DNA of 64,000 bases from Patescibacteria group bacterium (lineage in GTDB: Bacteria > Patescibacteriota > UBA1384 > 2-12-FULL-50-11): positions 384,771-448,770 of the forward strand of contig JBBUAP010000001.1 of assembly GCA_038058635.1 (NCBI GenBank). The letters run 5' to 3'. Of the stretch, positions 1-64,000 are shown piece after piece. Both the position numbers and the translations under genes were made by a program. The notes beneath the pieces were generated by a model. The model searched no databases. It was not told the origin of the DNA and saw nothing but the letters and a program-made list of their open reading frames with translations. Numbering within the stretch: the first letter of the stretch is position 1; each line of letters opens with the position of its first letter.

Positions 1-615
1 GAAATCGGGATTGTTGTTGATGATCTCGTAGCTCAACCAGTCGTAAAACCTGGTGGTCGGATCTAGGGCCTCTGAAGAAGTGATGTCGAAACCTTGCTCA
101 TTAGCGGTAAGTTTAAGTATCTCCGACCAACCAAGGATTTCTTCAGCCAAATCGGTTTGGTAGATTTCGCAACCAAGAGATCTCATAGCTTGGAGTAGCT
201 CCTGGCTCGTACCGTTATCGGTTAAAACTTTCAAATTAGGTAGTCCGTATCTTTGAAGCATCGTTTGAATGGCAATGGCGGCGTTACCCGAAGAAATGAT
301 CGACATTTGTGGGAGTTCGCCGGTGGTTTGGCCGTCACGCTTCGATTCCAGGAAATACCGGTAGGTGACCACAATCTCCCAAGCTAAACGGTCTTTATGG
401 GTTCCGGTCGGATTTACACTCTCGTCTTTAAGCCAAACATCGGTGAATCCTGGAATGTCGATTTTGTAGGTTGGGGTGGCAGGAAATTTTGGATTCTCCG
501 GTGGAAATTCCGGTCGGCGAGGATTATTTTCTGACGCAACGACAATCGACCGGAGAGTGGCCTCTTCTCCCTCGCTTAAGAATGATTTGGCGGTTTGATG
601 CCGAGCGAAAAACAT
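1..615 (-). CDS. PLP-dependent enzyme of the tryptophan-synthase-beta superfamily (threonine synthase/cysteine synthase-like), N-terminal part; continues past window start
   Basis: Not in the ORF track because there is no stop inside the window. Manual minus-strand translation from the ATG at 615 gives MFFARHQTAKSF...VWLKDESVNPTGTHKDRLAWEIV...SSGNAAIAIQ. The 'NPTGxxKDR' motif resembles the PLP-lysine motif of fold-type II enzymes. The frame stays open for 205 codons to base 1. Confidence 0.6.
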   Translation of the reverse strand, partial: MFFARHQTAKSFLSEGEEATLRSIVVASENNPRRPEFPPENPKFPATPTYKIDIPGFTDVWLKDESVNPTGTHKDRLAWEIVVTYRYFLESKRDGQTTGELPQMSIISSGNAAIAIQTMLQRYGLPNLKVLTDNGTSQELLQAMRSLGCEIYQTDLAEEILGWSEILKLTANEQGFDITSSEALDPTTRFYDWLSYEIINNNPDF

Positions 616-895
616 ACCCCTAAGTTTAGCTAGCTGGAGCCATAAAGGAAAGCGGGCACGACTACGCCCTCGACATGAGTCTATAGTTCACCTTCCGCCA
701 CCTGGCAGGTGGGATATGGTCGCTGGAGCTCTAAAAGCTCCTTCGCTAAAGCTTCGTCGCTATGGTTGGAGATTGTAAACCTGCCTCCACCCCAGGGGTG
801 TAATAAGGTTCAGGGTTACAAAATACGGCTTAAGTTAGCCGGATACTGTATGTGGGTTGGGGTCTGGTCAATAATCCGTTACAATTCTTGGAGAT

Positions 896-2626
896 ATGAA
901 AAACGAAGAATACGAAAAATCAGAGCTCTACAAAATCCGTCACACCACTTCGCATATATTGGCGATGGCGGCGCACGAGTTTGATCCAGAGGTGAAATTT
1001 GCGATTGGTCCGCCAATTGAGAGCGGGTTTTATTATGACTTTGAGTTCTCTAAACCTATTACCGACAGCGACCTGAAGACACTCGAAAAATCAATGTACA
1101 AGATCATCAATCAAAACTTCCCGGTGACGCACGAAGTTTTGAGTCGTGGCGCCGCCATCACCAAAATCAAAAAAACTGATCAACCGTATAAGCTCGAGCT
1201 AGCTGAAGATTTAGAAGACGACAAGCTTGGATTCTATAAGATTGATTGGTTTGAAGATCTCTGCAAAGGCCCGCATGTTAAATTGACCGGGGAAGTAAAG
1301 GCCTTCAAACTACTTAGCGTGGCCGGGGCTTACTGGCGCGGTGACGAGAAAAAAGCGATGCTAACCAGAGTTTATGGCACCGCTTTTGGCTCGAAGAAAG
1401 AGCTTGACGCTCATCTCGCCCAACTCGAAGAAGCCAAAAAACGCGACCACAAAAAGCTTGGGCCCCAACTCGATCTGTTTCTATTTTCCGATCTAGTCGG
1501 TGCTGGCTTGCCGCTCTGGACGCCCAAAGGCAATACCCTGCGGCTAATTCTAGACGACTATGTTTGGTCGCTTCGAGCCAAGAAGGGCTATCAAAAAGTG
1601 GAAATCCCCCATATTGCCAAGAGCGATCTCTACAAAAAATCTGGTCATTGGGACAAGTTCCAGGACGATTTAATGAAAATTGAAACACGCGAAGGTCACA
1701 CTTTTGTCTTGAAGCCGATGAACTGCCCTCACCACACCCAAATCTTCGCTCGAAAATCTTGGAGTTACCGCGAACTACCCCAGCGCTACGCCAATACAAC
1801 GATGGTTTATCGCGATGAGCAAACCGGCGAGTTAGCTGGTTTATCGCGCGTTCGTTCAATTACCCAAGATGATGCCCATGTTTTCTGCCGAGCCGATCAG
1901 GTCAAGGATGAGCTTCTGGCCGTTTGGGACATTGTCAGCGAGCTTTACGCTAAGGTTGGTTTCAGTGATCTGTCGGTCCGTTTGTCGTATAGCGACCCCG
2001 CCACTCCAGACAAGTACTTGGGCGAAGCTCGCGTTTGGCAGAAGGCCGAAGCTGAATTGGAGCAGCTGGCCAAGCAGAAGAAAGCCAAGTACGAAATTGC
2101 TCCGGGTGAAGCGGCCTTTTACGGTCCTAAGATTGATTTTATGGCTCGCGATTCGCTCGGGCGACAGTGGCAATTGGCCACCATTCAGCTCGACATGAAC
2201 CTACCCGAGCGATTTGATTTGCATTTCATTAACAGCGAAGGCAAAGAGGAGCAAGTGATTATGATCCACGCAGCCATTATGGGTTCGATCGAACGATTCT
2301 TGTCGGTCTTAATCGAACACTACGCTGGCGACTTCCCGCTTTGGTTAGCACCAGTCCAAGCCAAAATCCTGCCGATTAGCGAAAAGTTTGTCGATTACGG
2401 CCAAGCCGTCGCCGCCGAGCTGGAAAAATTAGGGGTTCGTTTCGAGCTCGACGACGCTTCGGAAACTCTGGGCAAACGCATACGTAATGCCGAAAACCAA
2501 AAAGTGCCCTTTATCTTAATCGTTGGCGAAAAAGAAGTTGCCGACAGAACCGTCACAATCCGTTCTCGCCACGAAGTTGAGCAAAAGACTGTCAAATTAA
2601 CCGAGCTTGTTAAGACTTTCGAATAG
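896..2626 (+). CDS. thrS: threonyl-tRNA synthetase (no N-terminal TGS domain)
   Basis: 576-aa ORF. It has the HTTSHIL (HxxxH) editing/SAD motif, the class II core 'FVLKPMNCPHH' and 'RVRSITQDDAH', and a C-terminal anticodon-binding region. Confidence 0.95.
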   Translation: MKNEEYEKSELYKIRHTTSHILAMAAHEFDPEVKFAIGPPIESGFYYDFEFSKPITDSDLKTLEKSMYKIINQNFPVTHEVLSRGAAITKIKKTDQPYKLELAEDLEDDKLGFYKIDWFEDLCKGPHVKLTGEVKAFKLLSVAGAYWRGDEKKAMLTRVYGTAFGSKKELDAHLAQLEEAKKRDHKKLGPQLDLFLFSDLVGAGLPLWTPKGNTLRLILDDYVWSLRAKKGYQKVEIPHIAKSDLYKKSGHWDKFQDDLMKIETREGHTFVLKPMNCPHHTQIFARKSWSYRELPQRYANTTMVYRDEQTGELAGLSRVRSITQDDAHVFCRADQVKDELLAVWDIVSELYAKVGFSDLSVRLSYSDPATPDKYLGEARVWQKAEAELEQLAKQKKAKYEIAPGEAAFYGPKIDFMARDSLGRQWQLATIQLDMNLPERFDLHFINSEGKEEQVIMIHAAIMGSIERFLSVLIEHYAGDFPLWLAPVQAKILPISEKFVDYGQAVAAELEKLGVRFELDDASETLGKRIRNAENQKVPFILIVGEKEVADRTVTIRSRHEVEQKTVKLTELVKTFE

Positions 2627-3383
2627 CAGCGGTTAGCAAGTTTTCGAATAAAAAACTGACTGTTAGGGGGCCGATCGCCCCTTTGGTGGGGGTAATCTTT
2701 TTGACTAGGGGTTCGATAGTTTTAACATCAACATCCAGGCCAGAGCCATCAACCACAACCATTTCCTGATGGACCATTTCTGGAGCAACTAAACCACGAA
2801 CGCCGGTGGCGGAGATTAGTAGATCGTGCTGACGGATATTTTCGGCCTGGGACTTGGCCTGCTTGGCGATAACAGTCAAAGGCCAATTGTTGGCCGCGAA
2901 AACCTTTGCCAGCGGTCCGCCGACCAACTTGCCCATACCCAAAACTACGGTTTTCAAGTCTTTTATCGCAATCTGGTGATATGACAATAAAGCCATAATG
3001 CTACTGGGGGTTGGCGAGTCGTACGGCGAGTTGCCGCTTAAATTGTCGATGTCTTTGATGGGGTTCACTTTCTGGATTAATGCCTCGGTATCTAATGATT
3101 TTGGTAGGGGCAGTTGAAGAACAATGCCGTCAATGTCTTGGCGTCGGTTGAGGCCATCGAGCATCGATTCTAATTGTTGTTGGCTGGCGGTGGGGAAATG
3201 GTGCAAGAAAAAATGACAATCCAACTTTTTGGCCATCGCTTGTTTGGCCCGGATATAGGTGGCGGTCTGCTTGTCTTCCCCCACCCAAACTAAAGCTAAG
3301 CCAGGGGAAGTTGATAGTTTTTGACGACGAGCGACTAGCTCGACAAGCCGCTGACTAAGAAGCGCCTTGGCTATCAGTTGCAT
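2610..3383 (-). CDS. folD: bifunctional methylenetetrahydrofolate dehydrogenase/cyclohydrolase
   Basis: 257 aa with 'PGLALVWVGEDKQTATYIRAK' and 'IDGIVLQLPLP', a typical FolD layout. Confidence 0.9.
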   Translation of the reverse strand: MQLIAKALLSQRLVELVARRQKLSTSPGLALVWVGEDKQTATYIRAKQAMAKKLDCHFFLHHFPTASQQQLESMLDGLNRRQDIDGIVLQLPLPKSLDTEALIQKVNPIKDIDNLSGNSPYDSPTPSSIMALLSYHQIAIKDLKTVVLGMGKLVGGPLAKVFAANNWPLTVIAKQAKSQAENIRQHDLLISATGVRGLVAPEMVHQEMVVVDGSGLDVDVKTIEPLVKKITPTKGAIGPLTVSFLFENLLTAAIRKS

Positions 3384-3389
3384 TACGGG

Positions 3390-4046
3390 TTAGGGGGCGA
3401 CGGGCGTCGGCGTCGCTTTGGCCGCGTCGATGAGTTTCTGCCAAGTTTCGGCAGTTTGGACACCGGTGAACTTAACCTTATTGAGATAGAAGGTCGGCGT
3501 ACTATCGACTTTCAAGGCCAAGCCGTAATCACGGTCTGTTTCGACCGTCTTCTTTGTTTCTGAACTGGCGTAATCTTTTTCAAATTGGTCGATGTTCAAA
3601 TCAAGTTCTTTGGCGTAGTTGATATAGGTATTGAGCGGGTCGTCGAGGTCCTCCCAAGATTTTTGGTTAGCGTAAAGCAAATCGAGCATCGGCCAGAATT
3701 TACTCTGCTTCCCGGCCGCTTCAGCCGCCAGCGACCCATTCATCCCGTTTTGGTGATTGGGTAAGGGAAAGTGACGGAAAATAATTTGAACCGAATCGCC
3801 GTTATTGGCTTGAGCTTTCTCGAAATCAACGGCGGCCATCGCGCAAGCCGGGCACTGGAAATCACCAAATTCGACTATTTTAACGACTGCGCTATCCGGA
3901 CCGAGTTTATGGCCGACGGTTTCGTCGAGCTGATCGGCAGTGACAGTTGTTTTGGTTGAACTGTCACTGGAAAAAATGACGATGCCGCCAATTACTAAGA
4001 CGGCCGCCGCCACCACACCCAAGAAAAATTTTGAATCACCTGACAT
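3390..4046 (-). CDS. DsbA-family thiol:disulfide oxidoreductase (membrane-anchored thioredoxin fold)
   Basis: 218 aa with an N-terminal TM segment and a CxxC active site 'FQCPACA'. It lies directly downstream of a VKOR gene. Confidence 0.8.
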   Translation of the reverse strand: MSGDSKFFLGVVAAAVLVIGGIVIFSSDSSTKTTVTADQLDETVGHKLGPDSAVVKIVEFGDFQCPACAMAAVDFEKAQANNGDSVQIIFRHFPLPNHQNGMNGSLAAEAAGKQSKFWPMLDLLYANQKSWEDLDDPLNTYINYAKELDLNIDQFEKDYASSETKKTVETDRDYGLALKVDSTPTFYLNKVKFTGVQTAETWQKLIDAAKATPTPVAP

Positions 4047-4445
4047 TTACTTCTTCTTTTTAAAGAAAATTAAGCCATTAATCAAGACCACTAGCCCTAA
4101 AGATACCAGACACCAAGTGCAGTAAGCGTGGATTTGGTATTTTTCGAGGTAGAGTAGATACAAGCTGAAGGCTAAACCACCAATTGCCCAAATTCGTAAC
4201 GGTAGTTCAGCCCAGATTCGTTTGAAGTAGACTAGCCAGGTAAGGATAAGGGCCGCCAAATACCAAAAGATGCCCATTCCAGCGACCGGTAAGCCAAATA
4301 TTTTGGCGTACTGGCTCGAGAGAACGATTTCGCAGCCACCACCGATTGAGCAGATAACCGACGACGGGTCAAATGTTTTCCAGAACAGATAGCCCGAAAC
4401 CAGGATTCCGGCGACAATGAAAATAACTAGCAGCCTTTGTTTCAC
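4047..4445 (-). CDS. vitamin K epoxide reductase (VKOR) family membrane protein
   Basis: 132 aa with about 4 TM segments. It has a loop cysteine pair 'CSIGGGC' and the redox motif 'CTWC'. The start codon is GTG. Confidence 0.8.
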   Translation of the reverse strand: MKQRLLVIFIVAGILVSGYLFWKTFDPSSVICSIGGGCEIVLSSQYAKIFGLPVAGMGIFWYLAALILTWLVYFKRIWAELPLRIWAIGGLAFSLYLLYLEKYQIHAYCTWCLVSLGLVVLINGLIFFKKKK

Positions 4446-4500
4446 CCAATTAGTTTACCAGAGCTTGCCAACGGAAACAAAATCCGGCAGATTAGTCCTG

Positions 4501-5172
4501 ATGAGACTCAACAAGTATCTCGCTGTGGCTGGTGTGGCTTCACGCCGGAGTGCCGATGAGATGATTAAACTCGGCCAGGTTAAGATTAACGGTAAAGTTG
4601 TCAAAGAGATGGGGGTCAAGGTGGATGTTGAAAAGGATGTCATCACGGTTGATGGCAAAAAAGTTCAACTCGAGCCGAACATTGTCACCTATTTACTCAA
4701 CAAACCCCGTGGCGTCATCAGTACCGCCGACGACCCCGAGCATCGAAAAACTGTCCTAGATCTGGTGCCAAAATCACCACGGGTTTTTCCCTGTGGTCGA
4801 CTCGACGAAAATACCATGGGGTTAGTAATTCTGACTAACGACGGTAATCTCTGCTACCAGCTGACGCACCCCAAGTTTGAACATCAGAAAGAATACATTG
4901 TCCACGGTCGCTCAAAAACCCCTGAAGCGGCGCTGGAAATTATTCGTCGCGGTGTTCGATTGGCAGACGGGCCAATCAAGGTTGATGCGCTCGAAGTTAT
5001 TCGAATTAGTCACCAAAAAGTTGAATTCAAAGTCACAATCCACGAAGGCCGCAATCATCTTGTTCGCCGACTTTGTGCGGCAGTTGCCATCGAGATTGAC
5101 GGCCTGACCCGTGTTCGTGTCGGTGATTACGAACTCGGCGATATTGAGCCAGGAAAGTACAAGCAGGTGTAG
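4501..5172 (+). CDS. pseudouridine synthase, RsuA/RluB family (S4 domain + catalytic domain)
   Basis: S4 motif 'MRLNKYLAVAGVASRRSADEMIKLGQVKINGKVV' and catalytic 'GRLDENTMGLVILTNDG'. I chose the internal ATG at 4501 because the track start at 4417 overlaps the VKOR gene. Confidence 0.85.
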   Translation: MRLNKYLAVAGVASRRSADEMIKLGQVKINGKVVKEMGVKVDVEKDVITVDGKKVQLEPNIVTYLLNKPRGVISTADDPEHRKTVLDLVPKSPRVFPCGRLDENTMGLVILTNDGNLCYQLTHPKFEHQKEYIVHGRSKTPEAALEIIRRGVRLADGPIKVDALEVIRISHQKVEFKVTIHEGRNHLVRRLCAAVAIEIDGLTRVRVGDYELGDIEPGKYKQV

Positions 5173-5178
5173 TTCTGC

Positions 5179-5913
5179 CTATTCCTCAACGAGATTAATA
5201 GTTCTCTGAATGTCTCGAAGCCCTTCCCATCGCAAAATTGTGGATTTCAATTTTGGATCGATAGTACTAATAAAACCCCTAACCAAACCTTGAATGCGAT
5301 ACTGCAAGTCAGTGCTCTTCGGTACGCTAATTTGGACGGTTCCATAGTAAAGCGTATTCTTCTTATAATTCTTGCTTTCCGGTTTGATGTATGACTTGCC
5401 GAAATTCTTCGCGGGGATTCCAGTTAAGTCGGACCAGAATGCTATCAAATCTTTTTCATCTTGCTGACTATATATGTTCAACCAGGCCTTTATGCTGGAA
5501 GTCTCAATTCCGAAGACACGCCTTAGCCAATAAACCATAAATAGTATCAATGCCGGATCTGAGTTTGTTACTCGAGTTGCTCCTTTTTTAGTTCCCTCGG
5601 CCCAGTAGATGGCCGCTCCAAGCAACTTTACGGTTTCGTCGTTCAGAGATGTAGATACCTCATTCTGGGCGGAATCCATTATCTGCGAGATCTCCTCCTG
5701 TCGTCTGAGGTGGTGGCTACGCGATCCCAAATTTAGTATCGCTACCTGTTTGGTATAAAGTCTCTGTTTATGCTCTGGGGATAACAACACATTCTTCAGC
5801 CAAGAGCTGAGAGTACTTTTTGAAACATTAATTTCTTGCTGTATTTCTCGGTAACTCAACCCCTTCATCCTTAGCTTGATGGCCTCATCTTTCAACTGCG
5901 ACTTCGCTATCAT
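5179..5913 (-). CDS. HTH-domain protein with possible LAGLIDADG-like homing-endonuclease body
   Basis: 244 aa. The N-terminus has a resolvase-type HTH 'GLSYREIQQEINVSKSTLSSWL'. The central 'LLGAAIYWAEGTKKG...VTNSDP' resembles a LAGLIDADG-type motif, judged from memory only. It sits next to tRNA-Lys and looks lower in GC by eye. Confidence 0.4.
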   Translation of the reverse strand: MIAKSQLKDEAIKLRMKGLSYREIQQEINVSKSTLSSWLKNVLLSPEHKQRLYTKQVAILNLGSRSHHLRRQEEISQIMDSAQNEVSTSLNDETVKLLGAAIYWAEGTKKGATRVTNSDPALILFMVYWLRRVFGIETSSIKAWLNIYSQQDEKDLIAFWSDLTGIPAKNFGKSYIKPESKNYKKNTLYYGTVQISVPKSTDLQYRIQGLVRGFISTIDPKLKSTILRWEGLRDIQRTINLVEE

Positions 5914-6016
5914 ACTCCCATAATACCATTATGTAGGTGGTGTACTAGGTTAATTTTACTGCTCAGTACCTAATAAGCCATGAATCTTCTTGGTATAATA
6001 AAGGAGCTTAATTACC

Positions 6017-6088
6017 GGGTCGGTAGTTCAGTGGTAGAACAACGGGCTCTTAACTCGTGTGTCGTGGGTTCGATCCCCACCCGACCCA
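6017..6088 (+). tRNA. tRNA-Lys(CTT)
   Basis: 72-nt cloverleaf folded by hand. The acceptor is GGGTCGG/CCGACCC, the anticodon loop is CTCTTAA, and the T-loop is TTCGATC. No CCA is encoded. Confidence 0.9.
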
Positions 6089-6124
6089 CTATGAATGATC
6101 TCAATATTTTGAAAGGCTAGGGAC

Positions 6125-6763
6125 ATGGATCTGTTTGGCGGAGGCCTTGAAGATACTCTAGTGAAAATCGGCCTATTAGGAGCGTATTTCATCCTTTTTG
6201 CTGAGTCTGGATTATTGATTGGGTTTTTCTTACCCGGCGATAGCTTACTTTTCACGGCTGGGTTACTGGCTTCAAGAGGTTATTTTAGCATTTGGGCGCT
6301 GGTTATTGGCGGTGCCATCGCGGCGATTATTGGCAATCAAGTTGGCTACCATTTCGGTCGACGCTTTGGCCCGAAAATTTTTAACAAAGAAGAATCGTTC
6401 CTTTTCCATAAAGACCACATTATTCGGGCAGAAAAGTTTTACGAGAAGTATGGCGGCGTGGCCCTTATAATTTCCCGTTTTACGCCGATTATCCGTACCT
6501 TCGTCCCGATTCTTGCCGGAGTAGGCAAAATGAATTACCGAAGATTCTTGGTCTATAACATCATCGGCGGAATTCTCTGGGTTTTCAGCGTTAGTTTTGC
6601 GGGTTTCTTTTTAGGTAAGATTGTACCTGATATTGACCGCTATATTCTGCCGATTATCGTCGTTATAGTAATTTTGTCAGCAATAACACCGACCTGGGGC
6701 TATCTTCAACACCGTAAGAATCGTAACTCTAACGCCCGGGCAAAATCCGACCAAGCTCGTTGA
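6125..6763 (+). CDS. DedA/SNARE-associated family membrane protein
   Basis: 212 aa, polytopic, with 'ISRFTPIIRTFVPILAGVGKMNYRRFLVYNIIGG'. Confidence 0.85.
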   Translation: MDLFGGGLEDTLVKIGLLGAYFILFAESGLLIGFFLPGDSLLFTAGLLASRGYFSIWALVIGGAIAAIIGNQVGYHFGRRFGPKIFNKEESFLFHKDHIIRAEKFYEKYGGVALIISRFTPIIRTFVPILAGVGKMNYRRFLVYNIIGGILWVFSVSFAGFFLGKIVPDIDRYILPIIVVIVILSAITPTWGYLQHRKNRNSNARAKSDQAR

Positions 6764-6977
6764 GCCAGTCGCCAATAACCGGCAAACCGCCGAATTGTCT
6801 GATCAAAAGTCCGAGAATTCCAACCACAATCGCTACGCCGACAGTTGCTCCCAATCCCGACATTAGACCCATCAAAAATCCCCGCGCCGCCAATTTGCCC
6901 GGGTTGTGGTAGGCTTTATCGATGGCAGCGATCAAGCCGTTAATACTCTTGATTTTGTCTTCTTCGGTGGCGCTCAT
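6729..6977 (-). CDS. small membrane protein, function unknown
   Basis: 82-aa ORF with one or two hydrophobic helices (GLMSGLGATVGVAIVVGILGLLI). I recognise no motif. Confidence 0.5.
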   Translation of the reverse strand: MSATEEDKIKSINGLIAAIDKAYHNPGKLAARGFLMGLMSGLGATVGVAIVVGILGLLIRQFGGLPVIGDWLNELGRILPGR

Positions 6978-7015
6978 ATATTAACGGTAGCGATAAAAGT
7001 GATTCTCAACAAGTA

Positions 7016-7094
7016 TGGCGCACTCGACCGGATTTGAACCGGCGATCTCCTCCGTGACAGGGAGGCGCTTTAAACCAGGCTAAGCTACGAGTGC
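7016..7094 (-). tRNA. tRNA-Asp(GTC), CCA encoded
   Basis: Minus strand reads GCACTCG...CCTCC CTGTCAC GGAGG...GCCGG TTCAAAT CCGGT CGAGTGC G CCA. Confidence 0.9.
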
Positions 7095-7117
7095 AATAAG
7101 CTAGCAGCGTTCAGCAA

Positions 7118-7138
7118 TCAGCTGTCAGCTGTCAGCTT
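7118..7138. repeat. heptamer tandem repeat (TCAGCTG x3)
   Basis: tcagctg tcagctg tcagctt, read directly from the sequence. Confidence 0.8.
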
Positions 7139-7216
7139 TGTTATTTTCTCAAGAATTGATGAATAAATCCAGGACTTTGTCCTAGAATCATTTAGCCGCA
7201 ATTCGCAAGCCGCTTG

Positions 7217-8239
7217 CTAAATCTTGATGTATCTCTTGACCTTGTGCTTGGCTAGGGTTTCTTTGTACCAATCCTCATAAGACTGGTCGGCGCCGTCACT
7301 CTGTTCGAGTAACTGGACAATTTGAAAACCAAACTGGGTTTGAACGGGGTCGGAGACTTGATTTACCGTCAGCTTGGCTACTATCTCTTCCAGCCCCGGC
7401 GCAATTTGAGAGGCCAATTCGCCCTTGCGCCAATAGCCGATATCGCCCCCGCTCGCAGCAGTCTTGCCGTCCTGACTAAACTCTTTAGCTACTTCGGCGA
7501 AGTCCTTACCGGCCGTAAGTTGCTTCTTGGCGTCGTTGGCGGAGCCCAGGTCAATGGTCAGAATATGACGAATATGCCAGCGAACAAGTACAGCATTCTT
7601 GACCTTTTCCTTGAGAATTTGTTCCGCCAGGATCCATTTGTACTGGGTGATCGACATATCATAGAGCTGACGGACTTTTTGTTTAATCTCGGCTTGATCG
7701 CCTTGTTTATCTAAGGCAATCTTCAGCTCCTCGCTAGTAACGCGCAGGTTGCGTTTTTGTGCCTCCAAATAGACAACCCGATCTTCAACCAGACCTTCTA
7801 ATACCCGCTGGCGCAGTTCGCTGTCGGTCGGCGGTTTGCTGGTAGCGTCACTGGGAGCTTGGGCGCTAAAGGTATTCAAGAAATGTAACCGGGCCAAAAA
7901 CTGATGCGACCAAACCAAAGTGGCGTCAACTTTAGCGGCGGGAAACGGGTAAAGCTGGCTCAAGTTGTTAGCGAGGCGTGTCTCCGCCTTTTTAGGGTAA
8001 ATTTGAACGAAGGCCATAATACCAAAGCCAAGATAAATCACGAGAATAGTGGCTGCTGCATCAATAAGTACGGTCGATGGATTCTTAATATGGCGACGAA
8101 CTAAAGCGCCCAAGATAGGAACGCGCGTATGCAGCCAAAGCCAAATCTTCTGATAAGCGCGGACAATCAAGTCAACCACTTTTAAGGTGAACTCGACGAT
8201 CGTTCCTAAAATGTTTTTAAGCCGGGCCAAGTTGTCCAT
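7217..8239 (-). CDS. membrane-anchored parvulin-type peptidyl-prolyl isomerase (PrsA/SurA-like)
   Basis: C-terminal PpiC domain 'FAEVAKEFSQDGKTAASGGDIGYWRKGEL...QFGFQIVQL'. I chose the start at internal M38 (ATG at 8239) to limit overlap with the upstream ORF. Confidence 0.8.
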   Translation of the reverse strand: MDNLARLKNILGTIVEFTLKVVDLIVRAYQKIWLWLHTRVPILGALVRRHIKNPSTVLIDAAATILVIYLGFGIMAFVQIYPKKAETRLANNLSQLYPFPAAKVDATLVWSHQFLARLHFLNTFSAQAPSDATSKPPTDSELRQRVLEGLVEDRVVYLEAQKRNLRVTSEELKIALDKQGDQAEIKQKVRQLYDMSITQYKWILAEQILKEKVKNAVLVRWHIRHILTIDLGSANDAKKQLTAGKDFAEVAKEFSQDGKTAASGGDIGYWRKGELASQIAPGLEEIVAKLTVNQVSDPVQTQFGFQIVQLLEQSDGADQSYEDWYKETLAKHKVKRYIKI

Positions 8240-8793
8240 ATGATGTTCGCTATCACCACCATAACAGCTAGACCAACGAAGATAAAATGCCACACCATTG
8301 GTTGCCGGTTTTCGCCAGCTGGCGGATCGATCACTCGCCAGGATTGCCAAACGAGGTAGAAGACGACAATTCCCAGCATCGATTTCTGGAAATAGCTAAT
8401 CGGCCAAAATTGGGTCAGCGTCGCAATCTGCGAAGTAAAAAGTCCGACCATTGACCAAATCAGGATCTCGTCCCGACCGACTGGACCTTTGGCGCCAGCT
8501 GAAACTAGACCAACTAAAGTCGAACCAACAAAGATTATCAATGAGGCCACAAGCGGGATAATGTAGCCGTTACCCAACCAGAAATGGGTCAATACCAACA
8601 GTAAGGCAACGGTGCTAAAAATCGGCAATTCCAGCTGTCGCACCGACAGTAAGACGCCGTTCAACGCAATCAGGGCGACGAGCAAGTTGCCTGTTAACAA
8701 GCTCGGCAGAGAATTCCAAAGAACGCTGACGATGGCGATTTGAAACAACCAGAGTAACAGTAGAGTTTTAGGCATTCTTTTAAAGAAAGCCAT
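8206..8793 (-). CDS. polytopic membrane protein, unknown function
   Basis: 195 aa with about 6 hydrophobic helices. It appears to be in an operon with the LCP and PPIase genes. Confidence 0.5.
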   Translation of the reverse strand: MAFFKRMPKTLLLLWLFQIAIVSVLWNSLPSLLTGNLLVALIALNGVLLSVRQLELPIFSTVALLLVLTHFWLGNGYIIPLVASLIIFVGSTLVGLVSAGAKGPVGRDEILIWSMVGLFTSQIATLTQFWPISYFQKSMLGIVVFYLVWQSWRVIDPPAGENRQPMVWHFIFVGLAVMVVIANIIWTTWPGLKTF

Positions 8794-8795
8794 GC

Positions 8796-10175
8796 CTACT
8801 TCAAGACAAAGGCGCTACCGATGGTAAAAACAATGTCTTCGGTTGAGGTGGCTGGCTTGTTGACAGTTGGCTTCAAACCAAAACGACGCTTGAGTAATGC
8901 TAGGGTGTAGGGCTTGTCGGTCGAGTAGGTGATGGTCGAAGTTTTCTGAATCGCGGTCACCAGTTCAACGCGACTAACGGTATAGCCAAGTGTAGCCAGT
9001 TTTTTCTTTAAAGCGTTACCAGCGTCTTTTTTGCCGGAAGCATCAACGATTTTAATTTTGGCAGCCTCTTTAATTAGATACGGCTCGGGCAGAGCTGTCA
9101 TGGCAAAATCCCTTACTTCAGTCCAGTCATTTTGGCCGAGCTTGGGAATCAAGATATATTGACCGATGTTATTGGTGCTGGAGACCAACGGTCCGGTCGG
9201 ACCATTATCGAGAATGGCCGTTGTCGTATCGGCGCTGTTAATATCTGTCATCAACTTGGTCAAGCTAGCGATTTCGTTGCTCTGAAGATCGGTCTTGAAG
9301 TTGCGACCGATGGTGGCCAACAGGTCGGTGACCTTTTTGGGGTTAGCTAAAAAATTGAGCTGAAAAGCTTTGTCGCGAATAGCGCCGATGACTTGCTGTT
9401 GTCGGCGGGATCGATCAAAATCGCTGGTCGTCTGGCGACTTCGGGCGTATTTCAAAGCAGTAGAGCCATCAAGTTTCTGAAGCCCAGGCTTAATGCTAAA
9501 GGGATCGAAACCAGAGCCGTTACTACTAGGGTATTTTGGGTCGTAAATAGCTTTGTCGACATAGATTTGGATGCCACCGAGATTGTCGACAATTTTTTTG
9601 ACGCCGTTAAAATCAACCTTAGCAAAATAGCTGATTTGGATGCCGAGCGTTTCGGAAATGGTTTTTTTCATCAGCGCCCCACCGGCATCAACCTTGGGGT
9701 CACAGGTATTTTTGGCCTTTGCACAAGCGCTAATACCGGAATTGTAGACTTCATTGATTTTAGTCGAACGGTTTTCGGCCGAGTTGAAAACGTAAAGATC
9801 GCGCGGTACGGACAACATCGCCATTTTTTTGTTGATCGGGTCGATAGAGATAATTGAAATGGAGTCGGTTAGACCAGCCGCAGCGTCGATGCCCAGCGTC
9901 AGGATGTTGATCCGACTGTCACCTTCACCGAGGAGCTGGTCAGGCGAAATGTCGCCGTTAAAGCGGAAGAACGACGATCGGTCGTCGGCGTTTTTGGCGG
10001 AGATATTCTTGAAAGCAATCATGCCAGAAACGGCAACCCAGCCGACTGAACCAATGATTAAGATGACTAAGCCGAACAAGAAAAACCGCAAACTTTTTCG
10101 TTGCTTGTTGCCGCTGGGGTCGATATTACGAATTGGTGGGGTAGGGCGAAATTGGGGATTTGGTCGGAGGAGCAT
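8796..10175 (-). CDS. LytR-CpsA-Psr (LCP) family cell-envelope polymer transferase
   Basis: 459 aa with an N-terminal TM segment and the LCP core 'INILTLGIDAAAGLTDSISIISIDPINKKMAMLSVPRDLYV'. Confidence 0.85.
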   Translation of the reverse strand: MLLRPNPQFRPTPPIRNIDPSGNKQRKSLRFFLFGLVILIIGSVGWVAVSGMIAFKNISAKNADDRSSFFRFNGDISPDQLLGEGDSRINILTLGIDAAAGLTDSISIISIDPINKKMAMLSVPRDLYVFNSAENRSTKINEVYNSGISACAKAKNTCDPKVDAGGALMKKTISETLGIQISYFAKVDFNGVKKIVDNLGGIQIYVDKAIYDPKYPSSNGSGFDPFSIKPGLQKLDGSTALKYARSRQTTSDFDRSRRQQQVIGAIRDKAFQLNFLANPKKVTDLLATIGRNFKTDLQSNEIASLTKLMTDINSADTTTAILDNGPTGPLVSSTNNIGQYILIPKLGQNDWTEVRDFAMTALPEPYLIKEAAKIKIVDASGKKDAGNALKKKLATLGYTVSRVELVTAIQKTSTITYSTDKPYTLALLKRRFGLKPTVNKPATSTEDIVFTIGSAFVLK

Positions 10176-10217
10176 TACTTTTCACTTTAGCACATCGAGG
10201 ATTCTTGACCTAGGGTC

Positions 10218-10598
10218 TTAGTATCGGGCGGTTGCTTGGACGACGGGTTTTGGGGGAGAGTTTTTAAGAAATTCTAGGGCATTCTCGAGCGAATCGCCCT
10301 CGAGTTCGATAATCGGTTTGTCGAGTAGCCACCCCAGTGTATTGGCGGCGGCGACGCCCATTCTGGTGCCGGTGTACGAGCCGGGTCCAGTCAGGACGGC
10401 GACGGCATCGATATCTTCGATTTTAGTTTTGGCAGATTTTAAGAGCTTGTCAGTCAATTGTTGCAGATCTTGGGCCCGGACGGGGGCGACTAACTTTTTG
10501 ACCTTCCCTTCATCAACCAACGCGACGCTAGTTTGGTCGCGGTTAGTGGTATCAAATACCAATATTCTTCGAGAAGAGAAAGATTCTTGTTTGGTCAT
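10218..10598 (-). CDS. tsaB: tRNA t6A biosynthesis protein TsaB (short form)
   Basis: 'ILVFDTTN...VALV' and 'AVAVLTGPGSYTGTRMGVAAANTL'. The start is uncertain. ATG at 10598 was chosen, while the track start is 10667. Confidence 0.75.
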   Translation of the reverse strand: MTKQESFSSRRILVFDTTNRDQTSVALVDEGKVKKLVAPVRAQDLQQLTDKLLKSAKTKIEDIDAVAVLTGPGSYTGTRMGVAAANTLGWLLDKPIIELEGDSLENALEFLKNSPPKPVVQATARY

Positions 10599-10977
10599 CG
10601 ATGATTTCCAGTTTGATAGTCTTAATATTTTTTGGCAAATGTTCCAAACCAATTTCCGGCCATTCAATGATCGTTAGCGCCGATTGGTCGTCGAGATAGT
10701 CCTGCCAGCCGAAGGTTGTTAGCTCGGACGGTTTGAGACGGTAAAAATCGAGATGGACAACTTCTTTAAAGTCGCTGTAATTGACCGGGTAATGCTTTTC
10801 CAAGACGAAAGTTGGGCTGGTGACTCGCCCCTCAAAACCCATTTCTCGTAAAATATGTTGCGTCAAAGTCGTTTTACCGCTGGCCAACGGCCCTGACAAC
10901 GCCAAAACATCCCCGGGCTGGAGCGAGCCGAGAACTTCTTGGGCGATTGATGGGAGATCAGAGAGTGTAACCAACAT
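10552..10977 (-). CDS. tsaE: tRNA t6A biosynthesis ATPase TsaE
   Basis: P-loop 'LSGPLASGKTTLTQ' and 'VTSPTFVLEKHY'. The start was moved to ATG 10977 because the track start overlaps tRNA-Gln. Confidence 0.85.
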   Translation of the reverse strand: MLVTLSDLPSIAQEVLGSLQPGDVLALSGPLASGKTTLTQHILREMGFEGRVTSPTFVLEKHYPVNYSDFKEVVHLDFYRLKPSELTTFGWQDYLDDQSALTIIEWPEIGLEHLPKNIKTIKLEIIDDQTRIFLFSKNIGI

Positions 10978-10979
10978 TG

Positions 10980-11050
10980 TTCCCGGGCTAGGATTCGAAC
11001 CCAGATACACGGCACCAAAAGCCGTAGTCCTACCATTAGACGACCCGGGA
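10980..11050 (-). tRNA. tRNA-Gln(TTG)
   Basis: 71 nt with acceptor TCCCGGG/CCCGGGA (U1:A72), anticodon loop TTTTGGT and T-loop TTCGAAT. Confidence 0.85.
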
Positions 11051-11083
11051 ATGTATGAGTATTTTACCAGCTTATCTTTCCGT

Positions 11084-11112
11084 TGTCAGGACAAAAATGA
11101 GGAGCTAGGCCT
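11084..11112 (-). terminator. intrinsic terminator after the DUF1653-like gene
   Basis: The minus strand reads GGAGCTAAGCC GAAA GGCCTAGCTCC followed by TCATTTTTG. Confidence 0.55.
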
Positions 11113-11118
11113 TTCGGC

Positions 11119-11481
11119 TTAGCTCCCAATGGGGAATTGGCTGAATCTGGCAAGGCGCTGCCCAGATTTGTTAGTGACGGTTTCAGTAAAGTCCTCTGGG
11201 GTTTGAGCCCAGTAGGTGGCCTCACATGAAGGGTGGTAGACAACGCACCAGCCCGTCCACTCCTTTGTAAACGCGTACGCCATACCAACGACCACGTAGA
11301 ACTTCTCGTTGTTGTAGTGTTGGTAGGTTCCTGGCTTCACTACGATATCGCTGAGTGGGAGAGGGCAGTCTTGAACATCGCCATCGCGCTCTACGATAAA
11401 GTAATTCTCCTCCGAAAGAAGTAGGAGAAATCTCGATCCGGTTGGCTTATAGCGCACCGATGAAAACCATTTAAGTTGCAT
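11119..11481 (-). CDS. hypothetical protein, DUF1653-like C-terminal half
   Basis: 120 aa. 'GTYQHYNNEKFYVVVGMAYAFTKEWTGWCVVYH...YWAQTPEDF' resembles the DUF1653 pattern, judged from memory only. Confidence 0.45.
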   Translation of the reverse strand: MQLKWFSSVRYKPTGSRFLLLLSEENYFIVERDGDVQDCPLPLSDIVVKPGTYQHYNNEKFYVVVGMAYAFTKEWTGWCVVYHPSCEATYWAQTPEDFTETVTNKSGQRLARFSQFPIGS

Positions 11482-11642
11482 TGAATTCCTCCGTTGTTAG
11501 ATTCTAGCATTTATCACCCTACCCGTTAAGACATTAGGGATGTTTTACCAAAAGAATCCCCTGCGGGATTTATTGATAGTTCGACCCTTCGAAGGACTCA
11601 GGGTCGCTCTGAGTGGGGTCGAAGAGCGCCTACGCTCACTAC

Positions 11643-11669
11643 GAAAAGAGCCCTCCTTTCGGAGGGCCT
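11643..11669 (-). terminator. intrinsic terminator of rnpB
   Basis: The minus strand reads GGCCCTCC GAAA GGAGGGCT followed by CTTTTCG, immediately 3' of the P1 3' strand. Confidence 0.6.
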
Positions 11670-11670
11670 T

Positions 11671-12376
11671 TTCGGAAGTCTGTAAGCCGGGTTCTGTTTT
11701 AAACGATCATCTGTCTAAGCGTTGAGACCAATATTCAATTGCGAGACCGCAATGGAGCTCGTTGTTCCTTTTGGGAACTTCAAACTTAGATTAAATATCG
11801 GCCCACTCAACTTGCACCACGCTGGGTTTAGCTACTCGCCTTATTACTAAGGACGATTGTGCGCTCTTACCGCACTCTTTTCACCTTTGCCTGTTCCGAT
11901 TCAGTTAGGAAGGGGTGTCACACCTGAGCGCGACACCCATGGTCTATGGACTGCGGGATACTCCGCAGTCGAAGTGGCCGTACTCAGTACGGGCCACTAT
12001 AGAGAGACGATGATTGGTCTTCGACCAGAAGCAGATTCGCCCAATACACGGAGTTTGGACATTTCGATTTTCGCTTCCGACTCTTCTCCTAGTGTCCAAC
12101 CCCTTTCAACGTCCCTGGTAATGATGGTGACGATTTCGGATGCCTGGATTTCGTCGGTCGCTTCAAATCCAAACCGTGCGACGACTCCTCCACGCAGCCT
12201 CATGAAAAGCTCATAATTCATACCCATCTTCTTTCCTCCTAACTGAACCGGACATTGGCTGTTTTGTTTCTGTGCCACTTTCCCTTAGATTGCTCTAGCC
12301 TGCCGTTAGCAGGAGCGCGTCTCTATGGTGCCCGGACTTTCCTCACATGTTAATGCGCGATCGTTTCGACTTCGGG
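11671..12376 (-). ncRNA. rnpB: RNase P RNA, bacterial type A, with a giant P12 expansion
   Basis: Minus-strand motifs are GAGGAAAGTCCGGGC (12344-12330), CACAGAAACAAAACAGCC, AAAGGTGAAAAGAGTGCGGTAAGAGCGCAC (ending 11859) and ACAGAACCCGGCTTAC (11697-11682). P2 pairs AAACGATC (12366-12359) with GATCGTTT (11708-11701). P1 pairs GAAGTC with GACTTC. A promoter and a terminator flank the gene. Confidence 0.85.
11997..12227 (-). CDS. 76-codon ORF inside the rnpB P12 expansion (hypothetical; may not be translated)
   Basis: TAGGAGGAAAGAAG-ATG puts an SD 7 nt upstream of the start. The product is MGMNYELFMRLRGGVVARFGFEATDEIQASEIVTIITRDVERGWTLGEESEAKIEMSKLRVLGESASGRRPIIVSL. I recognise no domain, and the SD is base-paired in the P12 stem. 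Confidence 0.3.
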   Translation of the reverse strand: MGMNYELFMRLRGGVVARFGFEATDEIQASEIVTIITRDVERGWTLGEESEAKIEMSKLRVLGESASGRRPIIVSL

Positions 12377-12379
12377 GAA

Positions 12380-12408
12380 AATATAACAAAAATAAGGTAA
12401 AAAGTCAA
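12380..12408 (-). promoter_or_regulatory. sigma70-type promoter of rnpB
   Basis: The minus strand reads TTGACT-N17-TATATT, then about 7 nt to the P1 5' strand (CCCCGAAGTC). It overlaps the rnhB stop codon. Confidence 0.55.
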
Positions 12409-13052
12409 TGCAAAAAGCTCTGGCGGTGGAGGGGGCAGGGGCCGATAGCGTCGAGGGCTTTTTTGTGCGCGAGAGTGCCGTATCCGGCGTTTTGCCGCCA
12501 GCAGTATTCGGGGTGAGCTTGGTGATAAACGCTCATTAATCGATCCCGGTAAACCTTGGCAACAATTGAGGCGGCGGCAACGGGATAAAACAGCGAATCG
12601 CCCCGAATGGCACTAATGAACCGAGGGACACCCGCCGGGTGGACTCGGTCGGTGAGAAGGAGGTCGACGCTAATGTCAGCTAAGGCGCGCTCATACGCCA
12701 GTCTTTGGGCGGCGGCCAAACCGAGCTGGTCGATTTCGTCGTTACTGGCTATACCGAAAGAGATTTGGAGGGCGGAGTAATGAATTTGATGGGCTAGTAA
12801 CTCTCGTTTTTGCGCGGAGAGTAACTTTGAGTCGTTGATGCCGTTAATCGGCTGATAAATCTCCACTGCCGCAACCACCAATGGCCCGGCTAAAGCGCCG
12901 CGGCCAACTTCGTCGATGCCAACAATTGTTTTGTAACCGAGTAACCGAAGGTCTTTAACGAACCTGGGCCTTGGCCTTCGCGACCGGTTTTTTGCCAATA
13001 ATGCTCGGCGAATCGTTTTCTTTGAGGAATCGGCCAGTAATCGATTTGGCAT
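12405..13052 (-). CDS. rnhB: ribonuclease HII
   Basis: 'IVGIDEVGRGALAGPLVVAAV' and 'INDSKLLS'. The start is uncertain because the track ATG overlaps the uvrA paralog by 98 nt. Confidence 0.85.
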   Translation of the reverse strand: MPNRLLADSSKKTIRRALLAKNRSRRPRPRFVKDLRLLGYKTIVGIDEVGRGALAGPLVVAAVEIYQPINGINDSKLLSAQKRELLAHQIHYSALQISFGIASNDEIDQLGLAAAQRLAYERALADISVDLLLTDRVHPAGVPRFISAIRGDSLFYPVAAASIVAKVYRDRLMSVYHQAHPEYCWRQNAGYGTLAHKKALDAIGPCPLHRQSFLH

Positions 13053-15867
13053 TCTTCATAATATCCTCCGGTGTGCCTTCGGCCACAAGCTCACCGCCTT
13101 GATCGCCGCCATCGGGACCCAAGTCAATCACCCAATCGGCACAACGAATAACTTCTAGATTATGTTCGATAATAATAACGGTGTTACCCTTATCGACGAG
13201 CTGATAAAGAACTTTTAGCAAGCGCTGAATGTCCTCAAAATGGAGACCTGTCGTTGGCTCGTCGAGAATATATAAAGTTTTGCCCGTTTCGCGCTTGGCC
13301 AGTTCGGTCGCCAGCTTAATTCGCTGGGCCTCCCCGCCCGAAAGCGTCGTGGCTGGTTGACCGAGCCGCATATAACCCAAACCAACGGCCTGAAGCACTT
13401 CTAGTTTGTCGGTTACCTCGATACTACCTTTGAAAAATTCCAGGGCTTCGTCAACTGTCATTTGTAGAATATCGCTAATGTCTTTGTCGAGATATTTTAT
13501 CTCGAGCGTTTCGGGGTTGAAGCGCTTGCCGCGGCATTCGACACAAGGCACATAGACGTCGGGCAAAAAGTTCATCTCGATTTTCATCTGACCGTCACCG
13601 CGACAGTTTTCGCACCGACCGCCCCGTAAGTTAAAGCTAAATCTTGACGCTTCGTAGCCACGTTCTGATGCCTCGCGGGTAGCCGCAAACAGCTCTCTAA
13701 TTGGCCCAAGCGTACCAGTATAGGTGGCCGGATTACTGCGAGGGGTTCGGCCGATGGCTGACTGATCGACATTAATAATATTGTCGATTTTATCAAGACC
13801 GGTGATTTGGCCGTGCGGCGCCGCTTCGGCTTGGGTGCCGTGGAAGTGACTTTCAAGAGCCACGGCTAAGGTGTCTTCGATCAGGGTCGATTTACCCGAT
13901 CCAGACACGCCGGTAATACAAACGAGGCGATTGAGAGGGATCTTGACGGTGACGTTCTTCAAATTGTTGCCAGTGGCGCCTTGAATTTCTAGGCAGTCGG
14001 CTTCGTGCTCGTGACGATGGCTCGGTAGTTCAATCTTCTTTGCTCCCGACAAGTAAGCGCCGGTCAAAGACTTTTTGTCGGCTTTAATCTGTTCTGGCGT
14101 GCCGATGGCCATGATCTCACCGCCGAGTTCGCCGGCCCCCGGACCCATATCGATAATATGATCGGCGATTAGCATCGTGTCTTTGTCGTGCTCGACGACG
14201 ATGACGGTATTGCCGCGCTCTTTCAGTTCTTTAATTGTTTGGAGTAATTTCTGATGATCACGAGCGTGCAAACCGATTGATGGCTCGTCGAGAATGTAAA
14301 TGACGCCAGTCAAACCCGAACCCAATTGAGTGGCCAAGCGAACCCGCTGGGCTTCACCGCCGGCCAGCGTCGAAGTCGTTCGGTTCAAGGTGACATAACC
14401 CAAGCCAACTTCGAGCAGGTAACCCAGCCGTTCGGCCACTTCCTTAATGATAGGCGCGGCAATTTTTTTGTGGCCGTTGTCGCCAAAGACGGTTTTCAGT
14501 TCCTCAAAATATTTAGCGGCTTGTTCGATATTTAAACTCGTCACATCGATAATGTTCTTATCTTTAATTTTAATAGATAGCACCTCGACGCGGAGTCGTT
14601 GGCCGTGGCACGATGTACAAACTTTCTCGAGCATATATTTCTCAATTTCGTTGCGTAGGTAATCAGAGTCGGTCTCGCGATATCTTCGTTCTAAGTTTGG
14701 TAGAACGCCCTCAAAAAGTTCTGGGTCACCGTTACCCGCTCCTGGTTCGCCGTTCAAAATTGTGTTGAGGGTGGCTTCCGGTAGTTCGCCAACTGGTGTG
14801 TCTAAACTAAATTGATACTTGCTCGACATGGTGTTGAGCGTTTTTTGATACCAATTCGAATGCGAAGTTGTCCTACTCCACGGGCGAATCGCCCCCTCAG
14901 CGAGGGTTAATCGAGGGTTGGGGATCACTAGATCTTTATCGGCGACCATCTGTAAGCCCAAGCCCTGACAGATCTGGCAAGCGCCTTCAGGATTATTAAA
15001 AGAAAAGAGTCGCGGTTCGATGTCGGGGAACTGCCAGCCGCACTGACTACAGGCGTAACGCTGGGAGTAGAATCGTTCGCGACTGTTGTCGGGAGTGGTG
15101 GCTACCAGCAATCCGCCGCCGAGCTTAAGCGCTCGATCGACTAATTTTAAGAGGTCGACATAGGCGATCGATTCAGACTGTTCGTTCGAGACCGGAAAAT
15201 CAATGTTGCCGACCAATAGCTCGATGGTGTGGCGTTTGTTTTTGTCGACAGCCAAGGCCAGACTCTCGTCGATGTCCATCTCGATATTATCGAATCTGAC
15301 TCTTAAAACCCCGGCTTTTTTGGCCTGCTTCAAGTGATATTTATGCTCACCCTTACGGCCCTGAACAGCGATCGCAAATATCTTAGCCTTAAGAGTTTCA
15401 GCCTCGGTAAATTCCCGCAGAATTAAGCGAGCAATCGACTCGGTGGTTTGGGGTTTGATAGCAATGCCGCACTTGGGGCAAAAAGGTGTCCCAGCGCGGG
15501 AAAAGAGGAGGCGCAGGAAGTCGTAAATTTCGGTAGCGGTGGCAACGGTTGAGCGAGGATTGCGCGAGGCCGTTTTTTGGTCGATGGCGATGGCCGGCGA
15601 CAAACCCTCGATGTAATCGAAATCTGGTCGTTCGATGTCGCTCAAGAATTGACTGACATAAGAAGATAGCGACTCAACATAACGACGTTGGCCTTCGGCA
15701 AAAATCGTGTCAAACGCTAGCGATGACTTTCCCGATCCGGACAAGCCGGTAATAATGGTAATTTTATTTTTCGGTATCGTCACATTGAGGTTTTTGAGGT
15801 TATGCGTTCGCGCCCCAACGATTTGGATATTTTCTAAACTGTCCCTGGTTTGAATTGGTTTTAACAT
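12955..15867 (-). CDS. uvrA: excinuclease ABC subunit A, full-length paralog 1
   Basis: About 970 aa with '[51 protein letters not shown]'. Both ABC modules, the zinc modules (CPKC...[12 protein letters not shown]...CVEC) and the inserted UvrB-binding region are present. I chose the start at M15 (ATG 15867). Confidence 0.9.
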
Positions 15868-16132
15868 TAGACTGCGTGCTGTCGGCAATTGTACAGCACA
15901 AATGGGCAATAATGCAAGAGTCGAGCCCGCCGTAAGGCGGTGGGATAACGAATAACGCTCGCCTCCGTGCTACGCACGGCTAGACCCTTGCATTTAATTG
16001 TCGTTTCGCTACAACGAGAGAAGCGAAGAAAAGTTGTTAGATTTTGTTGCTCGCACGGGAGCGGAGTACCTTAAGTGCTCGCGACAAAATCTAACAACCA
16101 AAAAGAAAGAATGATTATTAAGGAGGTGTAAG

Positions 16133-16561
16133 TTGAAAGGAGTAATGGAAACAAACGGACCAGGTACAACAGTTGGGGTAAATGTTGCATTGTCAGGCAC
16201 ATTGAAAGATCAGAACGACATTTCGGTTTTTGGCATGGTTGAGGGAGAGGTGGTTTCGGAAAAATCAGTCACGATCGGTCAAACAGCGCAAGTGAAGGGA
16301 CCAGTCAAAGGCGAGTTAGTCACAATCGCCGGTGTGGTTCGTGGCGCTATTACCGCCAGCGAGAAATTGGAATTACTTGAAACCGGCAAGGTTTTTGGCA
16401 GTATTTCAACCAAGAATCTGGTCATTCACTCCGGCGGCATTTTCGTCGGTAAGTCCGACATGCCCACCGACGAGGAGAGCACGGAACAGCCAGAGCCAGA
16501 ATCTGAAATAGAACCAGGCGAGCCAGTAGACGAAGAAACACTGATTCCCGACGAAGAGTAG
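16133..16561 (+). CDS. bactofilin-family cytoskeletal protein with acidic C-terminal tail
   Basis: The beta-helical repeat reads 'ISVFGMVEGEVVSEKSVTIGQTAQVKGPVKGELVTIAGVVRGAITASEKLELLETGKVFGSISTKNLVIHSGGIFVG'. An AAGGAGG motif lies 6 nt upstream of the TTG start. Confidence 0.85.
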   Translation: MKGVMETNGPGTTVGVNVALSGTLKDQNDISVFGMVEGEVVSEKSVTIGQTAQVKGPVKGELVTIAGVVRGAITASEKLELLETGKVFGSISTKNLVIHSGGIFVGKSDMPTDEESTEQPEPESEIEPGEPVDEETLIPDEE

Positions 16562-16567
16562 GGCTCG

Positions 16568-17293
16568 ATGTATTATTACATCATGGAGCCGCCCTCTAGT
16601 CGGGCGGTTCGCCAGACCTACCAAAGATTGCGTGATCTGCTAACAAGTCTCGGCATCGCTGGCGAGATGATGGCGGCGAGTCCGGCACGAACTCCGGAGG
16701 AACTGGCGATGATGGGTCTGGAGAGGGGCTACAGCACGATTGTTGCCGTTGGAGGAGACGCCTTTGTGAACTTCATCGCCCAGACAATTATCGGCCAGGC
16801 GGTTTTGGGAATTATTCCCATCGGCGAGGCCCAGCAATCCGCCGAGCTAATCGGCACTAATAATATGAAAACGGCGGCCGAATTTTTGAAGTTTCGACGC
16901 TTGAGCACTTTCAACACCGTTACGGCCGATCCAGATTCCTTAATTTTTCTTGATGCGGTCATTGAGCCTCCCAAGCTGGCCAAAATCAGTTTTGTTATCG
17001 ACGGCAAACTACGGGGCTACGCTTATTTTAATAAACTGACGGTGACGAGGAATTTAGAGATCAAGATTGAAAGCGAACATTTAGTTGAACCAAAAAAGAT
17101 TCTAGGTTTGTTTTCAACGGGTGGAACCGTCGTAAGGTCACTTAGCCAGTTTCACGGTCGGGTAGTCCGCTTAACTTCCGAACCAGATTTAGCGATTTTA
17201 ATTGACGGTCGACCAGTCGTCCGAACACCGCTTCAGCTTCGCCTCAACCCAAACTCCTTGAAAGTTATCACCAAGCGTGGTAGTATTCTCTAG
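16568..17293 (+). CDS. diacylglycerol-kinase-catalytic-domain (YegS/LCB5-like) protein, divergent
   Basis: 'YSTIVAVGGDAFVNFIAQ...LGIIPIG' matches the DAGK_cat layout, but the GGDGT motif is degenerate (GGDAF). Confidence 0.55.
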   Translation: MYYYIMEPPSSRAVRQTYQRLRDLLTSLGIAGEMMAASPARTPEELAMMGLERGYSTIVAVGGDAFVNFIAQTIIGQAVLGIIPIGEAQQSAELIGTNNMKTAAEFLKFRRLSTFNTVTADPDSLIFLDAVIEPPKLAKISFVIDGKLRGYAYFNKLTVTRNLEIKIESEHLVEPKKILGLFSTGGTVVRSLSQFHGRVVRLTSEPDLAILIDGRPVVRTPLQLRLNPNSLKVITKRGSIL

Positions 17294-17373
17294 AGCATGG
17301 GATATGTTTTCAGTCCAGTTGAGGATGTACTTTAACCGATCTAACAGTTCGGTCTGTTGGGAACGGAGCTAAA

Positions 17374-17868
17374 ATCGAGCGCAAATTACTCATTAACGAG
17401 CAGATCGTCGCCAGTCAAGTCTACTTGATTATGCCTGACGGTCGGTCGGCCGGAAATGTTTCGATTGATCAGGCCAAGTATTTGGCCAGTCAGTACGAAC
17501 TCGATTTAGTGTTGATTAATGTCAACGCCACTCCACCAATTGCCAAGATTCTTGACTACAACAAATTTCGCTACCAGCAGGAAAAACAAACCCGCGGCGG
17601 CAAGAAAGTTGGTCAGCTCAAAGAGGTGCGCCTAAGCTATCGAATTGACCCACACGACCTGGAAACTAAGGCCAATCGAGCCCGAAAGTTTCTTGAAGAA
17701 GGACATCTGGTGCGGGTCTTTATCAAACTTCGCGGCCGAGAGAATCTGTTTTTGGCCCAAGCCAAAACCGGTTTAGAGAAGTTCTTAGATCTTTGCGGTG
17801 GCCAATGGGAACAGTCCATCACTCAAGTCGATAAACGGATCCAAGCAGTCATTAAGCCCAAAAAATAA
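17374..17868 (+). CDS. infC: translation initiation factor IF-3, non-AUG start
   Basis: The conserved N-terminus '...LINEQIVASQVYLI' lies upstream of the first canonical start, TTG at 17425. There is no in-frame ATG, GTG or TTG between the stop at 17320 and 17425. Candidate starts are ATC at 17374 (GGAG 5 nt upstream) and ATT at 17392. Confidence 0.85.
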   Translation: MERKLLINEQIVASQVYLIMPDGRSAGNVSIDQAKYLASQYELDLVLINVNATPPIAKILDYNKFRYQQEKQTRGGKKVGQLKEVRLSYRIDPHDLETKANRARKFLEEGHLVRVFIKLRGRENLFLAQAKTGLEKFLDLCGGQWEQSITQVDKRIQAVIKPKK

Positions 17869-17869
17869 A

Positions 17870-18067
17870 ATGCCTAAACTAAAGACTCATAAATCTAGTC
17901 AGAAACGAATTGTCCGACTGTCAGGTACTGGCAAATTAATGATGCGCAAAATGTCAGTCGCTCACCGGGCTCGGTTCAAATCGAAGCGCGCCAAACAAAA
18001 TTCAACTCAAAACTTTGTCGCCACCGGCGCCATTGCCAAAAAATTAATTAAAATGGCTTTTAGATAG
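17870..18067 (+). CDS. rpmI: 50S ribosomal protein L35
   Basis: 'MPKLKTHKSSQKRIVRLSGTGKLMMRK', 65 aa, located between infC and rplT. Confidence 0.9.
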   Translation: MPKLKTHKSSQKRIVRLSGTGKLMMRKMSVAHRARFKSKRAKQNSTQNFVATGAIAKKLIKMAFR

Positions 18068-18145
18068 ATGACTAACAATAAATTTTCCACACTTCCGACT
18101 TCAGCCTTGAGCCTTGAGACTTCAATTTCCGGAGGAATTTGCTAG

Positions 18146-18520
18146 ATGGCTCGCGTTAAAAGAGCGGTTCAAGTTAAGAAGCGACACAAAAAGATTCTTT
18201 TGGCGACGAAAGGCTACAAGCTTGGTCGTTCTTCGCTATTTCGTCAGGCCAAACAGGCCTACATTAAAGCTGGTCAATATGCTTACCGCGATCGCCGCAA
18301 CAAAAAGCGCGATATGCGGGGCTTATGGATTATCCAGATCAACGCCGCCGTTCGAGCGCACGGTATGCCTTACAAAGACTTTATTTACGGCCTGACTAAA
18401 GCCGAGATCGGTTTAAATCGCAAAGTCCTAGCTGAGCTTTCTGTTCAAGCTCCCGCAGAATTTGAGCAAGTAGTCGAGAAAGTCAAAAAAGCCCTCGCCG
18501 AACTCTCTACAAAGGTCTAA
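18146..18520 (+). CDS. rplT: 50S ribosomal protein L20
   Basis: '[38 protein letters not shown]'. Confidence 0.95.
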
Positions 18521-19287
18521 TTCCGCCTAACTCTTTTTAGAAGATTACCGAAGAACTGCTGGAGGGTGGTTTTTTCTAATCTTGGGCCGTGGAGGCGCCA
18601 AAAGAGTAGATAGGTAATGGCGATTAGGGCTAAATAAATCATTGCTTCGGCCCGAACAATTCCTTCACCAAAATCGGCTTTGAGGGTTTTGATTAGTAAT
18701 TCTCCCAGGAAATACGCTTCAGCAGCTAGGAAGAATATTACTCCCGGGCTAAAACGATCTTTCAGATAGATATAAAGGAGAACTCCAAAGACTATCAGCG
18801 CCCAAATGGAGCTGATCAGATCGATCGGCAGCATGCCATTAACCGCGATCCAGGATTCCGAACCTCGCCCGATCGTACAGCTAGATAACTGACAGCCAAC
18901 TTTACCGATCGCCCAGCCAACCAAGAAAGACAAACCCAAGCAATCTAAAACTTCCCAGGTCGGTTGACGGGCTTTTTTGCTGTAGCGCAAGAAGGCGACG
19001 AAGCCAATTAAAATTCCGCCCAAAGCCAGTAAACCGCCTTGCCAGAAGTAAAAGACCTGCCAGAAATTTTTAAACTGTTCTTGGTAAGTGAAATAATAGG
19101 TTAGTCGGGCGCCAACTAGAGCGATTAGAAGGGTGTAGAGGACGGTGTCAAAAAGGTGAGTCGTCCGCAGTTTGCGATATTTTAACAATCGAAAAAGTAC
19201 CAACCCAGCAATTAGCGCCCCAAGGGCGATAAATGTTCCAAACGAATATAGCTTAAACTGCCCCACCTCAAACAAAACCGGTTGCAT
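18517..19287 (-). CDS. lgt: prolipoprotein diacylglyceryl transferase
   Basis: 256 aa, polytopic, with '[15 protein letters not shown]' and '[14 protein letters not shown]', an Lgt-like pattern. Confidence 0.7.
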
Positions 19288-19334
19288 TACTATTAAGGGT
19301 AGTAAATTAGGCTGATTTGGTCAAACTAACAATT

Positions 19335-19913
19335 TTATTTTAAGTCGTATTTAGATAACAGTTTTTTGCATGTACCGTGTATTCCTAAGTGGAAAAATCC
19401 GACAGCTACCGGTTTAAAGACAATCGGAAACCCTAAAGGTATTTCTGTGATACCAATTCCTAATGTTATATGTGGATGATAATTTGAATACGCACTATTT
19501 TCTTCAAAATTATTAACCCAATCAACAAGAGAGCTTGATTCAGACATTTCAAAAAAGTTTTCTGATGTTACTGTGCCAGCATTGTGTTTAGTAATTAAAT
19601 CAAAGACAGTATTGTGTAAATTTTGAAGATATTCACTTACCTCAAGGCTAAAATGACTATATTTACTAGAGCCTAAAGAAGTTAAGGTAATTTCGGGCAT
19701 CTCAAAGCTTTCTAATAATGATCCCAATTCTTTTTTAAAGTCATTAACATTTTCCAAAAGTAAACTTCCCATACCTAAAGTGATATGTGGATTATAGCCA
19801 TCTTCAAAAGACACAAAATCTTTTTTATCAGACCCCTTATTACATTCCTTGCAAATATTATTTATCTTTTCTGGGAGTAATAACACAACATCTATAGCTA
19901 TTTTTTCTTGCAT
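19335..19913 (-). CDS. 2H phosphoesterase superfamily protein (LigT/cyclic phosphodiesterase-like)
   Basis: 192 aa with two HxT motifs 'NPHITLG' and 'HPHITLG' in pseudo-symmetric halves. The gene is visibly AT-rich. Confidence 0.65.
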   Translation of the reverse strand: MQEKIAIDVVLLLPEKINNICKECNKGSDKKDFVSFEDGYNPHITLGMGSLLLENVNDFKKELGSLLESFEMPEITLTSLGSSKYSHFSLEVSEYLQNLHNTVFDLITKHNAGTVTSENFFEMSESSSLVDWVNNFEENSAYSNYHPHITLGIGITEIPLGFPIVFKPVAVGFFHLGIHGTCKKLLSKYDLK

Positions 19914-19945
19914 ATTTTTTTTATTCTATTTCAGTTCCCCATCTG

Positions 19946-20017
19946 TGGGCAATGCTGGATTCGAACCAGCGACTTCTTCGATGTGAACGAAGCACTCTAC
20001 CACTGAGTTAATTGCCC
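19946..20017 (-). tRNA. tRNA-Val(CAC)
   Basis: 72 nt with acceptor GGGCAAT/ATTGCCC and anticodon loop TTCACAT. Confidence 0.9.
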
Positions 20018-20067
20018 GAACTGCCCATATTTTAACCTAAATGTCATTTTAACTCTACGCAGGCGGC

Positions 20068-20637
20068 ATGACTTCCGATACAATGATACGCATGAGTCGA
20101 TTTGGCCCTTTTTGGGAAATTTTAAAAGTTGTGGTGATCGTTTTTGTCTCAGCGATGGGCATTAGGCTGTTTATCGCCCAACCTTTTATTGTCGAAGGAT
20201 CCAGTATGGAACCCGATTTCCATAACGGCGAGTATCTGTTGGTTGAAAAACTTGGCTATCATCTCCATCAACCGGCTCGAGGCGATGTGATTGTGTTCAA
20301 ATATCCCAACAATCCGTCGGTAAATTACATTAAGCGAATTATCGGTCTACCAGGCGAAACAGTACGCGTGTTTGAGAATCAGGTGTTCGTCAACGGCAAT
20401 ATCTTAACCGAGCAGTATTTGTCTCCCGAAGAAAGAACCGTCGTCAGTCAAAACCCAGAAACGCCTTATGAGGTCGCTTTGAACAGTGACCAGTTCTTTG
20501 TGATGGGTGATAATCGCCAACATTCAAGTGATTCGCGTGAGTGGGGGCCGTTAGGACGGGACTTCATTATCGGTAAATCGGCTTTTGTCCTTTACCCACG
20601 ACAGAATTTCTCTGCCATCGCCTCCCCGAGCTACTAA
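20068..20637 (+). CDS. lepB: signal peptidase I
   Basis: 'EGSSMEPDF', 'GDVIVFKYP', 'YIKRIIGLPGETV' and 'MGDNRQHSSDSREWG'. Confidence 0.9.
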   Translation: MTSDTMIRMSRFGPFWEILKVVVIVFVSAMGIRLFIAQPFIVEGSSMEPDFHNGEYLLVEKLGYHLHQPARGDVIVFKYPNNPSVNYIKRIIGLPGETVRVFENQVFVNGNILTEQYLSPEERTVVSQNPETPYEVALNSDQFFVMGDNRQHSSDSREWGPLGRDFIIGKSAFVLYPRQNFSAIASPSY

Positions 20638-20640
20638 GAA

Positions 20641-20668
20641 AGAATTAAGAATCAAGAATTAAGATTTG
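20641..20668. repeat. heptamer tandem array AGAATYA x3-4
   Basis: agaatta agaatca agaatta agatttg. The reverse complement reads as ATTCT-containing heptads. Confidence 0.75.
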
Positions 20669-20735
20669 TCGCTACGCGACAAGCCCTTCGTAATTCCTAA
20701 CTACGAGATGCAATCGAGGAGCGAGCGCCAGCGAC

Positions 20736-20763
20736 ATTCCAAATTCGATATTCTAAATTCTGC
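20736..20763. repeat. heptad-periodic ATTCnnn x4
   Basis: attccaa attcgat attctaa attctgc, immediately 3' of the der stop. Confidence 0.7.
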
Positions 20764-20765
20764 GG

Positions 20766-21845
20766 CTACTGCCGCTTGATAATCTGCTTGTCTTCGCTTT
20801 CTTGGGCTTTTTTCTCGATCCATTCCAAAACCGCACCGAGGCCTTCGCCGGTTAAGGCCGAAGTAATCAGTTGGTCGAATTTGGCAATGTGATGATGAAA
20901 GGTGATCGGGCGATCACCGAGTAAGTCAGATTTATTGAAGATAACCAGCACCGGCTTTTGGAGCTTATTGGCGAAATAAATTAGATGTAAATCGGCTCGA
21001 GTTGTCCCTTCTTGGGCATCGACGATAACAACGACGATATTGGCAAAATTTATTGCCGCCAAAGTTCTCTTGACGCTGAATTTCTCAACTCCGACATCGA
21101 TCTTACCGCGCCGACGAACCCCAGCGGTATCAGCCAGCAACAGTTCTTTGTCGCCAATGGTTAATTTGGCAGTGACGATATCGCGAGTGGTGCCGGCAAT
21201 CGGGCTGACCACCGCTCGGTCGGTTTTAGTTAAAGCGTTTAGCAGGGTGGATTTGCCAACATTCGGCCGTCCAACTAGGGCAATGACCGGTTCATAGCCA
21301 GAAACCTTGGCCAAGTTTCCCGATTTTGGCAGGGCTTTACAGATTGTTTCCAGTAAGTCGCCGACGCCCTTGCCGGTGACCGCGGATATCTTATAAAAAG
21401 GTAAGCCCAAATATTCCAAGCTGGAAATCTGCTTGTCGATCGATGGGGCATCGACTTTGTTGCCGATTAACCAGATCGTTTTAGTCGAGCGCAATTTGTC
21501 CAGAAACTGCTGATCTTGGGGCTGTAGACCTTCTCTTGCGTCGTAAACAAACAAAATTAGGTCAGCCTCTTCAACAGCTGAAAACATCTGGGCCCGGATG
21601 CCACGATACAGTTCCGACTTGTCGTCAACCAGTCCACCTGTATCGACAGCCGTAAAACAATGTCCCTGCCACTCAACATCACCGTAAACTCGGTCGCGGG
21701 TGGTCGATTCCTCCCGCGCGGTAATGGCTTGAGGGGTGCCAGTGATACGGTTAAAAAGGGTCGATTTGCCGGCGTTGGTTGGGCCGATTATCGCCACGAG
21801 CGGCAATTCCTGGTTTTCTGTCAATTTAGATTTGGTTTTTTCCAT
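20766..21845 (-). CDS. der: ribosome-associated GTPase Der/EngA (two G domains, no C-terminal KH domain)
   Basis: G1 motifs 'GPTNAGKST' and 'GRPNVGKST' with DTGG and DTAG. At 359 aa it ends right after the second G domain. Confidence 0.9.
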   Translation of the reverse strand: MEKTKSKLTENQELPLVAIIGPTNAGKSTLFNRITGTPQAITAREESTTRDRVYGDVEWQGHCFTAVDTGGLVDDKSELYRGIRAQMFSAVEEADLILFVYDAREGLQPQDQQFLDKLRSTKTIWLIGNKVDAPSIDKQISSLEYLGLPFYKISAVTGKGVGDLLETICKALPKSGNLAKVSGYEPVIALVGRPNVGKSTLLNALTKTDRAVVSPIAGTTRDIVTAKLTIGDKELLLADTAGVRRRGKIDVGVEKFSVKRTLAAINFANIVVVIVDAQEGTTRADLHLIYFANKLQKPVLVIFNKSDLLGDRPITFHHHIAKFDQLITSALTGEGLGAVLEWIEKKAQESEDKQIIKRQ

Positions 21846-21880
21846 ATTCGTAATTCGTTATTCGTGATTCGTAATTCGTC
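21846..21880. repeat. perfect heptamer tandem array ATTCGTN x5 (plus 2 degenerate units to 21894)
   Basis: attcgta attcgtt attcgtg attcgta attcgtc, abutting the der start codon in the der/priA divergent intergenic region. Confidence 0.9.
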
Positions 21881-21903
21881 ACTAGTAATTGTATTCTCTG
21901 CTT

Positions 21904-23661
21904 ATGCTCTACGCTCAAGTTATCGTCAAACAACGAACTCAAGTCCAGGAGCTGACCTACGCTCTAAGCGCCCAAATTGTACCCTATGTGAAGGTGGGAA
22001 GTCTAGTGCTGGTACCTCTGCGCCGAAAGGAAGTTAAGGGGGTGGTGGTAGGATTCAGCCGCTCGGTCGCCAAAGAAATAAAGGGTAGCATTCGAGAAAT
22101 CATCAAATTAGACAAAAACATTCAAGTTTACTCGGCCGCCCAAATTGAAGTTATCCACAAGCTTTCTACCCACTATGCGGCGCCGCTGGCCGAAGTTGCC
22201 TTTCACGCCTTAGACTTACCACAGTTCATGCCTGAAACCTCTCTAAAAAGTGCGACCAAACCGCTTGTCTTAACCGGATCGTGGGCCCAGCGTTGCGACG
22301 CTTATCGCCGAATTCTAGCCAAATCAAGTGGCCGCGTAATGTTCATATTTGCCCAAAACTCCTATGCCACCAGCTTCTTTCAGTCTGTAAAAACACAGAT
22401 TTCGCCTCATCTCATATATGAGATAAAAGCGTTCGGTGGCAAAAAACGGACCGCCGAGTTAATGGATATTCTAAGAAAGAATCGTCAAGTGGCGTTAGTG
22501 GGAACGCTCGGTGATATATTTTTTCCGCTCCAGGCCGGTGACACCATTATCGTCGACCAGCCCGATCATGTTGGTGCCAAGAGCCAATCGCGACCGTTCA
22601 TGAGCTCCAGGCGCGTCGCTTTAATTCGCGGCGAAGTCGAGGGTTTGAGGGTCGTTTTGGGCGACACTTTTATCTCACTCGACGATTTACTGGCCGTAAA
22701 GAATAAGAAGTTTCGCTTAACAACCGCCAAGTCGACCGGCCGGGAGATGACAATTGTAGATCGACGCGGCCAAAAGGATGCCATCGCCCCGTCCGTTGTC
22801 GAGGAAATTGAACAAGCAGTCAATTCAGGGCAAAAAATACTCGTTTTGGTGATGGCGAGGGGTTGGGCATCGGCGCTGGTTTGTCGGGAGTGTGGCCATA
22901 TATTTACCTGTCAAAACTGCAATCGCACCTCCGGGGTGCGGGTGGAGAAACTGCGTTGCGGCTACTGCGCCAGCGAAATTGATTTGCCAAAGACTTGCCC
23001 GAGTTGTCGATCGGCAGACCTGAAGCCAATTGGTGGAGGAGTGTCGGCGATCACTAAGTTACTCTCCGACCAATTCACCACCAGCAAAGTTCGGGAGTTA
23101 AGTAGCGATGCTCCGGCTCTTGACCCAAAATCCGTTATCACGGTCGCGACGGAAAAGATTTTTAGCTTTCCGGGAGCGAAGTTCGATCAAACATTCATTA
23201 TTAATGCCGATCGCCTGTTGTCGGGGACGCATCTGGACGGTGCCTGGCGGCTACTCGGTTATTTAATTGAATTACAAGATTGTTCCAAACATATTGTAGT
23301 TCAAACTTACTTCCCCGACTCGGTCGTTTGGAGCTCGGCCGCTAGCGGTAATGTTCGGTCCTTTTTCGGCCCAGAGCTAACAAACCGACGCCAACTCCAC
23401 TTGCCGCCATACGGCGCCATCATTGCCGTTCGGGGTACTGCCAACACAGCCGAAAAGCTATTCGCCCAAGCCGAAAAAATCACTGACGAGATTCTCAAAA
23501 TCCTACCCACCGCCGACGTTTCTTACCCAGAGATTGACGACCATAGCGGTAATGCTTACCAGGGTCATTTCACTATCTATTTACCGAAACCACCGCAATC
23601 ATCTCTCAAAACCAAACTAGCCTCGCTTCTCCCGCCGTCTTGGCACCTAGACATTGACTGA
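21904..23661 (+). CDS. priA: primosomal protein N' (PriA) homolog with degenerate helicase motifs
   Basis: The N-terminus 'LYAQVIVKQ...LTYAL' and the Cys-rich zinc region 'CRECGHIFTCQNCN...CGYCAS...CPSCRS' match PriA. 'LTGSWAQR' replaces Walker A, and 'VDQPDH' replaces DEEH. Confidence 0.8.
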   Translation: MLYAQVIVKQRTQVQELTYALSAQIVPYVKVGSLVLVPLRRKEVKGVVVGFSRSVAKEIKGSIREIIKLDKNIQVYSAAQIEVIHKLSTHYAAPLAEVAFHALDLPQFMPETSLKSATKPLVLTGSWAQRCDAYRRILAKSSGRVMFIFAQNSYATSFFQSVKTQISPHLIYEIKAFGGKKRTAELMDILRKNRQVALVGTLGDIFFPLQAGDTIIVDQPDHVGAKSQSRPFMSSRRVALIRGEVEGLRVVLGDTFISLDDLLAVKNKKFRLTTAKSTGREMTIVDRRGQKDAIAPSVVEEIEQAVNSGQKILVLVMARGWASALVCRECGHIFTCQNCNRTSGVRVEKLRCGYCASEIDLPKTCPSCRSADLKPIGGGVSAITKLLSDQFTTSKVRELSSDAPALDPKSVITVATEKIFSFPGAKFDQTFIINADRLLSGTHLDGAWRLLGYLIELQDCSKHIVVQTYFPDSVVWSSAASGNVRSFFGPELTNRRQLHLPPYGAIIAVRGTANTAEKLFAQAEKITDEILKILPTADVSYPEIDDHSGNAYQGHFTIYLPKPPQSSLKTKLASLLPPSWHLDID

Positions 23662-23721
23662 TCGGGCATTTCCTGGTTAAATCACCTCAAGGCTTCGGCC
23701 AAAATAAGAGGTGCACTTCAA

Positions 23722-24462
23722 ATGTCGAGAGAGATTCACGACGTTCCTTCGAGCTTAGTTGCAATGATCAAAAACAACGAGAGCTATATCAGGGAGCGAC
23801 AGCTCCTCATCGGTCAACGCTTCGAGCAGTTGGTCGAGCTTCTCAGCCAAGGGGATACAACAGGTAGCAGGCAGTTGGATCTAGCGATCCTTGCCAAACG
23901 CAGCCTCGATGAGGCTATCGGTCTGCCTTACTACGAATTCGAGCAAGAACTCCAAGCCCATCCCGGCGAGCTGGTGGTGATGAAGCAGACTTGGCAGGAA
24001 CCGACTGTAAGGTACTGTATGGATCCCGGCCATAGTGTGCCAACTCGTCCAGTTTCAGAATATCTTTTCGGAGTTATTCGAGAAGCGGAAAACGTTGATG
24101 TTTTGGGAGCTGCCGGATTGTATTCTTATCTGGAAACTGCCGTCATTCTTCGACGGGATGATTATCAGCTAGGAGAAGTTCTAGCGGCTCCTTTTAGCAT
24201 GTTGTCTTTCGTAAGTCCTCTCGGGGGCTGGAAACCTTCATCTGATCCCAAGAACTATTGTGTTGGCAACACTGAGGTTGCTGAGGAGATGACGAAGTTC
24301 AGATACTCAATCTGTTCGTTTGCCAGTAATGGTGAGGAGCTGTTCTCCATGGTCTGTCGAGCGCTGGGAGTTGAATACGTCGGCGACGATGGTCAGGGTC
24401 GCCTGGGTATCCCTGACCCGAATCCAAACGCCCCAAACCCTCTCCCGATCCAAACGGATTAA
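23722..24462 (+). CDS. hypothetical protein (orphan)
   Basis: 246-aa ORF with AAGAGGTG upstream. I recognise no motif. The C-terminus is Pro/Asn-rich. Confidence 0.5.
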   Translation: MSREIHDVPSSLVAMIKNNESYIRERQLLIGQRFEQLVELLSQGDTTGSRQLDLAILAKRSLDEAIGLPYYEFEQELQAHPGELVVMKQTWQEPTVRYCMDPGHSVPTRPVSEYLFGVIREAENVDVLGAAGLYSYLETAVILRRDDYQLGEVLAAPFSMLSFVSPLGGWKPSSDPKNYCVGNTEVAEEMTKFRYSICSFASNGEELFSMVCRALGVEYVGDDGQGRLGIPDPNPNAPNPLPIQTD

Positions 24463-24545
24463 CGTCCGTCTCGCCCTTCGGTTCCGACCGAGGGGCATTC
24501 TTCTACCCTCGACAATCCTAACCTGTTAAGATAGAATGACACAGC

Positions 24546-25919
24546 ATGAAAAAAGTTCGAGTCATCTACGACCCCATCTTGCGTCACAAAGTTAAGCCGG
24601 TGACGGTTTTTAACGACGAACTGAAAAAACTTTCTGAAGAAATGTTTTTAGTCATGCATAAAAATATCGGCATGGGCTTAGCGGCCAACCAGCTTGGAGT
24701 CGACCAGGACTTACTGGTGATTGAATATCGGCCTGTTAAAGACCGTGATGAAGATGGAGATCAAGACGGCGGAAAACCGATCGGCCCTCTCGTCCTCTGC
24801 AACACCAAAGTGATTAAAACCAGTCAAATCACCGAGACGATGAACGAGGGTTGTTTATCGCTGCCGGGCTTAGAACTGCCTGTCAATCGCCCGAGCGGCG
24901 TCATTGTCGAAGCTATGGACCTGACTGGTAAACCAGTAACCATTAAAGCCAAGGGGCTACTAGCCCGAATTTTACAGCACGAAGTCGACCATTTAGATGG
25001 CATACTATTCACCGATCGGGCGAGTGGCCTGAAGAATTTAAAAAATTACGCCGGCATGAAGATTGTTTTCTTTGGCTCGGACAATTTTTCTGTCCCAATT
25101 TTCCAAATACTCATTGAAAGCGGTTTGAATGTGATTGCCGCCGTGACCGAAACCGACAAACCGGCTGGCCGAGGCAACCAACTCACCATTACGCCCATCA
25201 AATCCGTTGCCACGGATGCCGGAATTGCGGTCGTCCAGCCCCAAACGAAAACGGAAATCATCGAGATTCTTCGTCAGCTCAAGCCAGATTTGATCGTGCT
25301 GGCTTCGTACGGCAAGATTTTGCCAGAAGAAGCTCTCATCATCCCCACTTACGGGGCGCTTAATGTCCACCCGTCACTTTTACCAAAATATCGTGGTGCT
25401 ACGCCGGTCCAATCGGCGATTTTAGCGGGTGAAAAGACAACTGGCGTGACGATTATGAAGATGAACGCCGGCGTTGATACGGGGGAGATTGTCGCTCAAT
25501 CAAAAACAGAACTTTCGAATGTGGAGACTTTTATCTCGCTTCGTGACCGACTCTCCCAACTAGGCGCTAAATTGCTAGTCGGCCAGCTGCCGCTTTACCT
25601 TTCTGGTACAGCCAACCTCCAGTTGCAAGGCAGTGACTCAACTCAAACCACAAAATTAGTTAAAGAAATGGGCGAGATCGATTGGACGCAGTCAGCCGAG
25701 TCAATCGACCGACAGATCCGCGCTCTCAATCCCTGGCCAGGGACTTTTACCTTTGTCGGCGACAAGCGACTCAAAATTCTGGAAGCCAGTTTGAACGGCG
25801 ATCGGCTCATACTCAAAACTGTCCAACTCGAAGGCAAAAATCCCACTGCCTGGCCTGAATTTGTCCGGGGCTACGAGCAACAGTTGAAAAATTGCTCCTG
25901 GTACGGTAAAATATCCTAA
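24546..25919 (+). CDS. def-fmt: fused peptide deformylase / methionyl-tRNA formyltransferase
   Basis: A single 457-aa frame. Residues 1-170 carry PDF motifs 'GMGLAANQLG', 'EGCLSLPG' and 'HEVDHLDG'. From M171 the Fmt part begins: 'MKIVFFGSDNFSVP' and 'NVHPSLLPKYRGATPVQSAIL'. I checked codon by codon across 25032-25058 and found no stop. Confidence 0.9.
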   Translation: MKKVRVIYDPILRHKVKPVTVFNDELKKLSEEMFLVMHKNIGMGLAANQLGVDQDLLVIEYRPVKDRDEDGDQDGGKPIGPLVLCNTKVIKTSQITETMNEGCLSLPGLELPVNRPSGVIVEAMDLTGKPVTIKAKGLLARILQHEVDHLDGILFTDRASGLKNLKNYAGMKIVFFGSDNFSVPIFQILIESGLNVIAAVTETDKPAGRGNQLTITPIKSVATDAGIAVVQPQTKTEIIEILRQLKPDLIVLASYGKILPEEALIIPTYGALNVHPSLLPKYRGATPVQSAILAGEKTTGVTIMKMNAGVDTGEIVAQSKTELSNVETFISLRDRLSQLGAKLLVGQLPLYLSGTANLQLQGSDSTQTTKLVKEMGEIDWTQSAESIDRQIRALNPWPGTFTFVGDKRLKILEASLNGDRLILKTVQLEGKNPTAWPEFVRGYEQQLKNCSWYGKIS

Positions 25920-26464
25920 TGTTAGTCGTCAGATTAAAGCGAATCGGCAAAAAGAACCAACCAACTTACCGTATTGTCGTGGCCGAACATTCCAACGCCG
26001 TCAACGGCCCATTTGTTGAAGACATTGGTTTTTACAACCCTCACACCAAGACTATTTCCGTCGATCAAGAAGCGGTCATCGGCTGGATGAACAAGGGCGC
26101 TAAGCCGTCCAATCGGGTCGCTCGATTACTCGAAAAAGAAAAAGTTCAGCACAAATCTGTTGTCGTTATTCAGTACCACAAAGCGTCGAAGAAAAAGGTT
26201 GAAGAGACGAAGCCAGCTCCTAAAGCGGAGACAGCGACCGACTTGCCCGCCGTAGCTTTAGCGGAGGAGGGAGAGACTGCTGAAGCGCCAACAGAGGGTG
26301 AGACCACCGAAACTACCGAGGAAGCTCCAGCTGAAACATCCGAGGAAGTAGCTACGACCGAAGAAGAAGCTCCTGCTGAGGAAGCGACCGAGGATGTAGT
26401 TGAAACACCCGAAGCTACCGAAGAGCCTGCTGAAAACAGTGAGCCCGTCGAATCTGCTGCCTAA
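25919..26464 (+). CDS. rpsP: 30S ribosomal protein S16 with ~95-aa acidic E/T/A-rich tail
   Basis: 'MLVVRLKRIGKKNQPTYRIVVAE...GFYNP', followed by a low-complexity tail. Confidence 0.9.
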   Translation: MLVVRLKRIGKKNQPTYRIVVAEHSNAVNGPFVEDIGFYNPHTKTISVDQEAVIGWMNKGAKPSNRVARLLEKEKVQHKSVVVIQYHKASKKKVEETKPAPKAETATDLPAVALAEEGETAEAPTEGETTETTEEAPAETSEEVATTEEEAPAEEATEDVVETPEATEEPAENSEPVESAA

Positions 26465-26553
26465 GACTTCTTTACAACAATCTTTGTTTTTGTTACAAAT
26501 TGCTTGTTACGAATACAGAACGCCGTCAAATCTAATTTTCTACAAAGGAGAAA

Positions 26554-27018
26554 ATGCCAGCTAAAACAGAATTAACCGACCAAGAGTTTGTTGAGAATAT
26601 TGTTAAAGCCATTGTCGATCACCCAGAAGAAGTCGTTACCGGCCGGACGCTCGATGAGCGCGGCGTCTTGATTCAACTGACTGTCAACCGCGAAGATATG
26701 GGCAAAGTCATCGGACGAGAAGGTCGCACCGCCAAAGCGATTCGTTCCCTTTTGCGTGTTTTTGGGGCCCGTAACGAATCCCGAATTAACTTGAAAATTG
26801 TTGATCCCGAGGGTGGTACTGGTGATATTCCGGAAGAATCTGCCACCAAACCAGCGCCCGCTAAAAAAACCGAAAGTTCGGTCCCAGCGGAAAAACCAAC
26901 AGAAACAACCGAAAAAGTAGACGACTTGTCCGCCGAAACTTCAGTGAAGGCGGAAGCGCCCGTCGCCGAAATGTCTGCTGAAAAACCGATCGAAGAAAAA
27001 GCCACCGGCGTTTTCTAG
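26554..27018 (+). CDS. KH-domain RNA-binding protein (YlqC/UPF0109-like) with low-complexity tail
   Basis: 'MGKVIGREGRTAKAIRSLLRV', located between rpsP and trmD. A GGAG SD is present. Confidence 0.8.
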   Translation: MPAKTELTDQEFVENIVKAIVDHPEEVVTGRTLDERGVLIQLTVNREDMGKVIGREGRTAKAIRSLLRVFGARNESRINLKIVDPEGGTGDIPEESATKPAPAKKTESSVPAEKPTETTEKVDDLSAETSVKAEAPVAEMSAEKPIEEKATGVF

Positions 27019-27086
27019 TAACTAACGAATTCCAATAAACGGGCGCCAAATTAGCGGCCGTTTTTTGGTTAGGCTAGAATAGTGTT

Positions 27087-27731
27087 ATGACCATCGATGT
27101 CCTAACACTCTTCCCCGATTTAATTGACCAAGCTCTGGGCCATTCTATTCCCGCCCGAGCCCAGAAAGCTGGTCATATTGATATTCGAGCCCATCAACTG
27201 CGGACTTGGGCAATCGATCGTCATGGCACCGTCGACGACACGCCGTATGGCGGTGGTCCGGGGATGATTTTGCGGGTTGATGTCACTCATGCCGCGCTCG
27301 GAGCGCTTGATCACAGTCATAAAGCTCACCGGATTATGCTCTCTCCCGATGGTGATTTGTTTGATCAGCAGATGGCCGAAGATTTTGCGGCGAAAAAGCG
27401 ATTAATTCTACTCTGCGGTCGTTACGAAGGATTTGACGCCCGAATCGAAAAGTATGTCGATCAAAAAGTCTCGATCGGTTCATTCGTTCTTTCCGGTGGG
27501 GAGTTAGCCGCTCTAACGATCATCGACACGGTTACCCGTCTTATTCCGGGTGTTCTAGGCAACGCCGAGTCGCTCAAGGAAGAGACCTTCGAAGCCGATT
27601 TAACGGAATACCCGCAGTTTACCCGCCCGGAAATGTACAAAGGCATGACAGTTCCAGATGTGCTCCTGTCTGGCCATCACGCCGAAATCCAAAAATGGCG
27701 CGACTCCCAACGGCGTAAACTTGCTTCTTGA
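27087..27731 (+). CDS. trmD: tRNA (guanine37-N1)-methyltransferase
   Basis: 'IDVLTLFPD', 'TPYGGGPGMIL', 'LLCGRYEGFDARI' and 'SIGSFVLSGGE'. Confidence 0.9.
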   Translation: MTIDVLTLFPDLIDQALGHSIPARAQKAGHIDIRAHQLRTWAIDRHGTVDDTPYGGGPGMILRVDVTHAALGALDHSHKAHRIMLSPDGDLFDQQMAEDFAAKKRLILLCGRYEGFDARIEKYVDQKVSIGSFVLSGGELAALTIIDTVTRLIPGVLGNAESLKEETFEADLTEYPQFTRPEMYKGMTVPDVLLSGHHAEIQKWRDSQRRKLAS

Positions 27732-27757
27732 ATCAATATTCTATATTCTTGGTACAG

Positions 27758-28039
27758 ATGAGATCCTTACAGGACGAAATCCGGAAAGCCCAACAAGAAT
27801 TGACCTGTCCAGTTTGCGGTCGGATGTTCGAGTTGCGCGATATTCATATTCGGGCCTATGAGCTAAATAAAGCCGTCGAGCTTTCAGTTACCTGCAGTCG
27901 GGGGCATTTTCCGATCATTCTACTCGTGCCGTTGACGCTCAAGGATTTGGTTAAGGCCGGACCGATATCACCCTCCGAACTTAAACTTATCCACGCCGAG
28001 GTAGATTCCTTGCAGACCACTCTGGAAAAAGTCTTTTAA
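27758..28039 (+). CDS. hypothetical small protein with CPxC motif
   Basis: 93 aa counted from the internal ATG, with 'CPVCGRMF...CSRGH'. No family recognised. Confidence 0.4.
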   Translation: MRSLQDEIRKAQQELTCPVCGRMFELRDIHIRAYELNKAVELSVTCSRGHFPIILLVPLTLKDLVKAGPISPSELKLIHAEVDSLQTTLEKVF

Positions 28040-28059
28040 ATCAGTTATAATTTTTCCTA

Positions 28060-28788
28060 ATGGAATCAGTGGCCTTAGCCGCCCGCTCGCGAGAGCTGAC
28101 CGGCAAAAAAGTTAAGACACTTCGGCTCAAGGGAGATATTCCTGGTGTCGTTTATGGTCACGGTTTAGACTCGACCCCAATCGTGGCGGAAAAAGTTGCC
28201 CTGAAGAAAGCTTACGCCAAGGCCGGTAGCGGTACTTTGGTCGATTTGACGATCGGTGAGCAAAAACCGATCAAGGTGCTTTTTCACGAACCCCAGTTAC
28301 ACTACTTAAACGGTGAGCCAATCCACTTCGACCTTTACGCCGTCAAGATGGACGAAGAGATCGAAACAACCATTCCAATTATCTTTGTTGGTATCTCGCC
28401 AGCCGTCGACGAGCTCGAAGGTAACTTCATCGCCAACCGCGACGAACTGACCATCCGCTGTTTGCCGGGCAACCTAATTCCGAATGTCGAAGTCGACATC
28501 TCTATTTTAAAAACCTTTGACGACTCTATTAAGGTTAGCGATATTCAAGTCCCGGAAACCGTCCAAATCCAAGACGAAATGGAAGAGACGGTCGCCTTGG
28601 TATCGGCACCGCGAAGCGAAGAAGAGCTGGAAGCTGAACTAGCCGAAGACAAAGCCGCCGAAGTTGCCGCTGTCAGCGCTCTCGGCGAAGAAGCTCCTGC
28701 CGCCGAAGGCGAAGCAACTGGAGGCGAGACCCCTGTCGAAGGTGACAAACCCGCTGCCCCAGCCGAACCTGCCGAAAAACCCGAATAA
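28060..28788 (+). CDS. rplY: 50S ribosomal protein L25/Ctc with acidic A/E/P tail
   Basis: 'RELTGKKVKTLRLKGDIPGVVYGHG' and 'HFDLYAV'. Confidence 0.85.
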   Translation: MESVALAARSRELTGKKVKTLRLKGDIPGVVYGHGLDSTPIVAEKVALKKAYAKAGSGTLVDLTIGEQKPIKVLFHEPQLHYLNGEPIHFDLYAVKMDEEIETTIPIIFVGISPAVDELEGNFIANRDELTIRCLPGNLIPNVEVDISILKTFDDSIKVSDIQVPETVQIQDEMEETVALVSAPRSEEELEAELAEDKAAEVAAVSALGEEAPAAEGEATGGETPVEGDKPAAPAEPAEKPE

Positions 28789-28813
28789 ACTCTAAACTAA
28801 CAAACCGAAAAAA

Positions 28814-28833
28814 GGAGCATCCGCTCCTTTTTT
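28814..28833 (+). terminator. intrinsic terminator after rplY
   Basis: GGAGC ATCC GCTCC followed by TTTTTT, with an A-run upstream that could make it bidirectional. Confidence 0.7.
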
Positions 28834-28850
28834 GGTCGCTCTTGACGAAC

Positions 28851-28866
28851 AGAGAGAGAGAGAGAG
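28851..28866. repeat. (AG)8 microsatellite
   Basis: agagagagagagagag, read directly from the sequence. Confidence 0.9.
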
Positions 28867-28894
28867 TTAAATGGCAGTATTAAGGAGGTTGAAA

Positions 28895-29500
28895 ATGGAA
28901 AACGAAAAAGGCCCATCACCACAGGAAGATTTAGGTGAATCAAAGCAGGAAGTATCAGGCAGCAAACTTGAGCTTGAAGAAGGTGCAGATCAGCATGCGG
29001 AAGAGCTGCGCCGTCATCTGGATACAGAAAATTGGAGCAATTTAGATCTTATGGATTCCAAAAGCGAATTAAAGTCTTGCAACGAGGCTGTGAAGCAACT
29101 AGATGAGAACATTAGAATCATAGGATCGACACGCATCGATAGTGATCTGTTTGCATGGAAGAATGTAGGTGAACGTCAGTGGTCGCCGGATTCGGATCGT
29201 TATCGCAGGGATTATGATAGAAAACAGTATGTTAGCGAAAGTCTAGCCGAACTCGAGAAACTACGGGAAAAGCTAATAAAAGAATTGGAACACCGTCGGG
29301 ATGACTTTCAAACTCGTGCTCACTATGCGGAGGAGAGTATTGAAAAAGAGAAACTTGAAATAAAGGACCATGTAAAAGGTAAACACGAGGAAGAATTTAG
29401 CGAATTGCAGAACGCCGAGTGGAAGCCCGTCCCAGTCGAAGACGGTGCCGAACCCGCTCCCGCCGAAGACCCACCAAATACTAACGAGAAAACAAACTGA
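28895..29500 (+). CDS. hypothetical charged/coiled-coil protein
   Basis: AAGGAGG lies 7 nt upstream of the ATG at 28895. The 201-aa product is rich in E, K and R. No motif recognised. Confidence 0.5.
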   Translation: MENEKGPSPQEDLGESKQEVSGSKLELEEGADQHAEELRRHLDTENWSNLDLMDSKSELKSCNEAVKQLDENIRIIGSTRIDSDLFAWKNVGERQWSPDSDRYRRDYDRKQYVSESLAELEKLREKLIKELEHRRDDFQTRAHYAEESIEKEKLEIKDHVKGKHEEEFSELQNAEWKPVPVEDGAEPAPAEDPPNTNEKTN

Positions 29501-29681
29501 CAGATCTTACTGTCAGGAAGCAACCACCGGCGAAACCTCGCCGGCGGTAGCTTCATATATCAAAATAACAATCAAAGAATCGCCACAGAGTTCTTATGTG
29601 GTATACCACATTATAACTCTGAATAATTGGAGCCACCTCGGGGAATTGAACTAGGCGCCCATACTTTACGGAGAATAAGTG

Positions 29682-29753
29682 AGCCGGAGGCGGGGATTGA
29701 ACCCGCGACTTGCTGTTTACGAAACAGCTACTCTACCACTGAGTTACTCCGGC
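29682..29753 (-). tRNA. tRNA-Thr(CGT)
   Basis: 72 nt with acceptor GCCGGAG/CTCCGGC and anticodon loop TTCGTAA. Confidence 0.9.
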
Positions 29754-29903
29754 ATTCATCGCTTTACCACTGCCTGCCCAGCTTCAAGCGCACCGCGTGA
29801 CAGAATGTAATTCTGTAAGCTGGTAAGCTTCGGGGCTGGGAGCTACGCTAGCAACCTCTACCATTTTACCTCGATAGACCATAAAAAAGAATCGCCCCCC
29901 TAC

Positions 29904-30209
29904 CTATGGTAGTTTGGGGCGAGAGTGACGAAATTCGAGCTGAACCACCTCGGGCGGGTTGTCGCTGTCTAAGACGTCGGCGATCACATCGATTGCGTCG
30001 ACAGCGCGTCCTCTGATTTTCAACTTCCCGTTGGCCGTTGTTTTCTCCCAGGTGATTTCACACTTGGGGCAATCATAGAGTATGACACTACCGTGTTCCT
30101 TCGCAATCTGTGATCTACTGGAGTCTGGCGGAAGGGGGTTTTGATCGGCGAACTTACCGATCCTTTCCTCCTCCATCTTGGTTCCACAATTCGGGCAAAA
30201 GCATTCCAT
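29904..30209 (-). CDS. hypothetical zinc-ribbon protein
   Basis: GAGGAGG lies 5 nt upstream of the ATG at 30209. The sequence contains 'CPNCG...CPKC'. Confidence 0.5.
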   Translation of the reverse strand: MECFCPNCGTKMEEERIGKFADQNPLPPDSSRSQIAKEHGSVILYDCPKCEITWEKTTANGKLKIRGRAVDAIDVIADVLDSDNPPEVVQLEFRHSRPKLP

Positions 30210-30274
30210 AGCGGCCTCCTCGAAAGAGCTAAACACAGCTTAGCGTTTATTGACAAAATGTCAACACGGGTGAG

Positions 30275-31042
30275 CTACTTCAGGGCTTTGCGGAAGGAGA
30301 GCATGGTGAAGGTAACGAAGACTACAAACATCCCACCGGCGGCCAGGAAGGCATAACCGATGTCTGGGCTACCCCAGCCATCTAAGACCAGCGCCCTAAT
30401 ACCTTCAATGATATGAGTGACGGGGTTGTAGTCGGTGATGGTGGCGAATGTTGACGGCAGTAACTCGCGCGGAGTTTGGGAAGTGGTTAGATATAAGAGC
30501 GGGAAGACAAGAATGAATAGCGATTGAACCAGCCGGGCATTTTGGGTTCGCAGAGCGCTAATCATACCGATACAACTCCAGGCCATCGCAAAAATGATCA
30601 GAATCGCAAATATTGCTAAGACCCCCAGGAAGCCGGACTGAATCCTCACCCCCCAAAGCAAAAGTAGGGTTAACATGATGATTCCTTGGCCCAATGATTG
30701 GACGGCGATTTCTGCTAATTTAGCTAAGACTATCGCCAAACGGTTAATTGGCATTATGATCAATTTTTTGAAATAACCACTCTGAATATCTTGAACCAAC
30801 TCAATGCCGGCATTACCAGCCGAAAAGAAAATCGCGGTAAATATTGCCACCGGCGCGATGAAATCTTTGTACGATACATCTGGGAAACCCGGGACTTGAG
30901 CGAGAGCAGAAAGCGATAGCGAGTTAACAGCAAAGAAGAAAATTGGCATAAAGAACGGTGGCAGTAACGCCAAAAGAGGCCGCCATATTAATTTGATGTT
31001 GCGGATTGAAAGGTAATACCAGTCACTGAAAAATGTATTCAT
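30275..31042 (-). CDS. ABC-2 type exporter permease
   Basis: 255 aa with 6 TM segments, translationally coupled (4-nt overlap) to the upstream ATPase. Confidence 0.8.
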   Translation of the reverse strand: MNTFFSDWYYLSIRNIKLIWRPLLALLPPFFMPIFFFAVNSLSLSALAQVPGFPDVSYKDFIAPVAIFTAIFFSAGNAGIELVQDIQSGYFKKLIIMPINRLAIVLAKLAEIAVQSLGQGIIMLTLLLLWGVRIQSGFLGVLAIFAILIIFAMAWSCIGMISALRTQNARLVQSLFILVFPLLYLTTSQTPRELLPSTFATITDYNPVTHIIEGIRALVLDGWGSPDIGYAFLAAGGMFVVFVTFTMLSFRKALK

Positions 31043-31839
31043 GATCGTGCTCTCGTAAATGGGTCGGGAGCATTGGCGTTGACTTCTTCGTCGCCCAAAT
31101 TGCTACCAGTGGTTTTCAAGAAAACTTCTTCCATATTCTTGGCGTTATGTTTCTTCATCAACTCGGCCGGTGACCCCTCGGTGACGATCTTGCCCTTGTC
31201 CATAATCTCTATTCGGTCACAGAGTTCTTGGGCTTCGTCCATGAAGTGAGTGGTAAGGAAAATCGTCATCCCCTCTTTATTTAATTGACGCAAATGGGCC
31301 CAAATTAGCTGACGAGCGTGCGGGTCGAGACCTTGAGTTGGTTCGTCTAAGAAAAGAATTTTTGGTTTATGGATTAGCGAGAGAGCTAGGTCAAAGCGGC
31401 GACGCATACCGCCGGAGTAAGTGGAAGTAAATTTGTCGGCGACTTTTTCTAGCTCAACCAATTTCAGGAGTTTGGCAATCTGGGCGTCAATCTCTGATGG
31501 GGGCATATGATAAAGTCGGCCATGGAGCTGCATCATTTCGCGGGCGGTGGCCACTTCGTCTAAACCAACCTCCTGCATCGCGAAACCAACTCGCTTGTAG
31601 ATTTCGTCCAAGTTTTCTTCGAGTTTCAGGCCATCGATAACAACCGAACCAGAAGTTTTCTTGACTAAATTGACTAGCATATTGATGGTAGTCGTTTTAC
31701 CAGCGCCGTTCGGGCCTAAGAAACCGTAGAATTCGCCATCTTTGACGTTAAACGAAATTCCCCGGACGGCTTCGGTGCTACCAGGGTAGGTTTTGGTTAA
31801 GTTTTTGACCTCGATGATGTCAGAACTTTTTGCGCCCAT
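31039..31839 (-). CDS. ABC transporter ATP-binding protein (DrrA/ABC-2 type)
   Basis: Walker A 'GPNGAGKTT', signature 'YSGGMRRR' and Walker B 'ILFLDEPT'. Confidence 0.9.
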   Translation of the reverse strand: MGAKSSDIIEVKNLTKTYPGSTEAVRGISFNVKDGEFYGFLGPNGAGKTTTINMLVNLVKKTSGSVVIDGLKLEENLDEIYKRVGFAMQEVGLDEVATAREMMQLHGRLYHMPPSEIDAQIAKLLKLVELEKVADKFTSTYSGGMRRRFDLALSLIHKPKILFLDEPTQGLDPHARQLIWAHLRQLNKEGMTIFLTTHFMDEAQELCDRIEIMDKGKIVTEGSPAELMKKHNAKNMEEVFLKTTGSNLGDEEVNANAPDPFTRARS

Positions 31840-32096
31840 GTTTTAACAGTCTAGCGATGACCGCATGTAATGTAAAGGCCGCCGGCCACCTGTTTTTTGC
31901 TTGTTTTTCTAAAGAAATTAGTCCAAACATATCCTTTGGTCGTAGGTTATGCCAATGACCACCAACATAGTAGGGGTGTAGGTTGTGGTCATGATGATGT
32001 TTTGGATAGTCGGCATAGGGTCGGTTGGGTACCAGAGACACATCGGTGCGCATCCTACTTAAAGAGGCACCGGTTAAATTTAGTTCCACCTCAACT

Positions 32097-32136
32097 CTAG
32101 CAAAGCACCCCGGAGATGTTCCGGGGTCTTTGCTAG
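32097..32136 (-). terminator. long hairpin downstream of the HIT gene (putative terminator, weak T-tract)
   Basis: CTAGCAAAGCACCCCGGA-GATGT-TCCGGGGTCTTTGCTAG, a 17-bp stem. Confidence 0.45.
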
Positions 32137-32137
32137 T

Positions 32138-32593
32138 TTAAAGGTTACCTTTGATTTTCTTAATAATCGCCGCAGCAACATCACCGCTAACTCCCAGGCT
32201 TGTGCTTCGAGCATAGTGATGGCCGAATTCATTATCTGTAAAAACTTGACTTCCAACTTCTACTACTTTGTCGTAACGCGGTCGGACATGCCAATGAATG
32301 TGTGGATTGTAGGGCTTGGTCTGGAAAGCGTTGTTTGTCAGGCAACTCCAGTTGAAGACGATAGCTCCAAAGACAGAACGAACGGCCGTTTCATATTTTG
32401 AAATTACTTCCTGCAAATCCAACCATTCGGTGCTAGTTAATTCGGCCAAATCTCCAGTATGGCGCTTGACGGTTACGAATGATCGCCCGAGATAGTATTG
32501 ATCGCTACGGTCGAGTGAAACTCGCCAAAATTTGGTTTCGAAAATTACATCCTGATCAATTGTTAGAACCTCACAAACTTCACATTTTTTCAT
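32138..32593 (-). CDS. HIT (histidine triad) family hydrolase
   Basis: 151 aa with the triad 'NPHIHWHVRPRY'. Confidence 0.85.
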   Translation of the reverse strand: MKKCEVCEVLTIDQDVIFETKFWRVSLDRSDQYYLGRSFVTVKRHTGDLAELTSTEWLDLQEVISKYETAVRSVFGAIVFNWSCLTNNAFQTKPYNPHIHWHVRPRYDKVVEVGSQVFTDNEFGHHYARSTSLGVSGDVAAAIIKKIKGNL

Positions 32594-32739
32594 TGAGTAT
32601 ATTTACGACTGCGCTCGAGCCTACTTTACCAAAAACTCCCAAACTAAGGAAGCCGCCCCGCCTTCGCCTCAATTCATCGAGAATCTTGCATTATGATTAA
32701 TACACCTGTCATCTAGTTGACTTTTATAAGCATTTTGCT

Positions 32740-34476
32740 ATGATAGCAGGGTATTTGAGTAATGGGTTAGGCAAAAATAATATGGCAACAATTAAACTAG
32801 CTGAAATAGCGAGAAAACTTGGAAAGTCTGCAACAGACATCTCCAGAGATACTGGTATCAATCGCAACACTATCAATGCCCTTATGAAAGGGTCTGTTGA
32901 AGATGTTAAGTTTTCGACACTAGAAAAGATTTGTAAAATTTACAATATTCAAATTTCAGACATATTAGACGATGTCGATGTTTTGAATAAACATCAGGCA
33001 AAATCAAAACAAAAAAATGTTCGCAAGTTATATAAGCAGGAAGGAGAGATAGTTCCCTTTACCTGCTGGCCTTGGGCACTCGTTGCGGGTTCATTTACCT
33101 TAAAGCGAGATGAGGAAATAATAGATTTTGGCCAGCTAGATTTGTATTTTAAAGGGGATTACGGCATTGGCTACTGGGACCTTAATTCTCTTAAAAACGT
33201 AGCAAGCACTTTTTACGCATTTTACTCTGATAAGGATAAGTACTCTAAATTGTACGGTAAATATTTATATTACTCCGCCGAGATTGAGGACATATACCTT
33301 GAATCACACGAAATCGTTTCTAGGGAGCTGGATGATGTACAGATTAGATCAATTTTTGAAAAATTAAAGTCCGCTTATAAGGGGTTCTGGGACTACAGTT
33401 TGTTTATTGACGCTTTTGATACGGGTGTTGATCAAGAAAGAATTAATCAAATTGCAAAAGAGAAAAACTTGGATAAAAAATCGGTGGAGGTTCTTACCAT
33501 GCCGGTGGAAATGACTTTTGCTGACGAAAGAAAATACGCGTTTTTGTCTCTTATCGAAGATGCTTCAATAAGTACTAAAGATGCTGAAAAGTTTTTGGGA
33601 AAAAATAAAGATGCCATAGAACAATATCGGAAAAAGTTCGATTACTACAAGTCAAATTACACTCACATCAAGCATATAACTTTAGAAGAGATGAAAGACG
33701 AAGCTAACAAATATCTTGAGGATAAATCAGTTTTCAAAGAAGAATTCAAAAAGCTTGAGCAATACGAAAAAGACAAACATAGAGAGATCGACAAAGTACT
33801 CAAAAAACTACAGCTAAAAGAAAATCCGTTGTGGTTCTTTAGTAATTTGACTTACTGGAGAGAGCATCGAAAGAAAGTAAACTTAATGGGCATTCATGCC
33901 TTAGATTTCATTCTGTCTGCAATAGAAGACAAGACGGGCATACAAAAAAAATATTTACGTTATTTAAGTTTCGACGAGGTTGATAATGTTATCAAGGGAT
34001 TAATCCCAAGCTCCACATTGGAAAATCGATATAATGAAGGTGTTTTGATTACTATTCTCGGTAATTCATATAAAATATACGAGGGGGCAGAGGCGAACTC
34101 CATTAAAAAAGATTTAGAGAATATATTGTCGGGAGAAACGAATAAGACAAAGGTTATCACCGGCCAAACTGCTTCTCAAGGATATGCTAAGGGCATAGCG
34201 CGCATCATTCTTACCCAAGAAGATTTTTCTCGTTTTAAAGATGGCGAAGTCTTGGTTACGAGCATGACAAGACCAGAATTCGTGCCACTGATGAAAAAAT
34301 CGGCAGCCATTGTCACTAATGAGGGGGGAATTACTTGTCATGCCGCTATTGTTTCAAGAGAATTGGGAAAGCCGTGTATTATTGGAACAAAAGATGCAAC
34401 TCAGATGATAAAAGATGGCGATATGGTAGAGGTTCGAGCTAATCACGGTACAGTAAGAATATTAGAAACCAAATAA
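32740..34476 (+). CDS. HTH-XRE domain fused to a PEP-utilizing-enzyme mobile (swivel phosphohistidine) domain; central ~370 aa unassigned
   Basis: The N-terminus 'IKLAEIARKLGKSATDISRDTGINRNTINALMKG...STLEKICKIYNIQISDIL' is a Cro/C1-type HTH. The C-terminus 'GQTASQGYAKG...VLVTSMTRPEFVPLMKKSAAIVTNEGGITCHAAIVSRELGKPCIIGT' is a PEP-utilizer swivel with catalytic His. The gene is AT-rich. An alternative start is ATG at 32782. Confidence 0.75.
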   Translation: MIAGYLSNGLGKNNMATIKLAEIARKLGKSATDISRDTGINRNTINALMKGSVEDVKFSTLEKICKIYNIQISDILDDVDVLNKHQAKSKQKNVRKLYKQEGEIVPFTCWPWALVAGSFTLKRDEEIIDFGQLDLYFKGDYGIGYWDLNSLKNVASTFYAFYSDKDKYSKLYGKYLYYSAEIEDIYLESHEIVSRELDDVQIRSIFEKLKSAYKGFWDYSLFIDAFDTGVDQERINQIAKEKNLDKKSVEVLTMPVEMTFADERKYAFLSLIEDASISTKDAEKFLGKNKDAIEQYRKKFDYYKSNYTHIKHITLEEMKDEANKYLEDKSVFKEEFKKLEQYEKDKHREIDKVLKKLQLKENPLWFFSNLTYWREHRKKVNLMGIHALDFILSAIEDKTGIQKKYLRYLSFDEVDNVIKGLIPSSTLENRYNEGVLITILGNSYKIYEGAEANSIKKDLENILSGETNKTKVITGQTASQGYAKGIARIILTQEDFSRFKDGEVLVTSMTRPEFVPLMKKSAAIVTNEGGITCHAAIVSRELGKPCIIGTKDATQMIKDGDMVEVRANHGTVRILETK

Positions 34477-34602
34477 ATATGGAAAATCCAGAAATATTTT
34501 CGTAACCAGGCACTCTAAAAGCCTAATGGCGACGACCTGGAATGCAAGTAGTATCTCGGTGTCTCTGAACAGGGCATAGAATTAGCCAGGGAACGCACAG
34601 AA

Positions 34603-34895
34603 GGAATTGCTTTCTCTGTTCACCCGGTAACACAAGATAAAAACCAACTCATCATTGAGGCAGGATTTGGACTCGAAGAAGCCATAGTTTCGGGACAAAT
34701 TACGCTGGACAGCTGTTCGTAGAAAAACAACTGCGATGGATCATTGACATCAATATCAACGAGCAAGAAAGAGTTTTATATAGAAAAGAAAATGGTGGTA
34801 AAGAATGGATAAATTTTGGAGAAAAAGGCCAACAACAGGTATTAGATGAAACACAGATCTTAGAACTTTCGGAAATTGTCCTCGTATCGAAAAGT
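34603..34895 (+). pseudogene. frameshifted, truncated remnant of a PPDK_N (PEP synthase/rifampin-phosphotransferase-type ATP-grasp) domain gene
   Basis: Frame a reads 'GIAFSVHPVTQDKNQLIIEAGFGLEEAIVSGQITLDSCS*' (compare the PpsA consensus GVMFT.dPvtG....vIea.wGLGEavVsG.vtPD). The +1 frame continues 'FVEKQLRWIIDININEQERVLYRKENGGKEWINFGEKGQQQVLDETQILELSEIVL' and runs into the tRNA 3' half. There is no start codon or N-terminal part. Confidence 0.55.
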
Positions 34896-34906
34896 CTAGT
34901 TCTTGA

Positions 34907-35188
34907 GCGGGTGAAGGGAATCGAACCCTCGTCTCAACCTTGCCCGTCCTCCGCAGTAGCAGACACAGAGCGGGATACGAGAATCGAACTCGCGTATCTT
35001 GCTTGGGAAGCAAGCGCTCTACCATTGAGCTAATCCCGCGCTGCAACTGCTACGGAGGGCGGGGGAAGGTTATTCGATTGTGGCTACGATGAAAGCCATA
35101 ATCGAACAATCACCCTCGATCAAATCCCGTCGGCTTGCCGAGGGGTGCCGAGGGGTGATTGATATTCTGCCATTGAACCACACCCGCA
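34907..35188 (-). tRNA. interrupted tRNA-Gly-like gene: 5' half 35188-35158, 217-nt intervening sequence, 3' half 34940-34907
   Basis: The 5' half is GCGGGTG TG GTTC AATGGCA GAAT A TCAATC. The 3' half is GGTTGA GAC GAGGG TTCGATT CCCTT CACCCGC T. The acceptor stem pairs 7/7, the anticodon stem 6/6 (one G:U), and the D and T arms are canonical. G1:C72, C2:G71, G3:C70 and U73 match the nested tRNA-Gly. The anticodon cannot be read with certainty. Confidence 0.5.
34970..35040 (-). tRNA. tRNA-Gly(CCC), nested inside the interrupted tRNA
   Basis: 71 nt: GCGGGAT TA GCTC AATGGTA GAGC G CTTGC TTCCCAA GCAAG ATAC GCGAG TTCGATT CTCGT ATCCCGC T. Confidence 0.9.
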
Positions 35189-35214
35189 ATTTGTAACCCT
35201 GTTACCTTACATGA

Positions 35215-35224
35215 TTGTACCAGG
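35215..35224 (-). promoter_or_regulatory. extended -10 promoter (TGgTACAAT) upstream of the split-tRNA/tRNA-Gly unit
   Basis: The minus strand reads cTGgTACAAT, about 27 nt upstream of the 5' half's G1. The same TGgTAnAAT motif occurs upstream of uvrA (52590-52599) and the desulfurase (43173-43181). Confidence 0.45.
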
Positions 35225-35291
35225 CGGGTAAACTCACGGTGTAGTAGCGCGCTTTCTCTTACCTTCATTTTGCGTTACGCTGAAAGTAATC

Positions 35292-36305
35292 ATGGAGGGG
35301 AAGAAAGTTGTTTGTTTTGAAGTCGAGCCGTGGGAGCAAGAATTTTTGAAAGACAAGCTTCAGCATAAGGTTGAGCTAGAATTCTTTAATCACCGCCTAA
35401 CCTACGATAATATGCATGAGGCGGCTCAAGCCAACTATATCGTTTCTTTTATATACTCTGATTTCTCACACCAAGTTTTAACCCATTTACGCAACCTCAA
35501 GGGTATCGCGACGATGTCGGTTGGGGTCGACCATATTGACCTTGAAGAAGCGGAAAATCGCAAAATCATCGTCAGCAATGTTCCGGCCTACGGCCCCAAT
35601 ACTGTGGCTGAACACACGATGGCACTGCTTTTAGCGATGTCGCGCAAGATCGTTGAATCGGTCGAGCGAACGCGTGATGGAGTTTACGAATATACCGGCC
35701 TTTCTGGCTGGGATCTTTCTGGCAAAACCCTGGCCGTCGTCGGTACCGGAAAAATCGGCGCCCATGTGGCCCAAATTGCTCACGGTCTAGATATGAAGCT
35801 GATCGGTTTTGACCCACACCCAAATGTTGAACTGACCGAAAAATTAGGTTTGGAGTATATGCCATTGAATGAAGTGCTGGGAAAAGCAGATGTCATTACC
35901 GTTCATGTGCCCTTAACCCCAGAGAATAAGCATATGTTATCTACCGAGCAATTTAAGTTAATGAAAAAAGGTGTGGTTATTCTCAATACCGCTCGCGGCG
36001 GCTTAATCGACGCCAGCGCCTTGCTGACCGCCCTGGACGACGGTACAGTTGCCCAAGCCGGAATCGATGTCTTGGAAGATGAGGGCCTTCTCAAGGAGGA
36101 GAAACAGTTCTTCTCGCCGTATTTCAAGCTCAACGACTACCAAATGGCGATGGCTGATCACGCCTTAATGCGTCATCCAAAAGTTCTCTTAACACCGCAC
36201 AACGCCTTTAACAGCAAGGAGTCGATGCGAAATATTTTGAATACGACCGTCGATAACGTTGAAGGAATGGTCTCGGGCGATCCGGTCAATGTAGTCGAGG
36301 AGTAA
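35292..36305 (+). CDS. D-isomer-specific 2-hydroxyacid dehydrogenase (D-lactate/phosphoglycerate DH family)
   Basis: NAD site 'GKTLAVVGTGKIGAHVA', 'VHVPLTPENKHM' and 'LLTPHNAF'. Confidence 0.85.
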   Translation: MEGKKVVCFEVEPWEQEFLKDKLQHKVELEFFNHRLTYDNMHEAAQANYIVSFIYSDFSHQVLTHLRNLKGIATMSVGVDHIDLEEAENRKIIVSNVPAYGPNTVAEHTMALLLAMSRKIVESVERTRDGVYEYTGLSGWDLSGKTLAVVGTGKIGAHVAQIAHGLDMKLIGFDPHPNVELTEKLGLEYMPLNEVLGKADVITVHVPLTPENKHMLSTEQFKLMKKGVVILNTARGGLIDASALLTALDDGTVAQAGIDVLEDEGLLKEEKQFFSPYFKLNDYQMAMADHALMRHPKVLLTPHNAFNSKESMRNILNTTVDNVEGMVSGDPVNVVEE

Positions 36306-36315
36306 GAAGGCTAGG

Positions 36316-36741
36316 ATGCTATTTCTTGCCGCCGACCACGCTGGTTTCGACCTCAAAGAAAAAATTCGTCACAAGCTAGCCGAAAGAAAGATTACCTTTG
36401 AGGATTTTGGGACATTTTCTCGAGACCCCGTCGATTACCCCGGACTAGCCAAACAGCTGACAAAAGCAGTGCTGAAACACGACGGTAAGGGGATAATGAT
36501 TTGTGGGTCCGGCCAAGGGATGGCAATGGTCGCTAATCGTGTTCGAGGTGCTCGGGCCGCTGTTGTTTGGAGCTCAAGAATGGCAATCGAGACTCGTGAG
36601 GATAACGACGCCAATATTCTTTCGTTGCCAGCGCGTTTTATAGACGAAACAACTGCCTGGGAAATTGTCTCGACCTTTTTGTCGACAAGTTTTAGCCATG
36701 GCGATCGTCATAAAAGACGAATCAAGCAGATCGATTCATGA
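36316..36741 (+). CDS. rpiB: ribose-5-phosphate isomerase B
   Basis: 'LAADHAGFDLKEKI' and 'GIMICGSGQGMAMVANRVRGARAA'. Confidence 0.9.
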   Translation: MLFLAADHAGFDLKEKIRHKLAERKITFEDFGTFSRDPVDYPGLAKQLTKAVLKHDGKGIMICGSGQGMAMVANRVRGARAAVVWSSRMAIETREDNDANILSLPARFIDETTAWEIVSTFLSTSFSHGDRHKRRIKQIDS

Positions 36742-37385
36742 AATCTAAAAATTTCATCATCCCAGCCTGTTTGGTGACAAATAAGGAAGAGTTCACCAAG
36801 CGACTCAAATTTGCCCGCAAAGTCGGCAACTCCTTTCACATTGACGTTATTGACCATAATTTCGTTTCTGGCGAAGCCATGCCTGTCGATAAATGGCCGG
36901 TCATAGACATTGAATACGCCGAAGCCCACTTGATGGTCAAAAACCCGCTGGCGTTATTAGCCCCGCTAAAAAGTCGAGGGATAATTCGGGCGATTGTTCA
37001 TGTCGAGTCGGAATTTGATTTAGAAGAGTTGGCCACCGAAGCGCGGGTGAACGATATATTGCTCGGGTTTGCGGTCAATCCCGAAACCGATCTCACTTCG
37101 CTCCGAAAGTTTTTTGCCGTTAGCCAATACATCCAGGTTATGGGCGTGACACCCGGACATGTCGGCCAACCGCAACAACCGCATACCGCCTTGGCAGTTT
37201 CATATCTACATAAACAACCTTATCGCTTAACAATTACGGCTGATGGTGGGGTCAATGCAGACAACGTCCGCGCCTTACGCACTGCCGGTGCCGATAACGC
37301 CATCTGCTCCGCCGCGCTATATTCCGAGGGTGATTGGCAGGAAAATTACCAAGAACTTCTAGGGAAGGCCGAAAATGTCGACTAA
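36738..37385 (+). CDS. ribulose-phosphate 3-epimerase-like protein (divergent)
   Basis: 'FHIDVIDHNFV', 'VMGVTPGHVGQ' and 'ADGGVNADN', in a pentose-phosphate pathway context. Confidence 0.65.
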   Translation: MKSKNFIIPACLVTNKEEFTKRLKFARKVGNSFHIDVIDHNFVSGEAMPVDKWPVIDIEYAEAHLMVKNPLALLAPLKSRGIIRAIVHVESEFDLEELATEARVNDILLGFAVNPETDLTSLRKFFAVSQYIQVMGVTPGHVGQPQQPHTALAVSYLHKQPYRLTITADGGVNADNVRALRTAGADNAICSAALYSEGDWQENYQELLGKAENVD

Positions 37386-38217
37386 ACAACTAGAGCTGAA
37401 AGCTAACGAGATCCGCCAAGCGATTATCAAGATGTTGCTTGAGGCTGGGTCAGGCCACTCTGCCGGGCCGCTTGGAATGGCTGATATTTTTACCGCCCTA
37501 TATTTTGAAGTATTAAATATCGATCCAAAAAAACCAGACTGGCCCGATCGCGATCGGTTAGTTCTCTCCTGCGGCCACATCTGCCCGGTGCTTTATACAA
37601 CCTTAGCTCATCGCGGCTATTTTCCGGTCGAAGAACTGATGACATTACGCAAATTCGGCACGCGACTTCATGGCCATCCCCACAATCTCGCCCTGCCCGG
37701 AATCGAGAACTCATCTGGTCCGCTGGGCCAAGGATTAAGCCAGGCTTGCGGTATGGCGCTGGCCGCCAAACTTGATAAGAAAAAGTGGCGAACATATGCT
37801 GTTTTATCTGATGGCGAGCATGATGAAGGTCAACTCTGGGAAGCAGTAATGTTTGCCGGCAAAAACGAACTCCATAATTTAACGGCTGTGATTGATCGTA
37901 ATAATATTCAGATCGACGGTTTTACCGAAGATGTCATGCCGCTCGAGCCACTAGCCGACAAATACCGCGCCTTCAACTGGCATGTCTTAGAAATCGACGG
38001 TCATAACTTTGAAGATATCATCGGGGCGTTTCGTCACGCCAAGGCCGTTTTTGAAAAACCAACAGTCATCATTGCCCACACCATTCCAGGCAAAGGCGTC
38101 GATTTTATGGAAAACGATTACCACTGGCACGGCAAAGTGCCAAAATCCGACGAAGCCAAACTGGCTTTAAAAGAATTGCGAACGTTGCGAGGCAAGATTG
38201 TGAGCGAGCACGAATGA
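37375..38217 (+). CDS. transketolase, N-terminal subunit
   Basis: 'GSGHSAGPLGMADI', 'SCGH', 'GPLGQGLS' and 'LSDGEHDEGQ'. Confidence 0.9.
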   Translation: MSTKQLELKANEIRQAIIKMLLEAGSGHSAGPLGMADIFTALYFEVLNIDPKKPDWPDRDRLVLSCGHICPVLYTTLAHRGYFPVEELMTLRKFGTRLHGHPHNLALPGIENSSGPLGQGLSQACGMALAAKLDKKKWRTYAVLSDGEHDEGQLWEAVMFAGKNELHNLTAVIDRNNIQIDGFTEDVMPLEPLADKYRAFNWHVLEIDGHNFEDIIGAFRHAKAVFEKPTVIIAHTIPGKGVDFMENDYHWHGKVPKSDEAKLALKELRTLRGKIVSEHE

Positions 38218-39188
38218 AATACTTAGTTCCGCTACATCACGAGAAGTTTGAGGAAATACCGCCGCGGGACGGTTTTGGGCAGGGACTGCTGGAGCTGGGA
38301 AAAAACAATCCAGACATTGTTGCCCTTTGTGGCGATTTAGTTGAAAGCATCCGAGTTCAGTCGTTCGCCGAGGCCTATCCAGAACGATACTTCGAAATGG
38401 GCGTGGCCGAGCAGAATATGGCTGGTGTGGCAGCCGGGTTGGCATTGTCGGGCAAAATCCCGTTCATATCCTCTTACGCTGTCTTCAACCCCGGTCGCGA
38501 CTGGGACCAAATCCGCGTCTCGATTTGTTATTCGCAGGCCAACGTTAAGATTGTCGGAGCCCATGCTGGCATTTCGGTCGGACCGGATGGAGCAACGCAC
38601 CAGGCGCTCGAAGACATTGCTATTACCAGAGTTTTGCCGAACATGACCGTTGTCGTCCCCACCGATTCCGTCGAAGCTAAAAAAGCTACACTAGCGATCG
38701 CCAAACATGTTGGCCCAAGTTATATTCGTTTTGGTCGTGAAAAAACCCCAGTTATCACTAAAGACGAGACACCATTTGAGCTGGGTAGGGCCTTACCGAT
38801 CCTGGCGGGAAGTGATGTGACGATTATCGCTAACGGCCAAATGGTTTATCGAGCGATAATGGCCGCCAAAGAACTCGAAGGCAAGTTATCGGTGGGGGTT
38901 TTGAATATGCACACCGTTAAACCAATTGACGCCAAGGCAATAATTGACGCCGCTAAAGAGACTGGGGCGATAGTTACCGCCGAAGAACATCAGATCATCG
39001 GTGGGCTGGGCTCAGCGGTGGCCGAAGTATTAGGCGACCATCACCCCGTGCCTTTAGAGCGGGTTGGGATAATGGACACCTTCGGTGAATCCGGCCAACC
39101 TGAAGAATTGATGGAACATTATCATCTTGGTATTAGCGACATTGTGCATGCCGTCGAGCGAGTTATAAGGAGAAAAAATGCTAGTTAA
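38214..39188 (+). CDS. transketolase, C-terminal subunit
   Basis: 'FEMGVAEQNMAGVAAGLA' and 'GPDGATHQALEDIA'. Confidence 0.9.
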   Translation: MKYLVPLHHEKFEEIPPRDGFGQGLLELGKNNPDIVALCGDLVESIRVQSFAEAYPERYFEMGVAEQNMAGVAAGLALSGKIPFISSYAVFNPGRDWDQIRVSICYSQANVKIVGAHAGISVGPDGATHQALEDIAITRVLPNMTVVVPTDSVEAKKATLAIAKHVGPSYIRFGREKTPVITKDETPFELGRALPILAGSDVTIIANGQMVYRAIMAAKELEGKLSVGVLNMHTVKPIDAKAIIDAAKETGAIVTAEEHQIIGGLGSAVAEVLGDHHPVPLERVGIMDTFGESGQPEELMEHYHLGISDIVHAVERVIRRKNAS

Positions 39189-40020
39189 TATGAGCGGTAT
39201 GCTCGCTAAAGCCGACCGAGAAAGATACGCCATCGGCGGTTACAATATGACAACGCTTGAGTCGGCAATGGCGATTGTCGAAGCAGGTGAAAAAGAAAAG
39301 TCGCCCATAATCTTGCAAATCAGCGAAAAATCGATCGATTATATGGGATTAGATTTAGCTTTTGCGATTGCCAAGACCCTGGCTGACGGCGCCGACATTC
39401 CGGTCGCTATTCATTTTGATCATGGCCGTAATTTTGAATTAGTCCAGAAAGCCGCTGACATCGGCTTCAGCTCGGTCATGCTGGATGTCTCGAAAATGGA
39501 GAAGAACGAGAGGATTAAGTTTGTCAAAGACTTTACTACCCGAGCCCATCGACGAAAAATCACTGTCGAAGCTGAAGAAGATCAAATCGGTGGCCGGGAA
39601 GACTATGTTGACGGCAACCGCGGTCATTTCACTGATCCCAAACGAGCGGCCCAATTCGTTGAAGAAACCGATGTCGACTGCTTCGCCGTTTCGATCGGCT
39701 CCACCCACGGTAAACCGCTCCCGAACGAGGAATTAGATTTGGATTTATTAAAAGAAATAGACAAGGCAGTCGATGTGCCGTTGGTTTTGCACGGCGCTTC
39801 CAGTACCGACGAGAAAGTACTTCGCGAGGCGATTAGTTTAGGAATTTGTAAAATTAATATCGATACCGACCTGCGCCTGGCTTTTACTCGCGAACTACGC
39901 CGAACTTTAAAGGATCCGGATATCTACGACCCCCGCGAAGAGCTTGCCCCCTCGCGCGACGAAATCCGTGACGAAGTCATCAAACACATCCGCCTCTTTG
40001 GCAGTAACAATAAAGCTTGA
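39178..40020 (+). CDS. fba: class II fructose/ketose-bisphosphate aldolase
   Basis: 'AIGGYNMTTLE', 'PVAIHFDHG', 'GSTHG' and 'LVLHGASS'. Confidence 0.85.
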   Translation: MLVNMSGMLAKADRERYAIGGYNMTTLESAMAIVEAGEKEKSPIILQISEKSIDYMGLDLAFAIAKTLADGADIPVAIHFDHGRNFELVQKAADIGFSSVMLDVSKMEKNERIKFVKDFTTRAHRRKITVEAEEDQIGGREDYVDGNRGHFTDPKRAAQFVEETDVDCFAVSIGSTHGKPLPNEELDLDLLKEIDKAVDVPLVLHGASSTDEKVLREAISLGICKINIDTDLRLAFTRELRRTLKDPDIYDPREELAPSRDEIRDEVIKHIRLFGSNNKA

Positions 40021-40145
40021 TTTTTACAATCGCCAACCATATTACACCTCGGAGGTGTCTACAGGTTTAGGCATGTAAATTAAGGGTGTGGGAAAGCCCC
40101 CGTCGCTTTCTGCCGTTTGGCAGTGCGCTAGGGGGCTCGAGGGTA

Positions 40146-40490
40146 CTACTGGCTGTTCTGAAGGTACTCCGGCCAGCACTCGTCGATGAACCAGGCAAAA
40201 CCCTTTCGATGGGTTAATTTCTGGGCTCCGCCCACTTCGCCCAGTCCATCGAAGATGCGGAAAACCACGAAGCCCCTATAGACGACGAGTTCGCTCACGA
40301 GCGGACACATGTCAAGCTTGGGATCGAACTTCCCCAGAAGCCAAGCAGTGCCAATGGCTCGATTATTCGGCTTGTCGGGCGAATTACTGTCGCCAGTAAT
40401 CGTGAGCGTCAGCCGCCCCCTTTCGGGAGCGCCATAGACGTCTCGCATCGCATGCAGTGCCTCAAGAACCAATTCACCTTTATTTTTCAC
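40146..40490 (-). CDS. hypothetical protein
   Basis: 114-aa ORF with a GGAGGA-like SD (caggaggacgaagtg-AAA...) upstream. No motif recognised. Confidence 0.45.
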   Translation of the reverse strand: MKNKGELVLEALHAMRDVYGAPERGRLTLTITGDSNSPDKPNNRAIGTAWLLGKFDPKLDMCPLVSELVVYRGFVVFRIFDGLGEVGGAQKLTHRKGFAWFIDECWPEYLQNSQ

Positions 40491-40657
40491 TTCGTCCTCC
40501 TGCGCGTTCAGATTGATTTATCGAACCCAAACGTTATGTCGAGAGTGTACCGCTTTACCCCTAGAAAATCAAGGGTTTTGGGGGTGGTTTTCTGTTTCAA
40601 CCCTCTTTGGCTTGAAGCCAGTTGCTAGGAGTTGTTTTTACCGATACGGTAAAAACA

Positions 40658-41659
40658 ATGAACATAGCAATTAATGGTTTTGGACGGATCGGACGAACAG
40701 CGGCGAAAATTTTATTAGAAAAGAAAGACGCGAAACTTGTGGCGGTCAACGACCTGACCGATGACGCCACACTGGCCCATCTATTTAAATACGACTCCAA
40801 CTACGGTACTTGGTCGGGTGAAATTTCCGCCGATCCTGATGGCGAGCACTTAATTTTCAACGGCGAAAAAGTTCCCAGTTTTGCCGAGAAAGATCCGACT
40901 AAACTACCTTGGAAAGATCTAGGCGTCGATGTAGTGCTGGAATGCACCGGGTTTTTTACCGAAAAAGAAACGGCGATGGGCCATATTACCGCCGGGGCCA
41001 AGCGGGTAATTATCTCCGCGCCACCAAAGGGTTCGATGGCCACTCATATAATTTCCGTCAACGAAGGCGATATAAAAAGCGACGACCCAGTTATCTCCAA
41101 CGCTTCTTGCACCACCAACTGCATTACGCCGGTGGTGGCCGTTATTAACCGCGAGTTTGGAGTTTTGAAGGCGATGATGACAACTATTCACTCCTACACC
41201 GCCGATCAGAACCTACAAGATGGGCCACACAAAGATTTGCGTCGGGCTCGGGCGGCGGCCGAGAACATCGTCCCAACTACAACCGGCGCCGCTCTCTCCA
41301 CCACTGAAGTTATTCCCGAACTGAAGGGTCTATTTGATGGTTTGGCGATTCGAGTTCCCACTCCCGTTGGTTCGCTTTCCGACATCACTTTCATAGTCAA
41401 AAAGAAAACCACCGTCGAGGAAGTAAACGAAGCCTTAACGCATGCCAGCGAGGAGCCGCGCTTCAAAGGGATAATGGAAGTGACCAACCAACCGCTCGTT
41501 TCCAGCGACATCGTCGGCAATCCGGCATCAGCAATTGTCGATCTAGAGCTGACCAAGGTCGTCGATGGCGACATGGTCAAAGTCGTCGCCTGGTACGATA
41601 ACGAATACGGCTACTCTTGTCGCTTGGTTGAACTCGCCATTCTAGCTGGGAAGCAATGA
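40658..41659 (+). CDS. gap: glyceraldehyde-3-phosphate dehydrogenase
   Basis: 'MNIAINGFGRIGR', 'SNASCTTNC' and 'WYDNEYGYS'. Start placed at the internal ATG 40658. Confidence 0.95.
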   Translation: MNIAINGFGRIGRTAAKILLEKKDAKLVAVNDLTDDATLAHLFKYDSNYGTWSGEISADPDGEHLIFNGEKVPSFAEKDPTKLPWKDLGVDVVLECTGFFTEKETAMGHITAGAKRVIISAPPKGSMATHIISVNEGDIKSDDPVISNASCTTNCITPVVAVINREFGVLKAMMTTIHSYTADQNLQDGPHKDLRRARAAAENIVPTTTGAALSTTEVIPELKGLFDGLAIRVPTPVGSLSDITFIVKKKTTVEEVNEALTHASEEPRFKGIMEVTNQPLVSSDIVGNPASAIVDLELTKVVDGDMVKVVAWYDNEYGYSCRLVELAILAGKQ

Positions 41660-42351
41660 AGGAGACTACGTATAAGGGGGCGACGATTACGGCCATGAGT
41701 CATGATGGTTTTCGGGTCGATGTTGCCGTGCCAACGGTCAGCTTTGCGTTTGATCCGTACGATCTTCACGGGGAACCAGAACCAGTTGACTTCATTTTTG
41801 TGTCACACCCGCATTTTGACCACTGCGATATTTCGTCTATCCGTAAACTGCTTGGTCCAAAATCAAGGGTTGTTGCGCCGAACTGTTGTAAGGGCGAGCT
41901 TGGCGAATTTGGCGAGCAAGTCGATTACTATTCTGGGGACGATAAAGTTACGGCCGGCAAATTAACTTACTGGGCGATTCCGGCCTATAATGTCGATAAA
42001 TTCCGTACCCCTAACGAAGTCTTTCATCCAAAAGAGCTGGGTGGTGTTGGTTTCGTTGTCGAAATCCCTATACAAGGATCGAAGAATCTTCGCTTTTATC
42101 ACGCCGGCGATACCGATCTAGTACCTGAAATGGAAGCGGTTAAGAAAATCGATGTTGCGTTTCTGCCAATCTCCGGGACGTTTGTAATGACTTTGGATGA
42201 AGCTATTAAGGCAACACAGCTGATCGAACCCGACCTTGCCATTCCGATGCACTACGGGAAAATCCTAGGGTCAGTGGCGGAAGCCAACCGTTTCCAAAAC
42301 TTGCTTCATGACAAAACCCAAGTTGCCGTGCTGTCGACTGACAGTATATAG
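41656..42351 (+). CDS. MBL-fold metallo-hydrolase
   Basis: 'FIFVSHPHFDHCD' and 'HAGDT'. Confidence 0.8.
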   Translation: MKETTYKGATITAMSHDGFRVDVAVPTVSFAFDPYDLHGEPEPVDFIFVSHPHFDHCDISSIRKLLGPKSRVVAPNCCKGELGEFGEQVDYYSGDDKVTAGKLTYWAIPAYNVDKFRTPNEVFHPKELGGVGFVVEIPIQGSKNLRFYHAGDTDLVPEMEAVKKIDVAFLPISGTFVMTLDEAIKATQLIEPDLAIPMHYGKILGSVAEANRFQNLLHDKTQVAVLSTDSI

Positions 42352-42408
42352 GGGGTAAATAATGCCCCTCCTGGGTGGAGGGGCCTTTGGATCGAACAGG
42401 GTTGTCGC

Positions 42409-43080
42409 TCAGAACTTGTCTGGCAGGTGAATACCATATTCATTGCTGAGAGCCGTGCCGTGGTCGCAGAGGGGACAAGGACCTTCGGCCCAGCTTTGCA
42501 GGTTGGCGCGGTCCAACGTAAGAAGGAACGGAACGTGACCAAAGTCGCTTGGACTGGTCAGCGTCCGTCGAAACCAAGCTACAGCGCCAACCACCTCGCC
42601 ACCTTGTAGGCGAACTTCGTTAGCGACTTCCCTGATCGTTGTCCCGGTGGTGATCACCACACTGGTAACAACCACGCGTTTTCCCTCGAGAGCTTTCGAG
42701 AAACTCGGTCGAAACTTGAGTCCGTCGTGGTCGGTCTCTTCGGCGAAGTAGCACTTGGTAGGTTGTTTGGACTGCTTGCTCCATTGAAGGGCAAGCTGGG
42801 AGGCAATCACCAATCCACCGTTAGCGCGGCCAACGACCGCGTCGACGTTCTCGCACAGCAACCCAAGGCGAGTCGACAAGGGTTGGCAAAGACTCTCCAC
42901 TACTGTCGGGTCGGCGATCATAGAGTCCTTGCATACCCAGGTTTCGCTGTGATAACCTCTCCCGATGTTGAAGTGTCCTCCGCTAATGAGGAACTTACCC
43001 TCGCGAATTAGTTGGTTGATTTCTTGATTACCGACTGAAAGGTGCACCGTGGCGGCGGGCGCCGGATTAGAAATAGACAC
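42409..43080 (-). CDS. phosphoribosyltransferase family protein (orotate PRTase-like)
   Basis: PRPP loop 'GKRVVVTSVVITTGTTIREV' and 'FLISGGHF'. Confidence 0.7.
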   Translation of the reverse strand: MSISNPAPAATVHLSVGNQEINQLIREGKFLISGGHFNIGRGYHSETWVCKDSMIADPTVVESLCQPLSTRLGLLCENVDAVVGRANGGLVIASQLALQWSKQSKQPTKCYFAEETDHDGLKFRPSFSKALEGKRVVVTSVVITTGTTIREVANEVRLQGGEVVGAVAWFRRTLTSPSDFGHVPFLLTLDRANLQSWAEGPCPLCDHGTALSNEYGIHLPDKF

Positions 43081-43190
43081 GATATTCCTCCTACTCTCCT
43101 GCAGATAAAGACAATTGTATGTTCTTTACAGCGAAAGTCAAACAACCGTGGCTATATCTAGAGCGGTTTCTCTGGTAGAATTTGCTTGAA

Positions 43191-44309
43191 ATGAGACGAA
43201 TTTATGCTGACCATGCTGCCGCTACTCCGACCGATCCACGCGTTGTCGAGGCGATGGCGCCGTATCAGACGGAAACCTTTGGTAATCCATCGAGCATTCA
43301 TAGTTTTGGGCGCACGGCCCACGACGCAATTACTGAATCGACCCAACGAATCTCTGATTTTTTAAACTCCAAGCCTGAGGATATCTTTTACACCAGCGGT
43401 GGGACAGAGAGTAATAATCTAGCCATCATTGGTGTGGCCAAAGCCAACAAGAACAAGGGTCAGCACATAATTACGACCGCCATCGAACATCCCAGTGTCT
43501 TAAACGCTTGTCGAGCGCTGGCCAAAGACGGCTGGAAGGTAACTTACTTGCCGGTGACAACAGCTGGTTTAGTGGAAGCAGGCACACTTAAAAAAGCCCT
43601 GACCAATGAAACCGTTCTGGTTTCAATACACTTAGCCAATTCGGAGATTGGAGTCATTCAAAATATTGCCGAGCTAGCCAAAATTGCCAAAGCTCATGGG
43701 GCGTATTTTCACACCGACGCCTGCCAAGCGGCGACATTTTTGGAATTAGATGTCGATAAGCTTGGAGTCGATCTGCTAAGCTTCAACGGCTCTAAAATGT
43801 ACGGGCCGAAAGGTGTCGGCGCGCTTTACGTTCGTGAGGGAGTGCAGATCTTCCCGATTTTATACGGCGGCGGTCAGCAGAACTCACTCCGCAGCGGTAC
43901 AGAAAACGTGCCGGGAATCGTGGGGTTAGCGACAGCGTGCGACATCGTCCATCAGCAGCGCACAGCAGACAGTAAGCGGATCGGCCAATTGCGTGACGAT
44001 CTTCAGAGCCAGCTAGAAAAGTTGGTTGGTGTCAAAATCAACTGTGCCACTTCAACGCGATTGCCCAATCATCTTTCGATTACATTAGAGCAAGCTAAGG
44101 CAACAAATTTAGTTGAGGCGTTTGACCGGCATGGCATCGCTGTTTCTTCTGGCTCGGCCTGTAGCTCTAGCTCGATCGTCGACTCCCAGGTCTTGCAGGC
44201 AATCGGGCTAACCAGCGAGCAGATTCACAAAACCATTCGGATCAGTTTGGGGAGACAAACAGACAGTAGCGATTTTGAGTGTATTACTAAAACGACGAAG
44301 TTAATATGA
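43191..44309 (+). CDS. cysteine desulfurase (NifS/IscS class)
   Basis: 'IYADHAAATP', 'FGNPSSIHSFG', 'SFNGSKMYGPKGVG' and 'SSGSACSS'. Confidence 0.9.
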   Translation: MRRIYADHAAATPTDPRVVEAMAPYQTETFGNPSSIHSFGRTAHDAITESTQRISDFLNSKPEDIFYTSGGTESNNLAIIGVAKANKNKGQHIITTAIEHPSVLNACRALAKDGWKVTYLPVTTAGLVEAGTLKKALTNETVLVSIHLANSEIGVIQNIAELAKIAKAHGAYFHTDACQAATFLELDVDKLGVDLLSFNGSKMYGPKGVGALYVREGVQIFPILYGGGQQNSLRSGTENVPGIVGLATACDIVHQQRTADSKRIGQLRDDLQSQLEKLVGVKINCATSTRLPNHLSITLEQAKATNLVEAFDRHGIAVSSGSACSSSSIVDSQVLQAIGLTSEQIHKTIRISLGRQTDSSDFECITKTTKLI

Positions 44310-44350
44310 AATCCCCACGGCCGGATGGGCGCGGGGACAGGGGTTGGGCA

Positions 44351-44491
44351 TCACTCATTTCTGCCCCAGGGATCTTCGGGTCGTTCGCCCCAAACCAATC
44401 GAGTGAGCCAACTCACCACCCAAACGGCGACAGTTACGAGCAGCGTCAGTCCGACCCAGAATAGATGAGAGGCCTTTTCACTAACATTCAT
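44351..44491 (-). CDS. 46-aa single-TM peptide (below ORF-track cutoff)
   Basis: GGGAGGA lies 5 nt upstream of the ATG at 44491. The product is MNVSEKASHLFWVGLTLLVTVAVWVVSWLTRLVWGERPEDPWGRNE*. Confidence 0.35.
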   Translation of the reverse strand: MNVSEKASHLFWVGLTLLVTVAVWVVSWLTRLVWGERPEDPWGRNE

Positions 44492-44560
44492 AGCTTCCTC
44501 CCTTGCGATGTAGCGAACAATATCTTAATAATATACTAAAGTCAACAATTGAGGAGGTAA

Positions 44561-45148
44561 ATGTACGAAGCAAAAAAGTTCGAGAGTATTAAGGAATTGA
44601 ACGGCATTAGTGAGCGGACAATGACGGAGCATTACAAGCTTTACGAGGGGTATGTGAAGAAATACAACGAAATAATCGACAAGTTAAAAACCGTCGACAC
44701 CGAACCAGCCAATCAAATATACAGCGACATTCGGGCGCTCAAAGTTGATCTGACATTTGCCATCGGCGGGATCAAAAGTCACGAATTATACTTCGGTCAT
44801 TTGGGGGGCGAAGGTGGCAAACCATCCGGTAAACTTTTAGAGCAAATAAATAAAGATTTTGGTTCGTTTGAAGTCTGGCAGAAGGACATGAAAGCCACAG
44901 CGACGGCCGCGCGCGGCTGGGCCTGGTTGGCTTACGATTGGGATTTCAAAAAACTGTTCAATTATATCGGTGACGCCCAAAATACTTTCCCGGTCTGGAA
45001 TGCCACTCCTTTATTAGCGCTGGATGTCTACGAACATGCCTACTACCTAGACTTTGCCACCAAGCGGGCTGACTATATTGATGCGTTTTTCAACAATCTC
45101 AATTGGCAATCTCTTGAAAAGCATTTTATTGACCACCAACTAGATTAA
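44561..45148 (+). CDS. sod: Fe/Mn superoxide dismutase
   Basis: 'HYKLYEGYV', 'WAWL' and 'DVYEHAYYLDF'. A GAGGAGG SD is present. Confidence 0.9.
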   Translation: MYEAKKFESIKELNGISERTMTEHYKLYEGYVKKYNEIIDKLKTVDTEPANQIYSDIRALKVDLTFAIGGIKSHELYFGHLGGEGGKPSGKLLEQINKDFGSFEVWQKDMKATATAARGWAWLAYDWDFKKLFNYIGDAQNTFPVWNATPLLALDVYEHAYYLDFATKRADYIDAFFNNLNWQSLEKHFIDHQLD

Positions 45149-45246
45149 TCACGACTTACGCAGTTTAGTTGATATAACTGGTTTGAACTTGCGTCGTGTT
45201 TCCACGACCTACATCTTAGAGCGCGTAAGTCGTGGAAATAGTATAT

Positions 45247-45271
45247 GGAAAAGCCGCCCCGAAGGGGCGGC
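45247..45271 (-). terminator. intrinsic terminator after 45279-45947 gene
   Basis: The minus strand reads GCCGCCCC TTC GGGGCGGC followed by TTTTCC. Confidence 0.6.
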
Positions 45272-45278
45272 CGGTAGC

Positions 45279-45947
45279 TCAGACTGGACTGGGAATGGGA
45301 CACTCGGCTCGGCCAACCTGCATATAGTTGGCTGCATGTACCTTAAGCGAGTCGGTGCAGCTTTGAGCAGCGTTAATAAGGTCGTTATTCAGAACGGGGA
45401 TAACCTCGTTAGCCCAAAGACAAGGCTTACCGTTGGCGAATTTGTCGCAGATTGCATCGGTGACAATCTTTCTGGCTCCATCTTCACCAAGGGACACCAA
45501 GACCAACAGGTCGAGCTTGCGGTCATTGATGATAGCGGATGTGGCTTGACGAGTTTGATACTTCAGCCAGATTTTGTCGCTATCAGTCATGCCGCTACTA
45601 TTGTAGACAAAAGCTTCCCGAACGAGGAGCCTGAATCCGTCGAGAAGTATCAGCTCGTTCGGTTGGTCATCAAAGCTCTCAATCACTTCGAATACTGCCT
45701 CCACCCCACTCAGGAAACAAATAATTCGAGCAATCAGTTCGCCTCTACCATTTAACCGGCTGCCGAAAAAATCGTCGTAGGTTTGGCGGACAGAATCGCT
45801 GACCTTCCTTCGCTGTTGAGACGCTGTCAATCGGACAATCTCGATCGAGCCGAAACTGTCGTTTGCAAGTTTCCCCTGAATTGTTTGAATCAGGGGTAAG
45901 CTGCTGGGAAACCTTACACTACCGTTGAAAAAGAGCGCCGCTGTCAT
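45279..45947 (-). CDS. hypothetical protein (orphan)
   Basis: 222 aa with GGAGGG 3 nt upstream of the ATG and a terminator downstream. I preferred it over the overlapping plus-strand 45183-45755 ORF. Confidence 0.5.
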   Translation of the reverse strand: MTAALFFNGSVRFPSSLPLIQTIQGKLANDSFGSIEIVRLTASQQRRKVSDSVRQTYDDFFGSRLNGRGELIARIICFLSGVEAVFEVIESFDDQPNELILLDGFRLLVREAFVYNSSGMTDSDKIWLKYQTRQATSAIINDRKLDLLVLVSLGEDGARKIVTDAICDKFANGKPCLWANEVIPVLNNDLINAAQSCTDSLKVHAANYMQVGRAECPIPSPV

Positions 45948-46023
45948 TTTCCCTCCTGGATCTGCGGTATTTTGCGCTAGAGCGCGAGTAGCATCATAGC
46001 AGTTAATGAGCTAATATTCAACG

Positions 46024-46857
46024 ATGGATATCGGCGCACATGTTTCCACCGCTGGCGGGTTAAAGAATGCTATCGATAGCGGGATTAAGATCGGCGCCGA
46101 AGCGTTGCAGATTTTTCCGTCCGCGCCGTTGCAGTGGAAAATTCGGGGTTGGGACGAAGAACAGTGCGCGTGGTTTAAGGCCGAATGGCCAAAAACTTTT
46201 AAGCAAGTTATCTTTCATGGCATATATCTAACGAATTTGGCTGGAACCAGTCCAGAGAATGTTATTAAAACCAAAACTGCCCTAATTGAAACCTTAAATT
46301 TGGCGGCGAAAATTGGTGTTGTCGGCACAATCTTTCATCCTGGCTCGTACACCAACGGTGAGCTCGGCAACCAAGATCAGATCAAAACTGTAATCGCCGA
46401 GATACTGGCGGCGACACCTCCAGAATCGAAACTCATTTACGAAAACTCGGCCGGTTCGACGATCGGCGGTAGACTGGAGGACTTGGCGTGGCTCGTTAAC
46501 GCCTCTTCGGACAAATCGCGGGTTGGGGTTTGTTTGGATACTTGTCACGCCTTTGCCGCTGGTTACGACATTAAGACCAAAAATGGCTACGAAGCATATG
46601 TCAAAGAGGTTGACCGCTTAATTGGCCTCGACAAAGTTTTCTGCTGGCATTTCAATGACTCCAAGTTTGAGTTAGGCGCCAAGCGCGATCGGCACGAGAA
46701 CATCGGCCAAGGATTTCTCGGTGCTGAACCGTTTGGAAATATTCTGAACGACTCGCGCTGGGCGAGTTTGGCTTGCTACCTAGAAGTACCTGGTTTTGAC
46801 GATAAGGGCCCTGACCAGAAAAATATCGAAATACTCAAGAATCTGCGTCAGAGCTAG
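46024..46857 (+). CDS. nfo: endonuclease IV (AP endonuclease family 2)
   Basis: 'IGAHVSTAGG', 'IFHPGS', 'CLDTCHAFAAGYD' and 'HFNDS'. Confidence 0.9.
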   Translation: MDIGAHVSTAGGLKNAIDSGIKIGAEALQIFPSAPLQWKIRGWDEEQCAWFKAEWPKTFKQVIFHGIYLTNLAGTSPENVIKTKTALIETLNLAAKIGVVGTIFHPGSYTNGELGNQDQIKTVIAEILAATPPESKLIYENSAGSTIGGRLEDLAWLVNASSDKSRVGVCLDTCHAFAAGYDIKTKNGYEAYVKEVDRLIGLDKVFCWHFNDSKFELGAKRDRHENIGQGFLGAEPFGNILNDSRWASLACYLEVPGFDDKGPDQKNIEILKNLRQS

Positions 46858-47237
46858 TTTGCCTCGAGGTATTTTTTGATTGCGCCGAGATAATAAATAT
46901 CCCAGCCCTCTTTCAAATCCTTTTCTTCACTAGAAGGATGGCCGGTTTGGGTTAATTTAATTTCTGTGTGATCATCGGTGGACGTCACGTCAAAAGTGAC
47001 GATTGACGGTTTTGGCCAATCGCCGTATTGCCACTCCTGGACAAGTTTATTGGGCTTCTCGACGGCAGTGTTGACTCCGCTAATGTCGCCGTTCCAAAGC
47101 TCAAATTCAAAACCAACCTCGGCGCTCATTCTGGCTGGAGCATTGCTCCACTTGGCGATTATCTCTGGGTCAACCAATGCCTGCCAGACTTTCTCGATCG
47201 GCGAAGCGATTAAAAAAGTTTCTTTAATTTCAGCCAT
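46854..47237 (-). CDS. SRPBCC/Aha1-domain (START-like) protein
   Basis: 127 aa with 'SPIEKVWQALVDPEIIAKW', an Aha1_N-like layout. Confidence 0.75.
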   Translation of the reverse strand: MAEIKETFLIASPIEKVWQALVDPEIIAKWSNAPARMSAEVGFEFELWNGDISGVNTAVEKPNKLVQEWQYGDWPKPSIVTFDVTSTDDHTEIKLTQTGHPSSEEKDLKEGWDIYYLGAIKKYLEAN

Positions 47238-47465
47238 TCAATATATTTTAACTCAATGCCTAGTTTTACCAAGTAATTAGTAAGGGTAAAATATACGACC
47301 CCACCTTGTTAGGGGCGGGGTCGGATGCCGCTCTCCTGGAGCGGCGTAATGTATTACTGGTGTGCGGCTTGTTGTTGTCGCACAAACCAGAAGTGACATT
47401 CAATCGACTTGAGTCAATAGTGGGCATGTTGCCCAGTTATCGCTCACTGCCCGGGGCGCCGGGGT

Positions 47466-47630
47466 TCAGACCGCGTTGGTCGAGTGTCCGGTGTCCGCGC
47501 CAATGTCGATGTCGTTCTTGAAGGTGCCGGCCGACGTGTGGCCGTTGGTCGTGTTGATGGCGCCGTTGGACGCAATTGGTTCGATCTGGCTAAACAAGTT
47601 GCGCACTCTGGGCGATCCTCGAATCATCAT
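47466..47630 (-). CDS. 54-aa peptide ORF (below ORF-track cutoff)
   Basis: GGGAGGAAATCAC-ATG. The product is MMIRGSPRVRNLFSQIEPIASNGAINTTNGHTSAGTFKNDIDIGADTGHSTNAV*. A GC hairpin follows immediately. Confidence 0.35.
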   Translation of the reverse strand: MMIRGSPRVRNLFSQIEPIASNGAINTTNGHTSAGTFKNDIDIGADTGHSTNAV

Positions 47631-47807
47631 GTGATTTCCTCCCTACCCCCCTAAGCAATCTGAAGCATCTTCAGCGATCACCCGGTTTTTGGGTAGTGCA
47701 CCAGCGAACAAAAGCAGTGAGCTTCCGCTTGCGGGTTGTGAAAATATTACCACCTTTGCGTCGGATTGTCAACAGTTTTTGGCAGAATTTTTGTGTATAC
47801 TAATACT

Positions 47808-47963
47808 ATGAATTCACTTCAACTTATGGGCGCACTAGCGATTGCTTTTGGGATTTTGGTGATAATCTTTCCGCAACTGGTCGGCATTTTGGTCGGCATT
47901 TTCTTTATTATCGTCGGCATCAACATCCTGGCTTTCGGCAACAAGTTCACCCGACTTCGCTAA
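47808..47963 (+). CDS. small two-TM membrane protein
   Basis: MNSLQLMGALAIAFGILVIIFPQLVGILVGIFFIIVGINILAFGNKFTRLR. Confidence 0.5.
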   Translation: MNSLQLMGALAIAFGILVIIFPQLVGILVGIFFIIVGINILAFGNKFTRLR

Positions 47964-47983
47964 AGTAGTAATTACCCCTTCAA

Positions 47984-49648
47984 CTAGGAGTCAACAGTCT
48001 TTAGAGATTTTTTCCGCTGACGCTGGCGATGAAATCCGATGACAAAGCGATGCGTTTCGTCGCGGATACGAGCAAGTAGAAGAACTCCCTTATGTCCCCG
48101 CGTCGCCAGAACGGGTTTTTTCTTTCCCGGCAAAAATATCCGATCTGGCTTCTTGGCAAGAGCGATAAATCGCAGCATCTGGCCACTTGCTTCTGGCTCC
48201 TTGCTAGTCTGCCAGTTGCTAGTAGCTAGTTGCTCCGCCGCCTTAAGGGCGGCGGCAAGCTGTTCCGGTCCACCATCAACCACAAACAAATCCGGTAGCG
48301 GTCGGGAAGTGTCCGCGAAACGCCGGGCGGTCACTTCAGCGATCATCGCAAAGTCATCTTGCCCCTCAACCGTTTTGATTTTATAGCGCCGATACTCGTT
48401 TTTATCCGGTATACCATTAATAAAACAAACGGTGGCCCCAACCGGTTCGCTCGCACCGAGGTTAGATATATCAACCGCTTCGATCCGTTGCGGCAATTTA
48501 CCTAACCCTAATAATTCTTTGATGGCGATAACTCCAAGCATACTCGAATCTTGGTTTACTAAGCTGGATTCAAGTTTAGCTCCAGCGTTCTTTTTGGCTA
48601 ACGCCACAAAGTCTACCTTGTCGCCGCGCGTGGCAACTCGTAGCTCGATCGAATGACCGGACATCGTTTCCAACCACCCTTCAATCAGTTTCTGGTCATC
48701 GATAGCAGTCTCAAGAATAATTAAACTCGGGTGTACTGGGAAGTTAGCATAAAGTGTTAAGAAAAATTGGCGAATAACTTCGCTTTCCGCTTGATCAATC
48801 GGTGAGTCAAAGACAAACTGCTTCTGCCCGCTCATTACCCCCTGACGAACCATGAGTAATGTTACGACAGATCGATTATTAGTTTCAGCGGTGGCGATGA
48901 CATCGAAATCTTCCTGGGCTTGCCCAACGATGTGCTGTTTAGTCGTTACTTGTCTTATTGCCCTTAACTGATCGCGCAGTTTCGCCGCCAGCTCGTAGTT
49001 CTTTGCCTCCGAGGCCTGATTCATTCGCAAACTCAAGTCCTTGGAAAGCGAGTTGCGTTTGCCAAGCAAGAATTCAACAGATTTTGTTACCTTGACAGCA
49101 TATGCTTCAGCAGATATTTCACCGGCCAACGGGCATGAGTTATTTTCAAGCTGGCAGTTTAAGCAGGGCCGAGCATTACCAGAGGGCAAGGCTCGATTAC
49201 TGATATGAACGCCGTAAAGCCGGCGCAAGAACTCGCAAGTTAGTCGTGCCGACCAGGCCGATAGATAGGGACCAAAGTATTTTGCCCCGTCGCGAGCGCG
49301 TTTGCGGACAACCTGAAAGCAGGGGAACGGCTCGTTGACGGTTAGTTTAATAAATGGGTAGGCCTTGTCGTCAGTTAGTTTGATATTGTACTTCGGCAAA
49401 TATTCGCCGATTAAGCGGGATTCCAAAATTAGGGCCTCGAGTTCGTTGTTGACGACAATTATTTCAATGTCATCAATTAACCCGATCATCACGCTCACCC
49501 ACGGTCGATCTAAGTGTTTGTTTGTAAAATAGCTTCCAACCCGATTTCTCAAGTTTTTGGCCTTGCCAACATAGAGCACGGCGCCAGAGTCGTCCTTGAA
49601 AAGATACACACCAGGCTGGGTTGGCAGATTGTTGGTCAACTTTTTCAT
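47984..49648 (-). CDS. uvrC: excinuclease ABC subunit C
   Basis: GIY-YIG 'GVYLFKDDSGAVLYVGKAKNLRNRV' and UVR motif 'EAKNYELAAKLRDQLRAI'. 554 aa. Confidence 0.9.
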   Translation of the reverse strand: MKKLTNNLPTQPGVYLFKDDSGAVLYVGKAKNLRNRVGSYFTNKHLDRPWVSVMIGLIDDIEIIVVNNELEALILESRLIGEYLPKYNIKLTDDKAYPFIKLTVNEPFPCFQVVRKRARDGAKYFGPYLSAWSARLTCEFLRRLYGVHISNRALPSGNARPCLNCQLENNSCPLAGEISAEAYAVKVTKSVEFLLGKRNSLSKDLSLRMNQASEAKNYELAAKLRDQLRAIRQVTTKQHIVGQAQEDFDVIATAETNNRSVVTLLMVRQGVMSGQKQFVFDSPIDQAESEVIRQFFLTLYANFPVHPSLIILETAIDDQKLIEGWLETMSGHSIELRVATRGDKVDFVALAKKNAGAKLESSLVNQDSSMLGVIAIKELLGLGKLPQRIEAVDISNLGASEPVGATVCFINGIPDKNEYRRYKIKTVEGQDDFAMIAEVTARRFADTSRPLPDLFVVDGGPEQLAAALKAAEQLATSNWQTSKEPEASGQMLRFIALAKKPDRIFLPGKKKPVLATRGHKGVLLLARIRDETHRFVIGFHRQRQRKKSLKTVDS

Positions 49649-49721
49649 CGCTCACAGTATATCCTACTCGAATCAGTATTCCGATTCACAAAATGAAAGC
49701 CGGCAAAATGAAAGGATGCAG

Positions 49722-52583
49722 TCAAGGGCGTCTGGAAACAGATGCCCCTTTCTTTTGCCCAAACAAGACTTTGTCTAAAACCTGACCCGTAAGAGAGGAT
49801 TGGTTCTGACTGACTTCTTCGGGTGTGCCTTTAGCGACGATTTCGCCACCCTTCTCACCGCCACCAGGACCCAGATCAATTAGCCAGTCGGCTGACTTAA
49901 TAACATCCAAATTATGCTCGATTACCACCACCGTATTGCCCCGGTCAACGAGCGTCTGGAGAACACCGAGCAGTTTTTCAACATCGGCAAAATGCAGGCC
50001 AGTTGTTGGCTCGTCTAAAATATACAAAGTAGCGCCGGTATCGCGCTTGGCTAACTCGGCCGCCAACTTAATGCGCTGGGCTTCGCCGCCCGACAGTGTT
50101 GTAGCGCTCTGGCCCAAGCGGACATAGCCCAAACCAACTTTCTGCATCGTTTTAAGTTTGTCGGCGATGGTGTGAATATTAGAAAAGAACTCCAGCGCCT
50201 CGTCGATGGTCATATTCAAAATTTGCGAAATCGTTTTGCCTTTCCACATTACTTCCAGCGTTTCGCGGTTGTAGCGCGTTCCTTTACAGACGTCACAAGT
50301 GATATAAACATCCGGCAGGAAATTCATCTCGATTTTAATTTGACCGTCGCCTTGGCAGTTCTCACAACGGCCACCGATAACATTGAAACTAAAGCGGCCC
50401 GGTTTGTAGCCGCGACTACGAGCGGCCGGTGTGGCGGCAAACAGCTGACGAATTGGGTCGAAGGCCTTGGTGTAAGTGGCGGGGTTACTTCTAGGGGTGC
50501 GGCCGATGGGGGACTGGTCGATCTCGATCATTTTATTGATATGCTCAACACCGCTCAATCCTTCGTGCGCCCCTGGCGTCAGCATGCCGTGACCCATGCG
50601 GCGATTGACGGCCTTGCTTAAGATCTCGGCGATTAAGGTTGACTTGCCACTGCCCGATACGCCGGTCACAACAACAAAACGCGAAGTCGGGAAATTGACG
50701 GTAATATTCTTCAGGTTGTTCTCTGTCGCGCCGTGGACGGTCAGCATTCGGTGGCCTTTGGCCACTTCGCGCCGTTCGGGGATAACGAGGGCTTTTTCGC
50801 CACGCAAGTACGGGGCCGTGACGGATTTGGGATTATTCAGAACTTCGTCGTAAGTGCCGCTGGCGACAATCTCGCCGCCGTGTTCGCCGGCGCCCGGGCC
50901 AATATCGACCAAGAAGTCGGCCGCCCGCATTGTTTCCTCGTCGTGCTCAACGACAATGACGGTGTTGCCTAGATCCCGGAGGCGATGAAGCGTTTCGATC
51001 AGTTTGGCGTTGTCTGTCGGGTGCAGGCCGATTGTCGGTTCATCCAAGACATAAAGGATACCAACTAGCGCTGAACCGATCTGGGAGGCCAGGCGAATGC
51101 GCTGGCTTTCGCCGCCGGCCAAGGTAGTCGCTGAACGATCGAGTGTCAGATAGTCCAAGCCAACTTTTGACAGAAACTCCAGGCGGCTAGAAATTTCTAT
51201 AATCACTTTGTCGACGATGGATTTGTCGCGAGCGGTCAATTTTAGCGAACTAAAGTAATCTCGGGCCTTATCGACGGTCAGCGAAGTGATATCCGAGATG
51301 TTCAGGCCGCCGACCTTAAAGATTAACGCCTCTTGCTTCAGGCGGGCGCCCTTACAGCTCTGACACGGGCTTGCTAGCATATACTTTTCTATCTCATCAC
51401 GGACCCGATCGGAGTCAGTCTCGAGATAGCGGCTATCTAAATGGGGAATTAAGCCCTTGAACCAAACGCTGAAATGCTGGGCTTGGCCATGGGAGAAGTA
51501 TTTGAGCGGAATTTTGAACGGCTTCTCCAGCCCTTGCAGTAATTTTGCTAATTGTTTTGGATCGAGATCTTTGATCGGCAGATCAATACTTAAGTCAAAA
51601 TGTTCGGCAACATTTTTGATTAATATGCCGTAGTAGTTGGTGCTGGAAAAATTCCACGGCATAACACCGCCTTCGGCGATGGTTTTGGACGAATCGGGAA
51701 TGATTAGGTCTTCAGTGATAACTTTGCGATAGCCCAAACCGTGACAGTCTTCACAGGCGCCGTACGGCGAATTGAAGGAAAACGATCGCGGGGAAATTTC
51801 GCCGAGCGAAAAGCCGTCGTACGGGCAGGCTAAGTCTTGCGAGAGTAGAATTTCGTCGTCCTTGCCTTCTTGGGCGACGATAACCAAGCCCTTACTTAAC
51901 TTCATCGCCGACTCGATTGCTTCATTGAGGCGCGAACGGGTGCTGGAACCAATTATTAATCGATCGATCAGAACCTCGATCTTGTGGGCTTTGTAACGAT
52001 CGAGTTCGATCTTATCGCTTAAACTGAAAATCTCGCCGTTGACGCGGACAGTGCCGAACCCTCCTTTATATAGGTCGTGCAATAACTGGTGATATTCGCC
52101 CTTGCGACCGCGGACCACCGGCGCCAAAACGCTGATGCGGGTGCCTTCCGGTAAACCGACGATCAGATCGACCATTTGGTCGACGCTTTGACGAGCAATT
52201 TGGCGATCGCATTTGGGGCAGTAGGGGATACCGACGCGGGCAAAGAGTAGTCGCAGGTAATCGTAAATTTCAGTGACGGTGCCGACGGTGGAGCGAGGGT
52301 TATGAGAGTTGGCTTTCTGGTCGATCGAGATGGCCGGTGACAAACCTTCGATATAATCGACATCGGGTTTTTCCATCTGACCCAAAAATTGTCGGGCATA
52401 AGATGAAAGCGATTCCATATATCTGCGCTGGCCTTCGGCATAAATTGTGTCAAACGCCAAACTTGATTTACCGGAGCCTGACAAACCCGTGAAAACGATC
52501 AATTTTTCCCGCGGCAATTCGAGATCAATGTTTTTGAGGTTGTGCTCACGAGCGCCTTTGATAAAGATTCTGTCTTGAGACAT
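49722..52583 (-). CDS. uvrA: excinuclease ABC subunit A, full-length paralog 2 (more canonical)
   Basis: 953 aa with '[55 protein letters not shown]'. Both ABC modules and the zinc fingers are present. Confidence 0.95.
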
Positions 52584-52675
52584 CTAATCATTGTACCAGA
52601 CAAAACCCGAAAAACTTCAGGCAAACAAAAAAGGGTCTTTCGACCCGATTCTGTTTTCGCCAGAGATTAGTGTAA

Positions 52676-52867
52676 TTACTCTTTTGTAGATTCGGTGTCC
52701 GACGGTGTTGAAGAGGAATTCATCCAGAGTTGCTCCAATATCCTTTTCATATCGGGGGTGTTTATATGGTATGCCTCAGCAGCTGCTTTAGTATTAGCGA
52801 CAAACGCCTCTTCTTGAGCTTCCTTATCTTCAATTCCGCCTGGTTCTTGTGCTTCAAATTCTCCCAT
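52676..52867 (-). CDS. hypothetical acidic 63-aa protein
   Basis: AAGGAGG lies 3 nt upstream of the ATG. Its own TTGACA-N17-GTTAAT promoter-like motif sits at about 52885-52915 on the minus strand. Confidence 0.45.
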   Translation of the reverse strand: MGEFEAQEPGGIEDKEAQEEAFVANTKAAAEAYHINTPDMKRILEQLWMNSSSTPSDTESTKE

Positions 52868-52937
52868 TGACCTCCTTCGCTACCATTAACTAAAAACCTT
52901 AGGTATATGTCAAGGGGAGCTCTGGATTAGAGCTCCC

Positions 52938-53249
52938 CTAGTGCTTGGTTTCCAACGAGAGGGTCTGTTCGACAATGCTTCGAGCTGTTTCTGACGCCAG
53001 GGAGTGACGGCCCTGGCACCATGCTCTGACATCAAGCAGCGATGCTGTTGTTTCGTCAGACATCTCCTTGAGTGGGTTCCGTCCTGAGTAGGCGAGGGAT
53101 TCCGACAACAGGTAGGAAAGTATATCGCCTAAGATAATCCTTTCGTCTCCTGGCGGGATCTCTTGTTCGGTTCGCTCGAGGGCAATGAGCAACCTCCTTG
53201 TCAGCCAATTGACCTCTACCATTTTCATTCTGGCGAGGTTCAGGTTCAT
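52938..53249 (-). CDS. hypothetical 103-aa protein
   Basis: GGAGG lies 6 nt upstream of the ATG. A 9-bp GC hairpin (GGGGAGCTC/GAGCTCCCC) lies downstream. Confidence 0.45.
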   Translation of the reverse strand: MNLNLARMKMVEVNWLTRRLLIALERTEQEIPPGDERIILGDILSYLLSESLAYSGRNPLKEMSDETTASLLDVRAWCQGRHSLASETARSIVEQTLSLETKH

Positions 53250-53277
53250 TCGATACCTCCAACTATCAGAGCCTAGT

Positions 53278-55299
53278 TTATGTCAATTCTGGGTGAAAGT
53301 CAATGGCTTGGGCACTCAAATCCTTTCGGTCTTTCTGCATTTTCTTCAGCTTGATTACCTCGTCACGGAGAATCGCGGCCAATTCAAATTGAAGTTCTTG
53401 AGCGGCTAGTTTCATCTGGCGCTCTTTGTCTTTAATCAACGAATCGATATTGCTTTTGGCCAGCTGGGTTTCGATTTTATCCAAACCGACCGATGCCGTG
53501 AGCTCTTGCTCGACAATCGAGGTGATACTTTTAGAGATACTCCTTGGGGTGATGCCGTGCTCCTTATTATAGGCAGACTGAATTGTTCGGCGTCGGTTGG
53601 TTTCGTCGATCGCTTTTTTCAGTGAATCGGTGATTGTATCGGCATAGAGAATGACTTGACCTTGGACATGACGAGCGGCTCGACCGATGGTTTGAATGAG
53701 GGATCGCTCACTGCGGAGGAATCCTTCTTTGTCGGCGTCCAAAATGCCAACCAGCGACACTTCCGGCAGATCCAACCCTTCGCGAAGTAAGTTGACGCCG
53801 ATTAAGACATCAAAAGTTCCCTTGCGTAACTCCCGCAATATTTCGATCCGTTCTAATGTTTCGACACCGCTATGAAGGTAGCGGACACGAATGCCTTGTT
53901 CGAGCAGGTAGTCGGTCAGATCTTCGGCCATTTTTTTCGTCAGCGTCGTCACCAAAGTTCGTTCTTCGCGAGCGACCCGGCCCTTAATTCGTTCTTGTAA
54001 GTCTTTAACCTGGCCATCAACAGGTTGGATGATCAGCTCGGGGTCAATGAGGCCAGTCGGACGAATGATTTGCTGGGCAGTATTCTCTGATCGTTCTAGC
54101 TCGTACACCCCAGGGGTGGCCGAGGTGTAAATCGTTTGGCCAACCTTCTGTTCAAACTCGGCGAAACGCAACGGTCGGTTATCTTTGGCTGATGGCAAGC
54201 GAAAACCGTAGTCGACCAAGACTTCTTTGCGGGCTTTGTCGCCGTTATACATCCCGCCAATCTGCGAAACGGTTACATGGGACTCGTCGATGATCGTCAG
54301 GAAATCGGGATTGGAGCGAATGAAGTAATCAAACAATGTTGTCGGCGTACTGCCCGGCTCTCGGCCATCAAAATGTCGGGAGTAGTTTTCGATGCCATTG
54401 CAGTAGCCGACCTCGCGAATCATCTCCATGTCATAAAGCGTCCGGCGAGCCAGGCGATCGGCTTCAATGCCTTTGTTTTCTTTTTCTAGGACTTTGAGGC
54501 GGTCTTTCAGCTCCGCTTCAATCGATTCAACTGCCCGATCCATTCGCTCAACCGGCATCACAAAGTGTCGAGCCGGGTAGAAAACGGCTAAACGCTTGTG
54601 TTCGATAATTTCGCTGGTAACTGGATCGATCTCTTGAATTTCCTCGACTGTATCGCCAGCAAGTTTCAAACGGATGATGCGCATTGCGTTGGCTGGCATC
54701 ACTTCAATGATCTCGCCACGGGTCCGGAAGTCGCCTCGTTTCAGCTCAACATCGTTGCGCTGATATTGGAGGAAAACTAATTTGTCTAAGAGTTGTTCGC
54801 GGGGGATTGTCTGACCCTTGGTAATGACGAGACTGGCCTTTTGATACTCATCTGGTGAACCCAAGCCGTAAATGCAGGAGACGGATGCAACGATAATCGT
54901 ATCTTGGCGGGTCAGAATGGCCTGGGTGGCGGCGTGACGAAGGCGATCGATCTCGTCGTTAATTTGGGCTTCCTTTTCTATGTATGTATCGGAGTTGGGC
55001 ATATAGGCCTCGGGTTGGTAGTAGTCGTAATAAGAAACGAAATATTCAACGGCGTTTTTAGGGAAGAATTGGCGGTACTCACTCGTTAGCTGGGCGGCCA
55101 GTGTTTTGTTGTGGGCAATGACGAGAGTGGGCTTTTGAACTGCCGCGATAACATTGGCGGCGGTGAAAGTCTTACCCGAGCCGGTCACACCCAAAAGCAC
55201 CTGATGCTTCAGGCCTTTGTTAATTCCCTTCATCAGCGACTCAATCGCCTTCGGCTGATCCCCCGCTGGTTTCATGTCCGTTGCCAGTTCAAACTGCAT
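53278..55299 (-). CDS. uvrB: excinuclease ABC subunit B
   Basis: '[10 protein letters not shown]', 'IIDESHVT' and C-terminal UVR '[13 protein letters not shown]'. Confidence 0.95.
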
Positions 55300-55459
55300 T
55301 TGTCTAATTCTAGCGTATTTTTCAGGTATTTAAACCTGTAAAACTTCTGTTCCCTCTTGACAGGTTTGTTCAGGGTAGTTAGTAATGTAAATCAGGTACG
55401 GTACTGGTTTGCTGTACCACAAGTTAAAATAAAAAAACTTAGGGAAGGAGGTGAGAAGC

Positions 55460-55663
55460 ATGGCATTTAGCAAAGTATCAGAAAAGTCTGGTAAGACTTA
55501 TTACCTTCACGGTCGCGATGTCACCCTACGCGGTGGTCGCCAACAGAAGATTTTCTTCTTCGCTCAAGATGTTCGCCCGGGCGCTCTTGACGCCATTCCG
55601 GATGGTTACGAAGTAATGGAGAACGCTCGCACAGGTCTCCCAATGTTGCGCAAGGCTCGTTAG
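55460..55663 (+). CDS. hypothetical 67-aa basic protein
   Basis: AAGGAGG lies 8 nt upstream of the ATG at 55460. The product begins 'MAFSKVSEKSGKTYYLHGRDVTLRGGRQQKIFFF'. Confidence 0.5.
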   Translation: MAFSKVSEKSGKTYYLHGRDVTLRGGRQQKIFFFAQDVRPGALDAIPDGYEVMENARTGLPMLRKAR

Positions 55664-55697
55664 TTTACTGGTTTTCCGCGGACTACCAGAAACAGTG

Positions 55698-55779
55698 AAC
55701 CCCGCACTTGGTCCCGAACTGAAACGCGACTATCACGTCGCCGTCAAAGCTTCGAGACCAAGTAGCGGGGTTTTCTGGT
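55698..55779 (+). terminator. long compound hairpin ending GCGGGGTTTTCTGG (putative terminator of 55460 gene)
   Basis: AACCCCGCACTTGGTC...GACCAAGTAGCGGGGTT is a 16-bp stem with one bulge. It has an inner GCGAC/GTCGC hairpin and a following T-run. Confidence 0.5.
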
Positions 55780-55793
55780 GTACAATATCGTAG

Positions 55794-57155
55794 ATGAGGA
55801 AATTTAGTGTGACGATCGCCACTTTCGCTTTAGTTCTCGATGGACTAGCCATCGTCGCGGCGATGATTCTTGCTTACGAAATGCGCTCTAACGGTGGGAC
55901 GATATTTTTATTACCGTTTGCTAGCTACCTGCGCTTGCTTTGGTGGGTTGTCCCGGCCTGGCTAATTCTACTGGCCAGCCAAGGACTCTACAATCATCGT
56001 TCTCTGCCAACCGGTTGGAGCGCCATCGGACGCCTACTAATCGGCCTACTGTCTGGTTGGGGCGCGCTAATGATTTACTTATACCTCTCTCGTTCACCTG
56101 AAGCCCAAAACTTTCCCCGCCTCCTGATTGTCTACGGCCTTGGACTGACTAGTCTATTTTGTGTCATCGATAAATTGGTTTTAAGCGCTCTGGTGGTCGG
56201 CTTGCGTCGGCAAGGCGTCGGAGTCATCCGCTCCGGGCTTTTGATCGCCAGCAACCACCAAAATCTCATCAATAGTTTTCGAATTGAAGAAAATCACGGC
56301 CGACATTTGGCTGAAATAATTAGCCACGACTACCTAAACGAACTATATAAATTAAAACCCGGAGCGATCGATGAGCTAGTTGTGCCCGATAATGTCCTGG
56401 ACGAGCCGACGATGCTCTCGGTCATCAATTGGGCCGATCAAACAAACACTCAATTCGTCTTAGTGCCGTCTTTGAGCACAGTTCGGTCGACTAATGTCGA
56501 AATGGGCACGCTCGCTGGCAGTCCGGTGCTATTCTTTCGACGCACACCGCTTGAGGGCTGGGGTCGGGTTTACAAACGAATTCTGGATTTGATTCTTGTC
56601 CTGCCGGCTCTGATTATTCTTTCTCCGATATATTTTCTATTGATGATGATGGTAAGAATATCATCGCCCGGACCGATATTTTATCGAGAAGCCCGGGTTG
56701 GCCAAGATGGGCGCGAGTTCTTTATCGGCAAGTTTCGTAGTATGTATGCCGACTGGCGACAGCGCTTCCCGGGTGTCAAAGATTGGTCGGCTGACGAAAA
56801 AACCGATGTTAGAATTACGCCACTCGGCCGATTTTTGAGGCAGACCAATCTCGATGAACTGCCGCAATTGTGGGATGTTCTGAAAGGCAAAATGAGTATT
56901 GTCGGACCGCGACCAGAACAGCCCAAGTATGTCGAGCAGTTCTCCCAGGAATTTCCGGATTATCTGAAGCGCCACCATGTTAAGTCTGGTCTAACTGGCT
57001 GGGCCCAGATTAACGGTGCCAGGGGCAATACGCCGATCGCCGACAGGGTTAAATACGATCTGTATTATATTGAAAATTGGTCAATTTGGTTTGATTTACG
57101 GATTATTTTAGCAACCTTTATTTACCTGGTACGACTGCTGGCTAAGTCGGAATAA
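55794..57155 (+). CDS. polyprenyl-phosphate glycosyl-1-phosphate transferase (bacterial sugar transferase, WbaP-like)
   Basis: 'KRILDLILVLPALIILSPIYFLL...GPIFYREARVG', 'KFRSM' and 'LDELPQLWDVLKGKMSIVGPRP'. Confidence 0.85.
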   Translation: MRKFSVTIATFALVLDGLAIVAAMILAYEMRSNGGTIFLLPFASYLRLLWWVVPAWLILLASQGLYNHRSLPTGWSAIGRLLIGLLSGWGALMIYLYLSRSPEAQNFPRLLIVYGLGLTSLFCVIDKLVLSALVVGLRRQGVGVIRSGLLIASNHQNLINSFRIEENHGRHLAEIISHDYLNELYKLKPGAIDELVVPDNVLDEPTMLSVINWADQTNTQFVLVPSLSTVRSTNVEMGTLAGSPVLFFRRTPLEGWGRVYKRILDLILVLPALIILSPIYFLLMMMVRISSPGPIFYREARVGQDGREFFIGKFRSMYADWRQRFPGVKDWSADEKTDVRITPLGRFLRQTNLDELPQLWDVLKGKMSIVGPRPEQPKYVEQFSQEFPDYLKRHHVKSGLTGWAQINGARGNTPIADRVKYDLYYIENWSIWFDLRIILATFIYLVRLLAKSE

Positions 57156-58246
57156 TGAAAATTGCATTAGTTCATGATTTTTTTACTCAGTGGGGTGGGG
57201 GAGAGCGGGTTTTAAAAACTTTTAGCGAAATTTGGCCAGATGCGCCGATTTATGTGATTGCCAAAGATCAGAAGCTGGTCGATGAATTCTTACCTGGCCG
57301 CACTGTCAACGTCAGTTTCTTGCAGAATTTTCCCGGCATGCCGAAAGCCTTTAAATATTACTTGGCGCTCATGCCCCGGGCGATTGAGTCGTTCGATTTA
57401 TCTTCGTACGATGTTGTTCTGTCCGATTCGTCGGCGTACGCCAAAGGGGCGATCACCAAAGGCAAAACTAAGCATATTTGTTATCTACACACGCCGACTC
57501 GCTATTTAACAAGCGATAAAGAGGAGTACCTGGCCACTGCACCGATTCCTCTCCCGCTGATTGGTCGGCCAATTGTCAAAATGATTTTAGGAGGACTGAC
57601 AAAATGGGATCTAGCGGCCAGCACGCGACCGGACTATTTAATTGCAAACTCTAATTACATCGCCGCTCGGACCGAAAAATATTATCAGCGGACACCAGAC
57701 GAAGTGATTTTTCCGCCAGTTGACACAAGCCGGTTCAGAACTTCCGACAAAATTGGCGACTACTGGTTGACGCTGGGCCGAAATGAGCCGTACAAGCGAA
57801 CTGACTTAGCAATTCATGCGGCCAACCAACTCGGCTTAAAACTAAAAGTGGTTGGTGGCGGGACCAAAATGACTGAACTGATGGCAATCGCGGGGCCAAC
57901 AATTGAGTTCGTCGGCCGGGTAAGCGACGACAAATTAGCCGATCTTTACTGCCACGCCATCGGCTTAATTTTTCCACCAAAAGAAGATGCTGGGATGACG
58001 CCGCTGGAAGCGATGGCTTCCGGCCGACCAGTAATTGCGTACGGCGAAGGCGGGGCGCTGGAGTCGGTTGTCGCAGGAGTAACCGGCGAATTTTTCGCCG
58101 AGCAAACCGTCGATTCACTCGTGGCCGTGCTCAAAAACTTTGACGCCTCAAAGTACGATCCCCAAGAGATCCGCACCCACGCCATGCAATTCGACACAGA
58201 AATATTTAAAACCAGAATTCTCAAAATTGTTGAAAAAGTATTATGA
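57155..58246 (+). CDS. glycosyltransferase, GT4 family
   Basis: 'MKIALVHDFF' and 'EDAGMTPLEAMASGRPVIAYGEGG'. Confidence 0.85.
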   Translation: MKIALVHDFFTQWGGGERVLKTFSEIWPDAPIYVIAKDQKLVDEFLPGRTVNVSFLQNFPGMPKAFKYYLALMPRAIESFDLSSYDVVLSDSSAYAKGAITKGKTKHICYLHTPTRYLTSDKEEYLATAPIPLPLIGRPIVKMILGGLTKWDLAASTRPDYLIANSNYIAARTEKYYQRTPDEVIFPPVDTSRFRTSDKIGDYWLTLGRNEPYKRTDLAIHAANQLGLKLKVVGGGTKMTELMAIAGPTIEFVGRVSDDKLADLYCHAIGLIFPPKEDAGMTPLEAMASGRPVIAYGEGGALESVVAGVTGEFFAEQTVDSLVAVLKNFDASKYDPQEIRTHAMQFDTEIFKTRILKIVEKVL

Positions 58247-58474
58247 GGTATTTTTGACATCCGGCTTTCGGTTGGCTACTGTTTAGTTCTCGCGCCACAC
58301 ACCGCATCCGCAGTGTTGTGGATAATAACAAAGCGAATAGGATAACCCGTTGCACTGGCTAAAAACACCGGTCTAGAACGATGTGGAAGACACGGGTAGT
58401 TCGTAAGAGGTAGACTTCTCGTTACGACAGTCGGAGCAGGTGCAAATGTGCCGACTAGCTTTCAGACTCCTCAT

Positions 58475-58508
58475 GGCGAAGCCAAGTCTGGCTTCGCCAC
58501 TTCTTTTC
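58475..58508 (+). terminator. intrinsic terminator 230 nt downstream of the GT4 stop
   Basis: GGCGAAGCCA AGTC TGGCTTCGCC followed by ACTTCTTTTC. Confidence 0.55.
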
Positions 58509-58597
58509 ATCTTCGGTCCTCAACTTTATTATTAAGGAAGTGATGATATCTTTTTCTTGGCTTGGTTTTCTCCATATATTCGGGTAAAATAGACTAA

Positions 58598-60538
<1,941 letters not shown>

Positions 60539-60539
60539 G

Positions 60540-63200
60540 ATGGCAGAAGAAGAGAAAGATATTACCGAAGAACAGCCAGAGGAAGAGCAAGCTAGCTCGA
60601 AGTCAGAGACGAAAGTAATCCCCGAGCAGACCAACTTTGGCGTGATTAAACCTCGTCAGATTCACGACGAGATGAGCGAGTCGTATCTAGACTACGCCAT
60701 GAGTGTCATCGTTGCCCGGGCCTTGCCGGATGTTCGTGACGGCTTAAAACCTGTTCAGCGCCGTATCCTTTATGTCATGCGCGAGATGGGCTTGTCAGCC
60801 AATTCCAAACACCAAAAATGTGCCAAAATCGTCGGTCAAGTGATGGGTCTTTACCATCCGCACGGCGACTCCTCGATTTACGAAGCCCTCGCTCGCATGG
60901 CGCAGTGGTGGAGTTTGCGCATGCCATTGGTCAACGGTCAAGGAAACTTTGGTTCGATGGATGGCGACCCAGCGGCCGCCATGCGTTACACCGAGGCCAA
61001 ACTTGTCACCGCCACTGAAGCACTTTTGGCCGACATCGATAAAGATACGGTCGATTTCCAAGATAATTACGACGGCACGCACCGGGAGCCAGTCGTGCTA
61101 CCGGCTCGCTTACCAAACTTACTAATTAACGGCTCGCAAGGTATCGCCGTTGGCTTAGCGACCAATATTCCACCGCACAATGTCGGCGAAATCATCGACG
61201 GCTTGCTGTTGCTACAAGAAAAACCGGAAGCTGACATGGACGAGTTAATCGATATTATTAAAGGCCCAGATTTTCCGACCGGCGGTATCGCCTATGGCCA
61301 AAACGATATAAAAGAAGCCCTTTCGACTGGACGCGGCCGAGTAGTTGTTCGTGGCCGAGCCGAGATACAAGAAGAAAAGAATCGTAGCCGAATTATTATT
61401 AACGAACTACCTTACCAAACCAATAAAGCCACCTTTGTTACCCACATCGCCGATTTAGTTAAATCAAAACGAATTGAAGGCATCAGCGATCTTCGCGACG
61501 AGTCCGATCAAAAAGACGGTGTTCGTGTCGTCGTCGAGCTCAAAGTTGGGGCGCCGGCCGCAAAAATCTTAAATCAGCTCTATGAATTAACCGAACTGCA
61601 ATCTGTCATCCACTATAATTTAGTCGCTTTGGTCGACGGCATTCAGCCACGACTGCTCAATGTCATTGAAGTGTTGAGCGAATTTTTGGCCCACCGTATC
61701 GTGGTTGTGACTCGCCGAACAGAATACGATTTACGGATTGCTCAAGCTCGAGCCCATATTTTAGAAGGGTTGAAAATCGCCCTCGACCATCTTGATGCCA
61801 TCATTAAGCTAATTCGCGCCGCCAAGGATCGCGATGAAGCTAAGACCGAACTAAAGAAACAATTCGAGCTAAGCGAGCTTCAGGCCAACGCGATTTTGGA
61901 TATGCGCCTATCGCAATTGGCCAACCTTGAGCGTCAACGAATTTATGATGAATACGACGCGATCATGAAACTAATCGCTGATTTAGAGGATATATTAGCT
62001 AAACCAGCCCGAGTCCAAAAGATTATCAAAGATGAGCTTCTAGAAATGAAGTCCAAGTTTAATATCGAGCGCAAAACTGAAATTCGTCCCGAAGCGCTGG
62101 GCCAACTGACGGCGATCGATTTGATTCCTGAAGAGTCGGTCCTGATTAGCCTAACAAGGGGTAATTATGTTAAGCGCCTCCCTGCCGATACTTACAAGAG
62201 CCAACAGCGAGGTGGTAAAGGCGTAATCGGGATGCAGACTCGTGAAGACGACGCGGTGGTGGATATTACTTTTGCCTCAACGCACGACGACATTATGTTC
62301 TTCACCGATGCTGGCCGAGTTTTCACCATTAAGGCCTACGAGATTCCGGCTTCCAGCCGTCAGAGCAAGGGTATCGCTTTACCGAACTTAATCAGGATTA
62401 ACGCCGAAGAGAAAGTGACAGTTCTGATCACCATGCCAGATAAAGATCGGGCCGGCTTCTTCTTCTTCGCGACAAAACTCGGCGTCGTTAAGCGGGTGGC
62501 CACCGAAGCGTTCAAAAACGTGCGTAAAACCGGCGTGGTGGCTATCGGTCTCAAACCGAAAGATGTCTTGCTTTGGGTTAAGCGAACCACCGGTAGCGAC
62601 GAAATCGCCCAAATGACCAAGAACGGCCAAGTCATTCTGTACAACGAATCAGAAGCCCGAGCGATGGGCCGTAGCGCTGCCGGAGTCCGGGGGATGCGCC
62701 TGAAGGGTGACGACGAAATAATTGAAACGACCGTCCTAACAGGTGAGAGCGAAGCAATTTGTGTCATCTCTAAAAACGGTATCGGCAAAAAAGTTGATGT
62801 TAAAGAATTCCGCAATCAACATCGCGGTGGTTCCGGTATTCGGATCGCTAAGCTAAATGCTAAAACCGGCTTGTTGGCCGGTGGCACCGTTATCACCAAA
62901 GAGTCTAAAGATTTAATTATTGTCTCCGACTCTGGTCAAGTGATCCGAATTCCGATTGCTTCGGTCAAGAAACTTTCTCGTCAGGCCTCGGGCGTAATCT
63001 TAATGCGTTCGAGCGGTAGCGACAAAGTTGTTTCGTTGACTGTTGTTAATGAGGGCGATGAGGCTGAAGCGACCGAGGACAAAGCCGAAACACCAGATGT
63101 AAAGAAGTCGTCACCAACAGATTCGACTCTTCAACCGAACTCAGAGTCGCCCAGAGGGAATCGAGGGGCGACCAGTTCAGCGAAAAAGGGGAAGAAGTAA
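60540..63200 (+). CDS. gyrA: DNA gyrase subunit A
   Basis: '[11 protein letters not shown]', '[12 protein letters not shown]', 'AAMRYTE' (catalytic Tyr) and C-terminal beta-pinwheel repeats. Confidence 0.97.
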
Positions 63201-64000
63201 TGTCTGATAAGAAGGTTCTGCAACTGCCCGAGTCAGTTTCGGTGCGGGCGCTGGCCGATAAACTTAAGGTCAATGCCATCGATGTCATCGGAAAGCTTAT
63301 AAAAAATGGTGTCATGGCGACAATTAATCAGTCGATCGATTACGATACCGCCGCCCTGTTAGTCGAAGATTATGGCTGGACGGCCGAGCCGGAAAGCTTG
63401 AGTACCAACATTATTACCAAGAGCACCGACACCAAATCCTCGATTGCCCGCCCGCCAATCGTCACGATCATGGGTCATGTTGATCACGGCAAAACTTCGT
63501 TATTAGATTTCATTCGCCAGTCAAATATCACGGCCGGTGAATCTGGCGGCATCACCCAACACATCAGCTCGTATCAAATTGAGTTTAAGCAGAGCGACAA
63601 ACAGAAGCGCAAAATCACTTTTGTTGACACCCCAGGCCACGAGGCCTTTTCGGCTCTTCGAGCTCACGGCGCCAGCATTACCGATCTAGTTATTTTGGTG
63701 GTCGCGGCCGATGACGGTGTCAAACCGCAGACCGTTGAAGCTCTTCATCATGCCCGCACTGCCAATGTGCCGGTCATTGTCGCCATCAACAAATTTGATC
63801 TGCCCGGAGCCAACATCGAGCGAGTCAAACAACAGCTGGTTGAACACGATCTGGCTCCGGAGGAGTGGGGCGGCAAAACGGTCGTTGTGCCGATCTCGGC
63901 CAAAACCGGAAAGGGTGTCGACCAACTGCTAGAAATGGTTATTCTGACAACCGATCTACTTGAGCTCAAAGCCGATCCGGCCGCGGCGAGCGAGGGGATC
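63200..64000 (+). CDS. infB: translation initiation factor IF-2 (N-terminal part; continues past window end)
   Basis: Not in the track because there is no stop. The ATG overlaps the gyrA TAA (TAATG). The product reads '[22 protein letters not shown]...[17 protein letters not shown]...DTPGHEAF...NKFD'. Confidence 0.9.

Follow-up and report, generated by a model that had tools for sequence, protein, structure and literature searches.

An SD-preceded open reading frame in helix P12 of the RNase P RNA gene of a CPR clade, with a conserved frame and differing contents

RNase P RNA is a standard textbook example of a non-coding RNA. In the stretch of DNA analysed here (64 kb in full, called the window), from a groundwater CPR bacterium, the gene for this RNA, rnpB, carries a large insert at the tip of helix P12 that contains an SD-preceded ORF of 76 codons. 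The stem, SD and hairpin that enclose this ORF recur in related lineages, whereas the ORF itself has been replaced between them. On balance, rnpB probably has two functions in this CPR clade, as a ribozyme and as the mRNA of a small accessory protein. A literature search found no published account of a coding insertion in rnpB, in line with an earlier reading of this DNA (the sequence-only reading), which likewise knew of none.

The rnpB gene and its P12 insert

A covariance-model scan (cmscan) gives one Rfam RF00010 match at 11671-12373 on the minus strand, with 155.6 bits against a gathering threshold of 100, an E-value of 3e-48 and model positions 1-367 covered. This one match, to a type-A RNase P RNA, runs across both flanks of the insert, and about 345 nt between the two P12 strands are left unaligned. 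The P4 strands and the core sequences GAGGAAAGUCCGGGC ... ACAGAACCCGGCUUA are in the right order with high posterior probability and are conserved in all relatives, and in 11 related loci RF00010 likewise gives a single match over both flanks. By homology, the identity of the transcript as an RNase P RNA is established. The sequence-only reading had proposed one RNase P RNA with a large P12 insertion, which is borne out by the single alignment of both flanks, and the elements that it listed (type-A landmarks, promoter, terminator, insert, stem, ORF and hairpins) are all present, as follows:

12380-12408, minus strand: sigma-70-like promoter TTGACT-N17-TATATT, 10/12 consensus matches; a consensus match only
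11671-12373, minus strand: rnpB, coding for a type-A RNase P RNA (RF00010, 155.6 bits) of about 703 nt with its P12 cassette
11895-12252, minus strand: P12 expansion (the cassette) at the P12 tip, with closing stem, ORF and hairpins; the insert of 358 nt left unaligned by cmscan
12235-12252, minus strand: 5' strand of the closing stem, TCCGGTTCAGTTAGGAGG, containing the SD AGGAGG at 12240-12235; identical or compensated in 10 other lineages
11997-12227, minus strand: ORF P0001, SD-preceded, 76 codons plus a TAG stop (11999-11997)
11973-11998, minus strand: hairpin 1, AGTGGCCCGTAC/GTACGGCCACT, overlapping the stop codon; lineage-specific, absent from L001
11949-11970, minus strand: hairpin 2, GACTGCGG/CCGCAGTC; lineage-specific, absent from L001
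11913-11938, minus strand: terminal hairpin, adjoining the 3' strand of the stem with zero spacer; conserved in 11/11 lineages, with five sequence types and compensated arms
11895-11913, minus strand: 3' strand of the closing stem, CCTTCCTAACTGAATCGGA, the anti-SD partner; duplex energy -26.9 kcal/mol
11649-11668, minus strand: intrinsic-terminator-like GC hairpin and T tract at the rnpB 3' end; a consensus match only

The folding energy of the insert is -157.6 kcal/mol, with a z of -7.15 relative to shuffled sequences. At its base the two strands (12252-12235 and 11913-11895) form 18 bp with two G:U pairs, and the SD within the 5' strand is followed by a 7-nt spacer and the ATG at 12227. The promoter listed above is the sole promoter-like site upstream of the ORF, and no such site was found inside the insert. 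Of the three hairpins that had been noted after the ORF, all exist, but only the last is conserved in relatives.

The earlier claim that the closing helix sequesters the SD agrees with the modelled full-length RNA, in which the SD is at most 1% unpaired; in modelled folds, sequestration in the folded RNA is thus shown. Across 10/10 lineages the SD is unpaired at 0.24-0.83 before the 3' strand of the stem exists, against at most 0.011 in the full-length RNA, these values being equilibrium folds of truncated RNAs and not folding kinetics. It is just as conceivable that so strong a stem on the SD (-27 kcal/mol) keeps the ORF untranslated until processing of the RNA.

The genes next to rnpB encode UvrA, RNase HII, DUF1653, TsaE and TsaB, and no integrase is among the genes called there. 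Without its insert, the rnpB core of the window is 94-97% identical to those of three relatives (L001, L050 and L051). Cassette-bearing rnpB genes reach 0.7-1.3 kb, and three of the related RNase P RNAs (L021, L047 and L049) score 92 bits, below the RF00010 threshold of 100. An assembly chimera is ruled out, as the architecture recurs in independent NCBI, ENA, JGI and Logan assemblies, including a complete genome.

The 76-codon ORF as a coding sequence

The ORF, whose product contains the peptides FGFEATDEIQASEIVTIITR and GWTLGEESEAK, has a sole homologue in searches of 5.8 and 1.8 billion proteins, with 77% amino acid identity and at the same site, in the rnpB of L001. Differences between the two ORFs fall on the three codon positions as 11/12/29, with a dN/dS of 0.18 at a dS of 0.86, and the contrast between synonymous and nonsynonymous change has a Fisher p of 4.5e-8. 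In frame, the window ORF has a codon log-likelihood ratio of +23.7 bits, compared with 31.5 +/- 10.5 for the genes of the window; off frame the values are -34/-41 bits. Shuffling the variable region of the window yields an SD-anchored ORF of such length in 0.9% of cases, and the same test combined over nine independent lineages gives a Fisher p of 4.7e-16. Judged by these sequence measures, the window ORF is shown to be a genuine coding sequence under purifying selection, and its translation into a functional protein is predicted from strong sequence evidence, namely the dN/dS of 0.18, the codon usage and the conserved SD and spacing. The sequence-only reading had put the ORF forward as a candidate gene, and this is strengthened by the selection on it and by its host-like codon usage. 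It is worth noting that coding selection is measurable in this one ORF family (window and L001) only: a second dN/dS attempt, on the pair L047 and L070, met a single substitution and is uninformative.

Two other ways of reading the frame were rejected. An antisense ORF of 119 aa (11857-12216, plus strand) is a shadow of the sense ORF, and its length is not conserved in L001. An upstream GTG start at 12278, which would give 93 aa, falls within the conserved part of the ribozyme and keeps the frame in some lineages only. SDs precede 12/42 long ORFs in the window, a crude count that is too rough for use.

Searches for the family of the protein products were negative. Sequence profiles of Pfam, PHROGs, PADLOC, NCBIfam and the PDB give no significant match for any cassette ORF, and the ORFs have no Pfam or NCBIfam match to S23p, the family of 23S rRNA IVS proteins. 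A YhzD-like match (E 0.4) was dismissed as weak, and a match to the formiminotransferase family FTCD_N (E 0.002) was dismissed as below the curated cut-off. Apart from the query ORFs, wider homologue searches returned the L001 homologue only; three matches to proteins of 800 aa (E ~1e-4) are repeat or low-complexity proteins, and a protein-pattern scan of JGI metagenomes gave nothing. Structure models of the cassette proteins are of modest confidence, and an RNA-binding role is only hinted at; a small alpha/beta RNA-binding fold of eL20/LX-like or HicB/UPF0150-like type is a candidate for the product. Cassette ORFs are found in databases as ordinary hypothetical proteins, for example HSX42345.1.

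Conserved frame and replaced ORFs in the clade

The sequence-only reading was limited to one genome, a picture that has to be corrected, since the architecture is conserved across the whole clade. The same 17-bp stem and SD, with a start codon 5-12 nt downstream, are found in ten more CPR lineages of Berkelbacteria/Saccharimonadia-like type, and the stem, SD, start codon, ORF and terminal hairpin are shared by the window, L001, L021, L045, L047, L050, L051, L054, L058 (the complete genome CP066697.1), L060 and L061. The closing stem shows a compensatory change from U-A to C-G, and the five sequence types of the terminal hairpin are all fully compensated. In one lineage, L061, there are three tandem ORFs, each with its own copy of the SD before it. 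Two relatives, L042 and L052, have a long P12 allele without an ORF, and because such alleles exist the cassette must be dispensable for RNase P. As judged from its conservation across lineages with RNase HII only 54-78% identical, the frame, made up of stem, SD and hairpin, is ancient.

The ORFs within this frame are 60-119 aa long, fill 72-96% of the variable region and are different from one another. Between the window and L050, L051 and L045 the core is 90-100% identical and the ORF region 17-50%; the corresponding identity of the ORF region with L001 is 67-83%. Inside the slot identity drops to chance level, close relatives included. Given a core that is 90-100% identical, it follows that the ORF was replaced and did not merely diverge. 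The ORF of the window is common to the window and L001 only, though L050 and L051 are nearer relatives, with 98% and 96% identity in the UvrA C-terminus (94% for L001) and 77-78% in RNase HII (71% for L001). The ORF of L050, in turn, is homologous to the first ORF of the distant L061. In an all-against-all comparison these two pairs, window with L001 and L050 with L061 ORF1, are the only ones with clear homology, and a weak motif common to the ORFs is suggestive, not significant.

The sequence-only reading had considered an IVS-like or mobile insertion. The insert does behave as an exchangeable element, with the ORF replaced between flanks that are 90-100% identical; a sporadic recent invasion does not fit, as the frame is ancient. 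The main point of the present comparison, absent from that reading, is that almost every lineage has an ORF of its own.

Proposed function, alternatives and known systems

In the proposed dual-function gene, a single transcript from the rnpB promoter would be both the RNase P ribozyme and, in its P12 extension, the mRNA of a small protein. The fixed frame comprises a stem of 17-18 bp with a 5' strand ending in AGGAGG, then, after 5-12 nt, a start codon, and a GC hairpin stacked directly on the 3' strand. Ribosomes could load on the nascent RNA only, because the pairing partner of the SD is transcribed some 250-400 nt later; the stem would then close and bury the SD, leaving a ribozyme that is closed to ribosomes. 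Protein output would be expected to depend on how actively rnpB is transcribed and not on the stable RNA, of which there is a large pool, and the mature RNA would stay in one piece. The near-invariant ribozyme flanks may act as homology arms for the exchange of alleles by recombination, which would leave close relatives with unrelated ORFs. A more specific version is tentative and, in our view, doubtful: the P12 tip would be an integrase-free cassette slot, with swaps between divergent CPR lineages by homologous recombination and with translation limited by the stem to a co-transcriptional pioneer round. The hypervariable products, with an eL20-like beta-beta-alpha-beta fold, would be small proteins that bind RNA and act in cis on new RNase P RNA or in strain-level conflict, for example in phage or host interaction. 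If this version were true, RNase P would be a ribonucleoprotein with a variable subunit encoded in its own RNA.

The alternative to be taken most seriously, though we consider it rather unlikely, is IVS-type processing, already raised in the sequence-only reading, in which an RNase III-type enzyme would cut the 17-18-bp stem after transcription and free an ORF RNA with an open SD and a 3' hairpin. The RNase P RNA would then be in two pieces, joined through the remainder of the specificity domain, and translation would occur mainly from the released fragment. The geometry matches that of rRNA intervening sequences, with a long perfect stem closing a helix-tip insertion, and the terminal hairpin, which lies exactly at the junction in all lineages, could coaxially extend the stem to about 23-30 bp and would protect the released 3' end. 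The SD is also predicted to be essentially inaccessible in the intact RNA. Precedents exist in the ORF-bearing IVS of Coxiella, 428 nt long and excised by RNase III (PMC4990558), and in the insertion-rich rRNA genes of CPR bacteria, where some insertions are thought to be RNase III-type IVSs (PMC11270868). However, a staggered cut would leave the SD-containing strands paired, and cleavage alone would therefore fail to free the SD. The excised IVS RNA of Coxiella is rapidly degraded and its ORF apparently untranslated (PMC4990558), whereas the ORFs here are intact and selected. Motifs of RNase III, as well as of RnpA, were not seen in the 64-kb window, in a crude motif scan that is uninformative for the whole genome.

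Two further explanations are both very improbable. One is a selfish homing element, with the ORF as a small nuclease or recombination factor that copies the cassette into empty or different rnpB alleles. A fixed insertion site within a highly conserved RNA gene and a distribution at odds with host phylogeny would suit such an element, as would the LAGLIDADG or GIY-YIG endonucleases that CPR rRNA insertions usually carry (PMC11270868), but 15/15 cassette ORFs lack an endonuclease or other Pfam domain (LAGLIDADG, GIY-YIG, HNH and reverse transcriptase included), and ORFs of 60-119 aa that are mutually unrelated are a poor fit to one enzyme with one invariant site. Viral contigs yielded no copy of the stem. 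A group I or II intron is rejected, as the covariance model detected no intron core and the ORFs have no endonuclease or reverse transcriptase domain; in the insert, an Rfam scan at permissive settings (E up to 10) gave only two chance-level non-intron matches, and scans of the related loci (E up to 1e-5) gave RNase P RNA and tRNA only. The other explanation is a non-coding expansion, a structural or neutral enlargement of P12 whose ORFs are never translated. Large helix extensions are known in CPR RNase P RNAs (PMC8172020), the alleles of L042 and L052 are long without an ORF, and the SD is buried in the modelled fold. Such an expansion is hard to reconcile with the third-position bias and the low dN/dS, with codon usage that is host-like in frame only, with the presence, in every lineage, of an SD, a start codon and an open frame that takes up the region, or with the tandem ORFs of L061 and their SD copies.

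With the dual-function reading, a clade with a selected, SD-preceded ORF in rnpB would place an essential ribozyme among the dual-function RNAs, with the two roles kept apart on one RNA by an SD that, in the models, is open when nascent and locked when mature. A hypervariable gene slot between ultraconserved flanks would be a natural landing pad for gene exchange in very small genomes and possibly, in CPR bacteria that cannot be cultured, a marker of conflict at strain level or of interaction with hosts. Sub-threshold scores such as 92 against 100 may also contribute to the 'lack' of RNase P RNA in CPR genomes at default cut-offs that has been reported (PMC8172020), although the loci here come from other genomes than those of that paper.

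Several known systems resemble the cassette in part. Dual-function RNAs include tmRNA, RNAIII/delta-haemolysin, SgrS/SgrT and SR1/SR1P. These likewise combine a non-coding job with a small ORF on one transcript, the translation of the ORF being predicted from sequence in the present case; there the ORF is a fixed partner, whereas here it would be a swappable cassette on a housekeeping ribozyme. Integron gene cassettes share with the rnpB slot a fixed, promoter-supplying site that takes up diverse small ORFs, most of them orphans, and tandem arrays are possible in both (L061 here). Unlike in integrons, no integrase is called beside rnpB, and exchange would presumably be by ordinary homologous recombination through the ribozyme flanks. 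In Ribo-seq studies rnpB has served as an untranslated negative control (PMC10117765, PMC10117724).

As for RNase P itself, the P12 tip is a favoured site of expansion both here and in archaeal and eukaryal RNase P RNAs, where P12 expansions are protein-binding platforms (PMC12974513). The diverged CPR RNase P RNAs of Lui et al. 2021 (PMC8172020) also have large helix extensions and sub-threshold Rfam scores; in its accessible part, that paper describes extended or missing helices, for example an extended P15 and a missing P12, and mentions neither coding content nor an SD-sequestering stem. In the same kind of organisms, CPR rRNA genes carry group I and II introns with LAGLIDADG or GIY-YIG endonucleases as well as uncharacterised insertions (PMC11270868). 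These too are stable-RNA genes loaded with coding insertions at stem-loop tips, but the cassette differs in having no intron core or endonuclease and in combining a constant frame with a variable ORF; RNase P RNA is mentioned 0 times in that study. The cassette also resembles the ORF-bearing 23S rRNA IVS in helix 45 of Coxiella burnetii (PMC4990558). Both are peripheral helix-tip insertions in an essential structural RNA, closed by a long stem (17-18 bp and -26.9 kcal/mol here), with a small ORF and signs of horizontal or recombinational spread. The host RNA is an rRNA there and the RNase P ribozyme here, and in place of an S23p ORF the cassette has ORFs without a Pfam match that differ in nearly every lineage. 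The Coxiella element has a degenerate RBS and a decaying ORF, apparently with no protein made from it (PMC4990558), whereas the cassette has a conserved SD at a conserved distance from the start codon, and its ORF appears to be under purifying selection.

The RNase P RNA gene and its P12 insert

The window holds a single RNase P RNA, on the minus strand at 11671-12373, which cmscan matches to RF00010 with 155.6 bits (gathering threshold 100). The match spans model positions 1-367 with both flanks aligned as one molecule, and the P12 strands are separated by about 345 nt that the model does not align, as the sequence-only reading had expected. The coordinates which that reading gave all hold. 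The insert (11895-12252) folds far more stably than shuffles (z = -7.15), and its 18-bp closing stem has a duplex energy of -26.9 kcal/mol.

Features of the rnpB locus in the window
12408-12380, minus strand: promoter-like TTGACT-N17-TATATT, upstream bracket of rnpB
12252-12235 with 11913-11895, minus strand: closing stem, TCCGGTTCAGTTAGGAGG paired with CCTTCCTAACTGAATCGGA, 18 bp with two G:U pairs
12240-12235, minus strand: SD AGGAGG, then seven bases, then ATG at 12227
12227 (ATG) to 11997, minus strand: cassette ORF, 76 codons
11668-11649, minus strand: terminator-like hairpin and T tract, downstream bracket of rnpB

Three hairpins lie 3' of the ORF, and a search for promoter-like sites inside the insert found none. 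The RNA is without P18 (0/24 model positions aligned; region 11700-11850, minus strand) and carries 34 extra, lineage-specific nucleotides in the P15-P17 region, an insertion kept in L001, L042, L045 and L050 (L numbers denote related rnpB-bearing loci from other genomes or metagenomes).

Coding evidence and the shared frame

Among 5.8 billion proteins, the only homologues of the 76-aa cassette product are itself, on six contigs, and a 74-aa protein with 77% identity; HMMER, run in full on 1.84 billion cluster representatives, gave no further credible homologue. The 74-aa protein is encoded in L001, likewise inside P12 of an RF00010 match (160.8 bits). Between the window and L001 the ribozyme core is 94.7% identical and the ORF 77% at the nucleotide level, with 52 ORF differences distributed 11/12/29 over codon positions 1/2/3. 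Changes are synonymous only in 23 codons and include a replacement in 17 (synonymous versus nonsynonymous change, Fisher test, p = 4.5e-8). The comparison with relatives that the earlier reading had proposed thus gives a purifying signal, measured in this one ORF family (Nei-Gojobori dN 0.15, dS 0.86, dN/dS 0.18). Under a codon-usage model trained on long ORFs of the window, the ORF has a likelihood ratio of +23.7 bits in frame and of -34 and -41 bits in the other two frames; same-length pieces of window genes score 31.5 +/- 10.5 bits. By these sequence measures, the cassette ORF looks like a real gene. An antisense frame of 119 codons (11857-12216, plus strand) is probably its shadow, since the counterpart in L001 has only 61 codons.

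Relatives were sampled by scanning a genome collection with an 18-mer from J11/12, by scanning metagenomes with a 20-mer of the stem 5' strand, and by way of homologues of RNase HII, the neighbouring gene, a route which, unlike the 20-mer scan, does not presuppose the stem. The sample covers about a dozen lineages. In nearly all close relatives rnpB is 684-850 nt long, and in one it is ~1.26 kb. A common frame is found in L021/L049, L045, L047, L050, L051, L054, L058 (complete genome CP066697.1, labelled Candidatus Berkelbacteria), L060 and L061: a 17-bp stem ending in AGGAGG, an ATG, GTG or TTG start 5-12 nt past the SD, an ORF occupying 72-96% of the variable region, and a GC hairpin that stops exactly where the stem 3' strand begins. 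Single-ORF cassettes of relatives encode 60, 91, 72, 98, 86, 83, 77 and 119 aa; in L061 three ORFs of 87, 61 and 82 aa stand in tandem, each behind its own copy of GGCUCAG(U/C)UAGGAGG, and additional ORFs, truncated, are seen in L046 and L048. Per lineage, 0.04-0.9% of shuffles yield an SD-anchored ORF as long as the one observed, and over nine independent lineages this combines to a Fisher p of 4.7e-16. The stem shows a compensatory U-A to C-G change and a G:U to G-C switch in L054, L060 and L061, and the terminal hairpin comes in five unrelated sequence types with complementary arms in each.

The cassette proteins are soluble, with pI 4.2-9.4, and had no family match in any library searched. 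Many share an N-terminal aromatic beta-strand pattern and a loose helix-start motif, [FV]-[ED]-A-x-[DNS]-x-x-[ED]-A, which is suggestive but below significance. The AlphaFold2 model is poor for the window protein (pLDDT 58.7) and moderate, with a beta-beta-alpha-beta fold, for that of L058 (pLDDT 73.6).

P12 is an ordinary hairpin in the more distant Saccharibacteria L020, L031 and L033. In the close relatives L042 and L052 it is long but of another type, without an ORF, so the coding cassette is dispensable. This allele (rnpB at L042:6587-7259 and L052:3454-4137) is ~160-185 nt of AT-rich sequence or hairpin repeats and opens with a CCA(A/G)UGCUUCGCA(U/C)UG hairpin; both genes have extra insertions outside P12 too. 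The ~1.26 kb rnpB of L061 (3335-4597) has three copies of the stem 5' strand with SD and one 3' partner strand, so that the copies could pair alternatively (predicted duplexes of -28.1, -24.7 and -18.2 kcal/mol). In L021, rnpB contains three copies of a ~30-nt GC hairpin module with a CUAACG-type loop (5775-5812, 6198-6235 and 6427-6464) at three different peripheral positions, and similar modules are found in L047 and L042. They resemble the GCUAACGGC hairpin of the ribozyme itself, which points to a duplicated structural module.

Replacement of the ORF between relatives

BLASTP and phmmer find clear ORF homology in two pairs only, window/L001 and L050 with the first ORF of L061 (32% identity, E 1.8e-9). 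The window is more similar to L050 and L051 than to L001, both in the UvrA C-terminus (98%, 96% and 94% identity, respectively) and in RNase HII (77-78% for L050/L051, 71% for L001). The rnpB core of L050 and L051 is 90-100% identical to that of the window, but from the SD to the terminal hairpin identity is 17-50%, which is chance level; over the same interval, window and L001 remain 67-83% identical. L050 and the distant L061 (RNase HII 57%) have ORFs of one family, while L051, a close relative of L050 (RNase HII 79%), has an unrelated one, and the same terminal-hairpin type is found in loci with different ORFs. On these alignments the cassette ORF is replaced, not merely diverged. The simplest reading would be allele replacement by recombination via the conserved ribozyme flanks, and, judging from L042 and L052, the exchange appears to involve P12 alleles as a whole.

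The L046 contig stops within its cassette ORF (13948-14075), which may be an assembly break from strain-level variation in the variable slot. In L001 (283-1589) rnpB is convergent with RNase HII, while the window and most relatives have it downstream and co-oriented; an inversion has thus taken place at the locus, with the cassette retained.

Proposed expression of the cassette and relation to known systems

Thermodynamic models put the mean unpaired fraction of AGGAGG at 1.1% or less in the full-length RNA (10/10 lineages tested), compared with 24-83% in the RNA preceding transcription of the stem 3' strand. The stop codon of several lineages falls within or beside the terminal hairpin, so a terminating ribosome would occupy the junction. 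Because the SD is open in the nascent model and buried in the full-length one, and because of this stop codon position, we favour one dual-function transcript, both RNase P ribozyme and mRNA for the cassette protein. Translation would be confined to a co-transcriptional window before the stem 3' strand exists; the stem would then close and lock the RNA in its ribozyme form, leaving the mature RNA intact. The main rival, raised by the sequence-only reading, is an IVS-type element in which, by analogy with Coxiella 23S rRNA (PMC4990558), RNase III would cleave the closing stem. A homing element is unlikely, as no intron core was detected in the insert or related loci, the cassette ORFs have no nuclease domain, and they are mutually unrelated. 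A purely non-coding P12 expansion is contradicted by the dN/dS of 0.18, the in-frame codon usage and the clade-wide SD-anchored ORFs (p = 4.7e-16).

Passages of Lui et al. (PMC8172020) describe CPR RNase P RNAs as diverged, with helices extended or missing and scores below threshold, and make no mention of coding content; they report 10/35 circular CPR genomes seemingly without RNase P RNA at default cut-offs. The rnpB genes of L021 (5731-6502), L047 (40-810) and L049 (3664-4435) score 92 bits because of their insertions, under the Rfam gathering threshold of 100, and default annotation would call these genomes RNase P RNA-less. Cassette-type insertions may contribute to such reports. RNase P goes unmentioned in a survey of insertions in CPR rRNA genes (PMC11270868), and a 2026 evolutionary survey (PMC12974513) describes P12 tips as common expansion sites, protein-binding in archaea and eukaryotes. 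In Ribo-seq papers rnpB serves as an untranslated control (PMC10117765, PMC10117724). Full-text literature searches found no description of a coding insertion in rnpB, in line with the earlier reading. By this comparison the locus is a variant of two known kinds, RNAs with a dual function and stable-RNA genes with an insertion that carries an ORF; what appears to be new is the RNase P ribozyme as host of an ORF insertion, and a conserved SD-sequestering frame around a hypervariable cassette.

Follow-up and report, generated by a model that had tools for sequence, protein, structure and literature searches.

How a complete glycine tRNA gene comes to lie between the pieces of another, and which of the two the cell could use, are the questions raised by a locus in the genome of a groundwater Patescibacteria. 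Within the window (the whole 64-kb stretch of DNA that was analyzed), a tRNA-Gly gene of the genome's own is split by two exact insertions. An initial annotation of the same DNA had described a complete tRNA-Gly(CCC) flanked by pieces of a second tRNA gene on the minus strand, and this is borne out, with all positions displaced by one base: 35187 is the first base of the outer gene, and the inner tRNA occupies 35039-34969. The accompanying interpretation is partly supported. Its proposal that an insertion broke the gene and delivered a substitute for it stands up to comparative data, while the identity, the spacer and the anticodon stem that it gave for the outer gene do not.

Comparison with relatives identifies the outer gene as a tRNA-Gly(CCC) conserved in the clade. 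In L002, L014, L015/L070, L067 and L072 the gene is uninterrupted and 100% identical, and it occupies the same syntenic site between an ABC transporter and a 2-hydroxyacid dehydrogenase; removal of 35161-35072 and 35062-34942 from the window restores 71/71 identity with it. By both sequence and position the outer gene is thus the orthologue of the clade's tRNA-Gly(CCC). The uninterrupted tRNA-Gly that the annotation suggested looking for in relatives is indeed there, with anticodon CCC at this same locus and not the UCC or GCC of the earlier assignment. The 5' part of the outer gene, GCGGGTGTGGTTCAATGGCAGAATAT (35162-35187, minus strand), comprises the acceptor 5' strand, the D arm, position 26 and T27; it is 26/26 identical to the intact gene of L002, L014, L015, L067 and L072 and is also identical in the nested alleles L008, L068 and L069. 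Positions 28-36, AACCTTCCC (35063-35071, minus strand), are the nine exon bases between the two insertions; they hold the 5' strand of the anticodon stem, U32, U33 and the anticodon CCC, and match the intact gene exactly. L008 and L068 read AACCTTCCT here, a change that affects either C36 or the first base of the insert, depending on where the boundary is placed. The 3' part, AAGGTTGAGACGAGGGTTCGATTCCCTTCACCCGCT (34906-34941, minus strand), runs from A37 to U73, is identical to the intact gene and aligns at 100% with L002 3253-3295.

What had been read as a single 217-nt spacer therefore consists of two insertions, one of 90 nt (35161-35072) and one of 121 nt (35062-34942), neither of which has removed or duplicated any target bases. 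The first parts the outer anticodon stem from the D arm by 90 nt, and the second splits the anticodon loop after C35 or C36 by 121 nt. As it stands, the outer gene is called neither by ARAGORN, with or without intron mode, nor by Rfam. The six-of-six anticodon stem TCAATC/GGTTGA proposed for it is coincidental, because TCAATC is the foot of a hairpin in the first insertion (hairpin A, below); the true strand and anticodon are the nine bases between the insertions.

Insertion 1 (35072-35161, minus strand) lies at the junction of the D stem and the anticodon stem, with a boundary that is ambiguous by the dinucleotide AT (25/26 to 27/28), and is missing from the intact orthologues. It is made up of hairpin A (35161-35107), which holds the tandem 10-mer CACCCCTCGG twice, and hairpin B (35106-35073). 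The inverted-repeat and direct-repeat scans recovered the two strong hairpins (inverted repeats I3 and I6, which cover A and B) and the tandem repeat (direct repeat D5) that had been noted by eye. Both hairpins are kept in L008 and L068, the latter without one copy of the 10-mer. No helix joins the ends of the insertion, whose last base is U or A under all three placements, and no second copy was found within the 64-kb window by blastn-short or in the fetched loci. A decayed tRNA copy was considered as its source and rejected, as local alignments against the outer and inner tRNAs on both strands scored about as well as shuffled sequences (P ~0.1-0.35).

Insertion 2 (34942-35062, minus strand), also missing from the intact orthologues, is a cassette of 121 nt that interrupts the anticodon loop (at 35/36 or 36/37); within it the inner tRNA is flanked by 23 nt on the 5' side (35062-35040) and 27 nt on the 3' side (34968-34942). 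The inner tRNA (34969-35039, minus strand) is a complete and canonical tRNA-Gly(CCC) without encoded CCA, called by ARAGORN as tRNA-Gly(ccc) at 34968-35039 and matched by Rfam RF00005 at 34969-35039 with 72.5 bits (E 6e-14; gathering score 29). Read from GCGGGAT...CCC...ATCCCGC-T, it carries the whole glycine identity set (U73, G1:C72, C2:G71, G3:C70, C35 and C36), and it is presumably the working gene of the locus. L003 and L004 have this 71-nt sequence, unchanged, as the one complete tRNA-Gly of the locus.

The flanks of the cassette are imperfect inverted repeats (I2, 17 nt at 82%; I1, 26 nt at 77%; I5 was also detected) through which the outer anticodon stem is prolonged as a long, irregular helix. 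The long imperfect helix reported around the inner tRNA is thus present, and its leader/trailer duplex has an energy of -36.9 kcal/mol; the five remaining tRNAs in the window give values of -7 to -20, which rules out such stems as a general trait of this genome's tRNAs. In the minimum free energy (MFE) fold of a 296-nt stretch both cloverleaves are intact (z = -8.2), and at insertion 2 the fold shows a 2x1 internal loop, 4 bp, a 1x1 mismatch, 6 bp and a 3-nt bulge. No second copy of the cassette was found within the 64-kb window or in any fetched locus. A dispersed repeat family was likewise discarded, since neither a blastn-short comparison of the region with the window nor a search for the motif CCGCCNTCCG, alone or together with its partner, rose above chance levels. 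A phage origin was dropped after four viral-contig scans returned chance 16-mers, an unrelated tRNA-Gly(UCC) and an attP-like 3' half of tRNA-Gly(UCC) only, and BLAST for a phage or plasmid origin matched the inner tRNA alone, at 77-83%.

Upstream of the outer gene lies a promoter-like element (35204-35232, minus strand), TTTACC (35232-35227) and TAAGGT (35209-35204) separated by N17, whose position is conserved: TTTAC(C/G)-N17-TAAAGT occurs at an equal distance upstream of the tRNA in L002, L006, L009, L014 and L015. This conservation suggests that TTTACC-N17-TAAGGT would be the promoter of the ancestral tRNA-Gly gene; a consensus promoter scan called none. The extended -10 named by the initial annotation, TGGTACAAT (35222-35214), does exist, though some haplotypes lack it; it falls within the 17-nt spacer of the element that is conserved, TTTACC-N17-TAA(A/G)GT. 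Immediately upstream of the tRNA 5' end is a conserved palindrome, GTAACAGGGTTAC (35193-35205, minus strand), which reads GTAGC-NNN-GCTAC in L009, L012, L014, L068 and L069 and GTAG-N5-CTAC in L002, L007 and L015; its A:T to G:C change is compensatory.

On the 3' side, an AT-rich islet of 2.76 kb (32136-34899) adjoins the outer gene as reported, but begins 6 nt past its 3' end and not exactly at it. L002 lacks the islet by alignment, its positions 2002-3252 aligning with 30883-32135 of the window and 3253-3295 with 34900-34942, and ACTAG is repeated at both islet junctions. Pfam recognizes two genes in the islet, one HIT-like (32138-32593, minus strand) and one for an HTH plus PEP-utilizer protein (32740-34476, plus strand); these two proteins are all that it encodes, and no recombinase gene was found in it by Pfam. 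Two loci reached through homologues of the islet proteins were considered as the 3' side of a second nested allele and set aside, P0122/L083 as a different locus and P0240/L090 as a different allele.

Four independent assemblies contain the nested allele (the window, L008 from SRR22388308, L068 from ERZ1292632, and L069), and the three that are long enough to compare have three distinct sequences. L085 and L086 carry an outer-type tRNA with substitutions in both strands of the acceptor stem that leave it paired (GCGAGTG/CACTCGC), which shows that the outer type is a real, evolving tRNA in relatives. In L003 and L004 the inner tRNA is accompanied by an outer 5' remnant, interrupted by a GC hairpin, and by no 3' half; where the inner tRNA exists, the outer gene can therefore be done without. 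In L007 the same 5' remnant precedes yet another tRNA-Gly(CCC). L006, L009, L012, L084, L088 and L090 carry further alleles of tRNA-Gly(CCC), with remnants behind them that reach from the T loop to the 3' end. Remnants beside other alleles indicate that replacement with leftovers is recurrent and, again, that the outer gene can be dispensed with. Classic direct repeats of the segment from the T loop to the 3' end form short remnant arrays in L015, L088 and L090. A shared origin of the D-loop GC hairpin of L003 and L007 and the cassette arms, which look alike by eye, was rejected as not significant (P ~0.07-0.11). The locus thus presents a series: the intact gene, the nested form, a 5' remnant with a new tRNA, and a new tRNA with a 3' remnant.

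Among the three nested alleles none of the 34 outer-exon columns is variable, versus 10/100 in the inserts and 10/46 upstream (P ~0.02 for invariant exons if the exon rate equals the insert rate). The inserts differ by 4-10% between strains whose neighboring gene differs at 33-45% of its fourfold-degenerate sites, and insert similarity between strains does not track similarity of that gene. Relative to synonymous sites, outer pieces and inserts alike are conserved to a much higher degree; this and the exactness of both insertions leave some room for a mobile cassette or a functional composite RNA. A vertically inherited dead gene should show more decay, so the allele has either moved recently between strains or is constrained.

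The locus is most likely a tRNA gene undergoing replacement in place rather than a new kind of intron. Probably, the ancestral gene was split by insertion, the insert supplies the working tRNA, and the old promoter together with RNase P and 3' processing releases it. The outer pieces would represent the lineage's ancestral single-copy tRNA-Gly(CCC), split by two DNA insertions, and the 121-nt cassette would have brought in a complete tRNA-Gly(CCC) of differing sequence. The inner tRNA, apparently without a promoter of its own, may be transcribed from that of the old gene in a precursor of ~290 nt, from which RNase P, followed by 3' nuclease processing and CCA addition, would excise it. The outer pieces cannot give a decoding tRNA because their anticodon loop is broken; their sole remaining role would be that of a strongly structured leader and trailer. 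The nested form would then be one state of a locus at which tRNA-Gly(CCC) alleles are repeatedly replaced and old fragments left behind. What speaks against this explanation, besides the conservation just described, is that two exact insertions are not what random breakage and repair should produce; neither a recombinase or transposase (in the islet and nearby genes) nor a second copy of either insert (in the window and fetched loci) was found.

Disruption of a tRNA gene by incoming DNA that makes good the damage is well known, and in those cases a matching fragment is supplied. Integration of islands and prophages into tRNA genes leaves displaced tRNA fragments (Islander database, PMC4383910; PMC9897764). 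The present locus shares with tRNA-integrated islands the tRNA gene target, the flanking of the insert by pieces of the old gene and the retention of tRNA function by the insert, and likewise the islet 6 nt downstream and the direct repeats in L015, L088 and L090. It differs in that the insert brings a whole tRNA of another sequence and no matching 3' part. No tRNA segment is duplicated, either by insertion 2 or, beyond the 2-nt ambiguity, by insertion 1, so that the flanking direct repeat of an island is lacking; the insert is only 121 nt long, non-coding, bounded by inverted repeats and without an integrase gene, and a second insertion lies 9 nt upstream. In the present case the insert lies in the anticodon loop and carries an entire different tRNA of equal specificity, the old gene being left as a perfect broken shell.

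In-place replacement, as an account of present function, is compatible with a further proposal about origin, namely that the 121-nt tRNA unit, perhaps with the 90-nt double hairpin, is or was a site-specific mobile element. Its exact target would be the anticodon loop of the tRNA that it replaces; the host would then depend on it, and recombination would spread the allele between related strains. This is possible, though we consider it doubtful. It would fit the exact insertion with no target duplication and the palindromic target, AACCTT-CCC-AAGGTT, as well as the ends of imperfect inverted repeats (17-26 nt), which would give a palindromic site if joined head to tail. It would also fit an allele that is common to strains with 33-45% fourfold divergence nearby and only 4-10% in the inserts, with insert similarity uncoupled from that of the neighboring gene. 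The site resembles an insertion hot spot (the islet 6 nt downstream, the arrays of tRNA 3' fragments in relatives and a hypervariable adjacent gene), and a phage-like contig, L071, has a tRNA-Gly(CCC) whose first 28 nt equal those of the outer gene. Weighing on the other side are the lack of a recombinase or transposase in the islet or nearby, the failure of either insert to recur in the 64-kb window or fetched loci, empty scans of viral contigs, phage records and plasmid records, a length of 121 bp that is very small for circular excision, and the non-significant resemblance of the cassette arms to the L003 D-loop hairpin. Small palindromic elements such as Rickettsia palindromic elements, Correia, ERIC and other MITEs occur in many copies and as a rule duplicate their target site. 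The inserts resemble them as hairpin or inverted-repeat sequences of 90-120 nt inside a structural gene, and terminal inverted repeats of the MITE type are found in the cassette (I1, I2) and both hairpins (I3, I6). They differ in copy number and target duplication: no multiple copies occur in the window and fetched loci (6-12% of a typical genome of the group), and the target duplication is 0-2 nt.

It is unlikely that the cassette, possibly with the double hairpin, is a new selfish element that inserts exactly, or that the composite is a selected, intron-like processed RNA hosting a tRNA. If the former were true, the element would target the anticodon loop of its own tRNA species and move between related Patescibacteria, and by breaking the host copy and supplying its own it could not be lost.

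We regard it as quite improbable that the composite has a function as RNA. The tRNA-shaped frame of acceptor stem, D arm and T arm, bearing the inner pre-tRNA on an extended anticodon stem, would in that case be kept because it aids folding, stability, or RNase P or RNase III processing of the inner pre-tRNA; alternatively, a two-piece tRNA-like RNA would have a use of its own after excision. Nature would then have arrived at something like the engineered tRNA scaffolds that carry a chosen RNA in the anticodon stem of a tRNA (for example PMC3753655). As in those, an extended anticodon stem bears the cargo while the acceptor, D and T arms are undisturbed, and cells both process and tolerate such a shape; the scaffolds are, however, man-made, whereas the cargo here is a tRNA that RNase P would cut out, and any benefit from the frame is putative. 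The two cloverleaves of the MFE fold (z = -8.2), the 0/34 variable exon columns versus ~10% in the inserts, and the retention of hairpins A and B in three alleles despite substitutions and a 10-nt indel are consistent with selection on the composite, as are a C-to-A change in L068 that hits a bulged base and a 5' remnant, GCGGGTGTGGTTC...GCAGAA, that is nearly unchanged in L003 and L007. Against it, L003, L004 and L007 have a tRNA at the same site without the outer 3' half, so the frame is not needed; and no compensatory pair is seen in the helices, where some changes break pairs, in a comparison of few alleles for which the 3' strand comes from the window only.

Very improbable is a third possibility, that both insertions are true introns, removed from the RNA with ligation of the outer tRNA. 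This would constitute a new, tRNA-carrying intron type, and a single transcript would give two tRNA-Gly(CCC) molecules. The exons are exact, giving 71/71 identity after removal, and insertion 2 can be placed at 35/36, where it ends in G; that bond is the site of self-splicing group I introns in Patescibacteria tRNA-Asn and tRNA-Asp (PMC13011429). Phylum, anticodon loop, exact insertion, possibly the bond itself and, at that placement, the terminal G are thus shared with those introns, and the ~340-nt insertion in the RNase P RNA of the window suggests that structural RNA genes here tolerate inserts. All reported tRNA group I introns of Patescibacteria follow a 5' exon U; they are known in Asn, Asp, Tyr, Met, Phe and Thr tRNAs and not in Gly, and none carries a tRNA (PMC13011429). 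The 5' exon of insertion 2 ends in C (C35 or C36), and its last base is G only at 35/36. An Rfam search of 701 nt gave no match to group I, group II or any other ribozyme family at E<=10 with permissive filters, in line with the earlier failure to find group I core elements; the model RF00028 is reported to miss divergent Patescibacteria group I introns (PMC13011429), and insertion 2 has only 50 nt beyond the tRNA, too short for a group I core. Group II introns, with domain V/VI and at least several hundred nt, are likewise without an Rfam match, and the inserts measure 90 and 121 nt. ARAGORN in intron mode called only the inner tRNA, both on the native sequence and with insertion 1 deleted. 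Insertion 1, for its part, has no helix to join its ends and terminates in U or A, the 3' exon is lost in relatives, and the spliced tRNA would be redundant because it has the same anticodon as the inner tRNA.

Archaeal interrupted tRNA genes include multiple-intron and split tRNAs and a box C/D RNA in a tRNA-Trp intron; their processing requires bulge-helix-bulge motifs, at which the archaeal splicing endonuclease cuts. The present gene is like them in having more than one interruption, non-canonical positions, a small RNA inside and a helix that joins ends. It differs in that the MFE fold contains no bulge-helix-bulge motif (two 3-nt bulges flanking a 4-bp helix) and in belonging to a bacterium with class A RNase P RNA. 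The unconventional intron that the annotation had offered as one reading finds no positive support, given two separate insertions, no ribozyme core and a 5' exon ending in C and not U; the exactness and conservation of both insertions leave a weak form of it alive. Its other reading, a split tRNA with halves liberated by excision of the inner tRNA, would give halves without an anticodon loop.

That two tRNA-Gly alleles of co-occurring strains were stitched together in assembly is practically negligible as an explanation: contigs L008, L068 and L069 all break within the region, which shows graph complexity there, but the junctions (5' part/insertion 1, insertion 1/AACCTTCC, AACCTTCC/cassette, cassette/inner tRNA) recur with their own substitutions in independent assemblies from different samples and assemblers, and an identical neighboring gene is present on seven contigs, one of them a 495-kb MAG contig.

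As a tRNA gene in the course of replacement, the locus and its allele series illustrate how an essential single-copy tRNA gene could be swapped in a reduced genome with function never lost. Should the exactness and conservation reflect a mobile cassette or processing at the RNA level, a new class of element would be at hand. For annotation, the locus is a warning that standard tools report the inner tRNA alone and miss the broken gene. Patescibacteria are already known for unexplained insertions in structural RNA genes. Elsewhere in the window, the RNase P RNA gene, of class A, carries an insertion of ~340 nt, and a tRNA-Asp of 79 nt proved to be an ordinary tRNA with an encoded CCA.

The window has a match in an ENA contig from a groundwater metagenome. 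In related genomes, the gene order at this locus is an ABC transporter (minus strand), a tRNA-Gly (minus strand) and a 2-hydroxyacid dehydrogenase (plus strand), the homologues of the dehydrogenase being found in MAGs annotated as Patescibacteria, Berkelbacteria or Saccharimonadales. The uninterrupted gene that the initial annotation had suggested looking for in relatives is present at the syntenic site in six loci (L002, L014, L015, L070, L067 and L072; L015 and L070 are one Berkelbacteria organism, seen twice), where it has the anticodon CCC and reads GCGGGTGTGGTTCAATGGCAGAATATAACCTTCCCAAGGTTGAGACGAGGGTTCGATTCCCTTCACCCGCT. Removal of 90 nt (35161-35072; insertion 1) and 121 nt (35062-34942; insertion 2) from the interrupted outer gene of the window leaves a sequence that matches this tRNA at 71 of 71 positions; the outer gene is thus a tRNA-Gly(CCC), its anticodon being that of the complete tRNA nested within it. 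Its three pieces, all on the minus strand, are found at 35187-35162 (acceptor 5' strand and D arm, through T27), 35071-35063 (AACCTTCCC) and 34941-34906 (A37 to U73). The nested arrangement proposed by the initial annotation is therefore present, with the tRNA-like 5' and 3' pieces and their 7/7 acceptor pairing, while its anatomy is corrected: two insertions interrupt the gene rather than a single spacer, the coordinates were off by one base, and the 6/6 anticodon stem drawn between TCAATC and GGTTGA is coincidental, as TCAATC belongs to the foot of hairpin A in insertion 1. This insertion lies at the junction of the D stem and the anticodon stem, with a boundary ambiguous by the dinucleotide AT, and insertion 2 splits the anticodon loop at 35/36 or 36/37; no target bases are deleted or duplicated at either site. 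In its present form the outer gene is unable to yield a tRNA capable of decoding. An outer-type tRNA in L085 and L086 has changes in each strand of its acceptor stem, which still pairs, indicating that the outer type is a real tRNA in relatives.

ARAGORN and Rfam call a single tRNA in the flagged stretch, the canonical tRNA-Gly(CCC) of insertion 2 (35039-34969, minus strand; 72.5 bits), as first read; no CCA is encoded. The two strong hairpins, the tandem 10-mer and the long helix between the two sides flanking the inner tRNA were also correctly described. Folding of the 296-nt stretch gives -134.8 kcal/mol (z = -8.2 relative to shuffled sequences), with both cloverleaves in the predicted minimum-energy structure. 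The leader/trailer duplex of the inner tRNA has an energy of -36.9 kcal/mol, compared with -7 to -20 kcal/mol for the window's five other tRNAs, so such a stem is not general to the tRNAs of this genome.

The nested allele is real and recurrent, as the same arrangement is seen in three further contigs, each with its own substitutions: L008 (a Logan assembly; neighbouring protein 93% identical), L068 (from ERZ1292632) and L069 (from ERZ1292629; first 46 nt only). All three contigs end inside the nested region, and the sequence of the cassette 3' flank and outer 3' part therefore comes from the window only. Fourfold-degenerate sites of the adjacent gene are 33-45% different between nested strains; insertion 1 differs at 4/90, 8/80 and 6/80 positions in three pairwise comparisons. 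Variable columns among the nested alleles number 0/34 in the outer exon, 10/100 in the insert and 10/46 upstream, and the probability of 0/34 is ~0.02 if the outer exon evolved at the insert rate. In insertion 1 the window is closest to L008, in hairpin B and the cassette flank L008 is similar to L068, and in the neighbouring-gene tree the nested strains are not separated from L002, where the gene is intact. These features, together with the exactness of the insertions, are explained most simply by recent horizontal movement of the allele via recombination at a hot spot. Purifying selection on the composite is a less simple possibility. Hairpins A and B both persist in all three nested alleles, but no compensatory pair was clearly seen, and pairing is broken by a few of the changes.

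The alleles mark this locus as a hot spot for the replacement of tRNAs. L003 and L004 carry an inner tRNA identical to that of the window, preceded by an outer 5' remnant (GCGGGTGTGGTTC, a 31-nt GC hairpin and GCAGAATA), and the outer 3' half is absent from both. These relatives support the proposal, one of the alternatives in the initial annotation, that a tRNA-Gly gene was killed by an insertion that brought its own replacement. L007 has a similar 5' remnant followed by a different tRNA-Gly(CCC). In L006, L009, L012, L084, L088 and L090, one or two remnants of the T-loop-to-3'-end segment come after yet other tRNA-Gly(CCC) alleles, and in L015 the intact gene is followed by two copies of GATTCCCTTCACCCGCTCAA. 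The nested form is rated as a variant of a process already known, tDNA disruption with restoration by the insert; the locus is of moderate interest because the nested form is exact, conserved and recurrent, and is accompanied by a replacement series.

Direct-repeat arrays of the T-loop-to-3'-end segment (e.g. GATTCCCTTCACCCGCTCAA x3) follow complete tRNAs at L015 1677-1867 (= L070 8832-9022), L088 about 600-880, L090 1-100, L009 1953-1972 and L084 downstream of 1349. Each repeat is preceded by a GGGAACTGAGCGAAGCGAA-like motif, and L088 holds remnants from two different tRNA-Gly alleles; these arrays look like footprints of repeated site-specific integration. The tRNA-Gly(CCC) allele of L007 (836-907) and L090 (1-54) has the T loop TCCGATT instead of TTCGATT, so that position 55, normally invariant, is C; in L007 it is nevertheless called by ARAGORN, and L090 holds its 3' part only.

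Among known systems, islands integrated into tRNA genes restore the gene that they split, with a fragment of it left duplicated (PMC4383910, PMC9897764), whereas the nested locus has no duplication and no integrase and is supplied with a whole foreign tRNA. Group I introns of Patescibacteria interrupt Asn, Asp, Tyr, Met, Phe and Thr tRNAs at 35/36, with a 5' exon ending in U and full-length cores (PMC13011429). Insertion 2 possibly shares the 35/36 position, but has only 50 nt outside its tRNA, a 5' exon ending in C and no core that we could find; a permissive Rfam scan of the flagged region found no intron or ribozyme family, in line with the lack of group I core elements first noted. MITE-like elements share the inverted repeats, but their copy number and target duplication are not matched. 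A bulge-helix-bulge intron is unsupported by the fold. Phrase searches in a library of papers found no report of one tRNA gene lying within the anticodon loop of another.

The conserved element TTTACC-N17-TAAGGT (35232-35204) has a counterpart, TTTAC(C/G)-N17-TAAAGT, before every allele type. Transcription would start at this element and read across the outer 5' piece and then insertion 1; RNase P and a 3' nuclease would free the inner tRNA, which, having no encoded CCA, would presumably receive one afterwards. The long irregular helix that the cassette flanks make with the outer anticodon stem would be a plausible RNase III substrate, a step that would not be required. Directly 5' of the tRNA start, a palindrome (35193-35205) overlaps the end of the -10-like hexamer and occupies the same position in L002, L007, L009, L012, L014, L015, L068 and L069. 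It shows a compensatory change (GTAAC...GTTAC vs GTAGC...GCTAC) and may act as a leader hairpin or as a binding site for a protein.

An AT-rich islet of 2.76 kb (32136-34899; 33-42% GC), bounded by ACTAG at each junction, is inserted 6 nt past the 3' end of the outer tRNA. Its genes code for a HIT-like protein and for a 578-aa protein that combines an HTH with a PEP-utilizer 'swivelling domain'; it has no recombinase gene, and other relatives have other genes at its insertion point. For the 578-aa protein, the closest homologue (83%) belongs to another gene cluster (L083). Between the tRNA and the dehydrogenase, most relatives have a plus-strand gene of roughly 160 aa (L002 3428-3916, L006 3422-3928, L007 1055-1531, L008 243-716, L009 2184-2672), missing in the window and L003; it has no Pfam match and is 24-28% identical between strains, compared with 84-95% for flanking genes.

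Two other contigs carry related tRNA sequences. L071 (Ga0265292_1000080; 2663-3545, minus strand), which may be a phage or other mobile element of the same host group, has a compact array of tRNA-Gly(GCC), tRNA-Gly(CCC), tRNA-Gly(UCC) and tRNA-Lys, with small ORFs in between; its Gly(CCC) and the outer tRNA have the same first 28 nt. The viral contig IMGVR_UViG_3300021090_000002 (L082) has, at about 224-290, a lone tRNA-Gly(UCC) 3' half that extends from the anticodon loop through the 3' terminus; this half has the T arm and acceptor strand of the outer tRNA and resembles a phage attachment site. Elsewhere in the window, a class A RNase P RNA gene (11671-12373, minus strand) is 703 nt long against a 367-position model, with about 340 nt inserted in the P12 loop; this insert matches no recognised Rfam family and starts with an RBS-like AGGAGG, followed by ATG.
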